Shown here piece after piece: positions 1 to 64,000 of a stretch of DNA of 64,000 nucleotides. Made by a program: the position numbers and the translations under genes. Below the pieces are notes generated by a model, which did not search any database, had not been told where the DNA came from, and was given only the letters and a program-made list of their open reading frames with translations. Numbering within the stretch: the first letter of the stretch is position 1; the number at the start of each line of letters is the position of its first letter. This stretch comes from Escherichia phage FL04: the sequence record PP358550. One strand, written 5' to 3'.

Positions 1-216
1 GAACGCATTTTATCTAAACTCTATAAACGCTGTGACCGTGGAGTATCAGCAAAGAAATTAGAAACTTTCAAAGAATTGTCTTTCATCGAAGCTAAAAAGG
101 ATGGATTAATTTATCAGTTGACAGATGGTTATTGGTGCTATGATAATACTCGCTATGACGCCGCGACTGATGCATTAAAAACATGTAATGACCATCTTCG
201 CAAAACCAGTATTTGA
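1..216 (+). CDS. hypothetical protein, C-terminal fragment (gene starts upstream of window)
   Basis: Frame 1 open from window edge to TGA at 214-216, immediately followed by RBS and ATG of next gene. Confidence 0.4.
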   Translation, partial: ERILSKLYKRCDRGVSAKKLETFKELSFIEAKKDGLIYQLTDGYWCYDNTRYDAATDALKTCNDHLRKTSI

Positions 217-226
217 GGATTATATT

Positions 227-424
227 ATGAAGGTTAAAACATTGGCTGATATGGATGAGATCGAGACTCAAGTACACGCGGCGTTAGTCGGTTATGAGTT
301 CGGGCGATTCCTTAATAAGTTCCATGATTATAAATGCTTAAATTGTGGTGCTCATAACGTAATTGGTGCTTGCTGTATTAATCCTGTTATAGTACCATAT
401 AAAAGAAATGAAACAGAAGAGTGA
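227..424 (+). CDS. hypothetical small Cys-rich protein
   Basis: Track ORF 188..424 trimmed to ATG 227 preceded by GAGGATTATATT; CxxC-containing product. Confidence 0.55.
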   Translation: MKVKTLADMDEIETQVHAALVGYEFGRFLNKFHDYKCLNCGAHNVIGACCINPVIVPYKRNETEE

Positions 425-434
425 GGAATACAAG

Positions 435-869
435 ATGAAAAAGTTGATGGCTACATTTCATGATATGCGAGATCTACCAGGTTTAAAACATGTCGATTTT
501 CCTGTTACTATGGAAGTGTCGGAATATGACGGTTATCATGATATTCTGTTCATTAAAAATACTGAGTTTATCCGCTTAGGCGCTAAACCTGCTGTGCTAT
601 ACCCAGAAGGAAACCGGACAGCGGTCAGAAAAACAAATTCTGTTAAATTGTCATTTAGTTCAGATGTTGGCTTGGAACCCGCTTTCGGATATACTCCGGT
701 CGAGATCACAAAATCGAATACTTCTTTCGTGAAAGTTGGAGAGAAAACGCATATTTCAACTATGCCGAACGGTGCACAATATCTATGGTCCGATTTCTGC
801 CAGCGTTATGAGCGTTTATCATGGGCTACCCGCTTATGGTGTGTTGAGTATAAGGAGATCACAAAATGA
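435..869 (+). CDS. hypothetical protein
   Basis: Track ORF 408..869 trimmed to ATG 435 after GAGGAA RBS. Confidence 0.55.
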   Translation: MKKLMATFHDMRDLPGLKHVDFPVTMEVSEYDGYHDILFIKNTEFIRLGAKPAVLYPEGNRTAVRKTNSVKLSFSSDVGLEPAFGYTPVEITKSNTSFVKVGEKTHISTMPNGAQYLWSDFCQRYERLSWATRLWCVEYKEITK

Positions 870-1114
870 TCACCGGATATATTCCATATTCAACGACAAA
901 ACACATTATCGGATTTGAAAACATAGAAAAGTCTTGCTTTCCTCTCAAGGTTGAAGTAGACTTTATTACAGCGAACGGGTGGGCTTACGTTACCGTAGAA
1001 GAAATGAAGCGCATTGGTTGGGAAAATTGCATACACCTACCGCATCTTATCCTAGATGTTCGCGCTGGTGAAATTGATATTGATGGAAAGATCTATGGAG
1101 ATAATGTAAAATGA
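866..1114 (+). CDS. hypothetical protein
   Basis: ORF with AAGGAG RBS; stop/start overlap with neighbours typical of phage early operons. Confidence 0.5.
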   Translation: MITGYIPYSTTKHIIGFENIEKSCFPLKVEVDFITANGWAYVTVEEMKRIGWENCIHLPHLILDVRAGEIDIDGKIYGDNVK

Positions 1115-1314
1115 AAATTAAAATTGAAATTTTTGACGATGGTGGATATTCTTTCATGAAAGGTGTTAAACTTCCTATCATCGTGGAAGGCCGACCGTAT
1201 GGGCATGATTATGTTGTTGAAACGCAGGAATTACAAAAAGCTGGAGTACCGATTAAAGGTTATTCTCCTGAGTATAAATGGTGTTTTCTTAGCAAAGAAG
1301 CCTGGGAAGTGTAA
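1111..1314 (+). CDS. hypothetical protein, small tandem paralog family member
   Basis: 67 aa; shares MKIxIEIxD..GY(S/T)FM..VKLPIIVEGRP...WCF pattern with next ORF. Confidence 0.55.
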   Translation: MKIKIEIFDDGGYSFMKGVKLPIIVEGRPYGHDYVVETQELQKAGVPIKGYSPEYKWCFLSKEAWEV

Positions 1315-1332
1315 TCAATTGAGGATTATATT

Positions 1333-1590
1333 ATGAAGATTGAAATTATTGACCGTGCTGGGTATACTTTCATGGAAAAAGTTAAACTTCCTATCATTGT
1401 TGAAGGCCGCCCCTTATGTCAAGGATTTATGATAAAGACCAGAGAACTACGAAATGCGGGTGTTCCTGTTGAATCATGTTTCAGTGATGATTATGAATGG
1501 TGTTTCAGTGGTTTGCGTGCATATAAAGTAAAAGAAGCACGAAAAGCATCATGGTTTACTCGCTTTAATAACTGGTTGAGGAAACTGTGA
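1333..1590 (+). CDS. hypothetical protein, small tandem paralog family member
   Basis: 85 aa; GAGGATTATATT-ATG start; paralog of 1111..1314. Confidence 0.6.
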   Translation: MKIEIIDRAGYTFMEKVKLPIIVEGRPLCQGFMIKTRELRNAGVPVESCFSDDYEWCFSGLRAYKVKEARKASWFTRFNNWLRKL

Positions 1591-1928
1591 TGGATGAAAT
1601 GAAAATGTATATGATCCTAAGTGATTCAGGATACACCTTCTTACAGGGTATTGATAGTGACTCGCGTCCCATTGTATATGGAAAGGAACATCCGAACATT
1701 CCTGGGATCATTCTTGTTACGACAAGATCACTTCGTCGAGTGTCGGAAAGTCCATACCTACAAAACGTAAAGCAGGACCGAGAATGGGCTTTCGAGTTAG
1801 GTAAAGACCTTGTTGAGTGGGTAAACTGTGAAGACAAGAACCAACGAAATCATGAAAGGAAGATTGCACGAATTTCACAGAGAAGAAAACTTGATGAAAT
1901 CAAAAACCGGATTCTACAATCAATGTAA
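1590..1928 (+). CDS. hypothetical protein, divergent paralog
   Basis: ATG 1590 after GAGGA; SGYTFLQG motif resembles neighbours. Confidence 0.5.
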   Translation: MDEMKMYMILSDSGYTFLQGIDSDSRPIVYGKEHPNIPGIILVTTRSLRRVSESPYLQNVKQDREWAFELGKDLVEWVNCEDKNQRNHERKIARISQRRKLDEIKNRILQSM

Positions 1929-1947
1929 TAGGGTATTCATTGTCCTG

Positions 1948-2157
1948 ATGGAGTCAGAAAACTATCCCGAACTCTCTAAAACGCGTTTTCCGTGCGTTGT
2001 TGAAGCATATAAGGTAAATGCACCTGATAAACGGTTTATCGTGTCAGCGAGCGAAATAAAGCGGTTGGGGGCGATTCCGAAACATGATGAATATGTGTTT
2101 CGTAAGGTGTGCTCTGTACATCATTTTGATGTAGTGGTTAATTCACTAAAATCATAA
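1948..2157 (+). CDS. hypothetical protein (start uncertain)
   Basis: Track ORF 1828..2157 overlaps upstream gene; trimmed to ATG 1948; weak RBS. Confidence 0.35.
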   Translation: MESENYPELSKTRFPCVVEAYKVNAPDKRFIVSASEIKRLGAIPKHDEYVFRKVCSVHHFDVVVNSLKS

Positions 2158-2165
2158 AAAAGTTG

Positions 2166-2194
2166 TTGACAGGGGATCGGTGATCCCCTATACT
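2166..2194 (+). promoter_or_regulatory. sigma70-type promoter with GGGGATCGGTGATCCCC palindrome as 17-bp spacer
   Basis: TTGACA 2166-2171, spacer 17, TATACT 2189-2194; two GATC sites in spacer. Confidence 0.6.
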
Positions 2195-2236
2195 ACACAC
2201 ATCAAAACGAAACACACTTTCTTAAGGAGAATCAAA

Positions 2237-2515
2237 ATGAGCAACCTGTCTTTCGCTAAAGTAGAAATTTCTAAAACTCGCGGTGGCTTTAAAATCAAAA
2301 CTTCCAATATCACTTCCTGCCGTGGTTGCGTCCGGTTTGCGTTCGACTTGGCAGCGAAGCTGGGTATTAAAACCTTTACCGTTGAGAGCGGATCTAACTG
2401 GACCACTCTGATTGTTACTGCCGCTTGGATTAATGGCGAGTATGTGGAAAAAGCATACTTTGACATTTTCTATGACTATGAAGAAAAATGCTTTTATGCA
2501 CTGCAAGACATGTAA
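2237..2515 (+). CDS. hypothetical protein
   Basis: ATG 2237 after AAGGAGAATCAAA RBS, downstream of promoter; track ORF 2180 start runs through promoter. Confidence 0.55.
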   Translation: MSNLSFAKVEISKTRGGFKIKTSNITSCRGCVRFAFDLAAKLGIKTFTVESGSNWTTLIVTAAWINGEYVEKAYFDIFYDYEEKCFYALQDM

Positions 2516-2525
2516 GGAGGATAAT

Positions 2526-2834
2526 GTGACAACACAAGATATTGTTAATGTGCTTTATATCTGGACTACTGGTGCAATGATCTCGTATCTAGTATTCTGC
2601 TTGTACGCCAGATTCGACAAGGACACCAAAGAGGTCGATACAGGAGCATTTTGTATTGCTGCAATCGTATGGCCTATAACGTGGACCGTGGTTGATATTG
2701 TTATGTGTTATAAGGGAATGAAATGTTTTGGTTTGATGATTGCTGGTAAACCGGAAGCGAAGCCGCGCACGCATAAAGGATTCAGTCCAAAACCAGTCGA
2801 TGACGGTCGATATAAACCGGAAGAAGATTTTTAA
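2526..2834 (+). CDS. hypothetical small membrane protein
   Basis: GTG start after AAGGAGG RBS; two hydrophobic helices in translation. Confidence 0.45.
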   Translation: MTTQDIVNVLYIWTTGAMISYLVFCLYARFDKDTKEVDTGAFCIAAIVWPITWTVVDIVMCYKGMKCFGLMIAGKPEAKPRTHKGFSPKPVDDGRYKPEEDF

Positions 2835-2840
2835 AAACTG

Positions 2841-2869
2841 TTGACATGAAAATGCGGTTATCATATAAT
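2841..2869 (+). promoter_or_regulatory. sigma70-type promoter
   Basis: TTGACA 2841-2846, 17-bp spacer, TATAAT 2864-2869; GCGGT/ACCGC dyad flanks the -10. Confidence 0.55.
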
Positions 2870-2903
2870 GACCGCATCAAATGAACGATGTGAGGATTAT
2901 ATT

Positions 2904-3212
2904 ATGTTTATCTCTTCTGCTACTCCAGTTAAAGTTTACGGCGAAACTGTGTATCTTCCGGCTGGCTATCGCTATGTTATCGTTGACCGTCACGGTGTAG
3001 TGTATGCTTTTAAAGGCCGTCCGGTTGAGATTGATTCTGAATACGGTACATGGGGATATAAAGCCGCATACATGGATATTCCTGATTTGGGAGTACGCTT
3101 AGGAAGATTTGATAACAATGTTAAACCATGCTTGATTAAGTATGCATCCTATGGTAAAACTGTTAAACCAAATAGCGTCGGCTGGATTGATGACGGCGTT
3201 AATGTGAAATAA
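2904..3212 (+). CDS. hypothetical protein
   Basis: GAGGATTATATT-ATG start at 2904. Confidence 0.55.
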   Translation: MFISSATPVKVYGETVYLPAGYRYVIVDRHGVVYAFKGRPVEIDSEYGTWGYKAAYMDIPDLGVRLGRFDNNVKPCLIKYASYGKTVKPNSVGWIDDGVNVK

Positions 3213-3226
3213 TGTGAGGTGAATTT

Positions 3227-3520
3227 ATGCTGTCTACTCGTAAAATGGTTGTTGGTGTCGCTGAAAATGCTTTAGAAATCTCTGACGAGGCTTTGACCGT
3301 AGCTTATGTTCAACGTGAAGAATTACTATTGAAACACGCGGATCTATTGGTTGAACGGAAAGAGACTATGAAAGCTGGTAAAAGCACGCTCGCGATTGCC
3401 ATTAAACTATCTGATAGTGAAGATGAGATCGTGGAGATCCACACTAAGATCAAGGAAGTAGAAAAATACTCTGAAATGCTGCGACATAATCTTGATGAAT
3501 TAGGGGTAAATCATGGCTAA
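3227..3520 (+). CDS. hypothetical protein
   Basis: ORF with GAGGTGA RBS. Confidence 0.55.
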   Translation: MLSTRKMVVGVAENALEISDEALTVAYVQREELLLKHADLLVERKETMKAGKSTLAIAIKLSDSEDEIVEIHTKIKEVEKYSEMLRHNLDELGVNHG

Positions 3521-3734
3521 GTTACGATCTGGACGAGTTTTAACGCTGGCTGAACTGAAAGAAAAAGGTTTAGACCCTGATTCTGTCGGTATTAGACCTA
3601 TTAATTACATTCTGTTTCTAGAGGGTAAACTCTTTACTAATGCTCATCCAGCATTAAATGCACCACATTTTTATAAGTGTAATGACTTTAACGGTTATAT
3701 CGTTCCAGAATATTTCTTAGAATTTGATGATTAG
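3513..3734 (+). CDS. hypothetical protein
   Basis: ORF with AGGGG RBS, overlapping upstream stop. Confidence 0.5.
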   Translation: MAKLRSGRVLTLAELKEKGLDPDSVGIRPINYILFLEGKLFTNAHPALNAPHFYKCNDFNGYIVPEYFLEFDD

Positions 3735-4020
3735 TATAAAACACTCACCGACCGGAAAGGGGTCGGTGATCTTCAATGACGATAAACCGTTAATCTTAAT
3801 TCGTAATGGTGACTGGACATTGCATGATACCCGTGTTACTATCCATTCACCGCCTAAAGAGATTCAACGGGAATTGGTTAGGATCACCCTAACTGATAGG
3901 CATAAAGAGGCGGTAGGCTATTCTCTTTTGAAATTAGGTGTTGACTTTCCTTTCGAGTATACGCTAACATTCAGAGAGCAGTCAGTGAAGCTAACAGAGA
4001 TTCTATTCTCTGAGATATGA
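3727..4020 (+). CDS. hypothetical protein
   Basis: ATG 3727 (track start 3724 is TTG). Confidence 0.5.
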   Translation: MISIKHSPTGKGSVIFNDDKPLILIRNGDWTLHDTRVTIHSPPKEIQRELVRITLTDRHKEAVGYSLLKLGVDFPFEYTLTFREQSVKLTEILFSEI

Positions 4021-4030
4021 GGATTATATA

Positions 4031-4462
4031 ATGGTTTATCCAACTCCTAGTAAGATTTACATTGACGATACTCATTTTCTTGTTGAAATTATGGGTATAA
4101 AGTTTAGTGGTAATGTTAAAATTGTAGAATGGGAATTGCACGGTCAACCTGTAACCGATTATGACCATTACATTCCTTTTTTGGGTGATGACAATTTTGT
4201 CTCGTTTGACCATGAAGGTTACATGATCTTTGAACAGTCTGACGTACCGACCTATCTAGCAATGATGCAAATTCCTACGAAGGTTTCTGTTGCTGAGGGT
4301 GATTGCGATTGTTGCGGTTGGTATACTGTAACAGATATTAAGCTGCCATCCGGTAAAGAACTCTATAACGAAGACCATTTTGGAAACTGCAATTTTCCGT
4401 GTGATTGGGATGAATTTTTCGAACTGGTAGAGATTGAGCGAACTTATTTGAGGAAGGGATAA
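4031..4462 (+). CDS. hypothetical protein
   Basis: GAGGATTATATA-ATG start; Cys cluster CDCCGW. Confidence 0.55.
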   Translation: MVYPTPSKIYIDDTHFLVEIMGIKFSGNVKIVEWELHGQPVTDYDHYIPFLGDDNFVSFDHEGYMIFEQSDVPTYLAMMQIPTKVSVAEGDCDCCGWYTVTDIKLPSGKELYNEDHFGNCNFPCDWDEFFELVEIERTYLRKG

Positions 4463-5274
4463 TGAAGAAAGCATTAGGTTTAATTCCCTATACTGGCAAT
4501 AAGGAAAAGTTATTGCCAAGTGTTAGTAAGTATTTCCCTAAGCACTATAACCGCTTTGTTGATGCCTTTTGTGGCGGCTTGAGCGTGTCTCTGTACGTCG
4601 AAGGGGATGTGCTGGCTAATGACTATGATCACCGCTTAATTGAAGCGTACAAAGCTATTGACGAGTGTCCTGATCCGGTTTTTATGATCAAGCGGATTAT
4701 TGCCGAAAATGGTTTGTCTCGCGAAGATAAAGACGCTTACATGACATTCCGTAAGAAGTATAACGAGAATCCAGATCCGCTATCTCTGTTTGTTCTGATT
4801 CAGCACAGTTTTAGCAACATTAACCGACATAACCGGAAGGGCGAATTTAATGCTAATTTTGGTCGCCGGACTTTTAACGAAAACGCGGTAGAGCGTGTCC
4901 TGAATTTTAAAGAAGAAAACAAAGACGGTCGAATCAGTTTTACGTCTGGTCGTTATGACGAGATCGAGATCTTGCCAGGTGATTTCGTTTATTTGGACCC
5001 GCCGTACCTTATCACTTCTGCGGAATATAATAAGTTCTGGAGTGACGAGGAAGAGATTAAATTCTATCAGTGGGTAGAATCTATTATGGCGCGTGGTTTT
5101 CAGTTTGGTATAAGTAATGTCACGCATCATAAGGGAAAGGCAAATGATCATCTTCTTGACTTTATCAAGCGGAATGATTTAAACTGCGTCTTGTTGAATA
5201 AGACCTATTGCCTAGATCGTTCAGGTGGCAAGTCTTCTGATACGCAAGAAGTTTATGTAACTAACGTAGATTGA
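4462..5274 (+). CDS. dam: DNA adenine (GATC) methyltransferase Dam
   Basis: Translation closely matches T4 Dam (as recalled) end to end, including DPPY catalytic motif and FCGG SAM-binding motif. Confidence 0.9.
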   Translation: MKKALGLIPYTGNKEKLLPSVSKYFPKHYNRFVDAFCGGLSVSLYVEGDVLANDYDHRLIEAYKAIDECPDPVFMIKRIIAENGLSREDKDAYMTFRKKYNENPDPLSLFVLIQHSFSNINRHNRKGEFNANFGRRTFNENAVERVLNFKEENKDGRISFTSGRYDEIEILPGDFVYLDPPYLITSAEYNKFWSDEEEIKFYQWVESIMARGFQFGISNVTHHKGKANDHLLDFIKRNDLNCVLLNKTYCLDRSGGKSSDTQEVYVTNVD

Positions 5275-5282
5275 GGTATAAC

Positions 5283-5564
5283 ATGGTAGAAATTTTTGGT
5301 TTTGAAGGTTACAACTGTAAGTATTGCCAGAATGCAAAGCGCCTTTGTGAATCGCGTAAGATCCCTTACATCTACATTCCGGTTAATGATGGTGTTGACG
5401 AAAACGGTCGCCCTGTAAAGATTGATTCTGTCATTGCCGATATTCAGGATCGAGCAGGGGTAGAAGTTATTGCCACCATGCCGCAGATTTTCTATAATGG
5501 TGATTATATTGGTGGCTTTGATGAGTTCCGATCCTTTGTAGTCAAAAACAAGATTAATGGTTAA
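5283..5564 (+). CDS. nrdC: NrdC-like glutaredoxin/thioredoxin
   Basis: CKYCQNAKRL redox motif and TMPQIF..GGFD match T4 NrdC; sits upstream of gene 49 as in T4. Confidence 0.8.
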   Translation: MVEIFGFEGYNCKYCQNAKRLCESRKIPYIYIPVNDGVDENGRPVKIDSVIADIQDRAGVEVIATMPQIFYNGDYIGGFDEFRSFVVKNKING

Positions 5565-5588
5565 ATACCTTCTTTGGAGGGTGAATTT

Positions 5589-6062
5589 ATGTTACTGACT
5601 GCTAAGAGTGCTAAAGAGTACAAACAAGAACTATTCGAAAAACAGGGGGGCATTTGCCCCCTTTGTCAATTGCCACTTTTTGAGGATATGAGCAAAAACC
5701 ATCTTGACCATGATCATGATCTAGATGGGAAAGGGCAAGGCCGAGTAAGGGGATTGCTTCATTCGTGTTGCAACCGCCTAGAAGGATCGTTGACCGGAGA
5801 CTTTAAACGGTTTGGTGTTGGTGCTTTAGGTGCTGATTTCGTTGTTTGGGCTACAAACTATGTTAATTACATCAAAGGAGACTACACCAACAATCATTTA
5901 CATCCTCAATATGCTGTTGATAAAGTAAAACGATTTTCACGCTTGACACGCGCGGAGATGGTTGCTATTATGGACGCAGAGGGTTTCGATTACTGCGACG
6001 CTGATACACGAGAAGAAATCACGAAGAAGTATAAGAAACAATTCATACAAAGATTAAGATAG
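5589..6062 (+). CDS. 49: endonuclease VII (Holliday junction resolvase)
   Basis: HLDHDHD..G.VRGLLH.CCN motif and overall similarity to T4 gp49. Confidence 0.9.
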   Translation: MLLTAKSAKEYKQELFEKQGGICPLCQLPLFEDMSKNHLDHDHDLDGKGQGRVRGLLHSCCNRLEGSLTGDFKRFGVGALGADFVVWATNYVNYIKGDYTNNHLHPQYAVDKVKRFSRLTRAEMVAIMDAEGFDYCDADTREEITKKYKKQFIQRLR

Positions 6063-6065
6063 TAG

Positions 6066-6094
6066 TTGACAATAAGAAATGGGAGTAGTAAAAT
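6066..6094 (+). promoter_or_regulatory. sigma70-type promoter with GGGAGTA/TACTCCC dyad around -10
   Basis: TTGACA 6066-6071, spacer 17, TAAAAT 6089-6094; palindrome 6081-6100. Confidence 0.6.
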
Positions 6095-6125
6095 ACTCCC
6101 ATCTAATCAAGAAGGAGAATCAACA

Positions 6126-6398
6126 ATGCGTAAGATGTTTAAATCCGGTGTGGCCTATGTTTTTAAATCTGAGCAAGCACATAAAGACTTCTTAGATGAT
6201 GAATACGAAGGGGTGAAAGATACCTACGAAGTCATCAAGAATGGGTTTACTGTTCTTAAAGTGTCACCTGTTGGTTATGTAAGTGAAATAGCGGTTGATG
6301 GGAAAACATACACCGCTAAAGACTTTGACCCGCGTTGGGAATTTATGCTGCTTCCGTGTGAGCGCATTCTGTTCCGTGCTGTTCAATTAGTGAAATGA
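6126..6398 (+). CDS. hypothetical protein, multi-copy ~90-aa domain family (single domain)
   Basis: ATG 6126 after AAGGAGAATCAACA; shares G.YxF.......F...V..GF.VL.V...G.V..I..DG..YT pattern with at least 8 other genes. Confidence 0.6.
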   Translation: MRKMFKSGVAYVFKSEQAHKDFLDDEYEGVKDTYEVIKNGFTVLKVSPVGYVSEIAVDGKTYTAKDFDPRWEFMLLPCERILFRAVQLVK

Positions 6399-6412
6399 TA
6401 GAGGATTATATT

Positions 6413-6973
6413 ATGGTACAGAAAACGTATAAATTGTATCCGGCTAAGTCTTCAAATGATGCTGTTTTTGAACGAGGTCGTTATTACACTTTCCGTAGTG
6501 CAGAAACAGCCGCAGAATTTATCAAACGATGTCCGCAACATAATAAGTTCTTGTATGACGTGCTTTGTAACGGCTTTAAAGTTCTCACTGTTGATGCGAT
6601 GGGGCGTGTGTATCTGGTAGAAACTCATGGGTATGAAGGTGCATCTGTTCTGATTGCTGCAAACGAGCGCAAATACTTTAAACGCATCACTAAAAAGCAG
6701 TTTGAAGAAATGAAACCAGTTAAGAAAGAAGAATCTCTGGAAGATCTGATTAACTTGTTTGGTAAAGTTCGCTCTATCTCCTTTGCGATTGAAGATGACA
6801 TTACCGACAATAAAATCTTTATCAAGAACGCGGAAGACCTGAAAGAGTTCCTTATTGAAAATAGATCTCGACTGGAAACCTTTCTTGAAAGTGAAATTAT
6901 TCGACATGATACCTACGCTAAATTCAGCGCCGAGAAAGTGGAAGAACTGAAAGAGATTAAAAAGTCACTTTAA
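6413..6973 (+). CDS. hypothetical protein, multi-copy domain family (domain plus helical C-terminal tail)
   Basis: GAGGATTATATT-ATG start; contains NERKYFKRI motif. Confidence 0.6.
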   Translation: MVQKTYKLYPAKSSNDAVFERGRYYTFRSAETAAEFIKRCPQHNKFLYDVLCNGFKVLTVDAMGRVYLVETHGYEGASVLIAANERKYFKRITKKQFEEMKPVKKEESLEDLINLFGKVRSISFAIEDDITDNKIFIKNAEDLKEFLIENRSRLETFLESEIIRHDTYAKFSAEKVEELKEIKKSL

Positions 6974-6976
6974 CGC

Positions 6977-7005
6977 TTGACATGATGAAACGGGAGTAGT
7001 AAGAT
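6977..7005 (+). promoter_or_regulatory. sigma70-type promoter with GGGAGTA/TACTCCC dyad
   Basis: TTGACA 6977-6982, spacer 17, TAAGAT 7000-7005; palindrome 6992-7011. Confidence 0.6.
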
Positions 7006-7036
7006 ACTCCCATCTAAACAACGAGAGGATTATATT

Positions 7037-8215
7037 ATGGCTAAATTCTTTGAAGGTCATTACTATGCATTCCGTGAAGGCGGAAAAGATGAGTTTCTAG
7101 ACTTTTCTCGCTATTCAATTATTCTGACCGATGCTTCGCGCCGTGGTCATATTCGGGTTGCTGAAATCGTAGAAAAGGGCTTTAAAGTATTAGAAAAAGA
7201 TGACCACGGTCATGTTATTACTATTGAAGCTGGAGATGTAGTTTATTCCGCTAATGATATTGTTGATTATTGGGCTACTATGATTATGCACAATGAGCGT
7301 AAATACTTTAAACGCATCTCAAAAGAGGCATACGAAGCGATGAACAAGAAAGAGGATGCAATGCCGACTTACTTTGAAAAAGGTAAATGTTATTCGTTTA
7401 CCCCAGAAGGTTTGCAAGAATTTAAGCGATTCTGGGGAGAGCATGATCCAGATCACAAAGAAGCTATGAAACTTGTTGATTTTGTCGAATATGGCTTTTT
7501 AGTTGAAGAAGAATTGCACGGATCAGCTACCATGATCACCGCGAAAGGTGAAACTGTTAAGGCAGATCGTTTTTGTGATCAATGGAATTGCTTGTTTGAC
7601 GGTAGCGAATTTGAATACTTCGCGGAAATCACGAAACAACAATTTCATTCTATGCAAGCGGATGGTCAGAGATTTAAAGTAGGTGAACGCTACAAGCCAA
7701 ATCAGCATAATTTGCCATATTGGTTTACCGCTGAAACTGTATCAAGTCATGTTGTTGAAATTGTTCAAAAGCTGGGACAAGGATTTAAGGTGACTAAAGT
7801 AGATGATTATGGAAGTGTTGACGCGGTTGAAATTGATGGTGTAGAATATACACCGAAATCATTCGGGCTTTGCTGGTATCACCTGATCAGCAATGATGAA
7901 CGTTATAACTTTGTTGAACTGCCATCTGAACCGGAAGAAGCACTAGAAGATCATGATCATCTGTCTGAACTGGTTAAGCTGTTTGGTGATCTGCCGGATG
8001 GTGTAGGCGTGGCGGTAATGGGTGAAGGTGCTGTTATTCGAAACCTGAAAGACTTTAAAAAGTTCTTGATTGACATGCTGCCTAAACTTGATGATAATCT
8101 CGATACAGATATTCAGAATCGCAAAGAAATTGTTAAAGAGACTGAAAAAGAGATTGAAGAGATTCGAGCAATTCGCCAGAAGGTGAAAGCAGTAAAGAAA
8201 AAAGTTAGTGCTTGA
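7037..8215 (+). CDS. hypothetical protein, multi-copy domain family (three tandem domains plus C-terminal tail)
   Basis: 392 aa; internal repeats with HNERKYFKRI / EYFAEITKQQF / ERYNFVEL motifs. Confidence 0.65.
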   Translation: MAKFFEGHYYAFREGGKDEFLDFSRYSIILTDASRRGHIRVAEIVEKGFKVLEKDDHGHVITIEAGDVVYSANDIVDYWATMIMHNERKYFKRISKEAYEAMNKKEDAMPTYFEKGKCYSFTPEGLQEFKRFWGEHDPDHKEAMKLVDFVEYGFLVEEELHGSATMITAKGETVKADRFCDQWNCLFDGSEFEYFAEITKQQFHSMQADGQRFKVGERYKPNQHNLPYWFTAETVSSHVVEIVQKLGQGFKVTKVDDYGSVDAVEIDGVEYTPKSFGLCWYHLISNDERYNFVELPSEPEEALEDHDHLSELVKLFGDLPDGVGVAVMGEGAVIRNLKDFKKFLIDMLPKLDDNLDTDIQNRKEIVKETEKEIEEIRAIRQKVKAVKKKVSA

Positions 8216-8239
8216 CATGCGAAGGGAGTATGCTATAAT
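8212..8239 (+). promoter_or_regulatory. sigma70-type promoter with GGGAGTA/TACTCCC dyad
   Basis: TTGACA 8212-8217, spacer 16, TATAAT 8234-8239; palindrome 8224-8245. Confidence 0.6.
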
Positions 8240-8269
8240 ACTCCCACTTAACAACGAGAGGATTATATT

Positions 8270-8764
8270 ATGTGGGTACAAGATGTTTGGTATACTGTAA
8301 CTAAAGAAAACCTTGACGCATTCAGCGACCAATCTTGCGCTAATAGCTCAATTGCTGGTATACTTACTGATGTGTTTGGTGGTGTAGATAAAATTCGTTT
8401 TAAAGTTGTTGTTAATTCTATGGGGTGTGTAAAAGACCTATACACCGAAGATAAAGACCTTGATCTTGAACTTCGTCTTCGTATTGATAATGCAAGTCTA
8501 GGTTATTGGTTTGAAGATAACGAATATGAATACTTCACACCAGCAATTAAAGTTTTTGCGACTAAACTGGAAGCTGTACTGAATCTCCGACCAATTAATG
8601 TTGACGGTTACATTATCAAAAATATTCAGGATTGGGAGTTGTATCTAGATCAGGTTATCCGAAATAGTAAGCAGGATGCCGCTAATAAGAAGCGACAAGA
8701 GATTAAACAGCTTAAAGCTGAACTAGAAGCTAAAGAAAAAGAATTAGCAGAACTGGTAAAATAA
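8270..8764 (+). CDS. hypothetical protein with C-terminal coiled coil
   Basis: GAGGATTATATT-ATG start; KQLKAELEAKEKELAEL tail. Confidence 0.55.
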   Translation: MWVQDVWYTVTKENLDAFSDQSCANSSIAGILTDVFGGVDKIRFKVVVNSMGCVKDLYTEDKDLDLELRLRIDNASLGYWFEDNEYEYFTPAIKVFATKLEAVLNLRPINVDGYIIKNIQDWELYLDQVIRNSKQDAANKKRQEIKQLKAELEAKEKELAELVK

Positions 8765-8773
8765 CTATCAACG

Positions 8774-8796
8774 AGCGGGAGAAATCCCGCTTTTTC
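8774..8796 (+). terminator. rho-independent terminator
   Basis: GCGGGA-GAAA-TCCCGC hairpin followed by TTTTT. Confidence 0.6.
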
Positions 8797-8808
8797 ATAG
8801 GTGATACA

Positions 8809-10671
8809 ATGGAAAAACTAATCAAAGACATTACAGAGATCGCAACGGGTAAAGAAAACGAAGTGAGCAAAGAGAACGCGAACAAAGACGCGCGAACATT
8901 CCCGACACGTCGAGATCTGATTGCTGGCGCTGTGTCTAAACAGATTGCTAAAACCGTGTTACCTGAGCACATCTATAAAGCGCATGTAGACGGTGATATT
9001 CATTATCATGATATGGATTATGCACCAGCTATGCCGTTTACTAACTGCTGTCTTGTTAATCTCAAAGACATGTTAGAGAATGGTTTTAAATTGGGTAGCG
9101 CACAAATCGAAAGTCCGAAATCAATCGGCGTTGCTTGTGCTGTAACCGCTCAAATTATCGCACAGGTGGCAAGTCATCAATATGGCGGGACCACAATTGC
9201 AAACATCGATCAGGTTTTAGCGCCATACGTTGAGAAAACATATCATAAACACCTTGCTGATGCCGAAACCTACGGAATCAAAGCTGATACTCTCTATGCA
9301 CAAGAGAAGACAGAAAAAGAAACGCTAGACGGGTATCAAGCGTTGGAATATGAAATCAACACTTTGTTCTCCACCAACGGTCAAACGCCTTTTGTGACTT
9401 TAACCTTTGGTATGGGTACTAGCTGGGAAGAAAAACTGATTCAGAAAGCGATCCTGAAAGTTCGAACTAAAGGTTTAGGTAAAGATGGTATAACTCCGGT
9501 GTTTCCTAAGCTGGTGATGTTCTTAGAAGAAGGATTAAACCTTAAACCGGAAGATCCGAACTACGACATTAAGCAACTTGCATTGGAATGTTCTAGTAAG
9601 CGTCTTTACCCTGATTATATCTCTGCGAAGAATAACCGTAGTATCACTGGATCTAGTGTTCCGGTTAGCCCGATGGGTTGTCGTAGCTTCCTGGGTGTGT
9701 GGCATAATGAGAAAGGCGAAGAAGTATTAGACGGACGTAATAACTTAGGTGTTGTGACTCTGAATCTTCCGCGTATTGCCCTTATTGCCGCGCGTCGTGC
9801 TGGTAAAGCGTCTGTAATGCGCAGAATTGAGCTATTCGAACAAGAGCTAGCTAATCGTATGCCTATTTGCTTTGATGCGCTCATGAGTCGCGTAGACGCT
9901 TTAAAAGGGGCTAAAGCCAATGTTGCTCCGGTGCTGTATACAGAAGGTGCATTTTTCCGTATTCATCAAAACGATGAAATTTTGGAAGTGCTGAAAGATG
10001 GTCGCGCTAGTATCTCTCTTGGATATATTGGTTTACATGAGGTATTGAGCGTCCTGTTTGGTGTTCATCCGTTTGATTCGGAAGATGCGCAGCGATACGG
10101 TAAACATATTCTTAAGATCTTGCGTCATTATACTGAAAAATGGAAGGACGAAACCGGACTTGGGTTTAGTCTTTACGGTACGCCAGCCGAGAGCCTTTGC
10201 TATCGATTTAATCGACTGGACCGAGAGCAATTTGGTATTGTTAAGGGTGCTACCGATAAAGACTGGTACACCAACTCATTCCACCTTGACGTAGACCGGA
10301 AAGTCACTCCATTTGAGAAAATCGACTTTGAGAAAGATTATCACTGGCTGGCGTCCGGTGGCATGATCTCTTATGTTGAGTTCCCAGACATGAAAAACAA
10401 CCTGAAAGGTCTTGAAACTGTAGTGGACTATGCAATGGATAAATTGCACTACTTCGGTGTTAATACTCCTTCTGATGTGTGTCATGTATGCGGGTCTACT
10501 AAGGAAATGAGAGCGACCGAGTTTGGTTTTGTTTGTCCTGATTGCGGAAATGATAATCTGGAAAAGATGAATGTTATCCGTCGCGTTAGTGGATATCTTG
10601 GATCTGTTGATCTGCGTCCATTTAACCACGGGAAACATTCCGAGATGGTAAACCGCGTTAAGCACATGTAA
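8809..10671 (+). CDS. nrdD: anaerobic ribonucleoside-triphosphate reductase
   Basis: 620 aa; C-terminal Zn ribbon (CHVCGS...CPDCG) and glycyl-radical motif RVSGYLG. Confidence 0.95.
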   Translation: MEKLIKDITEIATGKENEVSKENANKDARTFPTRRDLIAGAVSKQIAKTVLPEHIYKAHVDGDIHYHDMDYAPAMPFTNCCLVNLKDMLENGFKLGSAQIESPKSIGVACAVTAQIIAQVASHQYGGTTIANIDQVLAPYVEKTYHKHLADAETYGIKADTLYAQEKTEKETLDGYQALEYEINTLFSTNGQTPFVTLTFGMGTSWEEKLIQKAILKVRTKGLGKDGITPVFPKLVMFLEEGLNLKPEDPNYDIKQLALECSSKRLYPDYISAKNNRSITGSSVPVSPMGCRSFLGVWHNEKGEEVLDGRNNLGVVTLNLPRIALIAARRAGKASVMRRIELFEQELANRMPICFDALMSRVDALKGAKANVAPVLYTEGAFFRIHQNDEILEVLKDGRASISLGYIGLHEVLSVLFGVHPFDSEDAQRYGKHILKILRHYTEKWKDETGLGFSLYGTPAESLCYRFNRLDREQFGIVKGATDKDWYTNSFHLDVDRKVTPFEKIDFEKDYHWLASGGMISYVEFPDMKNNLKGLETVVDYAMDKLHYFGVNTPSDVCHVCGSTKEMRATEFGFVCPDCGNDNLEKMNVIRRVSGYLGSVDLRPFNHGKHSEMVNRVKHM

Positions 10672-10676
10672 TTTTC

Positions 10677-10705
10677 AGCCGATCCGAAAGGGTCGGCTTT
10701 TTCGT
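10677..10705 (+). terminator. rho-independent terminator
   Basis: AGCCGATCC-GAAA-GGGTCGGCT hairpin plus T-run. Confidence 0.6.
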
Positions 10706-10714
10706 TTTGGGGTG

Positions 10715-10742
10715 TTGACAACCTGATTAGCTAATGTATAAT
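10715..10742 (+). promoter_or_regulatory. sigma70-type promoter (extended -10)
   Basis: TTGACA 10715-10720, spacer 16, TGTATAAT ending 10742. Confidence 0.55.
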
Positions 10743-10771
10743 GCTCACATCGAAAACAACGAGAGGACAAC

Positions 10772-11314
10772 ATGATGATGATGTTTTGTGTACTGAGCAA
10801 AGAAGTTAAACTTCGTAAACTGGAAATTGGCGATGGTGTTGTTGTTAAAATGCACGCTAGCACATTGGCTAGTTTTAATTTAAAGGAAAGTTTTTTTATT
10901 AGAGGAACGGTGGTTAATATCTGCTGGAGTCAATGCGAAGGAATCCGTAGCTTTTGCGTAATTGACGATGATAATAACCTGTATGTGATTCGCTATCATA
11001 ATAATTCTGTATTGGTCTATACCGACAATTCACGAGAATTATATACTCTTGAATTTGTTAAGCGTACTGATTGCGACCTATTTGTTCGTGCTTATGAAGA
11101 AGATGGCTGTTTTGCGACTGAAACAGAAACAAATGAATATGTTCCTATGGAAGTAGGGGCAGAAATTAAACACAAGATCACGGATCGTATTTTTAAGGTT
11201 GTGGCGGTTGCTCATACTCAATTTGTAGCGCAAGCGCCGGATGAAGAATTTATTATCTACAATATTGGTAATGCAAGTTCTCATTTTCATAATGTACTAT
11301 ATCGCGACCTTTGA
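10772..11314 (+). CDS. hypothetical protein
   Basis: ORF after AGAGGA RBS, in the nrdD-nrdG gap. Confidence 0.5.
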   Translation: MMMMFCVLSKEVKLRKLEIGDGVVVKMHASTLASFNLKESFFIRGTVVNICWSQCEGIRSFCVIDDDNNLYVIRYHNNSVLVYTDNSRELYTLEFVKRTDCDLFVRAYEEDGCFATETETNEYVPMEVGAEIKHKITDRIFKVVAVAHTQFVAQAPDEEFIIYNIGNASSHFHNVLYRDL

Positions 11315-11331
11315 TAATGTGTGAGGTGAAT

Positions 11332-11859
11332 ATGAAATCATTAAACCGTAAGCGTAAAGCACAACGACACAAAGAACGAGCTAAAAAGATTGCTATTGAA
11401 CTCTGTGAGCGTGAGGATAGCTATTTGTCTACTGGTCGTTTGTATACATTCCATGCATTGATTGATGGTAAGCCAGTGTTGCATAATCATGATTGCTTGG
11501 CACTGTTTCACGAGATCGAACCAATCCATCGTGAATGGGATGACAACAAAGCAAAAGGTCAATATTTCCTTACGTGTTCGTGTGGTCATGCTGGTTGTGC
11601 TGGATATTGGGAACCTGTTACTATCCGTGAGAAAAATGATGCCATTCAATGGGTCTCCCGTACCCGCGATGGTTATGATAAAGGGGTTGATGGTACTGGC
11701 GATAACGTAGTTTACTTTAATCGTGATTGGTATTATATGGCGCGATGTATGATCCTGTTTTATCTTGACTCGATGCCGTATGAATATTTCAGTTTCCAGA
11801 ATGGGACCGAACTGACAGGGAAGGAATGGTCTGAATACATTCGAAAAAATTTAAAATAA
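11332..11859 (+). CDS. hypothetical Cys/His-rich protein
   Basis: ATG 11332 after GAGGTGA; CSCGHAGCAGYW cluster. Confidence 0.5.
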   Translation: MKSLNRKRKAQRHKERAKKIAIELCEREDSYLSTGRLYTFHALIDGKPVLHNHDCLALFHEIEPIHREWDDNKAKGQYFLTCSCGHAGCAGYWEPVTIREKNDAIQWVSRTRDGYDKGVDGTGDNVVYFNRDWYYMARCMILFYLDSMPYEYFSFQNGTELTGKEWSEYIRKNLK

Positions 11860-11863
11860 ATGC

Positions 11864-11892
11864 TTGACGGGGATCGCGAGATCCCCTATACT
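11864..11892 (+). promoter_or_regulatory. sigma70-type promoter with GGGGATCGCGAGATCCCC palindrome in spacer
   Basis: TTGACG 11864-11869, spacer 17, TATACT 11887-11892; two GATC sites. Confidence 0.6.
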
Positions 11893-11934
11893 ATATTCAT
11901 CAAGACGAGATACAACTTTACAGGAGAATCAAAT

Positions 11935-12087
11935 ATGTGGACTTTACTGATTTGGGAAACTGAAAACGCACAAGTAGAAATCCGTGAATACGAATACCTA
12001 AGCCCAGCTTATCTATTGGCATCTCGCGGTGGTTACTATAAAGCGCAGATTGTAAACGAGTTCGGGGTAATTGAATATGAGTTCTGA
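11935..12087 (+). CDS. hypothetical small protein
   Basis: ATG 11935 after CAGGAGAATCAAAT RBS; overlaps nrdG start. Confidence 0.35.
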   Translation: MWTLLIWETENAQVEIREYEYLSPAYLLASRGGYYKAQIVNEFGVIEYEF

Positions 12088-12580
12088 TACATACGGCAAA
12101 CTACGCTATGCCGATATTAAAGATTGTGATATGGTTAACGGTGAGGGAGTGAGAGTCTCCCTTTACGTTACCGGATGTTCACACGCATGTGATGGTTGCT
12201 TTAATGCTAGCCTACTCAATCCTAAGAACGGGGAACCATTCACCGATGATACAATGGGATTGATTCTGGATCTGCTTAGACCTGGTTTTATTCAGGGGCT
12301 AACATTCTTAGGTGGCGATCCATTGTATAAACGCAATTTAAAGGGTGTACAGCGGATCATCGATGAAGTAAAATCATGGATGCCAAATAAAGATATTTGG
12401 CTATGGTCTGGTTATACCCTTGACCAATTGAATGATGAGCAAAGAAAAATTGTAGAATCAGTTGACATGTTCATCGATGGGCGTTATATTAAAGATATGC
12501 CGACGAAGAAGCCGTGGCGGGGGTCTGACAATCAAGTACAATACAAGATTGTTAATAGTATTCCAGTAAAAATTATTTGA
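12071..12580 (+). CDS. nrdG: anaerobic ribonucleotide reductase activating protein (radical SAM)
   Basis: CSHACDGC radical-SAM cysteine motif; size and context match T4 NrdG. Confidence 0.9.
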   Translation: MNMSSDTYGKLRYADIKDCDMVNGEGVRVSLYVTGCSHACDGCFNASLLNPKNGEPFTDDTMGLILDLLRPGFIQGLTFLGGDPLYKRNLKGVQRIIDEVKSWMPNKDIWLWSGYTLDQLNDEQRKIVESVDMFIDGRYIKDMPTKKPWRGSDNQVQYKIVNSIPVKII

Positions 12581-12590
12581 GGTGATTGCT

Positions 12591-13079
12591 ATGAAATGGG
12601 AATTGGGTAAGATGTACACTCTTGATGGTGATGAGAAGAAAGCAGAATTTACCAAATCTGAACTGTCAATCAACCGTCAAGTTGCTGAGTTTCTTGATGG
12701 ACGTCCTTTTACAGTCGAGGTTATGAGTAATGAGGGTCATGTTCTTGAAATCTCGTTAAGTGATGGTAAATGTATTTCTGTTCGAGACACTCCAATTGGT
12801 GCGCACGGTGCATGGTTTTGGGCTGGTGAACGTCGATTCTTTAAAGAAGTTAAAGAACCAGATCTAACTTTAGAACGTCTGGGTCTGCTTATGGAAGCCT
12901 ACGACATTCAGTTAATCGATAAGACGGGGTTACAACATAGTATTGCCAAAATTACTACCCTAGAAGGTATTAAGAGCGTTCTAAATGGTATGCCTAGCCG
13001 GATTGGTGCTATCCGCGAATACAAGCAAACGCGAGACCGTATGATCCAATTAGAATCACGTATCAAAAATGAGAGATAA
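12591..13079 (+). CDS. hypothetical protein, multi-copy domain family (domain plus helical tail)
   Basis: MKWELGKMYT...WFWAGERRFFKEV; first of four tandem family genes. Confidence 0.6.
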   Translation: MKWELGKMYTLDGDEKKAEFTKSELSINRQVAEFLDGRPFTVEVMSNEGHVLEISLSDGKCISVRDTPIGAHGAWFWAGERRFFKEVKEPDLTLERLGLLMEAYDIQLIDKTGLQHSIAKITTLEGIKSVLNGMPSRIGAIREYKQTRDRMIQLESRIKNER

Positions 13080-13083
13080 TATT

Positions 13084-13569
13084 ATGAAATGGGAAGAAGG
13101 TAAGACCTATGCGTTGGTTGGCGAATACGAAAAGCGTATTTTGCGTGATTGTTGGAGTTACGAACAAAGACCTAATATTGATGGTATGTTTACATATCTA
13201 GATAAACCATTTACTGTCGCTACGGTAGACCGTTGGGGTAATGTGCGTTCAATCTATAATCACGAAGGGGATTATATTAGTTCTATCGATATTGGTGATA
13301 ATATATGGTTTTCCGATGGTGACCGAGCGTGCTTCAAAGAAGTTTTATTACCTGGTCATGAATATGATCTAATAGACCTTCTCAAATTGGCGATGGATAA
13401 TTATAAAATTCGCTTTGAATGCAAATCACATGCGGCTATCGGTGCTAACGCCTTGCGTCATATCTCCAGTTTTGAAGAGTTGAAAGATTTTCTTGACAAA
13501 ATGCCGGAAAGAGTGCAAGCTATACAGGAAGCCGAGAAAGCATTAAACGAACTTGATAAAATCGGTTAA
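13084..13569 (+). CDS. hypothetical protein, multi-copy domain family
   Basis: MKWEEGKTY...DRACFKEV; tandem paralog. Confidence 0.6.
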   Translation: MKWEEGKTYALVGEYEKRILRDCWSYEQRPNIDGMFTYLDKPFTVATVDRWGNVRSIYNHEGDYISSIDIGDNIWFSDGDRACFKEVLLPGHEYDLIDLLKLAMDNYKIRFECKSHAAIGANALRHISSFEELKDFLDKMPERVQAIQEAEKALNELDKIG

Positions 13570-13581
13570 GGGGAATATATT

Positions 13582-14415
13582 ATGAAATGGGAAATTGGTA
13601 AAACTTACACCTGGAAAGATGAAAACGCTAAAACTGAGTTTATTACTAACGGAGAAGGTGTTCTTTCTCCACTTAACAGCGATATTAGTGCAGCTATTGG
13701 TGACAAGCCATTTACCATCATCGAGATCGAGGGTAACGGTTGGATTGATGCAATAGAGCTAGACGGTGTTTATCATACGGCGAAAACTGCTACAGGAAAA
13801 GACATTTGGACTGCAACATATTTCTTTAGTCCATTCGATAGAAAATTCTTTCGTGAAGTTGAAGAAGTTCCTCCTAAATGGGAAGTTGGTAAAACTTATA
13901 CTTGGAAAGATGAAGACGCAAAAGTGATGTTTTCTAGTATTGGTCATATTACCAATCGTAAAATTGCTGAGTGGATAGGAGATGATACTTTTACGGTATC
14001 TTCCGTTGATTCTGTTGGCATCGTTACTATGATCGACGTCAATAATGAGAGTGCTTGCGGAACATTTAATCCTCATTCAGCGGGTGTTGATGATGTTGAT
14101 GCTGTGTGGTTTGTTGAGCGTGAACGAAAATTCTTTCGTGAAGTTGAAGCAGTGAAAGAACCAGAAGAAAAGGTGAACGATGATTCTAAGATCGTTGGAC
14201 AGTTGAAACGTCTGTTTAGTAGTCGTTACGGCCTGACAATGGTTAAATTTGGCGAAGCAAATGAAGGTAAAACCTTTGAACGTTTCGATGATTTCATCGC
14301 AGCACTTGACAAGATGGACGAAATAATGCAAGATCGCCAGAAGATTAAAGACCTTCAAGAAGACATTAAACGTCGTGAAGTTGAATTTTTGATTGGTAAA
14401 GAGCGAGGATGGTAA
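13582..14415 (+). CDS. hypothetical protein, multi-copy domain family (two tandem domains plus tail)
   Basis: Two internal copies: KWE(I/V)GKTYTWKDE...RKFFREVE. Confidence 0.65.
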   Translation: MKWEIGKTYTWKDENAKTEFITNGEGVLSPLNSDISAAIGDKPFTIIEIEGNGWIDAIELDGVYHTAKTATGKDIWTATYFFSPFDRKFFREVEEVPPKWEVGKTYTWKDEDAKVMFSSIGHITNRKIAEWIGDDTFTVSSVDSVGIVTMIDVNNESACGTFNPHSAGVDDVDAVWFVERERKFFREVEAVKEPEEKVNDDSKIVGQLKRLFSSRYGLTMVKFGEANEGKTFERFDDFIAALDKMDEIMQDRQKIKDLQEDIKRREVEFLIGKERGW

Positions 14416-14416
14416 T

Positions 14417-14896
14417 ATGTTTGTTGTTGGTATGACCTATCAGTGGAAAAACGAGCGAGCGCGGAAAGTCTTTGCAACCAGTGTTGCAAATGATGCAATA
14501 GCAGACTTTATCGGTGACCGTACATTTAAAGTTATCGCTTTTGAAAAAATTGCGTCAGATATCGAATATGTTTCTGCGATTGAAATTGATGGAAAAACAT
14601 ACACCTGTCGAGATGTTGATGATGTACGGGAATACGCGCACAACTGGTTTTTGCAATCAGAAGAACGTTATTTTAAAGTGGTGTCGTCAGAACTGACTAC
14701 TGATGCAATGTTGGAACAATTCTTCAATAACTACGAAGTTTCTGTACGTCGCTATGGCGAAGAAGAAGTGTTTAAAATCGATGATTACAATCAGTTTAAA
14801 CGAGTATTCGCCACTAAGTTGCAGCGTGACTTTGAACGTGACCAACGGATCAAGGAACTGGAAGAAGAACTAGAAAGATTAAAGGCTGAGAAATGA
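14417..14896 (+). CDS. hypothetical protein, multi-copy domain family
   Basis: ATG 14417 after GAGGATGG; EERYFKVV motif; coiled-coil tail. Confidence 0.55.
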   Translation: MFVVGMTYQWKNERARKVFATSVANDAIADFIGDRTFKVIAFEKIASDIEYVSAIEIDGKTYTCRDVDDVREYAHNWFLQSEERYFKVVSSELTTDAMLEQFFNNYEVSVRRYGEEEVFKIDDYNQFKRVFATKLQRDFERDQRIKELEEELERLKAEK

Positions 14897-15162
14897 TCGA
14901 GATATACGGCATACCGAAAGAGGCTTATCATTGTTATGGTTGTATTAGTGCAATGAAGCTACTGGATGACCTGGGTATTCCGTATACACTTAAACCAGTA
15001 TTCAAGCAGGTCGGGGTTGACATTATTCCCGACCGTGATATGATTGAAGAACTGGCGTGGAGGCTGAACTCAAAGAGCCTCCGATTTGTATACCCCCAGA
15101 TATTCATTGACAACGAGCACATTGGAGGCTATAAAGAACTGAGGGCGATTTATGATTATTGA
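14893..15162 (+). CDS. nrdH: glutaredoxin-like protein
   Basis: CYGC redox motif, PQIF..GGY glutaredoxin signature; position after nrdG. Confidence 0.75.
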   Translation: MIEIYGIPKEAYHCYGCISAMKLLDDLGIPYTLKPVFKQVGVDIIPDRDMIEELAWRLNSKSLRFVYPQIFIDNEHIGGYKELRAIYDY

Positions 15163-15310
15163 GAATTTAGTTTCGGTATTCATTATTGCTTTATTTGCTA
15201 TAATGGCTTTACCGTTTAAGAAGTGTAAACACTGTAACGGAACAGGATTGCGTGGTGATGGGTGTTGCGCTCATTGTCACGGATCTGGTAAAGTAAGTAT
15301 CATTAAGTAA
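15152..15310 (+). CDS. small membrane-anchored protein with two CxxCxGxG zinc-finger motifs
   Basis: Not in ORF track (52 aa); GAGGG RBS 6 nt upstream; N-terminal hydrophobic helix then CKHCNGTG...CAHCHGSG. Confidence 0.4.
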   Translation: MIIENLVSVFIIALFAIMALPFKKCKHCNGTGLRGDGCCAHCHGSGKVSIIK

Positions 15311-15331
15311 TTCTTGAGTGAGGAATATATT

Positions 15332-15619
15332 ATGTTAGTACACAATGCAATCGCACACATGGTTTACTCTCGATTTGGGTGCATGGAAGAAATCAATATT
15401 ACCGACGCGGATTTAGATCTGATGCAAGTCGAAGGTCAGACATATCTGAAAAATAACGGCGTGAATATCGGTAAAGCGCGTGTGCGTGAATTGTTGGTTG
15501 AATATATTCTCTCTGAATTTGGCATTAGTGCTTTCGGTGTGAAAGAAATTGCACCTAAGCGCGAAATTTCTGATAAAATGATCAAGAAATGCCAGAAAGC
15601 ACGACGTAAGGGTTTCTAA
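15332..15619 (+). CDS. hypothetical protein
   Basis: ATG 15332 after GAGGAATATATT. Confidence 0.5.
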   Translation: MLVHNAIAHMVYSRFGCMEEINITDADLDLMQVEGQTYLKNNGVNIGKARVRELLVEYILSEFGISAFGVKEIAPKREISDKMIKKCQKARRKGF

Positions 15620-17088
15620 TGAAGATTGAAACATTAATCGCATTGCCAGCGGCGGGGAAAACTGATGCTATACTTTCCCACGTCCTAGAGACAAAAGAAA
15701 AAGCGGTTATTGCTTCGCCATCTCGTGTTTTAAGTGAACAATCTTACAATAAGTTTAAAAGAATGGGCGGTCGTGCTGTCTTGATTGATAGCACAAGACT
15801 AAGAAGCCTTAAGACAGTGCAAGCGTCGATAATGCAATCAGTTAAAGATGGTGCTGATGTGATATTCATTACACACACCGCGTTATCTAATATGGAACGT
15901 TCAAAAATGTTTGGTGAATATGCCCTTTACATTGATGAAGTTCCTCAACTGGTTGAATTTAATGAGTATCCGTTTAAGTCTAATCTTGAACTTATCACGA
16001 AGCATTGCGAACCAATCGCCGACGAATCGGAATGCCTACAGAACTTAGTTCTAAAAGACTCTGAGAAGTCCGCTATCAAAGAAAAGATAGAAAGTGCAAA
16101 GGATGGTACTGATATGATCGATTCTTCTCTTAGAGGGCTTTATGAGGCGTTATTAGAGAAGAAAATCAACGTTATGGTAAAACATAACGAAGGACACCGG
16201 AAGAATGGGTCGAAAATTGTTTTCTTGAACGATAACAAACACGGTACGTGGGGAGACTTTAAAAAGGTTACGATAGCATGTGCAAATCTCTTTGATACAT
16301 ATAGCGGGAAGTATCTACGATACTATGCAAATTGCGATTTTGTTCCGAGTGCGCTAGAATCCAGACTATATTTCAAAGAGTATAAAAATACAGATAGAGT
16401 TAATATCATCCTTATGACGGACTCCGAACGATGGTCGCGTCACCAGTCAGAAACAAACAATACCTTTGAACGTCTTGTTGATATGGTTAAAAATGAATGT
16501 GGTGATGACTTCATTTATACCGTGAATCGGGACCGTGAAGCGTGCACAAATGGTATTGGTGAGCGGATACCTTACGGGTCTTATGGTCTTAACTCTTACA
16601 TTCATCATAAAAATGTTGCTGTGATGTTCAGCTTTAACCCTCAACGATGGGAGATTGATATTTTAAAAGGTCTTGCTAATAGTTGTGATCTCCCAACAAA
16701 TGAGTTTTTGAAAGCGCGTCATGTGTCTGATTATCTGGAACCAGCATTTCAATTATGTTTGCGTTGTAACTTGAGAGACAACGAGAGCAAGGAGAATGTT
16801 AATCTATATGTTCCTGATTGGGCGTTGGTAGATTATCTAAAAACGTTTCTGCCTAATGCCAATGTAATAACAGATCGGATGATTTCGCTAGAATGTGGTG
16901 AGCGTAAAGGGCGAAAATCATTTAAAAAGATGTTCGATTTTAACGAGCAAGAGAATGCAAGATTTAACGGATTTAAGTACCGCATGAAGAAAAAAGGAAA
17001 AACTCTTGATCCGTCTGACGGTGAATCTGTAGAGATGGTTAGAGTGTGGATAACTAAGCAAAGAAAGTATAATGGTAATGGGGAATAG
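15619..17088 (+). CDS. P-loop NTPase of unknown function (possibly helicase-like)
   Basis: 489 aa; N-terminal Walker A-like ALPAAGKT and Walker B-like ALYIDEV; no confident T4 counterpart recalled. Confidence 0.65.
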   Translation: MKIETLIALPAAGKTDAILSHVLETKEKAVIASPSRVLSEQSYNKFKRMGGRAVLIDSTRLRSLKTVQASIMQSVKDGADVIFITHTALSNMERSKMFGEYALYIDEVPQLVEFNEYPFKSNLELITKHCEPIADESECLQNLVLKDSEKSAIKEKIESAKDGTDMIDSSLRGLYEALLEKKINVMVKHNEGHRKNGSKIVFLNDNKHGTWGDFKKVTIACANLFDTYSGKYLRYYANCDFVPSALESRLYFKEYKNTDRVNIILMTDSERWSRHQSETNNTFERLVDMVKNECGDDFIYTVNRDREACTNGIGERIPYGSYGLNSYIHHKNVAVMFSFNPQRWEIDILKGLANSCDLPTNEFLKARHVSDYLEPAFQLCLRCNLRDNESKENVNLYVPDWALVDYLKTFLPNANVITDRMISLECGERKGRKSFKKMFDFNEQENARFNGFKYRMKKKGKTLDPSDGESVEMVRVWITKQRKYNGNGE

Positions 17089-17128
17089 CCCGAAAGGGTT
17101 ATTTCCTAAATAATAGCGAGGGTGCGAA

Positions 17129-17662
17129 GTGTCTGATTATGTAAACAATAAAGAGCTTTACGAAGAAATTTGCCGTTGGAAACAACGAATTGCGGCAGAA
17201 GGTCGACAAGTGCCAATGAGCGATCAAATCGGCCTGGCAATTATGCAAATCTCTAAAAATCTATCACGGCGTTTTAACTTTTCTGGTTATAGTCAAACAT
17301 GGCGCGAAGAAATGATCGACGATGGAATCGAAGCGGCGGTCAAGGGTTTGATTAATTTTGACGAGACAAAGTATAAAAATCCTCATGCTTACATCACGCA
17401 AGCGTGCTTTAATGCTTTTGTACAGCGCATTAAAAAAGAGAGAACAGCGACAGCCGCAAAATACAAATATTTTGTGCATCATGTATATGACGAACGCGAC
17501 GCTGATATGTGCCAGATTGCTGATGAGGCATTCATACAGGACATTTACGATAAAATCAACAACTACGAGGAATCGGTCAATAAACCGAAAGCGCCAAAGG
17601 TTGAAGATGTATTGACCGAGGAATTGCCTAGCTTGGACCAATTTTATGAGATTGAAAATTAA
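17129..17662 (+). CDS. 55: late-transcription sigma factor gp55
   Basis: GTG start; translation closely matches T4 gp55 (YVNNKEL..., [50 protein letters not shown]). Confidence 0.9.
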
Positions 17663-17879
17663 CATTTCCCGTTTGCTGGAAGAAGCAGAGTTTGAAACTG
17701 ACCTTGTGCCGTATTTCGCCAAATTATTTTTGAGAGATTGCGGCGTTCCGGTGATTATCGATCCGTGCAATATCAAATCACCGGATCTTGAGGTCTTGAC
17801 GGGTACAATCTCACATAGCTATAATGTATCAGAAGATGAATTTTCTTTAATCATCGACTATATCCCAGAAGGAAAATAA
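17646..17879 (+). CDS. hypothetical protein
   Basis: ORF overlapping end of gene 55. Confidence 0.45.
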
Positions 17880-17880
17880 C

Positions 17881-18168
17881 ATGACTTACGATGAACAGCA
17901 TGACCAGATTGCAGTGAATGAAGTAGACAAAGTACAAGCAGAACTAGAGGCTAAAGCCGCTAAGAAAGCGGAAAAGATCTTGCGTAAGAACTCGCGAGAG
18001 ATTGCACGCCTTAAGCGGTGGGCTGAACAAGCTATCATCGATGATAATCGTGATGCGTATATCTACGCTATCGGAAAGTTACGTGATATCTACAAACAGC
18101 CACACACGCCAGAACTGCTTTCTGCTATGTGGATTAGTACACGGCAAACGGTATTAAGTATGCTGTAA
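17881..18168 (+). CDS. hypothetical protein
   Basis: ORF, start abuts upstream stop. Confidence 0.5.
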   Translation: MTYDEQHDQIAVNEVDKVQAELEAKAAKKAEKILRKNSREIARLKRWAEQAIIDDNRDAYIYAIGKLRDIYKQPHTPELLSAMWISTRQTVLSML

Positions 18169-18258
18169 TGGCTTTATAAGGGAGACTCTGAAAGGGGTTT
18201 CCTTTTTTATTTTTCTGTGATATAGTGAGAGCATCGAAAACGAAGAGAGGAAGAGACT

Positions 18259-19284
18259 ATGAAAATTTTGCTTTTAGGTGATCTGCATACTGGTATCGGT
18301 GGCGATGATCCGTGGGTGCATGAGTATATTCTTGATACCATCAAGAAAGCGGTTGAATACTCCAAAGAGCATAATATTAAGACATGGATTCAAACAGGGG
18401 ATTGGTTTGATTGCCGAAAAGCAATTACCCATGAAACCATGAAATTTAACCGCACTAAGGTCATCCCGTTACTGGAAGAGGCTGGTATTACTTGTTATAT
18501 AACGGTCGGGAATCATGATATGTTTAAACGAAACAAGATCCAGCCTAACGCACCGCGTGAAGTGTTAAGCCAGTATGATTGCATTAAGGTTATCGATAAA
18601 CCGGAAACAGTCACCTTTGATGGTGTATCATTTGATCTGTTCCCGTGGTTTTGTGATGACAATAAATCAGAGATTTTAGAGTTTATTCAAAACTCATTCA
18701 GCGAATATTGTGTAGGCCATTGGGAATTGTCCGGTTACTATTTCTATAAAGGGCTAAAATCCGAAGGTTATAGCGCGGACTTCCTAAAGAAATACCGTGA
18801 AGTGTTTTCTGGTCACTTTCATACTATCAGCGATGGCGGTAATGTAACATATATTGGTACACCATACACACTAACGGCGGGTGACGAAAACGATCCGCGT
18901 GGGTTTTGGGTATTCGATACCGATACACACAAAAAAGAGTTTATCCAGAATGACAAAACTTATCATGTGCGTATCACTTACCCGTCAGATGATAAAATCG
19001 ATGTAGAACGCTTTAAGGGGCTTAGTGTGCGTCTTATTGCAACGGTTGCTGATAATGGGTTAACTAAGTTAGAAAGCGCGTTAGAGGCCGTTGTACACAA
19101 GCTAAAAGTGGTCCATAAACTGGAGAGTAGCGCATCACAGGAAACAGGTGTTATTGAAGTTAAAAGCACTATTCAGATGGTATATGAATATCTGGAAGAA
19201 CAAAACCTAGAACCGGAAGAACTTGCGGCGGTCAAGCGTATTTCTGATGAACTTTTAGCCGAAGTAAATAGCGCAAAAAGTTAG
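18259..19284 (+). CDS. 47: recombination endonuclease subunit gp47 (Mre11-like)
   Basis: Phosphoesterase motifs (GDLH, GNHD, GHFH) and strong similarity to T4 gp47. Confidence 0.95.
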   Translation: MKILLLGDLHTGIGGDDPWVHEYILDTIKKAVEYSKEHNIKTWIQTGDWFDCRKAITHETMKFNRTKVIPLLEEAGITCYITVGNHDMFKRNKIQPNAPREVLSQYDCIKVIDKPETVTFDGVSFDLFPWFCDDNKSEILEFIQNSFSEYCVGHWELSGYYFYKGLKSEGYSADFLKKYREVFSGHFHTISDGGNVTYIGTPYTLTAGDENDPRGFWVFDTDTHKKEFIQNDKTYHVRITYPSDDKIDVERFKGLSVRLIATVADNGLTKLESALEAVVHKLKVVHKLESSASQETGVIEVKSTIQMVYEYLEEQNLEPEELAAVKRISDELLAEVNSAKS

Positions 19285-19313
19285 TTGACGCGGGGAGAAA
19301 TCCCCGTTATACT
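19285..19313 (+). promoter_or_regulatory. sigma70-type promoter with CGGGGA-GAAA-TCCCCG palindrome in spacer
   Basis: TTGACG 19285-19290, spacer 17, TATACT 19308-19313. Confidence 0.55.
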
Positions 19314-19338
19314 CTCTAAAAATTGATTGGAGGTTGTT

Positions 19339-19590
19339 ATGATTACTAATGCACTGAAAGAAATCAACGAAGGTTTATCGAAATTCACTACGATCCATGT
19401 ATTTGAGGTTGTGCGAGATGGTCAGTATATGCTATCATTTCGATCTAACTATGGTTTGTGGACTCATGACGAAATCCCATTTGATCGTGAAAATATCACC
19501 AAAGAGGGGCTAACAAACATCGTATCCCGTAAGGTTGCTGATATTACCCAGAATGTTATTGCGCGTGGATCTATGGGGTCTGTACGATGA
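19339..19590 (+). CDS. hypothetical protein
   Basis: ATG 19339 after GGAGG. Confidence 0.5.
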   Translation: MITNALKEINEGLSKFTTIHVFEVVRDGQYMLSFRSNYGLWTHDEIPFDRENITKEGLTNIVSRKVADITQNVIARGSMGSVR

Positions 19591-19904
19591 AAACACTTGC
19601 ACAAAAGGTAATGGAATTTAATGAGGCATTGCCTATGTTTGCTCGACGTAAGGGGATCTCCGTTGATGTATGGTATTCCAAAGAGCATGAAGAAGTTCGG
19701 ATGATGGTCGAAAAGCGACTCACTGATACTACTGTTAAGTGTAAGTTTCGTTCTATTCCTCGCGCGGAAATAGAATTTGATGAAAGCTATTACTTTACGC
19801 TGCGTCATGTGCTGAAACAAGCAGTGGATGAACTTTTAGAAGACCTGAAACAATATGAGATTGAACGAGGAACATATTATGAATACGACTATGGTCGCGG
19901 CTGA
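19587..19904 (+). CDS. hypothetical protein
   Basis: ORF with stop/start overlap. Confidence 0.5.
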   Translation: MKTLAQKVMEFNEALPMFARRKGISVDVWYSKEHEEVRMMVEKRLTDTTVKCKFRSIPRAEIEFDESYYFTLRHVLKQAVDELLEDLKQYEIERGTYYEYDYGRG

Positions 19905-20439
19905 TTCTGATTTGTTGGTAATGGAACATTTTATTAAATTGGTGCACACATACACACTAAAACAATCATATTACAAGAATCCGATCTATGGCTATCTGAA
20001 AGCGAATATTGATCGGACAGTTGTTAAGATGTGGTATGATGACGGCTACCGTCGTTACCTTAAAATCATTAATCCAAAAGAGTTGATGATAACTATGGAT
20101 ATTGGCGACTTTGTAAAAGACAAAGTAGAATCCATTATTAAGAGTGTGGTTGGTGAATATAATCCGATTGTATATGGTGCTTTCGTCCAGTGGAAACAAT
20201 CCAGCAAATATTATTTTCCTAATACTCCATTGACGCTAACAGGTTGGGTCTCTGTCATGCATAGCGGGGTATTCCTGGAAGCGTCAGAGACGATGTATAA
20301 AGGGTATATTCTCCCACATCGACTGGTGAAGTGTGATTACCGCTTGACTGTAGGTGAATTTCGCGATATTCTGGAACAACAAGCGGAAGACCTGCAAGGT
20401 GAAATTGAAGAATTTTTAGAGGAACATAAACTAAAATGA
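19879..20439 (+). CDS. hypothetical protein
   Basis: ATG 19879 after GAGGAACATATT. Confidence 0.5.
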   Translation: MNTTMVAADSDLLVMEHFIKLVHTYTLKQSYYKNPIYGYLKANIDRTVVKMWYDDGYRRYLKIINPKELMITMDIGDFVKDKVESIIKSVVGEYNPIVYGAFVQWKQSSKYYFPNTPLTLTGWVSVMHSGVFLEASETMYKGYILPHRLVKCDYRLTVGEFRDILEQQAEDLQGEIEEFLEEHKLK

Positions 20440-20699
20440 TTCTATCGATGACCTACCTTAGACACAGGGTTATAGAAGGTCTTCGCGAATATCTGGCATT
20501 GAATAAAGGGATTTACATTGATCCCTTTATGACATATGATCCGGCGACACTGGATTATGTGATCATGTTGCCAGATCGCAGAGACACATTAGTTAAAGTG
20601 AAGGCGGCAAGTGTTTACAACATTGATGAAGATGTGTTAGCATTTAATATTATGGAATGTGTGATTGCGGAGTGGATTAATGGCAAAGTTAAATTTTAA
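20436..20699 (+). CDS. hypothetical protein
   Basis: ORF; overlaps gene 46 start. Confidence 0.45.
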   Translation: MILSMTYLRHRVIEGLREYLALNKGIYIDPFMTYDPATLDYVIMLPDRRDTLVKVKAASVYNIDEDVLAFNIMECVIAEWINGKVKF

Positions 20700-22362
20700 A
20701 ACCTTGCGCTATCAAAATATAATGAGCGTGGGTGCTGAACCTGTTGAGATTCAGCTAGACGGATTCAAAAAGACGCTAATCACTGGTGTTAACGGTGCTG
20801 GTAAATCAACAATGATCGAGGCGCTTTGCTTTGTGTTGTTCGGTAAACCGTTTCGTAGTATCAAGAAAGGCCAATTGATTAACAGCGTCAACAAAAAGAA
20901 ACTGTTAGTCGAAGTCTGGTTTGAACTGGACGGGAAAGAGTTTTATATCAAACGTGGTCAAAAGCCGGAAGTATTCGAAGTGCATCGCGACGGTCAAAAG
21001 ATCGACGAGAGCGCAAGCACCAAAGACTTTCAGGAATATTTTGAAGGTATCATAGGCATGAATCTAGCCAGCTTCAAACAGATCGTTGTTTTAGGCACTG
21101 CTGGTTATGTTCCGTTTATGAGTCTTCCGGCAGCGGGTCGCCGTAAACTGGTCGAGGATTTGCTTGATATTGCTACGCTAGGCGAAATGGATAAACTGAA
21201 TAAAGCGTATGTGCGAGAGATTACCCAGAATATCCAAATGCAGGAAATGAAAGCTAATCACGTTCAGCAACAAATCAACACTCATAAAAAGTACATAGAA
21301 GACGCTAGCAAGGCGAGTGCCGAGAATCTCCAGCGTTTACAGAATATGTATGATAAAGAGGTGGAATCGGCTAAAGCATTTAAAGCCGAAGAAACTCGCT
21401 TGACCGATGAGCTATTGGCTGTTGTTATGCCGGAAGATCCTAGCGCAGCATTGGCTAAAATTAATACTGCTATCGCACAGATTGGTGCGCAGATCCAGAA
21501 CTTTGACCGTGTTATCCATATGCACGAGAAAGGCGGGATCTGTCCTACGTGCACACAACCGATCATTCAGGGTAATGATCAGACTGTACGCGAACAAAAA
21601 GCACAAGCGGAACATAAACTGTCTCTGATTGACGAGAAACGCGTAGAATACGCCGAGAAAGCAAATTCTTTCCAGGCAGCACAAACTAAGGTCTTGGAAA
21701 TTAAACGCGCTATAGAGTCACAGAGAGCGAATTTAACGGCATCTGTAGGTCGGGCTAAACAGATCCAGAAAGCAATTCAGGAATTACAAAAAGAAAGGGT
21801 TGACAATTCCGAAGAACTTGCTAAACTGGAACACGAACTGGTAGAGATTACTAATGAAAAATCAAAGCTAGTTCTTGAAAAATATCACCGTGGATTTGTA
21901 ACAGAAATGTTGAAGGATTCCGGTGTTAAGGCGTCTATCGTCAAGAAATATATTCCATATTTCAATGATCGGATTGCGTATTATCTTGATATTATGGAAG
22001 CGGATTATATCTTTACGCTAGATGAAGAGTTTAACGAAACAATCAAATCACGGGGGCGTGAATCGTTTTCGTATACATCATTCAGTCAAGGCGAAAAGGC
22101 ACGTATTGACCTTGCGATGCTCTTTACATGGCGTGATGTTGCTGGTAAAGTATCTGGTACTAATATTTCTTTGTTGGTACTCGACGAAATTTATGATGGG
22201 GCTACGGACGTTCAGGGCGTAAAAGCACTTGATTCCATCATTGACAAGTTAGATGATAACGTGTATATTATCAGCCATCGTGACCATAACCCTGATGATT
22301 TTAGCCGTCATCTCAAGATGGTTAAACGTGGGCGATTCACTGAAATGAATGTTAACATTTGA
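20680..22362 (+). CDS. 46: recombination endonuclease subunit gp46 (Rad50/SbcC-like ATPase)
   Basis: Walker A GVNGAGKST, central coiled coil, C-terminal signature/Walker B; strong match to T4 gp46. Confidence 0.95.
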   Translation: MAKLNFKTLRYQNIMSVGAEPVEIQLDGFKKTLITGVNGAGKSTMIEALCFVLFGKPFRSIKKGQLINSVNKKKLLVEVWFELDGKEFYIKRGQKPEVFEVHRDGQKIDESASTKDFQEYFEGIIGMNLASFKQIVVLGTAGYVPFMSLPAAGRRKLVEDLLDIATLGEMDKLNKAYVREITQNIQMQEMKANHVQQQINTHKKYIEDASKASAENLQRLQNMYDKEVESAKAFKAEETRLTDELLAVVMPEDPSAALAKINTAIAQIGAQIQNFDRVIHMHEKGGICPTCTQPIIQGNDQTVREQKAQAEHKLSLIDEKRVEYAEKANSFQAAQTKVLEIKRAIESQRANLTASVGRAKQIQKAIQELQKERVDNSEELAKLEHELVEITNEKSKLVLEKYHRGFVTEMLKDSGVKASIVKKYIPYFNDRIAYYLDIMEADYIFTLDEEFNETIKSRGRESFSYTSFSQGEKARIDLAMLFTWRDVAGKVSGTNISLLVLDEIYDGATDVQGVKALDSIIDKLDDNVYIISHRDHNPDDFSRHLKMVKRGRFTEMNVNI

Positions 22363-22579
22363 CAGAGTAACGCAGCCGGAGTTAGAATTGTATACCTTAA
22401 TCAATCTATATTCCGGTGAAGAATATGTAGTTAGTATGGGGGACATGAAAAACAGCATATACAGCGATGCAGACATAACAAAAATGTTGTCTTGTCGTCA
22501 TCATGAGTTTATGCTGGTCCCCAAATTTGATAAACTTGATTACCCTGATGCTGGGGTTGCAACAAACTTTAGAACGTGA
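22349..22579 (+). CDS. hypothetical protein
   Basis: ORF overlapping gene 46 stop. Confidence 0.4.
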   Translation: MLTFDRVTQPELELYTLINLYSGEEYVVSMGDMKNSIYSDADITKMLSCRHHEFMLVPKFDKLDYPDAGVATNFRT

Positions 22580-22585
22580 TATACT
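22556..22585 (+). promoter_or_regulatory. candidate sigma70-type promoter
   Basis: TTGCAA 22556-22561, spacer 18, TGATATACT ending 22585. Confidence 0.35.
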
Positions 22586-22609
22586 GATTTTATTTTGGAG
22601 ATTAATATT

Positions 22610-22987
22610 ATGACTACTTCCGCAAACCTGGCTAAAATTACTGTAGCAGACATTCAGAACAAGAAAACCAGTCTCGAATTTGACCGAGCAATGAACAAGA
22701 TCCGTAAAGCGTGGGTACTACAAATGCCGGAAAGCGAGAAAGCTAAAATGAAGGTTATCCCGCAGCAAGCACGCTTTGAACTGTACGCGCATATTGATGA
22801 TATGGTGCAAAAAGAATGGATCGCGGCAATGCGCAAGTATTACGATGATTCAATTGCTAAAGGCGCTAAAACTATTCGAGGTAAAGATATTCTCGAAAAG
22901 GGTTATCAGATTGACACTGATGAACTGCTGATTGAAGCCGCTAGCGTAGTAGTAACTCGTCTGATCGCAATTGCTGATGGGAAGTGA
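22610..22987 (+). CDS. hypothetical protein (positional equivalent of T4 rpbA region)
   Basis: ATG 22610 after GGAG; lies between genes 46 and 45. Confidence 0.5.
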   Translation: MTTSANLAKITVADIQNKKTSLEFDRAMNKIRKAWVLQMPESEKAKMKVIPQQARFELYAHIDDMVQKEWIAAMRKYYDDSIAKGAKTIRGKDILEKGYQIDTDELLIEAASVVVTRLIAIADGK

Positions 22988-22991
22988 TAGA

Positions 22992-23369
22992 ATGAAACGT
23001 ATGAGCTTAAAAGAACAAATGCTATTCATCCTACAAAATCGTAAATTATGTCATATTCCGTTTGACTATATCAAAGATAATGATGTAATGAACTACCGTC
23101 ACGGGATAGAATGTATTGAGTGGTATTTTGTCCTAGATAAATTTGTTGATGATGTAATTCGTCGTAAACTTGCGTTTGATGTTCGTGGTGATCTGGTATA
23201 TCTCGACGGCAAAAAGACCGCAAAGAATCCTGTTACTGTCTATGCTCTGCAACAATACTTGACAGCTTACATTGGATTGAAGTATACTCACTCTTCCGAC
23301 AAGGAAGCCGAGAAAAAATTTATCGAAAGAATGCTAAAGATTCAAAACGAGCACGAAGTAAACCCATAA
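22992..23369 (+). CDS. hypothetical protein
   Basis: ATG 22992; between genes 46 and 45. Confidence 0.5.
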   Translation: MKRMSLKEQMLFILQNRKLCHIPFDYIKDNDVMNYRHGIECIEWYFVLDKFVDDVIRRKLAFDVRGDLVYLDGKKTAKNPVTVYALQQYLTAYIGLKYTHSSDKEAEKKFIERMLKIQNEHEVNP

Positions 23370-23399
23370 TTAATTGATTAACATGATAAAGGTGATTTG

Positions 23400-24086
23400 A
23401 TGAAACTGACTAAAGAAACCATTGCTACCCTGAAAAACTTTTCCGCTATTAACCCAGGTATCATCCTGAAAAAAGGAAACGTCCTGATCACCAAAAACAT
23501 GACAAACGTTGTATATGGTGAAGCGACTCTGAATCAAGAACTGGAACACGAAATTGGGATCTATGATCTTAACTCTTTCTTGGGTATTCTGAATCTGGTA
23601 GGCGATGAAGCAGATATTACGGTTGATAACCGCACCGGAAACATTCGTGTGTCTAATGATCGTCTGAAAATTAATTATCCTGGTGCTAGTGCTGCCGCTA
23701 TCGTATCACCGAAAGGCCGAGTTACTCCACCTGCAAGCGATGTAGATTACGAACTGAGCAACGACGATCTGAAACAGCTTATGAAAATGAGCAATCAGCT
23801 TAAAGTGGATCGCCTTGAATTTCTTCCGATTGATGGTCGTCTGATGATCAAAGGCTGGGAAGAGATTGACAAAAATAATCCGAATGAGATGTTTTGTCTT
23901 GATATGGGCGAATATACCGGAACCGCAGACTTCCATTTCTTTATTCGTAAAGATAACATGAAACTGGTTGCTACTGACTTCGGAGATTACAAACTGAGCT
24001 TCACTCGCCGTAAGGCTGTATGGCTGGCAAGTGAAACCGTATCTTATATGATCGCGTGTGACCTTGACTCCAGCTACACCGACTAA
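23400..24086 (+). CDS. 45: sliding clamp gp45
   Basis: Translation matches T4 gp45 (MKL.K.T.A.LKNF..IN.GI.LK...). Confidence 0.9.
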   Translation: MKLTKETIATLKNFSAINPGIILKKGNVLITKNMTNVVYGEATLNQELEHEIGIYDLNSFLGILNLVGDEADITVDNRTGNIRVSNDRLKINYPGASAAAIVSPKGRVTPPASDVDYELSNDDLKQLMKMSNQLKVDRLEFLPIDGRLMIKGWEEIDKNNPNEMFCLDMGEYTGTADFHFFIRKDNMKLVATDFGDYKLSFTRRKAVWLASETVSYMIACDLDSSYTD

Positions 24087-24092
24087 TATAAT
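24064..24092 (+). promoter_or_regulatory. sigma70-type promoter for gene 44, within the 3' end of gene 45
   Basis: TTGACT 24064-24069, spacer 17, TATAAT 24087-24092; followed by leader palindrome GGGGAGT-N6-ACTCCCC 24099-24118. Confidence 0.45.
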
Positions 24093-24151
24093 GTTTGTGG
24101 GGAGTGTAAATACTCCCCGTTTTAATGATGTAATTTGTGAGAGGTGATTAT

Positions 24152-25126
24152 ATGCTGAGTGTTAATGAAAATGAGTTTCAGTGGGAACAGAAATACCGTC
24201 CGAAATCAATTTCTGAATGTATTCTGCCGGAAGCAGATAAAAAGATCTTCGCGCAGATTGTTAAGCAAGGCCGAATCCCTTCTATGATCCTGCATAGCCC
24301 ATCGCCGGGTACTGGTAAAACAACCGTTGCTAAGGCGCTTTGCGAAGATGTGGGTGTTGATTATCTGTTTGTTAACGGCGCAGATTGTAAGATTGATTTT
24401 ATCCGCGATGAGATTACACGCTTTGCGCAGAGTGTATCACTCGATGAAGAAAAACGAGAAAAAGGCAAAGTTGTTATTATCGATGAGTATGACCGAGCGG
24501 GGCTAGCTGATGCTCAAAGACACTTGCGTAGTTTCTCTGAGGCATACTCAAACAACGTGACATTCATTATCACAGCAAACGATCTAGAAGGTATTATCCC
24601 AGCGTTACGATCTCGATTTGATCCCATCACGTTTGGATCTCCGACTAAAGATGATCAGCTTCGCATGATGAAAGAAATGATCGTCCGGTGTAAAGCAATT
24701 CTTGATAAAGAAGGTGTACCAGTAGAAGAAATGCGCGTATTAGCGGAACTGGTTAAACAGAACTTCCCAGACTTCCGACGCGTAATGAAACTTTTGGACC
24801 GCTACGCTAAACATGGTAAAATTGATGCTGGCGTATTGAGCATGGTTATCGAAAGTAGCAATACCGAAGTAACCGATGTGGTGGAAGCACTTAAAACTAA
24901 ACAGTTTGCTAATGTGCGTAAACTTGCACCGCGATATACCAATACATACGCTCAATTTGTCAAGAAACTTTATAATGAGTTGTATACTCAAGTTAAGCCA
25001 GCTTCTATTATTCGTCTGACCGAGATTATCGGTGAAAATAATCAGATGTTTGCGCACGCGGCTGATAAAGAGATTCACATTGTCTTTTTGTTAATGCAAT
25101 TAATGGTTGAATTGGAGTTCGTATAA
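24152..25126 (+). CDS. 44: clamp loader large subunit gp44 (AAA+ ATPase)
   Basis: Walker A SPSPGTGKTT, DEYD box; strong match to T4 gp44. Confidence 0.95.
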   Translation: MLSVNENEFQWEQKYRPKSISECILPEADKKIFAQIVKQGRIPSMILHSPSPGTGKTTVAKALCEDVGVDYLFVNGADCKIDFIRDEITRFAQSVSLDEEKREKGKVVIIDEYDRAGLADAQRHLRSFSEAYSNNVTFIITANDLEGIIPALRSRFDPITFGSPTKDDQLRMMKEMIVRCKAILDKEGVPVEEMRVLAELVKQNFPDFRRVMKLLDRYAKHGKIDAGVLSMVIESSNTEVTDVVEALKTKQFANVRKLAPRYTNTYAQFVKKLYNELYTQVKPASIIRLTEIIGENNQMFAHAADKEIHIVFLLMQLMVELEFV

Positions 25127-25704
25127 TGTTAGGTCAATTTTTCGGTGAAGATGATACACAATTAAACGAGCATGAAATTGCATGGCGCTCTCGTGATTGG
25201 GAAAAGGTGTCTGAATTAGCTGACACATTCACCGAGAAAACCGACAATGCATTATTTGCTCTGATGGATCATATCACCTTAGATAAACAGCGCGTTAATG
25301 TTGGGAACAATTCTGCATATAACCAGAGATGGATTAATACCGCTCTTTCCCAGCACGCAGATTGCCTATATAGCGCGTATGTGATGAATTTAATCGGTCA
25401 TGGCCTCCCAGATCAAATGCATTTTGATTATCTCTTACAGAGTATTTCTAAGGGGAAACGATACGGTAAATGGGCTAAACTAACAGAAGAATTGGACCAA
25501 AAATTGGTTTTAATGGCAGTGGCGAAAGCATATTGTGTAAATATGGATGACGCCCGGTTTTATCTCGATTTGGCTAATGAAAAGGGATATATGGACAAGT
25601 TATTGAAGCACATTAAACCGTATGCGACCGATGAACTTTTGGCGGGTGTTACTAAGAATCAGACAGAAAGGAAACGACTTAAAAAGATTATAGAAAGGTG
25701 GTAA
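25126..25704 (+). CDS. 62: clamp loader small subunit gp62
   Basis: Similarity to T4 gp62; ATG overlaps gp44 stop (TAATG). Confidence 0.9.
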   Translation: MLGQFFGEDDTQLNEHEIAWRSRDWEKVSELADTFTEKTDNALFALMDHITLDKQRVNVGNNSAYNQRWINTALSQHADCLYSAYVMNLIGHGLPDQMHFDYLLQSISKGKRYGKWAKLTEELDQKLVLMAVAKAYCVNMDDARFYLDLANEKGYMDKLLKHIKPYATDELLAGVTKNQTERKRLKKIIERW

Positions 25705-25705
25705 A

Positions 25706-26068
25706 ATGATTGAAATTAATTTGATTAGTCCTGAAAACTTCCTTAAAATTAAGGAGACTTTAACCCGCTGCGGCATTGCCAACAATCGAGACAAGACGCT
25801 GTATCAGTCTTGTCATATTCTCCAGAAGAAAGGGCGCTATTACATCGTTCATTTCAAGGAGTTGTTGAAATTAGATGGTCGTAGTGTTAAAATGACGTGG
25901 GAAGATGAATTACGCCGTAATAACATTGCAAAACTTCTGGCGCAGTGGAATCTGTGTACCCTGATTGATAGTGATTTTGAAACTACCGAAGTTAATAATT
26001 TCCGTGTATTGTCTTTCAAACAGAAAGAAGAGTGGACGCTGATCGAGAAATATCAGATCGGACGATAA
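25706..26068 (+). CDS. regA: translational repressor RegA
   Basis: Near-identical stretches to T4 RegA (LYQSCHILQKKG.YYIVHFKE). Confidence 0.9.
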   Translation: MIEINLISPENFLKIKETLTRCGIANNRDKTLYQSCHILQKKGRYYIVHFKELLKLDGRSVKMTWEDELRRNNIAKLLAQWNLCTLIDSDFETTEVNNFRVLSFKQKEEWTLIEKYQIGR

Positions 26069-26089
26069 GATACTGATGGGATAGGGGTA

Positions 26090-26118
26090 TTGACAAACTA
26101 AGTCGATTCCCCTATAAT
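26090..26118 (+). promoter_or_regulatory. sigma70-type promoter upstream of gene 43
   Basis: TTGACA 26090-26095, spacer 17, TATAAT 26113-26118. Confidence 0.6.
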
Positions 26119-26150
26119 GAGTGTCTTTCGTAAGTGAAGGAGTTTATATT

Positions 26151-28829
26151 ATGTATTTTCTGTCATGTGAGCGAGTGGGTGATAAGATCTACGAGCGTTA
26201 TATTGATGATGCTGGACAAGAACAAGAGCGTTACGTTGAATATACGCCAACTTTATTTCATCATGCCGCGCCCGGTATGGTTACGAATTATAAAGATATC
26301 TATGGCAAGCCTTGCATTGCTAAAAAATTCCCATCTATGAACGAGGCCAACAAATGGCGTAAAAAGATGGGAGAAATGGGGCAGGAGGCACTAGGGATGG
26401 ATGATTTTATCATCTCCTATCTGTCCGATACATATAAAGGCGAGATTCGATATGACCGAAATAAAATCCGTGTAGCCTGGGTTGATATTGAGGTCACTGC
26501 ACCGGAATTTCCTAAACCAGAAGAAGCGAAATATCCTATCGATGCTATTACGCATTATGATTCCGTACATGATCGTTTCTTTGTATTTGATTTGAAAGGA
26601 AAAAACGGTGAAATCTGGGAAGCAAGCAAGTCTATTCTTCGACCTGATATTGTAGAGCGCGTTGTTTATAACGTCTATGACACAGAAGATGAATTGCTGT
26701 TAGAATACATCCGATTCTTTGAGGAAAACCGACCCGTTGGTTTCACTGGCTGGAACACAGAAACATTCGATATTCCATATATCATTAAACGTATCAGTAA
26801 TAAGTTCGGAAGTAGAACCGCTAACCGTCTAAGCCCATGCGGTAAGATTAAATCCCGAATCTCGCAGGATGATTTTGGCAACGAGCGTGAAGCATTTACG
26901 ATCATGGGGATCGAAAGCCTTGATTATATTGACCTGTACAAGAAATTTAGCTTTACGACTCAACCAACATATGCATTAGATTATGTTGCTGAATACGAGA
27001 CAGGAATCGGTAAGGTTGATTATGATGGTCCGTTAAAGAAATTGCGTGATGACAACCATCAACTTTACATCGATTATAACATCGGCGACGTTGATCGTGT
27101 GCTGGCGATTGATAAAAAGCGTGGATTTATCGATCTTGTGTATAGTCTATGTTTCTATGCAAAGATTAAATTTAACCATGTTTATAACCCGATGAAAGTA
27201 TGGGATGCTATTATCTTCGGATCTCTGAAAGCAGAGGGTAAAGTAGTACCGGAAAATAAGATACAGCCTAAGCAGACTTATCCTGGCGCATTCGTAAAAG
27301 AACCTGTACCGAATGCTTACCGTTGGATGATGAGCTTTGACTTAACAAGTCTGTACCCATCTATTATTCGACAGGTTAATATTTCTCCTGAAACAATCGC
27401 TGGATCTTTTGATGCTGCACCGATGCACGAGTATATCAATAAAACTGCACCACGTCCGAGTGATGAGTATTCTTGCTCGCCTAACGGATGGATGTATAGA
27501 AAAGATATTCACGGTATCGTACCGATTGAGATTAAAAAGGTATTCGATCAGCGTAAGCAGTACAAAAACATGATGTTGGCATGTGATCGCAATGCTGAAC
27601 TCTGTAAAGCGATTCTACACGATGAAAATCATGTTTATGGGGGAACCATTAGCTATAGCGTTGAAGTGCGTCACGACTTCGATGAAGCGTTTAAATCGAT
27701 GCTTTCTGAATTGAGCAAAGATGCCTTAGAGAAATTGCTGGAAGAATGTAAAGACGAGTCGATCTTGTGCAATACAAACCAGCTTTCTCGAAAAGTTTTG
27801 ATCAACTCCCTTTATGGTGCGTTGGGGAATCCTAAATTCCGTTTTTATGATCTCCGTAACGCTAGTGCGATCACACTGTTCGGTCAGCTTGCAATTCAGT
27901 GGATTGAGCGTAAGATTAACGAATACTTAAACGAGCTTTGCGGAACGACTGATTTTGCATATGTTCGTTATTGTGATACTGACTCCGTTTATGTGCTGGT
28001 TAACAATGTTATTGATAAGGTTGGCGGGGAAGACCGTTTCGACGATACCGAAAAACTTGTTGACTTCCTTGATAATTTCGGTAAACATCGAATGGAACCT
28101 ATTATCGACAAGGGATATCGCGAGTTATGCGAGTATATGAACAACTATGAGCACTTGATGTTTATGGACCGTGAGGCAATTGCTGGTCCTCCGTTGAAAT
28201 CTGCGGGTATCGGTGGATTCTGGACTGGTAAAAAGCGTTATGCTCTTAATGTTTGGGATATGGAAGGAACGCGCTTTGCTGAACCTAAGCTAAAAATCAT
28301 GGGCTTGGAAACGCAACGTAGCTCCACCCCTAAAGCATGTCAGAAATCACTGAAAGAATGTATTCGCCGTATGTTGCAGGAAGGTGAAGAGTCATTGCAG
28401 GAATACTACGGTATTTTTGAGCAAGAATTTAGAAAACTTGACTATCTTGATGTTGCTGCGGTATCATCTGCAAACAACCTACAGAAATACAGCGATTCAA
28501 ACGGGTATCCGATTAAGGGTTGTCCGTATGCGGTTAAGAGTGTATTGTGTTATAATCGTAATGCTCGAAAATTCGGACTAGACCCGATTCGTGAGGGTGA
28601 GAAGGTTATGATTGTACCGCTTAAAGACCGAAATCCGTTTGGAGAAATCTGTTTTGGTTGGTTGTCTGGTACTCGTATTCCACCAGAAATTGAATCAGAG
28701 GTGTTGAAGTGGTTGGACTGGCCTTTGTTGTTTAATAAGACTTTCGTCAAACCACTGGAGAACATTACCACGGCTGCAAAGCTGCAATATGAAAAAGTTG
28801 CTTCACTGACTGACCTGTTTGACATTTAA
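26151..28829 (+). CDS. 43: DNA polymerase (family B) gp43
   Basis: ATG 26151; exonuclease and polymerase motifs (FDIE, SLYPSIIRQVNISPET, YCDTDS) and end-to-end similarity to T4 gp43. Confidence 0.97.
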   Translation: MYFLSCERVGDKIYERYIDDAGQEQERYVEYTPTLFHHAAPGMVTNYKDIYGKPCIAKKFPSMNEANKWRKKMGEMGQEALGMDDFIISYLSDTYKGEIRYDRNKIRVAWVDIEVTAPEFPKPEEAKYPIDAITHYDSVHDRFFVFDLKGKNGEIWEASKSILRPDIVERVVYNVYDTEDELLLEYIRFFEENRPVGFTGWNTETFDIPYIIKRISNKFGSRTANRLSPCGKIKSRISQDDFGNEREAFTIMGIESLDYIDLYKKFSFTTQPTYALDYVAEYETGIGKVDYDGPLKKLRDDNHQLYIDYNIGDVDRVLAIDKKRGFIDLVYSLCFYAKIKFNHVYNPMKVWDAIIFGSLKAEGKVVPENKIQPKQTYPGAFVKEPVPNAYRWMMSFDLTSLYPSIIRQVNISPETIAGSFDAAPMHEYINKTAPRPSDEYSCSPNGWMYRKDIHGIVPIEIKKVFDQRKQYKNMMLACDRNAELCKAILHDENHVYGGTISYSVEVRHDFDEAFKSMLSELSKDALEKLLEECKDESILCNTNQLSRKVLINSLYGALGNPKFRFYDLRNASAITLFGQLAIQWIERKINEYLNELCGTTDFAYVRYCDTDSVYVLVNNVIDKVGGEDRFDDTEKLVDFLDNFGKHRMEPIIDKGYRELCEYMNNYEHLMFMDREAIAGPPLKSAGIGGFWTGKKRYALNVWDMEGTRFAEPKLKIMGLETQRSSTPKACQKSLKECIRRMLQEGEESLQEYYGIFEQEFRKLDYLDVAAVSSANNLQKYSDSNGYPIKGCPYAVKSVLCYNRNARKFGLDPIREGEKVMIVPLKDRNPFGEICFGWLSGTRIPPEIESEVLKWLDWPLLFNKTFVKPLENITTAAKLQYEKVASLTDLFDI

Positions 28830-28846
28830 GATAAAGTGTGTATAAT
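28819..28846 (+). promoter_or_regulatory. sigma70-type promoter (extended -10), inside 3' end of gene 43
   Basis: TTGACA 28819-28824, spacer 16, TGTGTATAAT ending 28846; GC-rich leader hairpin 28847-28873. Confidence 0.5.
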
Positions 28847-28890
28847 GGCGGGTGTTGGGTGACGATACCCGCCAATGTGAGAAATATATT

Positions 28891-29079
28891 ATGAGAGACA
28901 TTGAAAAGATTAAACGTGAACGTGAGGAAGGCATAGAGCACTTCAAGAAAGTTCATGGAAATCACAGCAACGAAGTATTTGTGACGATCGATGTTGATGC
29001 GATGAAAAAGTTAATTCAAGAGCACTACAAAGATCGAATAACAATGAAGCAATTAAAGTATTACGGATTAACTGAATAG
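28891..29079 (+). CDS. hypothetical protein
   Basis: ATG 28891 after GAGAAATATATT; occupies the slot where T4 has imm/42/beta-gt. Confidence 0.5.
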   Translation: MRDIEKIKREREEGIEHFKKVHGNHSNEVFVTIDVDAMKKLIQEHYKDRITMKQLKYYGLTE

Positions 29080-29090
29080 AGGTATTAATA

Positions 29091-30161
29091 ATGTCTGTAC
29101 TGGAAAAACTGAAAAAGAACTCTACCCTGAAAACTACTGCGGTACTGTCTAAATCCAGCTTCTTTAACGAAAAAACAAATACTCGCACTAAGATCCCGAT
29201 GCTGAATATTGCGTTTTCAGGTGATCTTAAAAAGGGCTTTCAATCTGGTCTGATTTTCTTTGCTGGTCCGTCTAAGCACTTTAAATCAAACATGGGATTA
29301 ACTTGTGTTAGTGCATACATGAAACAGAATCCTGATGCGGCGTGTTTGTTCTTTGATTCTGAGTTCGGTATTACACCCGCTTATCTTGAATCTATGGGTG
29401 TAGATCCTGATCGCGTGGTGCATGTTCCAATCAAGAACATCGAAGAACTTAAATTTGAAATCATGAACCAGCTTGAGCAAATTACCCGTGAAGATAAAGT
29501 GATCATCTTTATTGACTCAATCGGTAACTTAGCAAGTAAAAAAGAAGTTGAAGACGCGATTAATGAGAAATCCGCACAGGATATGACGCGAGCTAAAGCA
29601 CTTAAAGGCTTGTTCCGTATGGTGACGCCATATCTGACTATGAATGATATCCCGTGCATCGCTATTAACCACACTTACGAAACGCAAGAAATGTTTAGTA
29701 AGACCGTTATGTCCGGCGGTACGGGCGCGATGTATTCAGCCAATGAAGTTTTCATTATTGGTCGTCGTCAGCAGAAAGAAGGAACCGAAATTACTGGTTA
29801 TGATTTTATCCTGAATGCGGAAAAATCACGAACCGTTAAAGAAAAATCGAAGTTCCCGATTAGCGTAACATTTAGCGGTGGCATCGATCCTTATTCCGGC
29901 TTGCTGGAATTGGCTGTAGAGTTAGGCTGGGTAGTGAAACCGTCAAACGGCTGGTATTCCCGTTCAATCCTAAATACCGAGACCGGAGAGATGGAAACCG
30001 AAGAACGCAAGTTCCGTGCTAAAGAAACCAATAGCATTGAGTTCTGGAAACCACTTCTGACAAACGATAAGTTTAACGAAGCAATCAACGATCATTATAA
30101 GCTGGGGCAAGTGATCAGCGACGAAGCAGTTGACAAAGAAATCGAAGATATGTTAGCATAA
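29091..30161 (+). CDS. uvsX: recombinase UvsX (RecA-like)
   Basis: Strong similarity to T4 UvsX throughout (KIPMLNIAFSG, GPSKHFKSN, INHTYETQEMFSKTVM). Confidence 0.95.
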   Translation: MSVLEKLKKNSTLKTTAVLSKSSFFNEKTNTRTKIPMLNIAFSGDLKKGFQSGLIFFAGPSKHFKSNMGLTCVSAYMKQNPDAACLFFDSEFGITPAYLESMGVDPDRVVHVPIKNIEELKFEIMNQLEQITREDKVIIFIDSIGNLASKKEVEDAINEKSAQDMTRAKALKGLFRMVTPYLTMNDIPCIAINHTYETQEMFSKTVMSGGTGAMYSANEVFIIGRRQQKEGTEITGYDFILNAEKSRTVKEKSKFPISVTFSGGIDPYSGLLELAVELGWVVKPSNGWYSRSILNTETGEMETEERKFRAKETNSIEFWKPLLTNDKFNEAINDHYKLGQVISDEAVDKEIEDMLA

Positions 30162-30173
30162 CAATGGTAGTAA

Positions 30174-30195
30174 AGGGGCTACGTGCCCCTTTTTC
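30174..30195 (+). terminator. rho-independent terminator
   Basis: AGGGGC-TACGT-GCCCCT hairpin plus TTTTT. Confidence 0.6.
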
Positions 30196-30216
30196 ATATC
30201 TAGAGAGGATTATATT

Positions 30217-30534
30217 ATGGATAAGAAACCAACAAGTTTAGAAGAAGCACACAGCTTGATTCAAGAAGCAATGAAGACAGTTATCCAGGAACTGATAATT
30301 GTTGATGAAGAGGGAGAACATCATATTGTCTATATTCATAATGTTGAATACGATCCAGACACTAAAGGTATTGTGGTCGACTACTCCACGCCGTCAGATC
30401 GTGATGTGGTATATCCACACGTCATTAAGGCGTTAACCGCGCAGATCAAAGAAGCAGAAGAAAAGTTGAAAAAAGAAACTTTCTGGTATAAACTCAAGAC
30501 CTTTGTTATGCGTGTAGTTGGGGGCTATGTATGA
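30217..30534 (+). CDS. hypothetical protein (positional equivalent of T4 gene 40)
   Basis: GAGGATTATATT-ATG; hydrophobic C-terminus; lies between uvsX and 41. Confidence 0.5.
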   Translation: MDKKPTSLEEAHSLIQEAMKTVIQELIIVDEEGEHHIVYIHNVEYDPDTKGIVVDYSTPSDRDVVYPHVIKALTAQIKEAEEKLKKETFWYKLKTFVMRVVGGYV

Positions 30535-31943
30535 TTAAAACTATCTTTTCACAGTTGATTTACAATGGCGCATTCTTTACGAATGTATGGCCTCACCTTA
30601 AAGCGGACTACTTCACCGAAGACGAAGAAAAACTGATTTATAAGCTGATTAAAAAGCACGTAGACGAATATTCCAATATTCCTACGCCAACAGCATTACA
30701 GATTGCTTTAGACAAGGAGAGAGGCAATCAGACAACATATGAAGGGGCGAAAACTCTTCTTGATTCGCTTGAGAATACACCGGAAGACCTTGATTGGTTA
30801 ATGAAGGAAACCGAAAAATTTATTCGTGACCGTGCTATGTACAATGCAATGTCACGGGCGCTAGAGATTCAGGCGAACGCACAACTACCAAAAGAGAAAC
30901 AGAATAAGAAATTGCCGAGTGAGGGTGCTATTCCTGAGATCATGCAGGAAGCACTATCCATTACGTTTGATTCTGATGTAGGTCATGACTGGTTTAATGA
31001 CTTTGAAAAACGATTCTTGCTATATCAGACTAAGGCGAATAAGATCCCGTTTAAGCTGCCGATGTTGAATAAAATCACGAAAGGAGGGGCGGAAAGAAAA
31101 ACGCTAAATGTGTTGCTTGCTGGTGTAAACGTTGGTAAATCGCTTGGCTTGTGTTCTCTTGCTGCGGATTATATGGAATGTGGTTATGATGTATTGTATA
31201 TCTCAATGGAGATGGCAGAGCATGTAGTAGCAAAACGTATCGACGCAAACTTGCTTGACATTACATTAGATGAATTGGATAATGGTAATGTTTCTTTTGC
31301 GGAATATTCCGCACGTATGAAGCGTGTTAAGAATAAGAAGATCGGAGATCGTCCGGTTGGAAAATTGATGATCAAGCAGTATCCGACTGGTGGCGCGAAC
31401 TCCAATCACTTTGAGGCGTTAATGAATGAATTGCGACTCAAGAAACAGTTTAAACCTGATGTTGTGATTGTTGACTATCTGGGGATTTGCGCATCGTCTC
31501 GCTTGCGTGTATACTCTGAAAATAGTTACACACTAGTTAAGGCGATTGCGGAAGAACTGCGAGGTTTTTTTGTTAAGTGGGATGTTGTTGGTTGGACTGC
31601 GGCACAGACTACCCGTGCTGGTTGGGATGCTTCCGACCTTAACATGAGTGATACCGCTGAATCAGCAGGTCTTCCGGCTACAGCAGATTTTATGTTGGGT
31701 GTTATTGAAACCGAAGACCTGGCTAAAATGGGCGTCCAACTCATGAAGCAGATCAAGTCTCGTTACGGTGATAAGAACTATTATTCACGGTTTAACGTTG
31801 GTGTGAAAAAAGGCAATCAGCGTTGGTATGAAGTACCAAACCAGATCGCAGATCAGGAGAATGCACAAGTTAAACCACAAAGCGCACAGCAAGCCGAGAA
31901 ACGAGAAAAACTCGACGAGCTAGCAAATAACATGACTTTCTAA
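30531..31943 (+). CDS. 41: replicative DNA helicase gp41 (DnaB-like)
   Basis: Walker A GVNVGKSLGLCSLAADY and extensive similarity to T4 gp41. Confidence 0.95.
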   Translation: MIKTIFSQLIYNGAFFTNVWPHLKADYFTEDEEKLIYKLIKKHVDEYSNIPTPTALQIALDKERGNQTTYEGAKTLLDSLENTPEDLDWLMKETEKFIRDRAMYNAMSRALEIQANAQLPKEKQNKKLPSEGAIPEIMQEALSITFDSDVGHDWFNDFEKRFLLYQTKANKIPFKLPMLNKITKGGAERKTLNVLLAGVNVGKSLGLCSLAADYMECGYDVLYISMEMAEHVVAKRIDANLLDITLDELDNGNVSFAEYSARMKRVKNKKIGDRPVGKLMIKQYPTGGANSNHFEALMNELRLKKQFKPDVVIVDYLGICASSRLRVYSENSYTLVKAIAEELRGFFVKWDVVGWTAAQTTRAGWDASDLNMSDTAESAGLPATADFMLGVIETEDLAKMGVQLMKQIKSRYGDKNYYSRFNVGVKKGNQRWYEVPNQIADQENAQVKPQSAQQAEKREKLDELANNMTF

Positions 31944-31949
31944 TAAAAT

Positions 31950-31965
31950 GCGCCCTGCGGGGCGC
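31950..31965 (+). other. GC-rich tetraloop hairpin (weak terminator or RNA stability element)
   Basis: GCGCCC-TGCG-GGGCGC directly after gene 41 stop; no U-tract. Confidence 0.35.
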
Positions 31966-31993
31966 TGGTGAATGATTTGATAGGAGATATAAC

Positions 31994-32629
31994 ATGATCG
32001 CTAATGCTTTACCGCCAAAATGGATCGTAAGTCGCTTTTATACTCTCAAGGAAGGTAACGCACCTGATGGTCGTCCGATCCGAGATCTGTTTCTGGAGAT
32101 GACTACAGCCGAAGCACAGTTTTATAATGATCTGACAGACGATAAGCCATTTCTCGTAAATTCGGTGGACCTTGATGGCAATGTCACATCAATCATCACA
32201 CATGGTGGGGGAGTGAAAAATATTACTTCTCTGCGTGATCACGGTTGGGAAATTGCTTGTGTATTTCCTGCGGATGTACGCGGATTCTTTGATGAGGTAT
32301 CTGATATTAAAGTAAATGCACTGGAACCATATGACGAGATCCCACCACTGAAAGAAGAAAAAGAGTTGACACCAGAAGATGTAGATAGTACACTACACCC
32401 AGACCTATTTAAGAAGATTAGCGGTTTATGGACTGTTACCCTGTATCCAACCGCATTAGGTCTAGAATTGGGTATGCCAACTTATTCTGATATTGATAAC
32501 TGGAATAAGAGCATTGATAAAGAGGTTACAAGAGAGCGAAATAATGCTAAAATGCAACTTAAAGAGAAACGCAAAAATCTTGAACGACAACTGAAAGAAA
32601 CAAAACATTTGCTTTCTACATTCGATTGA
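31994..32629 (+). CDS. hypothetical protein, multi-copy domain family plus coiled-coil tail
   Basis: PKWIVSRFYTLKEG...VRGFFDEV shares family motifs. Confidence 0.55.
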   Translation: MIANALPPKWIVSRFYTLKEGNAPDGRPIRDLFLEMTTAEAQFYNDLTDDKPFLVNSVDLDGNVTSIITHGGGVKNITSLRDHGWEIACVFPADVRGFFDEVSDIKVNALEPYDEIPPLKEEKELTPEDVDSTLHPDLFKKISGLWTVTLYPTALGLELGMPTYSDIDNWNKSIDKEVTRERNNAKMQLKEKRKNLERQLKETKHLLSTFD

Positions 32630-32659
32630 TCTATAATGAAACTCTAAGGAGACTATATT

Positions 32660-33037
32660 ATGAAAAATATGATTACGCCGGAAGATGTAGCATTCAAAAC
32701 CGCATTCAACGGAGATATTCTTATTTTTATCGACGGTAAACACGCCGGAATGATTGAACCGGAAGGTCGCTGGGGTGTTGCTGAACTATATAACGTGGCG
32801 GGTGTAGAAGGTCATAAAACAGCACTTGTTTTCTTGTCAGATAAAGATCAAATGCGTCGAAAAATTGCTGCGCTCTATAATGAAGCAGTATATTTCTACG
32901 AACCGTTTCATCGTATTAAAACGATCTCCCGCGTGACTCGAAAAGATGTTAATGCTTGTGTTATCAAGATTGTAGAGAATCAGGATAAACTGACGAAAGA
33001 CCAGATTGTTGACTTACTGAAAGAGATTATTCTATGA
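32660..33037 (+). CDS. hypothetical protein
   Basis: AAGGAGACTATATT-ATG. Confidence 0.55.
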   Translation: MKNMITPEDVAFKTAFNGDILIFIDGKHAGMIEPEGRWGVAELYNVAGVEGHKTALVFLSDKDQMRRKIAALYNEAVYFYEPFHRIKTISRVTRKDVNACVIKIVENQDKLTKDQIVDLLKEIIL

Positions 33038-33210
33038 TTGGATTTAAACAGTTTGTTGAAGAAAATAAACTCAAAGAAGATATGACCGCTGGCGATGCTG
33101 GCGGCAATCCTGAGAAGATCGCAGCAGGGGAAACGAGCGGATCTATTACCAATCGTGGACCTAGTGTAGCGGGTAAAGAAAAACGCAAAAAGGAGAAAGA
33201 CGGTGCTTAG
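33034..33210 (+). CDS. hypothetical small protein
   Basis: 58-aa ORF (below track cutoff), ATGA overlap with upstream stop. Confidence 0.3.
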   Translation: MIGFKQFVEENKLKEDMTAGDAGGNPEKIAAGETSGSITNRGPSVAGKEKRKKEKDGA

Positions 33211-33361
33211 TATCATCATGTTTATCGTTGGCTTGCTGTCCGCTATTGTCGGTGTTGTTGTTTTCGGATTATCTGGACACAAAACAAAAACAGAAAAGTT
33301 ATCCGAGATCACAATGTATGTTGGTGTAGTTCTCATTCTGTTGTCGGTGGCGCTTAAATGA
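33203..33361 (+). CDS. hypothetical small hydrophobic (two-helix) peptide
   Basis: GTG start after AGGAG; 52 aa with two hydrophobic stretches. Confidence 0.35.
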   Translation: MLSIIMFIVGLLSAIVGVVVFGLSGHKTKTEKLSEITMYVGVVLILLSVALK

Positions 33362-33561
33362 TTACGATGAAATGTCTTAAAAGCACATATGCACTTTTTG
33401 AAGCCGGAAAAGAATATGAATTTACAGAACTTGATTCGGTAGGCCGTTTTCGTGTATTCTCTTACACATCGCCAGATGGTAGTGTCTACAAATTTGGCTT
33501 AGATGAGAACGGAGAGAATGAAAATGAAAGTGTGGGAACTTTCATGAAATTTGAGCTATAA
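33358..33561 (+). CDS. hypothetical protein
   Basis: 67-aa ORF between 41 and 61. Confidence 0.45.
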   Translation: MITMKCLKSTYALFEAGKEYEFTELDSVGRFRVFSYTSPDGSVYKFGLDENGENENESVGTFMKFEL

Positions 33562-33570
33562 GAGGTTAAT

Positions 33571-34599
33571 ATGATTTACTACGCAGATTATGAAATAGCG
33601 GAAAAAGCCATATACGGCGAACGAAATTTTAAACGGTTGCATACTAGCTCATTTACGCTGGTCTGTAGTTGTCCGATCTGCGGTGACTCAAAGAAAAATC
33701 ATACTCAAGCGCGATTCCGTATCTATACCTATAAGGATAGTTTGCGTTGCGGCTGTTTCAACTGTAACTACAATCAGCCGTTAGGTGAATTTCTCAAACA
33801 GTATAAGCCGGACCTATTCAGGGAATGGCTTATGGAACGACGGAAGGAACAAGGCGACCACAAGAACACCACGTTCAAGCCACTGAAAAAGGTAGAAAAG
33901 CCGGAGATTAAGAAAGTGCAAACATTGCCTTTCTGCGAGAGATTAGATACTCTTCCGGCTAATCATCCTATAATAAAGTATGTCAGTGATCGCTGTATTC
34001 CTCACGATAAATGGGATCTTCTGTATTTCACTAGAGAATGGCAAAAGGTAGCAAATCACATTAAGGCTGATACTTTCAAGAATCCACAACCTGAACCGCG
34101 TTTAGTGATTCCTATCTTTAACCGCGAGAACAAGATAGAATCCATTCAGGGGCGAGCATTGAGAAAGGATTACGGAAAGACCAAATATATGACGATTAAA
34201 ACTCATGAGTTAGCGAGTAAGGTCTATGGTCTTGAACGCGCCGATCCGAGTAAACCAGTGTATTTCTTAGAAGGTCCGATCGATTCATTGTTTATTGATA
34301 ACGGGTGTGCAATTACTGGCGGTACTTTGGGATTAGATGAAATCCCTTTCCCAGACCAGCGAGTGTTTGTACTTGATGCGGAACCACGGTCTGCCGATAC
34401 AATGCACCGACTGGAAAAGTTTATCAATGCAGGTGAAAAGATTGTATTGTGGGACCGTTGCCCGTGGCATTCTAAAGACGTTAACGCCATGATTCAGGAC
34501 GAGGGCGCTACACGCGACCAGATCATGGAATATATCAAAGAGAACACCGTACAAGGTCTGATGGCTAAAATGCGGTTTATGAAATATTGTAAATTTTAA
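33571..34599 (+). CDS. 61: DNA primase gp61
   Basis: N-terminal zinc ribbon CPICGDSKKN...C..C; Toprim-like region; 342 aa as in T4. Confidence 0.9.
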   Translation: MIYYADYEIAEKAIYGERNFKRLHTSSFTLVCSCPICGDSKKNHTQARFRIYTYKDSLRCGCFNCNYNQPLGEFLKQYKPDLFREWLMERRKEQGDHKNTTFKPLKKVEKPEIKKVQTLPFCERLDTLPANHPIIKYVSDRCIPHDKWDLLYFTREWQKVANHIKADTFKNPQPEPRLVIPIFNRENKIESIQGRALRKDYGKTKYMTIKTHELASKVYGLERADPSKPVYFLEGPIDSLFIDNGCAITGGTLGLDEIPFPDQRVFVLDAEPRSADTMHRLEKFINAGEKIVLWDRCPWHSKDVNAMIQDEGATRDQIMEYIKENTVQGLMAKMRFMKYCKF

Positions 34600-34613
34600 T
34601 TAATGAGGTGAAT

Positions 34614-35132
34614 ATGTCAGAATTTAATTCTTGTGCTGGTCTGGTTAACGAAAAAGATATTAACGCGGCTATCGCCGCATATCATCACGCTATTGCAGAA
34701 GGTAAAGATCCGTTTCAGGTGATGCTAGAAATGCAAACTGGTTTGCAGGTTGCATTATCAGAAAAATTTGATTGGGTCCCAAATCCAACTAAGCTAGAGA
34801 CTTGCGGTGAAATGCTGGATTGGATGCAGCGGATGGATGACGCTATCGCAGACGAAACACGAGAGCTTTACACATCGCTGGGTGGAATGTCCAATGGTAA
34901 AGATGCAAGTGCAATCTGGAAAATGTGGAAAAAGAACCACGGGGAAGCGCGAGCGCGTAAATTCTCTGAACTGTCACCGGAAGATCAGCTTGAAGTGAAA
35001 TTTGAATTTGTGGATGCGATCCACTTCATTCTGTCAAAGATGATCCCGCTGGGTATTGACGCTCAAGAACTCTTTATTCTGTACTATCTGAAAAATGCTG
35101 AAAACTTCGCCCGTCAAGAACGCGGCTACTAA
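34614..35132 (+). CDS. 56: dCTP pyrophosphatase (MazG-like) gp56
   Basis: ATG 34614; all-alpha NTP-PPase pattern (E..E..D, LYYLKNAENFARQ); position after 61 as in T4. Confidence 0.7.
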   Translation: MSEFNSCAGLVNEKDINAAIAAYHHAIAEGKDPFQVMLEMQTGLQVALSEKFDWVPNPTKLETCGEMLDWMQRMDDAIADETRELYTSLGGMSNGKDASAIWKMWKKNHGEARARKFSELSPEDQLEVKFEFVDAIHFILSKMIPLGIDAQELFILYYLKNAENFARQERGY

Positions 35133-35139
35133 AAATTAG

Positions 35140-35168
35140 TTGACACTACTCTATAATGGTTTTATTAT
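35140..35168 (+). promoter_or_regulatory. sigma70-type promoter
   Basis: TTGACA 35140-35145, spacer 17, TATTAT 35163-35168. Confidence 0.45.
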
Positions 35169-35201
35169 GCCTCCCGTCGAAAGATTGGAGGCTTTTTTAT
35201 T
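35169..35201 (+). terminator. hairpin plus T-tract that also contains the RBS of the downstream gene
   Basis: GCCTCC-N12-GGAGGC followed by TTTTTTATT; GGAGG lies in the 3' arm. Confidence 0.5.
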
Positions 35202-35705
35202 ATGCAATTTACACCAGAAGAACTTAACATCATTGATGAATTGATGAACTCTAAAGAAAATATCGATATGTCGATCCTTAATGGATTGATCGAAAAGACT
35301 GAACGGTTAGTGCATCATGAAGCCTTGTATCGCGGTGTGAGCAAAAGAGAAGGCCGTAAGCTGGATACCTTAATTGTAGGTGATTCTTTCGTTGTAGATC
35401 GTCCTATGAGCTTTACGCCACTGCAATCAACAGCAGAGGACTTTGCAACCGATGTTTATGCAACAGGAAAGATTATTGCAATAAAACCTACCAAGCCTTG
35501 CATGAATTATTACGAACATGCTATTGACCGAGTGGTGTCTAAAGAGTATGACAATCCGACTACTCGACTGTCTTTGTATGCTATGTTGGCAGATGAGCGC
35601 GAGTGCATATACAAGACAGGGACGACCATGATCCTTGATGAGATCGAGGAAGTTTACGCGTGTAATGGCGATCTGATAGAGATTTACAAATTTTCTTTAA
35701 TTTAA
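35202..35705 (+). CDS. hypothetical protein, candidate ADP-ribosyltransferase (ModA/ModB-like)
   Basis: 167 aa; R (LYRGVS), S-T (QSTAED) and E-x-E (DEIEEV) motifs in ART-like order; lies in the 56-dda interval where T4 encodes modA/modB. Confidence 0.5.
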   Translation: MQFTPEELNIIDELMNSKENIDMSILNGLIEKTERLVHHEALYRGVSKREGRKLDTLIVGDSFVVDRPMSFTPLQSTAEDFATDVYATGKIIAIKPTKPCMNYYEHAIDRVVSKEYDNPTTRLSLYAMLADERECIYKTGTTMILDEIEEVYACNGDLIEIYKFSLI

Positions 35706-35708
35706 GTG

Positions 35709-35737
35709 TTGACAGCACAAACCAGATAGACAATAAT
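35709..35737 (+). promoter_or_regulatory. candidate sigma70-type promoter
   Basis: TTGACA 35709-35714, spacer 17, weak -10 AATAAT. Confidence 0.35.
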
Positions 35738-35766
35738 ACACACATACCAACTAAGGAGAATCAATT

Positions 35767-36522
35767 ATGAAACTGTTTGCTTTTAAATCTAACGAAGAAT
35801 TGGCGCTGGTTGTTTTCCGGCTGAACTCTATCATGGCTGGCGCTTCACGTCGCAACAAAGACTTCTCTATGAGCTTAGTCACTGTTCGTAACATTTACCG
35901 TCAGACTCATTGTGTCTATTCAGGTGAGGCTTTCGGTGAAGGTGATGACGGACTCTCCTTAGAGCGCATTGATTGCAATCTGGGATATGTTGATGGCAAT
36001 GTAATTCCGGTTAAACTGAAATACAATTCTTTCCGTGGCAATCACACTATCGAATCTCTTAAAGAGATCCAAGAACTAGGAACTAACGGTAAACTTTCTG
36101 ATGATGAAATTGCCCTACGTGCGAAGTACATCGAGTGGATCGAACTTAACGAGAATCGCATCAAAAATCAGGAAATGGCAATCGAAGAAAAGAAATTAGC
36201 AATCGAGCGCCACAAAAAGCACAACGAACCGGAGAAAGCAGAGGCAGCCGAGCGAGCGATTAAAAATACTCTCTTCCGTATGGAAGAACGTTATCAGAAA
36301 ATTGCAGATCTCAAGCAAGCCCTTAGCGAAATCAACAAGAAAGAAGAAAAACTTAAGGCTATTGCAAACAATACCGAAATCGTGCTAAAATATACCAGCG
36401 TTTTGATTGAATCTCTTTCTAAGTATGAGAACTTAACGCCAGCACAAAAAGAACGCGTGAAATACGGGCTTCCGATTGATGCGTCGTGGATTGAATTGAT
36501 GAAAGCGAAGGTAGGTTTATAA
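35767..36522 (+). CDS. hypothetical protein (position and size comparable to T4 srd)
   Basis: 251 aa; C-terminal half predicted coiled coil. Confidence 0.5.
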   Translation: MKLFAFKSNEELALVVFRLNSIMAGASRRNKDFSMSLVTVRNIYRQTHCVYSGEAFGEGDDGLSLERIDCNLGYVDGNVIPVKLKYNSFRGNHTIESLKEIQELGTNGKLSDDEIALRAKYIEWIELNENRIKNQEMAIEEKKLAIERHKKHNEPEKAEAAERAIKNTLFRMEERYQKIADLKQALSEINKKEEKLKAIANNTEIVLKYTSVLIESLSKYENLTPAQKERVKYGLPIDASWIELMKAKVGL

Positions 36523-36836
36523 TGCATGTATTTGCTGTATGTTATCGTGATAAAGACGGATTCTTTCAATACTCAGTGGACGCGAAAGGTCGCGTCCTAA
36601 CTTGCGAAACACATGATGCTGCGTTAGCGTCAATGTGTGATCAGATAGATTATTGTGAGAGTCTATTGGCGGGTGAACCGAAATACAAGGTTGTACCTAA
36701 ACGAAAATTTGGCATAATCCGGTCTTCTGAAATTGTTCGGGATGGTATAGAATATAAAATTCCTGAATATGAAAAAGAACGGGTACGGCGAGAACTCAAT
36801 ACTATCTGTGTTCGCAAGGTGAGGATTTTAGGATAA
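36522..36836 (+). CDS. hypothetical protein
   Basis: ORF immediately upstream of dda. Confidence 0.5.
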   Translation: MHVFAVCYRDKDGFFQYSVDAKGRVLTCETHDAALASMCDQIDYCESLLAGEPKYKVVPKRKFGIIRSSEIVRDGIEYKIPEYEKERVRRELNTICVRKVRILG

Positions 36837-38227
36837 TGAGCAGAGTATTAACTTTCGATATGTTAACAGACGGGCAAAAACATGCTTTTGATGTTCTAAT
36901 GAAACGCATTGAACAAAAGAAGCATACAACTGTCCGGGGTGCGGCGGGTACTGGTAAAACCGCAATGATGAAATTCATTGTTCAGGAAATGGTCCGCCGT
37001 GGTGTAACTGGTGTGGTTTTGGCAACGCCTACCCACCAGGCTAAAAAAGTTTTGAGTAAAGCGGTAGGTCGTCAAGCATTTACTTTACATGCACTACTGC
37101 GACTAAACCCGACCAACTATGAAGATACTCAAGTATTTGAGCAAAAAGATACTCCTAAGCTAGATGATGTTCAGATCATCATTGTTGATGAAGCGAGTAT
37201 GGTCGATAAGAAACTATTTGATATTCTCATGAAGAGTATCAACGGTCGAATTGTTATTATTGCCGTGGGTGATCTGTACCAGTTACGACCAGTTGATCCG
37301 AGCGGTGCAACGTCGATCTCTCCTTTCTTCACCGATGAAAGGTTTCAGAATGTAGAACTTACAGAGATTAAACGATCTAATGCGCCAATAATTGATGTGG
37401 CGACCGCTGTCCGTAATGGTAAATGGGTATTCGAAAAGCAGTGCGGTAACGAGGGTGTATTCCATAGCTCAACTCTGCCGGAGTTTATGAAGCATTATTT
37501 CGAAACCGTTAAAACGCCGGAAGACCTTCTAGAAAACCGTATTCTGGCCTACACTAACAAGAGCGTCGAAAAACTCAATGAAATTGTGCGTAAGCGCGTT
37601 TATAACACCGATGAACCAGTGATTGTAGATGAAATTCTGGTTACTCAGGAACCATTGATCGAATATCTGCGAGATGAACGCGGGAAGAAGATTCCCAATG
37701 TTATTTTTAACAATGGTGAGATGATCCGAGTTAAAGAGGTCATCCCGCGTGAATTTACATTACGTTGCACGGGTGTAGATCCGCAACCAGTTTTAGGATA
37801 TACTCTGAAAGTGGAAAGCGTCGATGATGACGAAGACAAAGAAATCCTAAATCAGAAAGTCGGTTTAGATGCAGTCGGAATAACTACAGATAAACCAGAT
37901 TTAGTAGAAATCAACATTCTGACAGAACAACGTCAGAAGAACATTTTCTCTATCTATCTGAATACGGTCGCCGGACAATATCGCGAAATGAAGAAAGAGA
38001 ATCCGAATTTTAAACCGGATTGGGATTCTTTCTGGACGATGAAGCGTATGTTCTTGAATGTAAAAGCATTACCAGCTTGCACTATTCATAAGTCACAAGG
38101 AATCAGCGTAGACCGCGTGTTCCTGTATACCCCTTGCATGTGTACAGATAATGTTGACTTTGAATTGGCAATGCAGTTATTATATGTGGGTGTTACCCGT
38201 GCACGGTATCGTGTAGACTATATTTGA
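36836..38227 (+). CDS. dda: SF1 DNA helicase Dda
   Basis: Walker A GAAGTGKT, strong similarity to T4 Dda across the length. Confidence 0.95.
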   Translation: MSRVLTFDMLTDGQKHAFDVLMKRIEQKKHTTVRGAAGTGKTAMMKFIVQEMVRRGVTGVVLATPTHQAKKVLSKAVGRQAFTLHALLRLNPTNYEDTQVFEQKDTPKLDDVQIIIVDEASMVDKKLFDILMKSINGRIVIIAVGDLYQLRPVDPSGATSISPFFTDERFQNVELTEIKRSNAPIIDVATAVRNGKWVFEKQCGNEGVFHSSTLPEFMKHYFETVKTPEDLLENRILAYTNKSVEKLNEIVRKRVYNTDEPVIVDEILVTQEPLIEYLRDERGKKIPNVIFNNGEMIRVKEVIPREFTLRCTGVDPQPVLGYTLKVESVDDDEDKEILNQKVGLDAVGITTDKPDLVEINILTEQRQKNIFSIYLNTVAGQYREMKKENPNFKPDWDSFWTMKRMFLNVKALPACTIHKSQGISVDRVFLYTPCMCTDNVDFELAMQLLYVGVTRARYRVDYI

Positions 38228-38238
38228 GGAATATTATT

Positions 38239-38406
38239 ATGATTATGCGAAGTATCCCAGAATTTGACGAAGTGAAAGTATCGTATCATGGCGAATGTGT
38301 ATACATGCATTTCAGGTGGGGTAACTACGGATGGGGTATATCTGGAATCAGCGAGGCCGATTGTATTAATTCCATGATAGATCACTTCACTAAGCGGGGT
38401 TACTGA
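38239..38406 (+). CDS. hypothetical small protein
   Basis: ATG 38239 after GAGGAATATTATT. Confidence 0.4.
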   Translation: MIMRSIPEFDEVKVSYHGECVYMHFRWGNYGWGISGISEADCINSMIDHFTKRGY

Positions 38407-38407
38407 T

Positions 38408-38647
38408 ATGATGATTATTGATGAACTTGATAAACTGTTATGTTTAGATGCCATCGTAACATTCCATCGTGATAAAATTCACGCTGATTATGCACAACAT
38501 GTAATGTCTTTTCGACATAAAGTACAGTCGGTACAGGCGATGGAAAGTTTACTGATTAATGTTTGCAATTATCGGTCAACCAAATGCAATCTAGTGTTAG
38601 ATAAAAACGATCTGGAGTTATTCCGGCACATCGCGGAGGATATTTAA
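38408..38647 (+). CDS. hypothetical protein
   Basis: ORF. Confidence 0.5.
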   Translation: MMIIDELDKLLCLDAIVTFHRDKIHADYAQHVMSFRHKVQSVQAMESLLINVCNYRSTKCNLVLDKNDLELFRHIAEDI

Positions 38648-38648
38648 A

Positions 38649-39317
38649 ATGCTTCCAGTGGATTTAATGATTGACTTTGAAAGTTTAGGTTATCCGCCTG
38701 ATGGGGCGGTTATCAATATGGCGGCAATCGGATTTAAAGAAGATCCGCACAATCCACCTACATTTAAAGAACTGGTCGACAATTCCTTTCTGGTAAAATT
38801 TGATATTCCTTCCCAGAAAGGTGTAAGGGTGTTTGATCATGGTGTGGTTGAATGGTGGAAGAATACCGCCTCAGAAGGCATGAGAAAGCAATTAATCACA
38901 AATGGTACGGAAGTATCAACTAAAGAAGGTTTAGCGCGTTTTAACGCATTCTGTGAAGCCGTAGGAGTAGATCCGGTTAAATCCGTAATGTGGTCACGCG
39001 GTAATGCGTTTGATATTCCGTTACTAGTTGATATGATCCGCCGTGCACACAATACACGAGAGACGTTCAGCCTTGAACCTGTGCGATTCTGGAATATCCG
39101 AGATGTTCGCACCGCCATTGAGCGTACATTGATGCATCGCGGGATGTGTGAGTGTCCGTTACCAATGGGTACGCTAGATGGTTTTATCGCACATGATGCA
39201 ATTCATGATTGCGCTCGCGATATTCTTATGCTAATCTATGCACAACGTTATGCTATGGGTCTGGAAGACCTACCAGAAAATCCAGATCCAAATTCAGTTA
39301 AGAAACAAAGGGGATAA
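38649..39317 (+). CDS. dexA: exonuclease A (DnaQ-like 3'-5' exonuclease)
   Basis: Strong similarity to T4 DexA (IDFE..G, KFD..SQKG, EWWKN, TLDGF.AHD.IHDCA.DILM..YA.RYAMGLED). Confidence 0.9.
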   Translation: MLPVDLMIDFESLGYPPDGAVINMAAIGFKEDPHNPPTFKELVDNSFLVKFDIPSQKGVRVFDHGVVEWWKNTASEGMRKQLITNGTEVSTKEGLARFNAFCEAVGVDPVKSVMWSRGNAFDIPLLVDMIRRAHNTRETFSLEPVRFWNIRDVRTAIERTLMHRGMCECPLPMGTLDGFIAHDAIHDCARDILMLIYAQRYAMGLEDLPENPDPNSVKKQRG

Positions 39318-39318
39318 T

Positions 39319-39492
39319 ATGCCATTATACGATTATTCTTGTGAAGAACACGGTCAATTTCAGAAAATCCGCAAAATTTCCGAACGTGAAAAGGCAGAAT
39401 GCCCTGAATGTGGTAAAGAATGCAAACAGGGATTAACTGCCCCGCGCGGTATTAATGGCGGGTACTATGATAAAAATGTGCGCGTGTCATGA
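39319..39492 (+). CDS. small zinc-ribbon protein
   Basis: ATG 39319 after GGGGATAAT; C..H ... CPEC arrangement. Confidence 0.5.
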   Translation: MPLYDYSCEEHGQFQKIRKISEREKAECPECGKECKQGLTAPRGINGGYYDKNVRVS

Positions 39493-39595
39493 GTCATATA
39501 CTTGACAATCACTCAATTTTTAATATGATTGTTGCAGCCGTCTTTGTGGCGGTTGCAGTAAGTTATGGTTATGTTATGTATTGGAGAGAGAAAAA

Positions 39596-40324
39596 GTGAA
39601 CATCAAAAAGTTTATTGTTGATGTTCTGGAGGCGAAAAGCGGAAATAGACTAAACTCAAATCTTTTTAAAGAAAATAAAATTCCAGAAATGGAAAAATTG
39701 TATCCTGCGGAATTTCAGATTATAAGGAATGAGTTTAAGTTCTGTAATGGAGGTCTCAGAAATCAACAACCATATAACGAGGCTGTTTATAGATTGCGCC
39801 ACGGAATAACAGGAAGAGTTAAATGTGCAAGATGCCCAAATCCTGTAAATTATCATACATACTCTAGAGGCTATCATAAATTTTGCTGTTCTCGTTGCGC
39901 ATCGTTGGACCAGGCACAAAACATAAAGATTGAACGAGAATGCGCTAAATGTGGTAAACCATTTGTTGCAATAAACGTATCTCAAAAGTATTGTTCTGAT
40001 GAGTGTCGATTGTTCGAGAAGCGAGAGCGAGAACTAGATAGGCCATATCATCATGCCGAAAATGGTATAAAAATATCAAAAAGAGAAGCGTTAGAAATTT
40101 TAGGCAGAGTTGACAATTGCGAGATATGCGGTGTAAAATTCATAAATGAACGATGCGGCGTGAGAAAACGCCAAAAGTGGAAACATCTTGACCATAATCA
40201 TAAGACTGGTAAGATAAGAGGTGTTCTTTGTGGAAAATGTAATGCCGGATTAGGGATGTTCAAAGACGATCCTCAAAGATTATATGCGGCATTGGAATAC
40301 CTGAAACGAACTGACGGAGAATGA
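39596..40324 (+). CDS. HNH-type endonuclease with Endonuclease VII-like catalytic domain and N-terminal multi-CxxC region
   Basis: GTG start after GGAGAGAG; C-terminal HLDHNHKTGKIRGVLCGKCN matches EndoVII motif; several CxxC pairs; visibly AT-richer than flanks. Confidence 0.7.
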   Translation: MNIKKFIVDVLEAKSGNRLNSNLFKENKIPEMEKLYPAEFQIIRNEFKFCNGGLRNQQPYNEAVYRLRHGITGRVKCARCPNPVNYHTYSRGYHKFCCSRCASLDQAQNIKIERECAKCGKPFVAINVSQKYCSDECRLFEKRERELDRPYHHAENGIKISKREALEILGRVDNCEICGVKFINERCGVRKRQKWKHLDHNHKTGKIRGVLCGKCNAGLGMFKDDPQRLYAALEYLKRTDGE

Positions 40325-40330
40325 TATAAT

Positions 40331-42154
40331 ATGTCTGAATTTTTGCTGTTAGATGATCGCGCTCACTGTCTTAAGAGACCTTCAATGTACATCGGGTCAA
40401 CGACTTATGAATCACACAATCGTTTCCTATTTGGAAAATGGACCAAAGTTTCATACGTTCCTGGTCTAGTTAAAATTATTGATGAAATTATCGACAATTC
40501 TGTAGACGAGGCGATCCGCACTAATTTTGAGTACGCTAATGTTATTAGTGTGGATATAAAAGATAACATTGTGTCAGTAACAGATAATGGTCGCGGTATT
40601 CCGCAACATATTGTTACGACGCCAGAAGGGAAACAGATTCCACAACCAGTTGCTGCATGGACACGAGCTAAAGCAGGGTCTAACTTTGATGATACAAATC
40701 GTGTTACTATGGGTATGAATGGGATCGGAAGCGCGCTCACATCATTTTTCTCGTCCTGGTTTACTGGTGTGACGTGTGACGGAGAGAATGAACTGACCGT
40801 TCAATGTACCAATGGTGCAGAAAATATTAGCTGGTCATCTAAGCCGTCAAAACTGAAAGGAACTAAGGTTACGTTCTGCCCCGATTTCGATCATTTTGAA
40901 GGTATGATCATGTCACAAGAAATTTCAGATGTAATTTGTGACCGTATGTATTCCTTAAGTGTAATCTTTCCTAAGATCACGTTTAAGTTTAATGGCAAAA
41001 AGATAACCAGCAAATTCAAGGATTATGCTAAACTATACAATGATGATCCGTTTGTCATTGAAGATAAAAACTTTTCACTTGCCCTAGTTCCTGCGGTTGA
41101 AGGTGAAGGTTTTAAATCAGTATCATTTGCTAATGGTCTGTTTACCAAAAACGGGGGAACACACGTTGATTATGTGACAGATGATCTTTGTGAAGAGATT
41201 GTAAAACGAATCAAGAAAGAATATAAGGTTGATGTTACTAAAGCTGCGGTTAAGTCTGGATTGACCTGTATTCTTATTGTTCGTGAATTGCCAAACCTCC
41301 GTTTTGATTCACAGACAAAAGAACGATTGACTAATCCAACTGGTGATATCAAGCGTCATATTGATCTTGATTTTAAAAAACTGGCTAAAGTCATTGCGAA
41401 GAAAGAAAACATTATCATGCCTATTATTGCTGTAGTCCTGGCACGCAAAGAGGCAGCAGATAAAGCGGCAGCGACTAAGGCAGCAAAGGCAGCGAAACGG
41501 GCTAAGGTGGCAAAACACGTTAAAGCTAACCTTATTGGAACTGACGCAGAAACTACCCTGTTTTTGACGGAAGGTGATTCCGCGATCAACTATCTGATCT
41601 CTGTACGTGATCAAGATTTACATGGCGGTTTCCCGTTGCGAGGCAAAACTCTTACAACGTGGGAACAACCGGAGGCAAAGATCGTTAAGAACGCCGAAAT
41701 TTTTAACATCATGGCGATCACTGGCTTGCAATTTGGTGTTGATGCATTGGAAGTTATGCAATACAAAAATATTGCGATTATGACAGACGCTGATACTGAC
41801 GGGATTGGGTCTATTAAGCCTAGTCTGATCTCTTTCTTTGCACGTTGGCCTGAATTGTTCGAAGATGGACGAATCCGGTTTATCAAAACACCTATTATCA
41901 TTGCGGAACCAAAGAAAGGTGATGATGTTCGATGGTATTATGACCTAGAAGATTTTGAGAACGACCGAGATAATATCAAAGGTTATAGCATTCGATATAT
42001 CAAAGGGTTAGCATCGCTTACAGAATCAGATTATCATCGCGTGATCAACGATCCTGTAATGGAAATCATCACGTTACCGGAAAACTATAAAGAGCTATTC
42101 GATTTGCTCTATAGTGAAGATGCAGATCAGCGCAAAATTTGGATGCAATCATAA
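40331..42154 (+). CDS. 39: DNA topoisomerase II large subunit (GyrB-like), fused 39+60 type
   Basis: 607 aa; ATPase motifs (IDNSVDE, GRGIP, GLHG); continuous ORF without the T4 gene 60 split. Confidence 0.95.
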   Translation: MSEFLLLDDRAHCLKRPSMYIGSTTYESHNRFLFGKWTKVSYVPGLVKIIDEIIDNSVDEAIRTNFEYANVISVDIKDNIVSVTDNGRGIPQHIVTTPEGKQIPQPVAAWTRAKAGSNFDDTNRVTMGMNGIGSALTSFFSSWFTGVTCDGENELTVQCTNGAENISWSSKPSKLKGTKVTFCPDFDHFEGMIMSQEISDVICDRMYSLSVIFPKITFKFNGKKITSKFKDYAKLYNDDPFVIEDKNFSLALVPAVEGEGFKSVSFANGLFTKNGGTHVDYVTDDLCEEIVKRIKKEYKVDVTKAAVKSGLTCILIVRELPNLRFDSQTKERLTNPTGDIKRHIDLDFKKLAKVIAKKENIIMPIIAVVLARKEAADKAAATKAAKAAKRAKVAKHVKANLIGTDAETTLFLTEGDSAINYLISVRDQDLHGGFPLRGKTLTTWEQPEAKIVKNAEIFNIMAITGLQFGVDALEVMQYKNIAIMTDADTDGIGSIKPSLISFFARWPELFEDGRIRFIKTPIIIAEPKKGDDVRWYYDLEDFENDRDNIKGYSIRYIKGLASLTESDYHRVINDPVMEIITLPENYKELFDLLYSEDADQRKIWMQS

Positions 42155-42157
42155 CAC

Positions 42158-42185
42158 TTGACATACAAGGGAGATTCTCTATAAT
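42158..42185 (+). promoter_or_regulatory. sigma70-type promoter with dyad GGGAGAtTCtC/GaGTCTCCC around -10
   Basis: TTGACA 42158-42163, spacer 16, TATAAT 42180-42185; palindrome 42169-42196. Confidence 0.55.
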
Positions 42186-42219
42186 GGGAGTCTCCCTTTT
42201 CTTTTATGAGGATTTAATA

Positions 42220-42519
42220 ATGAGCAAAAAGAATAACATGATGATGAGTATGGCAAAGTTCATGGAAGCAGACCTGATCAAAAATACAGTACAGCATGAA
42301 CGCCAGAGAGAAGCCGCAGTGATTGCAGAACAAGGTTTTCAGGTTATCCACAATCCACCTAAAGACACGGTTAAATCGAAATACAGAGACGATCTGAAAG
42401 ACCATGAAGTACGGGAACTGGTTAATGATCTGCGTGACATTGCCATCAAATATCATGGTTATCAGTGCTTACGAGAACTGATCGCAGAGCGAGTAATGGA
42501 TGCATTGAAAAAAGATTAA
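42220..42519 (+). CDS. hypothetical protein
   Basis: ATG 42220 after GAGGATTTAATA. Confidence 0.55.
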   Translation: MSKKNNMMMSMAKFMEADLIKNTVQHERQREAAVIAEQGFQVIHNPPKDTVKSKYRDDLKDHEVRELVNDLRDIAIKYHGYQCLRELIAERVMDALKKD

Positions 42520-42526
42520 AAATCTG

Positions 42527-42555
42527 TTGACACTGGATCGGGGATATATCATAAT
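42527..42555 (+). promoter_or_regulatory. sigma70-type promoter with GGGGA/TCCCC dyad
   Basis: TTGACA 42527-42532, spacer 17, CATAAT 42550-42555; GATC at 42536-42539. Confidence 0.5.
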
Positions 42556-42585
42556 GTCCCCATCGAAAACAAAAGGTTGACTTAT

Positions 42586-42780
42586 ATGAAACCGTTTAAG
42601 AATGAAGAAACTCAAAAATTTTGTGAAAAAATTGCAGAAATCTACTTGACAGGGAATAAGGAAAAAGCTAATATTATGTTCAAAGAGTCGGTTTCCATGA
42701 TGAAAGTAGCACGCTGGGAACTGATCGCAATGCAAGACCAAATTCGTTATCTAGTAACAAAGGAGAATCAAAATGCGTAA
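42586..42780 (+). CDS. hypothetical protein
   Basis: ATG 42586. Confidence 0.45.
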   Translation: MKPFKNEETQKFCEKIAEIYLTGNKEKANIMFKESVSMMKVARWELIAMQDQIRYLVTKENQNA

Positions 42781-42967
42781 CCATTACATCGAACTGGCAA
42801 GCCGTAAAGTTTCAGACCTGAAAGGCGTAATTGCTTACTATGAAGAAGTCCTGAAAAACAAAATTGCTGATTGGGAACGTAAAGAATACAGCAAGTGCTT
42901 AGAGAAAAGCCGCGCTGAACTGGTTGACGCAGAAGCCCATCTGCAATGGGTAATTGAAAATGTATAA
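42773..42967 (+). CDS. hypothetical protein
   Basis: AAGGAGAATCAAA-ATG. Confidence 0.5.
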   Translation: MRNHYIELASRKVSDLKGVIAYYEEVLKNKIADWERKEYSKCLEKSRAELVDAEAHLQWVIENV

Positions 42968-42978
42968 GGAGTAGAAAA

Positions 42979-43236
42979 ATGAGTCGAAGTTTTGATTTTA
43001 TGATCGCCAAGTGTCATCGAGAAAAGAAATCGATGGACCTGTTTATGAAATGTCTGAGGTATGAATATGCACACCTTCGTAAACACAAAATTGATCCGCA
43101 AGTTTCCTACGAAAACATCAAGAAATATGCGAAAGAAGTGATTGACAACGATTGCACCGTGACATATAATGCGTTTATTGATTTATGGGCGTGGGATGTA
43201 ATCTACGCAGAGATGGACAAAGAAGATTTTAATTAA
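42979..43236 (+). CDS. hypothetical protein
   Basis: AAGGAG RBS. Confidence 0.5.
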   Translation: MSRSFDFMIAKCHREKKSMDLFMKCLRYEYAHLRKHKIDPQVSYENIKKYAKEVIDNDCTVTYNAFIDLWAWDVIYAEMDKEDFN

Positions 43237-43250
43237 GTGAGGATTATATT

Positions 43251-45359
43251 ATGAAAATGCATATTGATAATGAAGAAGTATTTGGCAGTGACTTGAGCGG
43301 TGCGGTTGATTTTTCTCTGAAAGCAAGTAGCAAGGCTTTTATGGTGCTTTCTAAAAACACTTATCAATATTGTGAACGTGCTTGTGTCCGTGAGTATTCA
43401 TGTAATGCCACCGACACCCACAAAGAAGCCGGAACCTTAGATCGTCCGTTTGACATTCATTTACCGACTGCAATCGAACCGTATTTTTCTGTGCGCGATT
43501 ATGGTACTGGTATTCCGTCTAAGAAAGAATTAGAACAACTGTTTACGGTTTACTTTGAATCAACAAAAGACCAGACTAATGATTATATCGGATCTTTTGG
43601 TTTAGGTGCGAAGTCTGCTTATAGCTATACCGACACCTTTACAATCGTAAACTATTACAATGGTCGCGCTTATGGCTTTACGGCATTTGTGCAAAACTCT
43701 ATGCCGAAAATGGTGCAGATTTTCGACGAACCGACCTGTGAAGACAATGGTCTGAAAATCACTATTCCGGTGAAAGAAAAAGACATTCAGACATGGCATC
43801 GAGAAGCGCAATTTGTACTGCGTCATTTTGGGGAACACAAACCGAATATCAATGCAATCGAAATTAATTATTTCCCTAGCTTTGATAATTATTATGTTTG
43901 TAATGGGCGTGATAACGATTCCTATGTAGTATATGCAATCATGGGTAAGATCCAGTATCCGATCCCGTATGAATATGTTCGCGGAACATGGTTAGAAGCT
44001 GTAAACCGCCAGCACCAGACCATTTACATTAATTTTGAGTTGGGTGATCTAGACCTTATGCCATCGCGTGAAGAAGTTCACTTGTCAATTGAGACTAAAG
44101 CGAACATCGAAAAACGCATTGCAGAAATCAATGAAATGATGTTGGAAAAGGTTAAAGAAAAGATCGCCAACATTAAAACAGAGCGTAAACTTGCGCAATT
44201 TATGAGCGAGTATTCATCGACTCAACGCAATATTATTAGCAAGATGGGTAAGATCGGACAATGGGATGATCCGGTAGCAATCTATAATAAGTTTGTGAAT
44301 GCGGGTAAAGATTCGCCTAATGACGTAGAAGGTCAGGTGTATACTCTGTATCGTACTCGTCACACAATCAGTAAATTGCGCCCTGCTTTCGTTAGCAGTC
44401 AATACAACATTACGCATTTTGTATGGATGCATAAAGAAGATATTCTGTGTGTAATTGATGATACCGATAAACCGAAACTGCGTGCACTGACTCTTAACGG
44501 CATGGTCCAGGAATACGGAATCAATAAAAAGGTACTGGTGTTCCGTCAGCGCAACGAAAAACATATGGAGACTTTCGAGTACATCAAACAGTATTATGAT
44601 GATTCTGAAATGACCGTGATTAAGGTATCAGAGGCCGATGATCTGCGTGCTAAAGCAGTTAAACCGGAGAAGACCGAGCGTACACAACGTGAAGCTACTC
44701 CCAAGCTGCCTAACGTGTATATTATGGAAAAGATTGGTGACAGTTGGCATAAAACCAGCCATCACATGAAAGCGGCAGAGATTCGCGAGTTATCAGGCTT
44801 GCACATGTTCCGCGTAGGTGATGCATTCGAAAGCCGTAGTCGTAAATCGATCTATAGTGAAAATACATTACATACGGCGCTTGACTACTTCGGGGTAACA
44901 AAGTATATTATTACTCGAAACGAGACACAAAAATATCTCGTTGACGAACAATTGGAATGTGCGCTAGAATTTGTTCGCGGTAAGCTGGCTGGTCTGGCTA
45001 AGAAGGTTAAGACCAATCATCTGGGGTATGGCGAATATCTGGGTGTGATCACTATGTTGTTTCATGACGATGAACTAGAACGCTGTGTTCCAGAATTTAT
45101 TGACAGACTGTACGGTCGTCATTATAATAAAGAGGTTTCCAAGTTACTCCTTCGTACTCGTTGGATTATGGACGAAGAAACTAAAAAGATCTGTGATGAA
45201 AAATTCACGGCAGCAAACGAACGAATTAAAGCAGTTTGTGCGAAGTTTAAAGAGAATAGCCCGTTACTGTATGATATTGTAGATAACTGGTATCGTATTC
45301 TGCACAACGACAAACGCGCACAAGACTTTATGAAACTGGTTAAGAATGTTAAATTTTAA
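43251..45359 (+). CDS. rIIA: rIIA protein (membrane-associated, GHKL ATPase-like N-domain)
   Basis: 702 aa; GSFGLGAKSAYSYTDTF and IMGKIQYPI regions match T4 rIIA; lies after gene 39 as in T4. Confidence 0.85.
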   Translation: MKMHIDNEEVFGSDLSGAVDFSLKASSKAFMVLSKNTYQYCERACVREYSCNATDTHKEAGTLDRPFDIHLPTAIEPYFSVRDYGTGIPSKKELEQLFTVYFESTKDQTNDYIGSFGLGAKSAYSYTDTFTIVNYYNGRAYGFTAFVQNSMPKMVQIFDEPTCEDNGLKITIPVKEKDIQTWHREAQFVLRHFGEHKPNINAIEINYFPSFDNYYVCNGRDNDSYVVYAIMGKIQYPIPYEYVRGTWLEAVNRQHQTIYINFELGDLDLMPSREEVHLSIETKANIEKRIAEINEMMLEKVKEKIANIKTERKLAQFMSEYSSTQRNIISKMGKIGQWDDPVAIYNKFVNAGKDSPNDVEGQVYTLYRTRHTISKLRPAFVSSQYNITHFVWMHKEDILCVIDDTDKPKLRALTLNGMVQEYGINKKVLVFRQRNEKHMETFEYIKQYYDDSEMTVIKVSEADDLRAKAVKPEKTERTQREATPKLPNVYIMEKIGDSWHKTSHHMKAAEIRELSGLHMFRVGDAFESRSRKSIYSENTLHTALDYFGVTKYIITRNETQKYLVDEQLECALEFVRGKLAGLAKKVKTNHLGYGEYLGVITMLFHDDELERCVPEFIDRLYGRHYNKEVSKLLLRTRWIMDEETKKICDEKFTAANERIKAVCAKFKENSPLLYDIVDNWYRILHNDKRAQDFMKLVKNVKF

Positions 45360-45370
45360 GAGGTGATATT

Positions 45371-45502
45371 ATGACTAAACTGACCGCTATCCAGAAAGAA
45401 ACCATCCGTAAACAATACGCTCGCGGCTTGACTAAAGGCGAACTGGCACGAATCTATAATGTATCAGACCGCACAATCCGCAAGGTTGTAGAAGCAAAAT
45501 AA
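45371..45502 (+). CDS. small helix-turn-helix DNA-binding protein
   Basis: 43-aa ORF below track cutoff; AAGAGGTGATATT-ATG; GLTKGELARIYNVSDRTIRKV is a classic HTH. Confidence 0.5.
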   Translation: MTKLTAIQKETIRKQYARGLTKGELARIYNVSDRTIRKVVEAK

Positions 45503-45514
45503 TTCTGGTATAAT
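45486..45514 (+). promoter_or_regulatory. candidate promoter (extended -10) for rIIB
   Basis: TTGTAG, spacer 17, TGGTATAAT ending 45514; GC-rich dyad 45524-45542 in leader. Confidence 0.4.
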
Positions 45515-45564
45515 GATGTGAATCGGGCGGCGATAGTCGCCCAACTAATAGAGGAATGAATACT

Positions 45565-46557
45565 ATGACTAAAGCAAAAATCACCGTCTCTGACCGTAAC
45601 GTTCAATGCCTGGATTCTGCGAAACAAATCAAACTGGCTAAACAGTGGGGCGAAGGTAAGTTTACTACCCGCGAAGCACTTGCGGCAGCATTTGGTGTAT
45701 CTCGTCGCACTGCCTCCCGTGTATTACTGATTCAGAAAGACGCAGTAGCGGAAGGTCGCCAGGCACTAGAAAAACGTAAAGCACGCCGTAAAACCAGTAA
45801 AGGAAAAGGCGGTGAACGCGCAAAAAAGCCCGTGACTACTTCCTCAAAAATCGTAGCAATAGCCTCAACTAAGTTTATTACTATTACATGCGGTGACATT
45901 GTTTATACTGCTGATCCGTCGCATGTTAACTTTAATGAAGCACTGGAAGCGATTAAACATAATGATTTCATCAAAGCTATTACGCTGATTGACATTAAGA
46001 AAGCGGTTGAAGTATATTATCACGGCGCTTTCCGTATCGAAAATGGTATTGTGTATTATCATAATATTGTTCTTGATAATAATCTGACTCGTCGAGTTGT
46101 GGAGTCGATTAAAGAGAATAAGCCATATACGCACTATCTGAACTTCTTTGAGAAGTGCAAGAAAAACCCTAGCCGTAAGGCCGTAGATCGTCTATTTGAC
46201 TTCTTAGAGCACAACGACATTGAGATCGTGGAAGATGGTTGTTTCTATGCATGGAAACGTGTTGATGTTGATTATAAAGATTTCTTTACGCATACGTTTG
46301 ATAATAGCCCAGGTCGCACGGTTAAAATGAAGCGTAAAGACGTGGACCCAGATGATGATCGCACTTGCTCTAATGGACTCCACGTTGCAGCGAAACACTA
46401 TATTCCGCACTATGGCGGTGGACGAGGCCGAATCATTAAATGTAAAGTTGATCCGCGTCACGTTGTAAGTATCCCGAAAGATTATGCGAATGCCAAAATG
46501 CGCTGTCATCGTTACTATGTGGTTGAAGATGTGACCGAAGGGTTTAGCCATTACTAA
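45565..46557 (+). CDS. rIIB: rIIB protein
   Basis: Extended identity to T4 rIIB in C-terminal two-thirds (KAVDRLFDFL, TFDNSPGRTVKM, CSNGLHVA, DPRHVVSIPKDYANAKMR, VVEDVTEGF). Confidence 0.9.
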   Translation: MTKAKITVSDRNVQCLDSAKQIKLAKQWGEGKFTTREALAAAFGVSRRTASRVLLIQKDAVAEGRQALEKRKARRKTSKGKGGERAKKPVTTSSKIVAIASTKFITITCGDIVYTADPSHVNFNEALEAIKHNDFIKAITLIDIKKAVEVYYHGAFRIENGIVYYHNIVLDNNLTRRVVESIKENKPYTHYLNFFEKCKKNPSRKAVDRLFDFLEHNDIEIVEDGCFYAWKRVDVDYKDFFTHTFDNSPGRTVKMKRKDVDPDDDRTCSNGLHVAAKHYIPHYGGGRGRIIKCKVDPRHVVSIPKDYANAKMRCHRYYVVEDVTEGFSHY

Positions 46558-46571
46558 CAGAGGAATTAATT

Positions 46572-46898
46572 ATGATTGATATGAAAGTTACTTGCGAAAG
46601 TGCACATGTTGAAGTTGAAAGTAGCCAATATTCATTGCGTCCGTCCGGTCGCGTTACTGTGACTATGGATGATGTTGATTTGGTTAATAATGTTAGTGTT
46701 GAAGATATCGTTAATGAGTATGATCATAGCGAACTGCTAGACGCAATTCCTGAACATGTTGTGATCCAGCACGTAGTAAGCAATAATGATCCATCGACTT
46801 TCATTAAAGAATATGGCGCTGATGAAATGCTCGATGAAATTGGTGAAAAGATTGTTATTGCATGGCTTGAAAACAACGGTTATACTGTAGAACAATAA
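46572..46898 (+). CDS. hypothetical acidic protein
   Basis: AGAGGAATTAATT-ATG. Confidence 0.5.
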   Translation: MIDMKVTCESAHVEVESSQYSLRPSGRVTVTMDDVDLVNNVSVEDIVNEYDHSELLDAIPEHVVIQHVVSNNDPSTFIKEYGADEMLDEIGEKIVIAWLENNGYTVEQ

Positions 46899-46905
46899 TC
46901 AACAT

Positions 46906-46929
46906 AGGCCGCTTTGCGCGGCCTTTCTT
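46906..46929 (+). terminator. rho-independent terminator
   Basis: GGCCGC-loop-GCGGCC hairpin followed by TTTCTT. Confidence 0.5.
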
Positions 46930-46943
46930 AGAGGGAATACATT

Positions 46944-47237
46944 ATGACGGTCACGGTTATTACCAAATACGACGACGAAAATGTGATTTACGGTGATGTG
47001 GTTGTTGTTCACGGTCGTAGCATGAAAGTTACTGGTAATTGTAAAGATGGTGCTATTATTTGCGGTGAATTGGTGAGAACAGTCAATCCTATCACCGACG
47101 AACAAAAGCGAGTCATTATCAGAAAACTTAAAGACAGTGGATATTGTAACGTCGTGGTGATTCAAGAAAAAATTGAAGTAGGCCAGTTATACACAAATCA
47201 GAAAACAATTCCAGTATCAATGATGAAAGGCGGTTAA
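46944..47237 (+). CDS. hypothetical protein
   Basis: AGAGGGAATACATT-ATG. Confidence 0.5.
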   Translation: MTVTVITKYDDENVIYGDVVVVHGRSMKVTGNCKDGAIICGELVRTVNPITDEQKRVIIRKLKDSGYCNVVVIQEKIEVGQLYTNQKTIPVSMMKGG

Positions 47238-47239
47238 TA

Positions 47240-47602
47240 ATGCTAGGTCATTCTAAAATAGAAGATTGCTCATTCAGAGCAATGAAAGATGATTTTTCGG
47301 TCCTGTACGCGTCTATCCGAGAGTTGTTTGTAGATTTTAAGCAATTCAGGGAATACAAAGGCGTTAAGATGCGGGAGTGGGTATTCTGGCCTTTCTATAT
47401 CATTACTCTGTTTTCTATGGTATTTTGTTTTGTCGGGATCACTATCGCTAGTTTTGTCACTTGCGTTTTCCTGATTATCAGGTGTATCATGTTTGCTTTG
47501 ATTGCTGCCCCGTTTATTGTGTCAATCCTTCCGTTAAAATGGCTATTGGATTGGGCTGATAAATCTGATAAAGTAAAGAATGTGATTTGTAAGCGTGTAT
47601 GA
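47240..47602 (+). CDS. hypothetical membrane protein
   Basis: Two to three hydrophobic helices in translation. Confidence 0.5.
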   Translation: MLGHSKIEDCSFRAMKDDFSVLYASIRELFVDFKQFREYKGVKMREWVFWPFYIITLFSMVFCFVGITIASFVTCVFLIIRCIMFALIAAPFIVSILPLKWLLDWADKSDKVKNVICKRV

Positions 47603-47609
47603 GGTGAAG

Positions 47610-48956
47610 ATGAATAAATCAGTTACTTACCGCAGCCTTGAAAGCATTGTACATAATGAAGCTAAGGAATATGCGATCTATTCTGCCGAGGAACGCGGGA
47701 TTCCTCAATTAGTAGATGGGCTTAAACCAGTGCAACGCTTTGTTATGGAATGTGCTTTGCAAAAGAGTAAAGGCGACCGTAAGAAATTCCGTAAGATGGC
47801 AGATATTGGATCTGGTGTTGCTGAATTGGGGTATCACCACGGCGAAACTAATGCCGTAGAAGCCGGATCACTCATGGCGAATACATGGAGCAATAATACT
47901 CCACTGCTTGACGGTCAAGGTAACTTCGGATCTCGTTTAGTCCAGAAAGCAGGTGCAGCACGTTATATCTTTGCTCGTGTGCATGAAAACTTCTTTAAAA
48001 TCTATAAAGATATGAATTGCGCACCTAAGCACGAAGATCTGGAACACATCCCGCCAGCGTTCTACTTGCCAGTTGTGCCAATGGTATTGGCTAATGGTAT
48101 TAGTGGTATTGCTACAGGGTATAAAACTGACATTTTACCGCATTCACTGGAAAGCCTCATTGAATGCACAGAGCTAGCACTTGCCGGAAAACTGGATAAA
48201 GAACCTAGTGTTCAATTCCCGAAATTCACGGGTAAAGTTATCCCGCGAGATGATCGCGATGGTGTGATTCTTGAGGGTACATATGAACTAAACGGAAAGA
48301 CTAAGCTGACAATATCAGAAGTTCCTTATAAGTTCGACCGTGAGGAATATGTAGCGGTACTGGATGCACTGGAAGAAAAAGATCTGATTGTCTCATATAA
48401 TGACCGTTGCTCTAAGGACGGATTCAGATTTGAAGTAACACTGAAACGCGATTATTTCAAAAGCGAAGATGAATCCGCTCGACATGAGCAAATCATGAAG
48501 GATTTTAAACTAACGCAGTTAGTAGCCCAGAATATCGTAGTGGTTAATGAACGTGGTTTAGTAGAAGTATTCGAGAAAGCGAGCGATCTGATCCGTCGAT
48601 TCGTCGAAATCCGATTAGGGTATGTCGATAAACGCATTGAATTGATGCAAGCGGAAACGCTGGAAGCATACAATTATGCAATGGCTAAAGCCGAATTTAT
48701 CGATCGCGTAATTAAGGGCGAAATCGAGCTACAGGGCAAGAAAAAGGCCGAGGTAATGCAATCCATCAATGGACATGAAAAACTGCGTCCATACGCCGAT
48801 AAGCTAGTTTCTATGCCATTGTATAGCGTTACTCAAGAAGAGTATGATCGACTGGTCAAAGATGCCGATAAACATCATAGTGAATATGAGTATTGGACAA
48901 AGACGACCGCAATGAAGGAATATAAGAAAGATCTTAAAGAACTTAAGAAGGGTTGA
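47610..48956 (+). CDS. 52: DNA topoisomerase II medium subunit (GyrA-like) gp52
   Basis: ATG 47610 after GAGGTGA; strong similarity to T4 gp52 (GLKPVQRFV, LLDGQGNFGSR, ARYIFARV, HIPPAFYLP). Confidence 0.95.
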   Translation: MNKSVTYRSLESIVHNEAKEYAIYSAEERGIPQLVDGLKPVQRFVMECALQKSKGDRKKFRKMADIGSGVAELGYHHGETNAVEAGSLMANTWSNNTPLLDGQGNFGSRLVQKAGAARYIFARVHENFFKIYKDMNCAPKHEDLEHIPPAFYLPVVPMVLANGISGIATGYKTDILPHSLESLIECTELALAGKLDKEPSVQFPKFTGKVIPRDDRDGVILEGTYELNGKTKLTISEVPYKFDREEYVAVLDALEEKDLIVSYNDRCSKDGFRFEVTLKRDYFKSEDESARHEQIMKDFKLTQLVAQNIVVVNERGLVEVFEKASDLIRRFVEIRLGYVDKRIELMQAETLEAYNYAMAKAEFIDRVIKGEIELQGKKKAEVMQSINGHEKLRPYADKLVSMPLYSVTQEEYDRLVKDADKHHSEYEYWTKTTAMKEYKKDLKELKKG

Positions 48957-49156
48957 TTATGAAAGAATATCCAGAAGGCGGTTATATTGCATTTCTGTAC
49001 AACAATAAAAAGATTGTGCCAATTGTCGTTGAAACACTGGAAGAATCCAACCGGATCACCAGTGAATCTCTGAGCAAATTAGCAGAAATGACAAACACGC
49101 CAGAACACAGAGCAAAGATCGACAGCTTGATGAAAGAATTATCAGAGAGGAAATAA
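48953..49156 (+). CDS. hypothetical protein
   Basis: ORF with ATGA overlap. Confidence 0.5.
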   Translation: MIMKEYPEGGYIAFLYNNKKIVPIVVETLEESNRITSESLSKLAEMTNTPEHRAKIDSLMKELSERK

Positions 49157-49159
49157 ATT

Positions 49160-49555
49160 ATGACTGAACGACGCATCACTTCAAATGGTTTGGGTACTCA
49201 TCATGCATGGATGGTTGACCCAGACAAAAATCCTTATAAACTTTACGATACAACAATTAAACCGTGGAATAATGGTGTGTGGAAAACACCACCCACAACA
49301 GCACCTATTATGACTGATCCGAAACCGATTAGCCCGATGGCGGAACCAGTACAGATCAAGCCGTTACCTTACCAGATAACGACGAATAGCATCACCAACA
49401 AACAAGAAAATGATATTGATATGATCTACGAGATGATTAAACTTTGGCGTGATGTTTATCTGGGTGTTCTATGCAACACAGATAAAAGTGCACATGCGGC
49501 AGCGGTGCTGGCATCTCATGCAGTAGACGAAGCCAAAAAGAAATTTAGTAAGTAA
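49160..49555 (+). CDS. hypothetical protein
   Basis: ORF. Confidence 0.5.
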   Translation: MTERRITSNGLGTHHAWMVDPDKNPYKLYDTTIKPWNNGVWKTPPTTAPIMTDPKPISPMAEPVQIKPLPYQITTNSITNKQENDIDMIYEMIKLWRDVYLGVLCNTDKSAHAAAVLASHAVDEAKKKFSK

Positions 49556-49564
49556 CTGACTATT

Positions 49565-49596
49565 AAGCCGATCCTTGTGGTCGGCTTTTTTATTTG
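49565..49596 (+). terminator. rho-independent terminator
   Basis: AAGCCGATCC-TTG-TGGTCGGCTT hairpin plus TTTTTTATTT. Confidence 0.7.
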
Positions 49597-49605
49597 AAAA
49601 GTTGT

Positions 49606-49634
49606 TTGACTTCCATAATCCAGCATTGCATAAT
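49606..49634 (+). promoter_or_regulatory. sigma70-type promoter
   Basis: TTGACT 49606-49611, spacer 17, CATAAT 49629-49634. Confidence 0.5.
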
Positions 49635-49665
49635 ACACACAGTGAAACAAAAAGGAGATTCAAAA

Positions 49666-49872
49666 ATGAAAGTACGTTGCATTGAAACCGATCACATCAA
49701 TTATAGCTTTGGTGTCGGGTGTGATTATGATGTTGATGTATTCACGGACAATAGCGGAAACACATTTGATGTAGTTCATGGTGACTATATTTGGTTTTAC
49801 TTTGACAAACAACAACTTACTGCAACCAAACGAAACGGTGATCCGGTAGCAAAATTTGAAATAATCGAATAA
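49666..49872 (+). CDS. hypothetical protein
   Basis: ATG 49666 after AAAGGAGATTCAAAA. Confidence 0.5.
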   Translation: MKVRCIETDHINYSFGVGCDYDVDVFTDNSGNTFDVVHGDYIWFYFDKQQLTATKRNGDPVAKFEIIE

Positions 49873-49878
49873 AATCTA

Positions 49879-49907
49879 TTGACACTGAATAATGGGAGTA
49901 GTAATAT
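49879..49907 (+). promoter_or_regulatory. sigma70-type promoter with GGGAGTA/TACTCCC dyad
   Basis: TTGACA 49879-49884, spacer 17, TAATAT 49902-49907; palindrome 49894-49913. Confidence 0.6.
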
Positions 49908-49938
49908 ACTCCCATTCCAAACAAAAGGAGAATCAAAG

Positions 49939-50211
49939 ATGAGCAACGAAAACAGCAAAGTGTTAGCAATTGCAAATAAAGTAGGTTACTGGAAATGCTG
50001 GGATGATATGGAGAAATTAGGCGGTCGCTATCTCGATAACTTAGAGTTGCATTATTGCCAAGCGCGTAATGCAGAAGTTGCTGGAGTAGCAATTGAAGAT
50101 ATCCCGTCTAAGGTCTTCGGATTCTCTAAAGATGATACTCTAGAATATGTTTTCAAGGCTGTTATGGATCAAGCATGGGAAGACGCAGAGACACGCGCTC
50201 TTGATTGGTGA
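49939..50211 (+). CDS. hypothetical protein
   Basis: ATG 49939 after AAAGGAGAATCAAAG. Confidence 0.5.
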   Translation: MSNENSKVLAIANKVGYWKCWDDMEKLGGRYLDNLELHYCQARNAEVAGVAIEDIPSKVFGFSKDDTLEYVFKAVMDQAWEDAETRALDW

Positions 50212-50215
50212 TAAT

Positions 50216-50386
50216 ATGAACTGGTATAAAATTTGGAAAAATCAGGTGGAGGCTTATCTAGGGTATAAGCCCACCGACAAAGAATTACTTGATGCAATGT
50301 ATGAAGACGGACTAAATCCGAAAGTAGCCGCGCAAGAATACGCGGAATGGGTGAAGGTCGAAGATAACCTAAAGAGGAAACTATGA
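50216..50386 (+). CDS. hypothetical small protein
   Basis: ATG 50216; track ORF 50147 overlaps upstream gene. Confidence 0.4.
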   Translation: MNWYKIWKNQVEAYLGYKPTDKELLDAMYEDGLNPKVAAQEYAEWVKVEDNLKRKL

Positions 50387-50607
50387 AGAAAATGATTGCG
50401 ATTGCTTTGTTGGCGAGCGCATGTACTGTAAATGCTAACACCGCAGCGATGGTCGCGGCTGTAACTGCCGCAAATGCTTCCGTTATGGCATCGCAAGAGG
50501 CAGCACGCCAGCAAGCACAACAAGAAGCCAAGCGAAAAGCACATGAGGCGACGAAAAATTTTCACGAAAATAACAAAAAACTAGTTGACGCCAAAGGTCA
50601 TCGGTAG
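50383..50607 (+). CDS. small secreted protein, probable lipoprotein
   Basis: N-terminal signal peptide MKKMIAIALLASAC with lipobox-like ASAC, then Ala/Gln-rich mature part. Confidence 0.5.
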   Translation: MKKMIAIALLASACTVNANTAAMVAAVTAANASVMASQEAARQQAQQEAKRKAHEATKNFHENNKKLVDAKGHR

Positions 50608-50613
50608 TATTAT
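50585..50613 (+). promoter_or_regulatory. sigma70-type promoter with degenerate dyad
   Basis: TTGACG 50585-50590, spacer 17, TATTAT 50608-50613; right arm TACTCCC 50613-50619. Confidence 0.5.
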
Positions 50614-50647
50614 ACTCCCATACCGAAACGAACTGGAGGAAATAAAA

Positions 50648-50890
50648 ATGGTTAAAGTGAATGTTATCGAAGTTGCACTGTACGACGCTGGGATCTTCCT
50701 GAATGAAAAAGAAGCTGCCGTGCTCGATGAACTGAAAACTGTTTTTGTTCCTGTAGTCGAAGACGATGAAGCAATCAAAATCGCTTCTCGTAAACTGTCC
50801 CGCGAAGCATTCGACATGATTGATCCGGTTTTCAAAGTTATGCACGAATGCGCGGTTATGATGACCGAAGAAGAAGCGAAAAATTTCTAA
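50648..50890 (+). CDS. hypothetical acidic protein
   Basis: ATG 50648 after GGAGGAAATAAAA. Confidence 0.5.
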   Translation: MVKVNVIEVALYDAGIFLNEKEAAVLDELKTVFVPVVEDDEAIKIASRKLSREAFDMIDPVFKVMHECAVMMTEEEAKNF

Positions 50891-50897
50891 AAACTAG

Positions 50898-50926
50898 TTG
50901 ACGTAAAGATAAGGGAGTAGTAATAT
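50898..50926 (+). promoter_or_regulatory. sigma70-type promoter with GGGAGTA/TACTCCC dyad
   Basis: TTGACG 50898-50903, spacer 17, TAATAT 50921-50926; palindrome 50913-50932. Confidence 0.6.
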
Positions 50927-50955
50927 ACTCCCATACCAAACGAAAGGAGAATCAC

Positions 50956-51168
50956 ATGAAATCTATTGAGCAAGTAGTGACTGAATTTATGAGCTACGAA
51001 GGAAACCGCATCTTTGGACGTTCTCAAGTTCGCGAGATCGTAGAAGAAGTTGCGGGAGAGTTTGCGGAATCTGGTCACGTTATCACGCAAGAACGTAAAG
51101 AAGAAGCAGTAAGCCAGATCATGGCTATGCAGAAAATGCGTATTAATGCACGAGCGGGTAAAAATTAA
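50956..51168 (+). CDS. hypothetical protein
   Basis: AAAGGAGAATCAC-ATG. Confidence 0.5.
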   Translation: MKSIEQVVTEFMSYEGNRIFGRSQVREIVEEVAGEFAESGHVITQERKEEAVSQIMAMQKMRINARAGKN

Positions 51169-51178
51169 AAAATAGTTG

Positions 51179-51207
51179 TTGACAGGGGATCGCCGATCCC
51201 CTATAAT
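51179..51207 (+). promoter_or_regulatory. sigma70-type promoter with GGGGATCGCCGATCCCC palindrome as spacer
   Basis: TTGACA 51179-51184, spacer 17, TATAAT 51202-51207; two GATC sites. Confidence 0.6.
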
Positions 51208-51238
51208 GAACTCATCAAGACAACGAAGGAGAATCAAA

Positions 51239-51394
51239 ATGAAACATACTCACAAATTAATGGTTAAATTTGAAGGCGCTAAGGGATATGAACGTTACGG
51301 TGTATTCTTCTCTGAGGATGATGCATGGGATGCTGGTTTGGCGACGTTCGCCGAGCACAACAACATTGAAGACTTTACTGTAGAAGAAATTTAA
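51239..51394 (+). CDS. hypothetical small protein
   Basis: ATG 51239 after AAGGAGAATCAAA; track ORF start 51176 runs through promoter. Confidence 0.45.
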   Translation: MKHTHKLMVKFEGAKGYERYGVFFSEDDAWDAGLATFAEHNNIEDFTVEEI

Positions 51395-51401
51395 AAAGTA
51401 T

Positions 51402-51430
51402 TTGACATCGGATTAAGGGAGTAGTAAGAT
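51402..51430 (+). promoter_or_regulatory. sigma70-type promoter with GGGAGTA/TACTCCC dyad
   Basis: TTGACA 51402-51407, spacer 17, TAAGAT 51425-51430; palindrome 51417-51436. Confidence 0.6.
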
Positions 51431-51464
51431 ACTCCCATCAAGACAAAACACTGAGGAATATATT

Positions 51465-52211
51465 ATGAAAAACATTATCGCTGCTATCGTTCTTTCTGCT
51501 ACTGCTTTCGGTGCTAACGCTGCGTCCTTTGATTGCGCTAAAGCTACTACCAAATCAGAGAAGTTTATTTGTGCTAATGAGTCTATCTCCGCACTGGACT
51601 CTAAACTTCATGAGGTGTATGTTAAGGCTGTTAAGATTGATCCGTCTCTGAAACAAGAGCAACGAAACTGGAATAAAACTGTTCGTGATACAATGATCAA
51701 TATCGGGCAGATTCAGCCACTGGAGGCTGTATATAACGCTCAAATCCAAAACTTGATGAATGTATTACCTAAAGAAGAAAGCGATTCAGAGACTTCTGCG
51801 AAGGTTGAAGAAGAACAACCGAAACAGGAAGCAAAAGTGGTAGAAGAACCGAAGGTCGAAACTTTTACCTATCAATGCACCGTTCGTTATGAGTGGAGTA
51901 TGAAAGATGGAATTTCCACAAAAATTAAAGAGGCTCCACTGTATGCAAAATATGGAAACCAGCCAGGGGATCTTAAAGTAACCATTAAAAATGGGAAGAT
52001 GGTTGATTTTGTATACATTGATGAATACAACGTACACAAAGCAAACGTACAAGAAACCGTTATGACTAAAGGCGGGTTTTATAAGAATGTTGGCAAGAAA
52101 GATCTATATGAATACTCCGTTTTCGAACCAAACGACGGAACTATTCGATTTGAAAAACGTCATCCTACATTCGGTGGCGCAATTGATGTAGATCAATACG
52201 TTTGCAAGTAA
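51465..52211 (+). CDS. secreted (periplasmic) protein with possible LprI/DUF1311-like N-terminal domain
   Basis: Signal peptide MKNIIAAIVLSATAFGANA; then C..A.T..E.FIC...S...LD..L..VY pattern; GAGGAATATATT-ATG. Confidence 0.6.
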   Translation: MKNIIAAIVLSATAFGANAASFDCAKATTKSEKFICANESISALDSKLHEVYVKAVKIDPSLKQEQRNWNKTVRDTMINIGQIQPLEAVYNAQIQNLMNVLPKEESDSETSAKVEEEQPKQEAKVVEEPKVETFTYQCTVRYEWSMKDGISTKIKEAPLYAKYGNQPGDLKVTIKNGKMVDFVYIDEYNVHKANVQETVMTKGGFYKNVGKKDLYEYSVFEPNDGTIRFEKRHPTFGGAIDVDQYVCK

Positions 52212-52222
52212 GAGGTTAAATT

Positions 52223-52495
52223 ATGCAATTCAATAACATGAAGATTACAAAAGATTGGTGGAAGGCGATGCAAGATACTCCAGAAACCAAATTAAGCGAG
52301 ACAACAACCACAATACAAGTTGATTACGAAGATCCGAAAGACATATACAGAGAGCTTATAAAAGCTGGAAACTATCAAACACCAGATGGCCTTATTGACA
52401 TGATGGTTAAAGGTCTGTATAGTGGTAAAAATCCAGATATTTTACCGTGGTACGAGGGATATTTTAAAACATATCGTGACCACAACCGAAAATAA
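52223..52495 (+). CDS. hypothetical protein
   Basis: ORF after GAGG RBS. Confidence 0.45.
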   Translation: MQFNNMKITKDWWKAMQDTPETKLSETTTTIQVDYEDPKDIYRELIKAGNYQTPDGLIDMMVKGLYSGKNPDILPWYEGYFKTYRDHNRK

Positions 52496-52518
52496 TTTGT
52501 TGACGTGAGGATTATATT

Positions 52519-52710
52519 ATGGTAATTTTTAATCGTGATGGTATTATAGTTCGACAGCATCCATTCCTTGAATACTATCAGGTTGAACAATGGGGATATG
52601 GAGATTGCAACCGCTCATACGGTCAAAGCTGGGGATACCGTACAGTTTTTGAATCAACTAATATTGACAAAGTACGACAGAAAGTTTTAGAACTTCTTAA
52701 CGATAAGTGA
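52519..52710 (+). CDS. hypothetical protein
   Basis: GAGGATTATATT-ATG. Confidence 0.45.
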   Translation: MVIFNRDGIIVRQHPFLEYYQVEQWGYGDCNRSYGQSWGYRTVFESTNIDKVRQKVLELLNDK

Positions 52711-52720
52711 GGATTACATC

Positions 52721-53089
52721 ATGGAAATTCAAAACAATTACGAAAAATGTGTTATTATCAATGATCTGCAACGTCAATTGCATCATTACGAAACCGATTA
52801 TAAAACAGCAACCAAAACCGGAAAGCTGAAAGTGTGGGAAGTCTGGTATAACCGGAACTATCTGGGAAGCATCCACAAACTTGATCGCAGTGATGTTTAT
52901 ACAATGCATGTGGGCGCGTGTGGCGAATCGGATGTAGCATCTAATTTCATGGAAGCACTTGCATTCTATGTAGAATATCTGGTAGACTATATCGAGTTGG
53001 AAGAGGAAGTGGTAGAATTGCTTCCTCCACCGGAAGAAGCGCCGGAAGCAACGATCCTGAAAGCATTAAAGAAAATCTTTGTTAAGTGA
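52721..53089 (+). CDS. hypothetical protein
   Basis: GAGGATTACATC-ATG. Confidence 0.5.
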   Translation: MEIQNNYEKCVIINDLQRQLHHYETDYKTATKTGKLKVWEVWYNRNYLGSIHKLDRSDVYTMHVGACGESDVASNFMEALAFYVEYLVDYIELEEEVVELLPPPEEAPEATILKALKKIFVK

Positions 53090-53097
53090 GGTGAACT

Positions 53098-53430
53098 ATG
53101 AAAAATGTACTGATTGTGTGGGAACTGATTCCAGAAACTACTGAATTATATATGGTACAGGTTGATAATAAAGAATTTGAAATTCTGAAACGCGTCAACT
53201 GCAAATATATTAACATTGATGACATGACCCCAGAAATGGACTATGTAAACTATGCTCTCATGCAGCCTAGTTGGATTATGGATGAAACCAAAGCAGACGC
53301 CGAATCGCTGGGTGTGCCGGAAGAAGTATTAGCGAAATGGCATCAATTCAAAGTTGAAATAAAAGAGGGTGAACCGTTTATTCCTAGCGGTATGATCGAT
53401 GCGGTGATTGTAACAGGTTTTCATCTGTAA
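53098..53430 (+). CDS. hypothetical protein
   Basis: GAGGTGAACT-ATG. Confidence 0.5.
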   Translation: MKNVLIVWELIPETTELYMVQVDNKEFEILKRVNCKYINIDDMTPEMDYVNYALMQPSWIMDETKADAESLGVPEEVLAKWHQFKVEIKEGEPFIPSGMIDAVIVTGFHL

Positions 53431-53442
53431 GGACATTATACA

Positions 53443-53775
53443 ATGTTTAACTATGACAAATATGAATCATGGAAAGCGACCGAATTGAAAGAGGCAGCGC
53501 GGTTAATCACACCGCGTCTTTATCCGGTGTTGTTTAGCGCCGATAAAGTAACAAGGGAAGTAAACGAGGCTCTATCGGTTTTAGGCTATCTGATCGATAA
53601 AGTAGAGAAAACATCGGTATTCACAAATAGTGTAGAATATACCCGGTATCGAGTGTTTTTAGATTCCTTGCTCGTTGTCATTAAGGCACTAAATGATCAT
53701 AACTACACCATGAACATGACGAAAATAATCGACGAAGCAAGAATTATGACAGAGAATATTTTCGGTAAATTTTGA
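53443..53775 (+). CDS. hypothetical protein (paralog of 53890..54213)
   Basis: C-terminal DEARIMTENIFGKF matches NDARKLAENVYGKF of neighbour. Confidence 0.5.
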   Translation: MFNYDKYESWKATELKEAARLITPRLYPVLFSADKVTREVNEALSVLGYLIDKVEKTSVFTNSVEYTRYRVFLDSLLVVIKALNDHNYTMNMTKIIDEARIMTENIFGKF

Positions 53776-53889
53776 TTATGAAAGATGATGAATCATTGAA
53801 AATTGCACTGGTTATGCTATTACAAGGTATAGAATTAGCAAACCACGAAAAAATGTTGACACAACAGCGTGAAATTATGAGAGGTGATT

Positions 53890-54213
53890 ATGATCGAGTT
53901 TGAAATTGACAACTTTCACGAAAAAGCAGAAGACCTAACCAAAATTTTGATTAGTCGAGGTGCATATAATACGAAAGATATTATAAAAGAAGTTAATGTA
54001 GCGATGGACGCGATCCGAAAGGAATTTAAACATATTTCAGCGATTGGAGAAAATGGTCATCTTGAAGATGTTGAGCTGGTAGCACTGCGACGCTATTACT
54101 TCTTTGTTGATTGCATCATTGATCTAGCTAAAAATTATAGTCATTACATGAAAGATATTGTAAACGATGCACGTAAGTTGGCAGAGAATGTTTACGGGAA
54201 GTTTCCAGAATGA
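53890..54213 (+). CDS. hypothetical protein (paralog of 53443..53775)
   Basis: ATG 53890 after AGAGG; shared C-terminal motif. Confidence 0.5.
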   Translation: MIEFEIDNFHEKAEDLTKILISRGAYNTKDIIKEVNVAMDAIRKEFKHISAIGENGHLEDVELVALRRYYFFVDCIIDLAKNYSHYMKDIVNDARKLAENVYGKFPE

Positions 54214-54458
54214 AATTAGAACAAGCGATTGTATACTTTGAGATGGGCTATGATATTGCTCGTGTAGAGTGGGAAGATGGTGATTTTGTCCGATTGATTG
54301 ATCTTCCAGAAACAGCTATTGCACTGGTCAAAGTAGAAAACGGCATACAACGAAATTACGCGTTTTCTGACGAAGACAAACAAGCCGATGACTGGTACGC
54401 TACCTGTTTTCATCATACAGCGTCAAAATGTGATTCAGGGGCTTCTATGCGCCAATAA
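54210..54458 (+). CDS. hypothetical protein
   Basis: ORF, last plus-strand gene before convergent terminator. Confidence 0.45.
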   Translation: MKLEQAIVYFEMGYDIARVEWEDGDFVRLIDLPETAIALVKVENGIQRNYAFSDEDKQADDWYATCFHHTASKCDSGASMRQ

Positions 54459-54462
54459 AAAG

Positions 54463-54490
54463 AAGGGGAGGCCGAAAGGCTTCCCCTTTA
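54463..54490. terminator. bidirectional rho-independent terminator between convergent early and late units
   Basis: AAGGGGAGGCC-GAAA-GGCTTCCCCTT hairpin flanked by A-run (5') and T-run (3'). Confidence 0.7.
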
Positions 54491-54492
54491 AG

Positions 54493-55149
54493 TTATCTAA
54501 TCCTTCCGAGGATTCTGGCAGATTGATTGCAAAGAGTATCTAAATTCTCAATGTCAATATCCGGTTTATTCTTCCATGAAATGGCGATACTACCAGAATA
54601 GACATTATCGAGATTGAATATAGGACAAGAATACATGAAACCTATATCGATATTCTCTAATTTCTTTTCTCTTGATGGAATATACTGGAAATCTTTATCG
54701 GTAAAATAGGATTTACCTAAAAGATGCCTACGATATTCTTCACTCGTTTTATTGATAGGGAATCCGCCTAAATTTTTTTCATCGATTGTATGCGGTAGCT
54801 TTCCTTCATATGCCACCAAATCAACAAAATAGTTTAGGTTTTTCGGACGAAAACTAAAAACAGCAGAAAAATCGGCATCAGCCGACACATGAACTATCTG
54901 TAACTGCTCCTGTGCTGCATTATCAAAATTGCGGTCTTTCTCTACCTGGAGAACGTGAGCATAAGTCTCATAACGAGTCTCTTTATACAAGGCAAATAAC
55001 TCGTTTTTACTATAGACGACAAATGCTAATATGGACAACACGACGGCAGCAAAAACACGAAGTACGAGCAACTCCGTGCTTTTAGTTGTGAAAATAGCGC
55101 GCAGGACATTTGAGATAGCAAAGTCTTTCCCTTTTTCAGAAACTTGCAT
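54493..55149 (-). CDS. t: holin T
   Basis: 218 aa, same length as T4 T; strong similarity (LEQLQIVH.S..ADFSAV.SFRPKNLNYFVD..AYEGKLP, MYSCP.FNLDN.Y.G, ARILGR). Confidence 0.95.
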   Translation of the reverse strand: MQVSEKGKDFAISNVLRAIFTTKSTELLVLRVFAAVVLSILAFVVYSKNELFALYKETRYETYAHVLQVEKDRNFDNAAQEQLQIVHVSADADFSAVFSFRPKNLNYFVDLVAYEGKLPHTIDEKNLGGFPINKTSEEYRRHLLGKSYFTDKDFQYIPSREKKLENIDIGFMYSCPIFNLDNVYSGSIAISWKNKPDIDIENLDTLCNQSARILGRIR

Positions 55150-55182
55150 ATAATGCCCTAAGATAACTATGACAGTGTACTC

Positions 55183-55422
55183 TTATTTAGGTACTTGACT
55201 ATCACTATTTTTATTTTGCTCGTTGCTATCTTCTGACTGATCTTTATTAAACTCCTTATAAAGTTCTTCCACAAAACGATCATCAATTGGCGTATTGGTA
55301 TAAGCCGCAAGACGACGAGCGCAATAGAAGAAAATTTTAGTGAGCATCTTTTCACTAATTAACTTTGACAATAATTTCATTCCGAAATTAGACAAAGCAC
55401 CAATGACGATATTATAGACCAT
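55183..55422 (-). CDS. hypothetical late protein adjacent to holin
   Basis: 79 aa; AAGGAG RBS 8 nt upstream of ATG; amphipathic N-terminus, acidic C-terminus. Confidence 0.5.
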   Translation of the reverse strand: MVYNIVIGALSNFGMKLLSKLISEKMLTKIFFYCARRLAAYTNTPIDDRFVEELYKEFNKDQSEDSNEQNKNSDSQVPK

Positions 55423-55472
55423 AGCCGTTTCTCCTTAGTAGTTTCCCCTTCCGTGGGAGTTTTCCTTAATTC

Positions 55473-55480
55473 TTTTTATA
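55473..55480 (-). promoter_or_regulatory. candidate T4-type late promoter (TATAAAAA)
   Basis: One mismatch to TATAAATA, about 50 bp upstream of the 79-aa ORF. Confidence 0.3.
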
Positions 55481-55487
55481 ATTGCGT

Positions 55488-56270
55488 CTAAACAGCCGGT
55501 CCGTAAATAGCTCCGCGATTTTGCCACGTTGGAGAAGACCCTATAACAGCATATCCAGAATCGCCGCCATTATATTCAGATCCTTGACCACGAATATTAC
55601 ATCTACCTCCTGCGGCGCCTACCTCACCACCGCTTCCACCATTATAGATACCGTTCACGGACCCCGAACCGGGCGCATAAAGAGTACCAGCAGTTGCGCC
55701 TGATTGCATATCAATAGATCCGCCCGGCGCACCAAACGGACGCCCACCGCCACCGCCAAAGGTTAATCTCATTTGTGAAAAAGGAGAATAATACCCACCA
55801 CCGCCACCGCCACCGCCACCTGCAATAGCTCCACCATTATTAATTCTTAGTCTCCCACCAATATCATTTTGAATACAATGCCCACCGGCTGATCCAGGAC
55901 CATTGCTACCGCCATTCCCGCCACGACCATACATCGTTACGCCATGTATATTCAACTGAACATATTCATTCGGTGTATCTCCGTACATAAAGAATAAAGG
56001 AACATCTTTAGAATATGATACTAAATCTCCAGTGATATTAAACACTATAGGTGTACTACCTGCTTCAAAGCATCTATCACGGAACCACTGACCGTTGAAG
56101 TTATGGTCTGCACCAAGTGTATGAATAATTTCTCGCGAGCGACCTGCAAATTGACTCATCCAGCAAGGAACACCCAATCTTAATTGACCAGCCGCTTGAC
56201 TCATCCATCTTTGTCCTGTTTCATTTGCGGCTGAACTTCCAATCCAACCAGGAACACCAACTACTGCCAT
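55488..56270 (-). CDS. 38: long tail fiber tip adhesin gp38 (T2-type, glycine-rich motifs)
   Basis: 260 aa with multiple poly-Gly blocks ([26 protein letters not shown]) between conserved segments; position after gene 37. Confidence 0.8.
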
Positions 56271-56285
56271 AATTTATACTCCAAA

Positions 56286-56300
56286 GGGGGCGTTGCCCCC
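56286..56300 (-). other. GC-rich RNA hairpin between genes 37 and 38
   Basis: GGGGGC-AAC-GCCCCC on the mRNA strand, directly upstream of gp38 RBS. Confidence 0.4.
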
Positions 56301-56306
56301 TTGTTG

Positions 56307-59105
56307 TTAGAATTTAAAATATTTACTAATTTTGCGAGCAATTTTAGTAAAGAGAGGCGTTTTCAATTCTTTAATTTCTTCACTCATTTCCTGAATAGCC
56401 TTAATTAAAAGAGCATTCACAGCGGAGTTAGAAATTGTCAGAACATCAGATCCATCAACTTCAACTTTAGACACAGCTTCCGGTAATTCTTTTTCAAGAT
56501 CCTGAGCAATAATACCAACTTCGCGTTTAATCACGCTACGATCTTTAATAGACTTAACTTTATCGTAAGTATAAACTTTCAGTCGGCAAACTTTTTCGAC
56601 CGCTCCATATTCTAATTCTTCTTTATTAATCTTGAGACGGGAGTCAGAACGAATATACACATCGCTAAAGCTACCATTTCCTGGTGTATAAAAGAATCCA
56701 TCATGATGGAATTCAAATATAGCTTGTGGGTGTCCAGCATCAGGAGAAGCCTCCGTGGATCCGACGCGAATGATTGCTTGCCCCCACTGTGATGGAATAC
56801 GACGCATACCAAAGTCAACAGCGGTGCTATATCCTTGATTGGTTATAACGCTTCTTGCTTTAAGAATAGGATAATAACTATCTTGACCAACATAACCATG
56901 ATCAACGAATAATGGAGCTTCTACTCGCCATTGGTTGCCCCAATCACCCGGTTGTCTAGCAATCCATCCAGAACCGTTAATGTGTACACGGTCGCGGTTA
57001 ACGTTAACCATTAAGGTATTTTGCGGGTTTAACGCAATCTCACCATTGTTTGTTATATGTACTGCCGCCTGAGTAGCATAGCTATAAAATGCTAGCGAAT
57101 TATCAGCACCACCTTTACCAATATACCAGTTACCATTCCCGTCTACGTCACCGCGAATATGCAAAGCGTTGCTGGCTGTAGTCGATAATACAATAGCATC
57201 ACCCGGACGTTTAATAGTCAATCGACCAGTTGATTCAACTTCACCAAAGAATTTAGTTTTAATTGCACCAGTCGCTAAAGTACGTTCAGTGGAAAAATGA
57301 GCGCCTTTACTATCTTCTAACTGAATAATGTTATCACGAGCGTTATTGCTATCACCCCAATGATTAAACCGGAAATAATCGCGTGATTGCTTACCACCCG
57401 CTTCAAACGTCAGCGTACCTTTACTTAAATTAACATCACCGCTAAAGGTAGCAGCAAGAGAACCGCCTTTTAATACTAAAGCGTTAGCACCGCTAGTGCC
57501 ACCCAAAGTAACATCGCCAGTTTTTAATTGATAGCGGAAAGGTCTATTTGTATTAAAGTTTCCATCTTGATCATTTTCGTCGGTGGAAAGAATATAAAGA
57601 CTTTCACCATCATTACGGAAAATTGTGCCAAATTTACCGCCATACATACGGAATGCATTAGATGAGCGGAATTTAACTTCTGTTTTAAATGTGGTAGTGT
57701 TATTAAGGTTAACAGTAGAGTTAAAATTGGTAGGAGCACCGAAGTTAACAGCACCATTAAAATCTTGTTGAGCTGTCCATGTGTGGCGACCATCTTCAAG
57801 AACAACACGGCGGACTGTGTAAGTTCTATTTCCAGAATTACCGAACACACGAACGACAAAATAACGGTAGTTTGTCTGGGATACAGTACCGCGCCAAACC
57901 TGAACAGTACGCCCTGTGCTAGTGTGTTCACTAGGACCAACGGAAAACATAACCAGGTTTCCGTCAATCGTCCCCCAATCCATATTTGCTGGCATGTTCT
58001 TTATTTTGTTCAAAGGAACGCTAAACATACTACCAGGAACAAAATCAAAGGTTTGCCAATCTAACTCCGCTAATTGAGCTTTAATACCACCCATACCCAA
58101 AGTAATTGGAAGAGAATAAGATGTATATACTTCGTTCCATACACCCCACGCACCACCAGTATATGCACGCTCAAAAATACGATCGCGAGTAGTTGCACCC
58201 GTTCCGGCAGTAGTAAATTTTTGGAAAATAGCACCACCAGAAGCACGCTGTTTAACTTCCAGCAAACCAACAATAACGGCTGGTAAACCTTCACCAGTAG
58301 GACAGTTAATAACGGCATCAGTGCCTAAAATGTTATATAACCCAGGAGTTTTAAAATCATTCAGATCTCCATCATAGAAAGTCGCTGGTGTGCCATGACC
58401 AACCTGCTTCCATTCCTCCCACTTAGGTGCACTAGCATCCCATGCAGCAGCGAGACAACGAGTATAAACCATACCCATGCGGGTAGTATAACGCTGCGTT
58501 CTTGTGTAGAAACCACCTTCAAATATTTCTAAAAATCCTTGTGCGGCTGATCCTTCTTCTGGATAATGGCGATCAAATGATGCGATTGCGCTTGAACTGT
58601 TTCTCCATAAGCCACAATGTTCTAATTCTCCCAAGCTATCAAGGTCAATCGTTTGTGAAAGTGGACGAGTTGACGCTTGAACATTACGCCACACACCCCA
58701 TGGACCATCTACACCATTCCATTTCGCAGACAAAGAACGGATATAAACGTTACCAGACCGAACAGTATAACGCTGAGTGCCAGCAAATTGACCAGCCACA
58801 AATACTTCTAATACACCTACAGCATTCTCTTCTGGGAATTTATTTGCTGGCTGCGCATTTGTTGAAGTTGATTTAGACCAAACGCCAGTAAATTTACCAG
58901 TAGGTCCATAATTATCTAAATTTGCATCAGATGGCAACTCACCGCGAAAGTGTCCCAAAGTAATTACATTATTGCTGTCATCTTTTGTATATAGTTCTCG
59001 ATCCGCTAGGTTAATAGCAAGTTCACCCGGAGTTAGAATATTCGCATCCGGCTTGCGACCTGCCGTACTTGTTCTTTTAAATTGGATTCTCTGTAAATCT
59101 GCCAT
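56307..59105 (-). CDS. 37: long tail fiber distal subunit gp37 with C-terminal intramolecular chaperone domain
   Basis: 932 aa, beta-rich Gly/Asn/Thr-rich repeats; C-terminus has YIRSDSRLKINKEEL autoprocessing-type motif and helical tail. Confidence 0.85.
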   Translation of the reverse strand: MADLQRIQFKRTSTAGRKPDANILTPGELAINLADRELYTKDDSNNVITLGHFRGELPSDANLDNYGPTGKFTGVWSKSTSTNAQPANKFPEENAVGVLEVFVAGQFAGTQRYTVRSGNVYIRSLSAKWNGVDGPWGVWRNVQASTRPLSQTIDLDSLGELEHCGLWRNSSSAIASFDRHYPEEGSAAQGFLEIFEGGFYTRTQRYTTRMGMVYTRCLAAAWDASAPKWEEWKQVGHGTPATFYDGDLNDFKTPGLYNILGTDAVINCPTGEGLPAVIVGLLEVKQRASGGAIFQKFTTAGTGATTRDRIFERAYTGGAWGVWNEVYTSYSLPITLGMGGIKAQLAELDWQTFDFVPGSMFSVPLNKIKNMPANMDWGTIDGNLVMFSVGPSEHTSTGRTVQVWRGTVSQTNYRYFVVRVFGNSGNRTYTVRRVVLEDGRHTWTAQQDFNGAVNFGAPTNFNSTVNLNNTTTFKTEVKFRSSNAFRMYGGKFGTIFRNDGESLYILSTDENDQDGNFNTNRPFRYQLKTGDVTLGGTSGANALVLKGGSLAATFSGDVNLSKGTLTFEAGGKQSRDYFRFNHWGDSNNARDNIIQLEDSKGAHFSTERTLATGAIKTKFFGEVESTGRLTIKRPGDAIVLSTTASNALHIRGDVDGNGNWYIGKGGADNSLAFYSYATQAAVHITNNGEIALNPQNTLMVNVNRDRVHINGSGWIARQPGDWGNQWRVEAPLFVDHGYVGQDSYYPILKARSVITNQGYSTAVDFGMRRIPSQWGQAIIRVGSTEASPDAGHPQAIFEFHHDGFFYTPGNGSFSDVYIRSDSRLKINKEELEYGAVEKVCRLKVYTYDKVKSIKDRSVIKREVGIIAQDLEKELPEAVSKVEVDGSDVLTISNSAVNALLIKAIQEMSEEIKELKTPLFTKIARKISKYFKF

Positions 59106-59138
59106 TTTATAAAATCCTTAACGGTTGTTAGAATAATA

Positions 59139-59167
59139 TTATTTAGAAAAGCGGGGATAATCCCCGC
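59139..59167 (-). terminator. hairpin plus U-tract between genes 36 and 37
   Basis: GCGGGGA-TTA-TCCCCGC then TTTTCT on the mRNA strand. Confidence 0.5.
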
Positions 59168-59172
59168 TAGAA

Positions 59173-60663
59173 TTAGAAAGTACCAAAATCAATTACCGCA
59201 TTAAGCGGAACAGCGCCAACATCATCAGGAGTTGGTTTGTGTCCTTCGTGGTATAATTCAAATGTATCGGTGTCCTGAGTATTGTTGCGTGATTTAACGA
59301 AAATAATTTTAGAATCATGTGTGATGCCTAGTTTCTCGTGCGCTTTAATATCACTAACACGATGAATCATTGCTGTGCCATCTAAGCTATTAAGTCCAGC
59401 GTAGCAATTATCACCATTATAGTTAGCTTTTGCGGTACGAACGCCGTTTGCCGCCGGAACAGTTAACGGTCCTGTCATGGTATCGCCAGTTACGTTAACA
59501 TAGCGAATATCAGCCAATTTACGGTGATCTACATAGTTCCATGCAGTCCATGATTCATTAGAACACGAACGCCAGCACATCGGATGGTCAATAGATTCAG
59601 GATAATACACCTGAACAATTCGACGAGTACCGACCGCATCTTCTGGGCGATATACCATCAAAACGCCGTTATAATAGCTATCAGACGGTTTATTAGTACC
59701 TGATCCAGCATTTTCCACACGATAGATACCGCGATTAATAAGAGTGTTCCAATCAACGTTTCCAATGATTGTTGGATTTGCTACCATTGATTTTTTCTCA
59801 AAGTAGCTCAAACGAACCAATTCATTCGGACCAGCAGGATCGTTTGTCGCCAACATTCTAGGCGCTTGCAAGTTACCTTCCATAATATCACCAGCACGTT
59901 TAACCTGTGCATCATTGGTGACATTACCTAGTCCAACATCGGCTTTAGTTGGTTTATTGTTGGTGTGATAAAAACGACCTTCTTTGCCATTAACAAAAAT
60001 GGTAGGCTCATCTTTGCTACGGAATACCAACGTATCAAGAACGTTACCATAATAGATCTTAGTCGCATCAAAATTAATTAAATCACGTTCCCTTGCAATT
60101 AATTTCGAATCAACCGATAGTTTAACAGTGACAGTGTTTAAATTATATGTTCCTGTGAGAGTATCACCGCGACGAGACACCAAATCTAAATCATTATTCG
60201 TTGGTTTATTAACAGGGCTATAGACGCGTTGACCTGTGTCTTTAATGGTTGTCCCTTCGATAGTCCCTTTAGACTTAAATTCGCCCGTTGTGGTGTCAAT
60301 ATACGCCATAATAACGCCATCACGGGCATTAACAAAGCCTATTGACTTCCATGAATGCAAACCCCAGCTTACGCCGTCAAAATTAGCAGCGTCGCTCTGA
60401 CCTTTAAAGATACCATTCTTTTTGGTTTCCCCAGCCGATGCGCTACCTACGCTTAAACCTTCCTCGAAATGAACTTGCTTTTGAAATGTGCCACCTTCGG
60501 ATGCACTAACAGCATCAAAATCGGTAGCCGAAGGTCTATCAAAAGCGGTATAGATTTTATGACCTTTGTAGAAAAGCTGATCCCCCGCTGGCTGGATCGT
60601 CAAGTTTCCTTGCGTCCAAATGGGAGATCCACCTACAGTAGATCCATATTTCAAATCTGCCAT
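59173..60663 (-). CDS. 36: long tail fiber protein (gp36-position)
   Basis: 496-aa ORF in the slot between gp35 and gp37 homologs; GAGG RBS; larger than T4 gp36. Confidence 0.55.
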   Translation of the reverse strand: MADLKYGSTVGGSPIWTQGNLTIQPAGDQLFYKGHKIYTAFDRPSATDFDAVSASEGGTFQKQVHFEEGLSVGSASAGETKKNGIFKGQSDAANFDGVSWGLHSWKSIGFVNARDGVIMAYIDTTTGEFKSKGTIEGTTIKDTGQRVYSPVNKPTNNDLDLVSRRGDTLTGTYNLNTVTVKLSVDSKLIARERDLINFDATKIYYGNVLDTLVFRSKDEPTIFVNGKEGRFYHTNNKPTKADVGLGNVTNDAQVKRAGDIMEGNLQAPRMLATNDPAGPNELVRLSYFEKKSMVANPTIIGNVDWNTLINRGIYRVENAGSGTNKPSDSYYNGVLMVYRPEDAVGTRRIVQVYYPESIDHPMCWRSCSNESWTAWNYVDHRKLADIRYVNVTGDTMTGPLTVPAANGVRTAKANYNGDNCYAGLNSLDGTAMIHRVSDIKAHEKLGITHDSKIIFVKSRNNTQDTDTFELYHEGHKPTPDDVGAVPLNAVIDFGTF

Positions 60664-60696
60664 AAAGTAACCTCAAAAATTAGTTATAGTTCCGAG

Positions 60697-60704
60697 TATT
60701 TATA
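60697..60704 (-). promoter_or_regulatory. T4-type late promoter TATAAATA
   Basis: Exact TATAAATA on minus strand about 34 bp upstream of gp36 ATG. Confidence 0.6.
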
Positions 60705-60821
60705 GAATGTTAACAAAATATCGCTTCGCGACGTGCCGTAGGCACTGACTAATTTTTAACCGAAACAAATTTCTATTATTCTAAAGATCTTTCTTCGTTT
60801 TGGTTACATTTTAACCAACTG

Positions 60822-60854
60822 TATAAAAATAAAGCCGACCACATGGATCGGCTT
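60822..60854 (-). terminator. rho-independent terminator after gene 35
   Basis: AAGCCGATCC-ATG-TGGTCGGCTT hairpin then TATTTTTATA on the mRNA strand. Confidence 0.7.
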
Positions 60855-60864
60855 GTTAAAAATG

Positions 60865-62004
60865 TTAATCAACATCGAACTCTTTAAAGTTGTTGGATGT
60901 GATGTGTTTATTATCTCTAGGCAGTTTAAGAAGACTCATTACAGGGTTAGTAAAATCACCGTTATCCTGAATATGAGTTGTTCTAACACCATTAACACCA
61001 AATGAAGTAGGACCAGTAGTTTTGACGACTCCACTGATCGGCGTTATTAGTATGTTTCTAATTTTAACAATACCTTCATTGGAGTTGGTTGGATATCTGA
61101 TACAACCAGTTACTACACTATCAACTCCTTCCGGTACGGTATAGACGGCTTCAAACTTTTCCCATTGGTCTTTTTTGCTGGCATTGTATCGAACACCAGT
61201 TTGATATTGTCCATCGGTGAAGTAGTTGTGATAGAAACGCGCTGTTACGTTGGCTGCGGCTGCGGCACTATCACGGAACAATTCAAAGGATATTGATAGT
61301 TTGTCACCTGCCTTTATGTTAAAATCCTCAAGTGGGGCGCTGGTCTCATCATGAGGCCATTGTATTAGCTCGAAATGTTCGGCATCTTCGCTAACATACT
61401 CAACCGGATAATCTAAAAATCGTTGTGGTGTTCCTGTTATAGCAAGATCATCTATAGTATCATAGACTTTCTCAATTTGTATAGATGAATCTTGTCCTTC
61501 CCCGTTGGTCGCTTGCATCCCTTCACACACAATTTTACCCATTTTAGTAGAATAAATTGCTGCATAGGATACACGAGGCATTTGCTGTAGCAAAATGTGA
61601 TTCGGGAATGATACAGATCCCATCTTAGAAAATACAACATCACTTATCGGATCTGCAAACAATTCTCCATGCGTTGCCATCGCAATGATATAGTCACCTT
61701 TCAGCAAAGAAAGATAATCACGCATTGCCAAAACAGCACCGCGACCATAGAATACCTTTTCTTCGTGTAGTTGTCCAGTTGGAGTAAGAACTTTAAAATT
61801 TAGGCCATTTTCATAGCCAGTGCCAACGATCTCCACTCCATTAAATCTAATCCTTGCTGGTTTGGTAGAATCCGCATTAGATCCGCGTACTTCCAGCTTA
61901 TACATCACAGAGTTATTTTCTGAAATGCTGGTAAATGTCGCAGAGTCTTCGTCGAAATGCGCAAACCTAATTCCAGTGTTGCGTAATTCTATATCTTGTG
62001 TCAT
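60865..62004 (-). CDS. 35: long tail fiber hinge protein (gp35-position)
   Basis: 379 aa (T4 gp35 is 372 aa), located between gp34 and gp36 positions. Confidence 0.55.
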   Translation of the reverse strand: MTQDIELRNTGIRFAHFDEDSATFTSISENNSVMYKLEVRGSNADSTKPARIRFNGVEIVGTGYENGLNFKVLTPTGQLHEEKVFYGRGAVLAMRDYLSLLKGDYIIAMATHGELFADPISDVVFSKMGSVSFPNHILLQQMPRVSYAAIYSTKMGKIVCEGMQATNGEGQDSSIQIEKVYDTIDDLAITGTPQRFLDYPVEYVSEDAEHFELIQWPHDETSAPLEDFNIKAGDKLSISFELFRDSAAAAANVTARFYHNYFTDGQYQTGVRYNASKKDQWEKFEAVYTVPEGVDSVVTGCIRYPTNSNEGIVKIRNILITPISGVVKTTGPTSFGVNGVRTTHIQDNGDFTNPVMSLLKLPRDNKHITSNNFKEFDVD

Positions 62005-62016
62005 AATAACCCCATA

Positions 62017-62032
62017 GGGGGCTTTCGCCCCC
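62017..62032 (-). other. GC-rich GNRA-tetraloop hairpin between genes 34 and 35
   Basis: GGGGGC-GAAA-GCCCCC on the mRNA strand, between gp34 stop and gp35 start. Confidence 0.4.
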
Positions 62033-62038
62033 CTTTAA

Positions 62039-64000
62039 TTAGTCTTCCCAGATAAAGTCTACGGTACGAGTCAGATTATTGGCGATGATTTTAACATTAC
62101 CAACTTTGATCCAATCACGAACCGTCATAGAGTTCATTAAACCACCTTCTGCAACTACTGCCCCGATTTCCTGAGCGGTAGGCTTATTCTGTTTGGTGTA
62201 AATTTCACCCCATGCGGTCCATTGACCACCAGTACCGGAACGGATATAATGTTTATGAGTACCATCAGGGGACCAAAGCTGGGTAAGCCCGTCCTCGTCA
62301 GTACCCCATTGCATCAGAGTACCGTTTTTCTTCTCTGGATAAGTTTCTTTGATGTTCTGGGTAGTAACTCGCATATTCCAGAAACCGATGTTACCGATTG
62401 CCGGAGCGGTTGCCGCGCTAGCTTCATGCTTAACAGAAACAATAGGCGCATTATCCATAGTCAGCTTACCGACCATTGTATCGCCAGCATTCTTAACAAA
62501 CTGACGGTTAAGAACTTCGTCAGCGTTTCCTGCGTGTACGATCTGATATTTCTGTCCGGAGATCTCTGTAGTTAACGTTTGAGAACCTGCCTTGATGTTA
62601 ACACTTCCACCGTGACCGATATTCAGCATACCATCTGGGGAACGAGTCATTGCCGGATTAGACTGGTCAACAATGTATAAACCGCCTTGTTTCGCATACA
62701 GGTTACGACCTGCAATAAAGTCTCTATATGCTGTCGCGTCGCCATTGTGTTCCATAGCAAAGGCGTAATGCTCGACGACTCCACCATCATTGATTTTACC
62801 GAAAGCAATAGCATCACTATCAACAACTTGCGCTGTTCCAGTACCACCAACGATAATAGACCAAGAGTTTTTCATGCCTTCCGATGCGGTTGTGCCATGC
62901 AGAGTAATTCCGGTGTGACCGTCAACTCCACGCTCCCCCAACACCAGATGACCATTACTCGGAACATCGGTCGAGTTCTTAGTCACAGACAGAGTTTCAA
63001 AGGAACCTGATTTTAAGCACTCTAAATCGCCCTTCACGTTAACGTTTTTATTAAACGTGTAATTGCTCTCTATGATCTGGTCAATGTCTCTACGCGCCCA
63101 TTTAGCGGCCTCTACGTTACCCAATTTCAAACTATTCTGAGCGGTTGCCATCTTAGGTAAGAAATTAGCAAGTGCGTAGTTTAATCCTTTCGGAGTTACC
63201 GCAATCCCGTCATGCTGGTAGTTTCCTAGCTCTTGAGTAGAACCTTGCAGATTATCACCAACAAAACAGTTTTCCTGAGTAGCAACTTTCAAGAAACCAC
63301 GACGCGCTTCGGTTGCTTTCCATGTATCCTCTGTCTGAACAACATATTTGAAGTTCTTCGGAGAAATTGCTACATTAGCCAGTGCACCAGCCACGGTTTC
63401 GGCTTGAGTACCAACTCGGATAATACCTTCTTTACCTTCGGTGGCCTTTTTGCCTTGCAGCTTTTTAGGAGTGATGATTGTAGTATCATCTTGACCAGCA
63501 TCCGTAAGCTGAGTAGTAGCAACTTTAGCGACACCTTTTGTGTCTTCGGTTGCATCCAGACCGCTGATCATGATACCTTGCCACAAATCACCAGTAAGGT
63601 TAAGCCCCTGAGTCGGATCTACTTTCAAACGCTGTGCATTCTCAAAGAAGGTTTTAATCTTCAATGGGGTAGAAATGCGAGCATCGTCACGACCTGCGTC
63701 AAATTCCGACTGAGTTGCAATTTCTGCTAAACCGTGTAAAGTTTCCGTAGCACGGCGAGTATGCAGTTTTTTAGGTGTGATAATATGGTTATCACTTTGG
63801 CCTAAGTTAGTTTCTTCCTGCGTAGCAATTTCAGCGATACCAGTACGGGATTCGGTAGCAGTACGCTTGGTTAACGTGCGAGTAGTGATCAGCAATGCAT
63901 CTTGCGGGGTTGATTCAGTAGCCCCTTGCACTTCCGCGTCAGTTGCCAGATACCCAACACCACGAGAAGTTTCAGTAGCTTTAACTTCGTTGATGTTTTG
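62039..64000 (-). CDS. 34: long tail fiber proximal subunit gp34, C-terminal part (5' end beyond window)
   Basis: Frame stays open to window edge; repeated T(E/R)..G.AEIATQ-type motifs; first gene of the 34-38 operon. Confidence 0.8.
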   Translation of the reverse strand, partial: QNINEVKATETSRGVGYLATDAEVQGATESTPQDALLITTRTLTKRTATESRTGIAEIATQEETNLGQSDNHIITPKKLHTRRATETLHGLAEIATQSEFDAGRDDARISTPLKIKTFFENAQRLKVDPTQGLNLTGDLWQGIMISGLDATEDTKGVAKVATTQLTDAGQDDTTIITPKKLQGKKATEGKEGIIRVGTQAETVAGALANVAISPKNFKYVVQTEDTWKATEARRGFLKVATQENCFVGDNLQGSTQELGNYQHDGIAVTPKGLNYALANFLPKMATAQNSLKLGNVEAAKWARRDIDQIIESNYTFNKNVNVKGDLECLKSGSFETLSVTKNSTDVPSNGHLVLGERGVDGHTGITLHGTTASEGMKNSWSIIVGGTGTAQVVDSDAIAFGKINDGGVVEHYAFAMEHNGDATAYRDFIAGRNLYAKQGGLYIVDQSNPAMTRSPDGMLNIGHGGSVNIKAGSQTLTTEISGQKYQIVHAGNADEVLNRQFVKNAGDTMVGKLTMDNAPIVSVKHEASAATAPAIGNIGFWNMRVTTQNIKETYPEKKNGTLMQWGTDEDGLTQLWSPDGTHKHYIRSGTGGQWTAWGEIYTKQNKPTAQEIGAVVAEGGLMNSMTVRDWIKVGNVKIIANNLTRTVDFIWED

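Follow-up and report, generated by a model that had tools for sequence, protein, structure and literature searches.

The gene at positions 51465..52211 (+ strand) of Escherichia phage FL04 (sequence record PP358550) was shown to encode a protein that, as predicted from its sequence, is soluble, early-expressed, exported to the periplasm, and composed of two domains, a DUF1311 head and a β-barrel that has been swapped by recombination. The analyzed window, a stretch of 64,000 nt, belongs to a Krischvirus (RB49-like, T4 group) and has nucleotide identities of 96–97% to the phages ELT4, W115, and RB49. The CDS of 248 aa is the orthologue of RB49p262 and of phi1 ORF262, the name used below, and belongs to PHROG 14799 (function unknown). 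The sequence contains a Shine-Dalgarno motif (GAGG; 51453..51456, + strand) 8 nt before the ATG. A first-pass annotation, made from the letters alone, had placed the open reading frame at exactly these coordinates, and the gene is conserved and present in more than 100 phage records, in all of which it is annotated as "hypothetical protein". The RB49 protein is already listed as "LprI-like N-terminal domain-containing" in UniProt/BFVD, and the E. coli homologues are found in RefSeq as "lysozyme inhibitor LprI family protein". The locus is a hyperplastic region flanked by the gene of the gp52 topoisomerase on one side and by the holin gene t on the other; t lies 2.3 kb from ORF262 and is transcribed divergently from it. 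The surrounding genes are all phage ORFans in PHROGs of unknown function, and searches with NCBIfam and PADLOC yielded nothing meaningful. A non-functional ORF was ruled out by the purifying selection described below together with the wide conservation, which show that ORF262 is not spurious.

Upstream of the gene, a PeSL (promoter-early stem-loop) cassette was identified at 51392..51438 (+ strand) by a promoter scan, by its repeat family, and by the published PeSL definition. The scan located the −35 box TTGACA at 51402–51407 and the −10 box TAAGAT at 51425–51430, separated by a spacer of 17 nt, with 10 of 12 matches to the consensus. The palindrome GGGAGTAGTAAGATACTCCC (GGGAGTA...TACTCCC; 51417–51436) encloses the −10 box. 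Copies of this repeat family, D2, lie at 49869, 50575, 50888, and 51392, and the cassette pattern occurs in five exact copies in the window versus zero expected by chance. The "dyad-type early promoter" that had been proposed for the gene is thus a PeSL cassette, an element for which promoter as well as terminator activities have been shown experimentally in RB49/phi1 (PMC2839356). The ORF262 copy combines a sigma-70 consensus promoter with a stem-loop, has an AT-rich region upstream and an ORFan downstream, resides in a hyperplastic region, and represents the PeSL subclass in which the stem-loop overlaps the −10 box.

Export is predicted from a Sec (SPase I) signal peptide that comprises aa 1–19 (51465..51521, + strand; cleavage between ANA and ASFDC). 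A signal peptide had been claimed before, and a basic n-region (K2), a hydrophobic core of 15 aa, and an A-x-A site were indeed all present in MKNIIAAIVLSATAFGANA, also according to a crude scan. The mature N-terminus ASFDC is invariant across all homologues. The protein sequence is devoid of a lipobox L-[AS]-[GA]-C, and thus a lipoprotein was ruled out.

The mature protein begins with a constant helical N-module of the DUF1311/LprI family (aa 20–104; 51522..51776, + strand), which was delimited by Pfam, alignment, AlphaFold2, and dN/dS. The resemblance of the Cys-containing region to this family, noted in the first-pass annotation, was confirmed with the Pfam HMM PF07007 (LprI/DUF1311): the whole protein scored 24.1 bits (E 5e-5) and the N-domain alone 26.2 bits (E 1e-5), above the gathering cutoff of 22 bits, and the match covers profile positions 1–71 of 106. 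All 8 of 8 diverse phage homologues of the N-module also matched PF07007 (best E 8e-8). An alignment with 25 modules from bacteria and phages, of which the bacterial ones are compact and have about 80 aa, extended over the entire module, and the DUF1311 signature C-x3-T-x2-E-x3-C ... LD..L..Y ... Q..W ... R is present across its whole length. Invariant positions in the alignment are A1, S2, F3, D4, C5, K7, A8, E13, C17, D26, Q47, and W50. Cys24 and Cys36 have been kept, and a second Cys pair is missing. At least 90% of the sampled bacterial members contain this second pair (C-x4-C after Q..W..R), instead of which the Krischviruses have M77...Q-P-L; it is also absent from the aligned homologues of Klebsiella, Aeromonas, ev099, and SSU5 phages. 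Its loss across the phage homologues defines these as a derived phage subfamily of DUF1311. AlphaFold2 predicted four helices for the N-domain (aa 30–98; pLDDT about 80). Foldseek matches to the N-domain were weak, and comparisons of the full protein, the N-domain, and N-module profiles with PDB sequences yielded only noise and retrieved no solved DUF1311 structure.

The region had also been called a possible lysozyme-inhibitor domain, and of this proposal the family assignment stood and the inhibitor label did not. The periplasmic DUF1311 protein ScwA confers no lysozyme resistance, and in LprI of M. tuberculosis the MliC domain is the part that was shown to be sufficient for lysozyme resistance (PMC7933661). 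The name "lysozyme inhibitor" is therefore not justified by the present evidence for the DUF1311 domain itself. We know of no demonstration of lysozyme inhibition by DUF1311 alone.

The N-module turned out to be part of a wider family. Proteins of 232–253 aa with the same plan are encoded by T4-like phages of Klebsiella and Aeromonas, by the lambdoid ev099, and by SSU5. In each of them, a signal peptide precedes a DUF1311 module with the motif ASFDC-x-KA-x-T/S-xx-E-xx-IC, and a charged linker leads to a C-domain that has two Cys and differs from the others. These relatives are always located in the early region, and the ev099 copy lies between ea22 and xis/int. A search with a degenerate DNA motif yielded at least 120 loci in Proteobacteria and other phyla, and the respective proteins have signal peptides and C-terminal extensions, with total lengths of 110–550 aa. 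PF07007 was passed by 97 of 113 scanned proteins, and most of their C-termini were without a Pfam family. The sole recurrent C-terminal partner was DUF3298, found in 17 of the 113 sampled bacterial proteins, with PdaC in 3. It is with a DUF3298/PdaC ectodomain that RsiV, an anti-sigma factor, binds lysozyme (PMC5014341). LprI, in which DUF1311 is joined to MliC, and the DUF3298/PdaC fusions thus indicate that the N-module has repeatedly been coupled to lysozyme-binding domains of unrelated folds.

The N-module is followed by a Glu/Lys/Pro-rich linker that is predicted to be disordered (aa 105–130; 51777..51854, + strand; pLDDT below 50, in the AlphaFold2 model for aa 104–127) and that holds the recombination breakpoint zone. 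The C-terminal domain (aa 131–248; 51855..52208, + strand) represents allele type A of a polymorphic domain of about 110 aa, and its predicted structure is an 8-stranded β-barrel, which reached a pLDDT of 89.8 and a pTM of 0.82 when modelled alone. The Glu/Lys-rich linker and the β-rich C-terminal domain had both been noticed in the sequence, and the models contain them as a charged disordered stretch and as a confidently predicted barrel, respectively; what had been overlooked is the likeness of the barrel fold to true lysozyme inhibitors. Cys138 (51876–51878) and Cys247 (52203–52205) are located in the first and the last predicted strand and are the only Cys that are invariant in all alleles. 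They are candidates for a disulfide that might staple the barrel.

MliC and PliC are periplasmic barrels of about 100 aa with a disulfide between the first and the last strand and the motifs SxSGAxY (loop β4–β5) and YxxxTKG (β6) (PMC5507604). Membership of the phage barrel in MliC was ruled out by Pfam, hhalign, and motifs. The C-domain had no Pfam match even at E ≤10, including MliC PF09864, and hhalign of the barrel against MliC/PliC, with an MliC query sequence validated against PDB 2F09, resulted in a probability of 0.3%. SxSGAxY and YxxxTKG are absent from the barrel, and a lone TKG (aa 204–206) occurs in allele A only and is not conserved. The C-domain profile retrieved only its own family and a Calx-β repeat artefact from 1.84 billion representative proteins, and its only match in the PDB was spurious, a helical PhoU protein. 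Outer-membrane, lipocalin, and designed barrels scored about as well against the phage barrel as the MliC/ACP type. Thus, the modelled architecture resembles that of MliC/ACP-type inhibitors, and family membership is not demonstrable. Neisseria ACP has the fold and the disulfide and lacks the motifs, and it still inhibits lysozyme, so that inhibition does not strictly require them.

Comparison of the homologues revealed that the two halves of the protein have very different histories. Among 5.8 billion proteins, 20 homologues were found, in which the N-terminal part of about 120 aa is almost invariant, whereas the C-terminal part of about 110 aa falls into at least four mutually unrecognizable types. 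Conservation between the types is limited to Cys138, Cys247, a single Gly, and a few aromatic residues. At the syntenic Krischvirus locus, type A is present in RB49-like phages (44 records), type B or C in Phi1, GEC-3S, E26, and others, and type D in JSE. The Phi1 allele is C1. For the codons of the N-module, dN was 0–0.027 and dS 0.05–0.24, with a dN/dS below 0.15, and the values for the linker were similar; the head and the linker are nearly invariant and under purifying selection. For the barrel, dS was saturated (1.7–2.0 or undefined), even within one type, and the within-type dN/dS was about 0.22. A fast-evolving barrel under recent positive selection was ruled out by the latter two values. 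Hypervariability confined to the loops was also ruled out, with entropies of 1.73 for strands and 1.83 for loops. The jump of dS at the linker and the saturated dS of the barrel instead indicate that ancient barrel lineages have been recombined onto a young, constrained backbone. Alleles that have diverged this far (dS of at least 1.7) while their backbone is conserved (0.05–0.2) are typical of specificity determinants in conflict systems.

Three possible determinants of the allele were excluded. The allele does not follow the phage's own gp38 adhesin, since there was no covariation; the gp38 of FL04 is 100% identical to that of LF73P4 and is shared with only five Krischviruses. It does not follow the phage's own gp5 lysozyme, which is invariant. 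One-to-one pairing with the downstream gene ORF261 (52223–52495, + strand), which occurs in two forms, was excluded because Phi1 and JSE have the same ORF261 type and different barrel alleles.

The same allele types were shown to occur in virulent Krischviruses and in a moron of prophages inserted in hicB. A BLAST search identified a chromosomal copy in 26 of 5426 complete E. coli genomes. In O55:H7 DEC5A, C325, and E275 a prophage occupies hicB and has the copy as its last gene, with capsid, portal, and terminase genes upstream, and the prophage copies have their own AT-rich upstream region. This position, terminal and independently transcribed, is typical of a moron. No cognate effector or partner gene and no T6SS context was found beside any copy examined, the neighbors being phage ORFans or prophage and hicAB genes. 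The DNA homology between phage and E. coli starts 6 nt before the ATG and stops inside the linker (query positions 444–481), which places the breakpoint zone at about 51823–51860, and dS jumps at the same boundary. In many E. coli strains the homology returns at the 3′ end, where a truncated ORF261 remnant of 25 codons, MKFNNMKITKDWWDAMKANHQNDIN followed by a stop, is present; this remnant shows that the prophage copies derive from a Krischvirus-like phage. The right-hand conserved flank (52196..52265, + strand) consists of the 3′ end of the CDS and the first about 14 codons of ORF261 and corresponds to the second BLAST piece, which extends to query position 881. In this arrangement, the linker on the left and the ORF261 start on the right act as the homology arms by which the barrel cassette is replaced. 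The prophage alleles, B1 of C325, C2 of DEC5A, and D, are each matched by an allele from contigs of lytic Krischviruses, the C-domains being 93%, 71%, and 52% identical, respectively.

In T4, the gp5 tail lysozyme is inhibited by Spackle. The distribution of Spackle was analyzed with a query that is 100% identical to T4 orf61.3. Homologues of T4 Spackle were found in 927 phage records. In contrast, tblastn detected none in the window, in its 41–61 interval, or in the RB49 genome, the best matches having E values of 0.019–0.049 and lying inside gp41. RB49 gp5 carries a GH24 lysozyme domain, and the absence of a Spackle homologue from RB49 leaves a periplasmic anti-gp5 function without an assigned gene in Krischviruses. 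In T4-like phages of Klebsiella, a Spackle homologue occurs alongside a DUF1311 protein, so that the two are not strictly alternatives. The gp5 lysozyme domain is 99–100% identical among Krischviruses whatever their allele (Phi1 100%, MIZ3 100%, JSE 99.5%), and hence the variation of the barrel cannot track the self-type gp5. If the self-type gp5 were the target, only the invariant head could be the matching partner, and the barrel polymorphism would be aimed at something variable outside the genus or at another target. Such outside targets could be, e.g., T6SS muramidases or the lysozymes in the tails of phages from other genera.

In line with the first-pass annotation, which had suggested a superinfection-exclusion factor with a role like that of Spackle, we hypothesized that the ORF262 product is a superinfection-exclusion or anti-lysis-from-without factor and a plausible candidate for an anti-muramidase, an interpretation to which we give somewhat less than an even chance. 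The protein would be made from the first minutes of infection from its own sigma-70 PeSL promoter and would act as a periplasmic guard that binds and neutralizes peptidoglycan-cleaving enzymes arriving from outside. The main targets would be the tail-tip lysozymes of superinfecting phages, possibly also T6SS muramidase effectors, and the outcome would be superinfection exclusion and resistance to lysis from without, the job that Spackle has in T4. The variable barrel would be the specificity module against variable enemies, analogous to the MliC/PliC/ACP barrels, and the constant DUF1311 head would contact a conserved partner, for which peptidoglycan, a hydrolase of the host, and the gp5 lysozyme, invariant in the genus, are candidates. 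In EHEC, the DUF1311 protein Etsi4 protects cells against Etse4, a T6SS toxin that acts in the periplasm, and proteins with an LprI domain have been predicted to confer immunity to lysozyme-like effectors. From Etsi4, the predicted effector immunity, the pair ScwA–MltD, and the fusions of the MliC and RsiV types, we infer that ORF262 may bind peptidoglycan hydrolases. Circumstantial support for an exclusion function comes from the absence of Spackle, the capture as a moron, the immunity roles of DUF1311, and the lysozyme-binding fusions. Early synthesis, export, the deep divergence of the alleles, and the early-region location of the relatives also speak for the hypothesis. The variation of the barrel counts against this hypothesis, as it affects strands and loops alike and is not focused on a binding face. 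Further points against it are the missing match and motifs of MliC, the lack of lysozyme resistance with ScwA, the absence of a neighboring effector gene, and the invariance of gp5, since a self-type gp5 target would not account for the polymorphism.

The periplasmic location, the early expression, and the moron position in prophages would also be expected if the protein masked receptors or the envelope in the manner of T5 Llp, Cor, or TraT. From the periplasm, the barrel would then bind an outer-membrane receptor or some other protein of the envelope and block adsorption or DNA entry of competing phages, and the DUF1311 head would be only an anchor or scaffold. A polymorphic binding domain would suit diverse receptors, and the barrel also resembles those of the surface lipoproteins NHBA, fHbp, and TbpB. 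However, the protein sequence contains neither a lipobox nor a membrane anchor, and nothing ties DUF1311 to outer-membrane proteins. In addition, type A occurs together with at least two very different gp38 adhesins, and the FL04 gp38 is present in five Krischviruses but the allele in more than 40, showing that the allele does not track the phage's own receptor specificity. We therefore regard receptor masking as unlikely.

The invariance of the N-module would suit a conserved host or phage partner, and ORF262 might be a ScwA-like regulator of host lytic transglycosylases or of a phage muralytic enzyme or holin, with a role in wall stabilization or lysis timing. Salmonella ScwA controls the levels of MltD (PMC7933661); it raises them, and overproduction causes lysis. 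The distance of 2.3 kb to the holin gene t is in line with such a role, but the promoter is early and not late, and ORF262 and t are divergently transcribed. Moreover, the prophage copies are isolated morons far from lysis genes, and a hypervariable, cassette-swapped domain would not be expected in a housekeeping regulator, making this explanation similarly improbable.

The T6SS immunity of DUF1311 proteins, which is experimentally supported for Etsi4 or predicted, could mean that ORF262 is an orphan immunity gene directed solely against bacterial weapons (T6SS or bacteriocin muramidases) and protects the host cell without any role between phages. Immunity genes are typically polymorphic and horizontally mobile, and the prophage site suits a moron that contributes to lysogen fitness. 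However, the gene is strongly expressed early in a virulent phage, whose short cycle leaves little time for a benefit, neither an effector gene nor a T6SS context was found beside any copy examined, and the E. coli copies come from a Krischvirus-like phage, as the ORF261 remnant shows. An exclusive function of this kind is quite unlikely. Binding of a small molecule or lipid in a pocket like those of calycins, YceI, or Cap15, by which an envelope lipid or signalling molecule might be sequestered, is very improbable, because these likenesses are generic fold matches, cyclic-nucleotide signals are cytoplasmic and the ORF262 protein is exported, and pockets are usually conserved but the alleles keep only two Cys, one Gly, and a few aromatics.

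The exclusion hypothesis can be extended from ORF262 to its relatives. Phages may possess periplasmic proteins for exclusion or immunity that form a hitherto unrecognized, polymorphic class, in which a signal peptide and DUF1311 are joined by a flexible linker to interchangeable target-binding cassettes, a generalization that we consider rather doubtful at present. If it were true, each allele would neutralize a different invading muramidase or envelope-breaching machine, and the cassettes would be disulfide-stapled MliC-like barrels in Krischviruses and other two-Cys domains in Klebsiella, Aeromonas, lambdoid, and SSU5 phages. The alleles would represent a balanced polymorphism, and homologous recombination at the linker would carry them back and forth between prophages and virulent T4-like phages. 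The head with its swappable barrel, present in virulent phages and prophages alike, would then be a determinant of superinfection exclusion or an anti-muramidase of a new type and a natural example of cassette exchange within a gene instead of between PeSL-bounded genes. Furthermore, a function would be provided for the widespread module of signal peptide and ASFDC DUF1311, whose bacterial fusions include MliC, RsiV-like domains, and many uncharacterized C-domains. For the design of phage cocktails, it would be of importance that prophage-borne alleles might exclude therapeutic Krischviruses. The domain assignment was already known from automated annotation, and the promoter class had been published; new are the prediction of the barrel, which together with DUF1311 gives an LprI-like combination, the polymorphism of a cassette inside the gene, the exchange of alleles by lytic phages and prophages, and the existence of a larger family with constant heads and variable tails.

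Several known systems share features with ORF262. T4 Spackle (gp61.3) is likewise an early, Sec-exported, periplasmic phage protein with a Cys pair. However, there is no relationship in sequence or fold between the two proteins: Spackle is a disulfide-containing helical bundle of 75 aa that is highly conserved and not polymorphic, whereas ORF262 consists of a helical domain and a barrel. M. tuberculosis LprI (Rv1541c) has the same order of an export signal, an N-terminal DUF1311 domain of the same Pfam family, and a small C-terminal β-barrel. LprI is a lipoprotein and a lysozyme inhibitor with DUF1311 followed by MliC, whereas the phage protein lacks a lipobox, its C-domain is polymorphic and was not assigned to PF09864 by any of HMM, profile, and motifs, its linker is long and charged, and the second Cys pair of DUF1311 is missing. 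According to the model, the phage barrel is similar to MliC, PliC, and ACP in fold, size, compartment, and the Cys pair in the first and last strands, and motif-less look-alikes of MliC exist in Neisseria ACP and Brucella PhiA, which are periplasmic inhibitors of lysozyme or peptidoglycan hydrolases. With Etsi4, the orphan immunity genes of Pantoea, and ScwA, ORF262 shares a periplasmic DUF1311 domain, which in these proteins is tied to peptidoglycan-targeting enzymes. They are chromosomal, effector-adjacent or stand-alone, and have kept the conserved Cys set, and, in contrast to ORF262, none of them is phage-encoded with a swappable C-domain. Lastly, ORF262 resembles the PeSL-flanked ORFan cassettes of RB49/phi1 (Arbiol et al. 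2010) in that it lies behind a canonical PeSL in the gp52–t hyperplastic region. The exchange units described there are whole genes bounded by PeSLs, whereas the exchange unit of ORF262 is an intragenic C-domain cassette that extends from the linker to the start of the next gene.

The linker of the ORF262 orthologue differs in length between the barrel alleles. In the window (51777-51790), four amino acids (TASE) are deleted in comparison to RB49 and most homologues. Immediately downstream lies ORF261 (90 aa, 52223-52495, + strand), which has two divergent forms: RB49, W115 and the window share the first, Phi1 and JSE the second. Between the two forms, only ~17 residues at the start, a few at the end and a central ELI[KR]AGNYQTP motif are conserved. 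The prophage copies in E. coli are still accompanied by a piece of the JSE-like form, comprising 25 codons of its 5' end. A prophage that carries capsid, portal and gpA-type terminase genes is integrated into hicB in E. coli O55:H7 DEC5A (L007, 1-15350) and also at loci L002, L005 and L010. The insertion truncates the antitoxin gene and leaves hicA intact. Strain E275 has an IS element (DDE_Tnp_1) inside the prophage end.

A second PeSL subtype is present at 51174-51212 of the window (+ strand). It consists of a sigma-70 promoter that matches the consensus at 12 of 12 positions (TTGACA, 17 nt, TATAAT) and has the palindrome GGGGATCG/CGATCCCC as its spacer, and it drives ORF263 (51 aa, 51239-51394). 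The subtype TTGAC-N10-GGGAGTAGTAANATACTCCC is represented by two further exact copies at 6066-6100 and 6977-7011 (+ strand), far from the hyperplastic region gp52-t. An ORF of 74 aa (50383-50607, + strand) has a signal-peptide- or lipoprotein-like N-terminus (MKKMIAIALLASAC...), followed by an Ala/Gln-rich body. It has no PHROG, it is also carried by W115, where it is annotated as a "putative membrane protein", and it is missing at the corresponding position of the RB49 reference. A PeSL-mediated insertion or deletion is likely to underlie its presence or absence.

Precomputed Pfam matches in related Krischvirus contigs label two neighbouring genes. A 122-aa neighbour (L139 1563-1931, L141 4084-4452; syntenic with window ~52721-53089) matched Phage_T4_Y16F. 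A gene of ~82 aa (L139 2933-3178, L141 5460-5708; syntenic with window ~54210-54458), directly preceding the holin gene, gave a faint or weak Tad2-like match and could encode a candidate anti-Thoeris sponge. For the gp38 tail-fibre adhesin gene (55488-56270, - strand), sequence comparison revealed 94-96% identity to the gp38 of many Tequatroviruses (T2/T6-like, Shigella and Yersinia phages), and among Krischviruses only five (LF73P4, MIZ4, MIZ5, KMB43 and FL15) matched it at 98% or more. Judged from these identities, the gene looks like a cross-genus adhesin swap.

A tblastn search of the whole RB49 genome (OZ035808.1) with T4 lysozyme as query yielded a single GH24 match, the gp5 tail lysozyme (~143.3-143.9 kb). 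Because no e-type endolysin was detectable at E <=1e-3, the RB49 endolysin would have to belong to another family.

An ORF of 52 aa (33203-33361, + strand) with two predicted transmembrane helices and no similarity to Spackle is located between the genes for the gp41 helicase and the gp61 primase. In T4, sp (61.3) is found in this interval.
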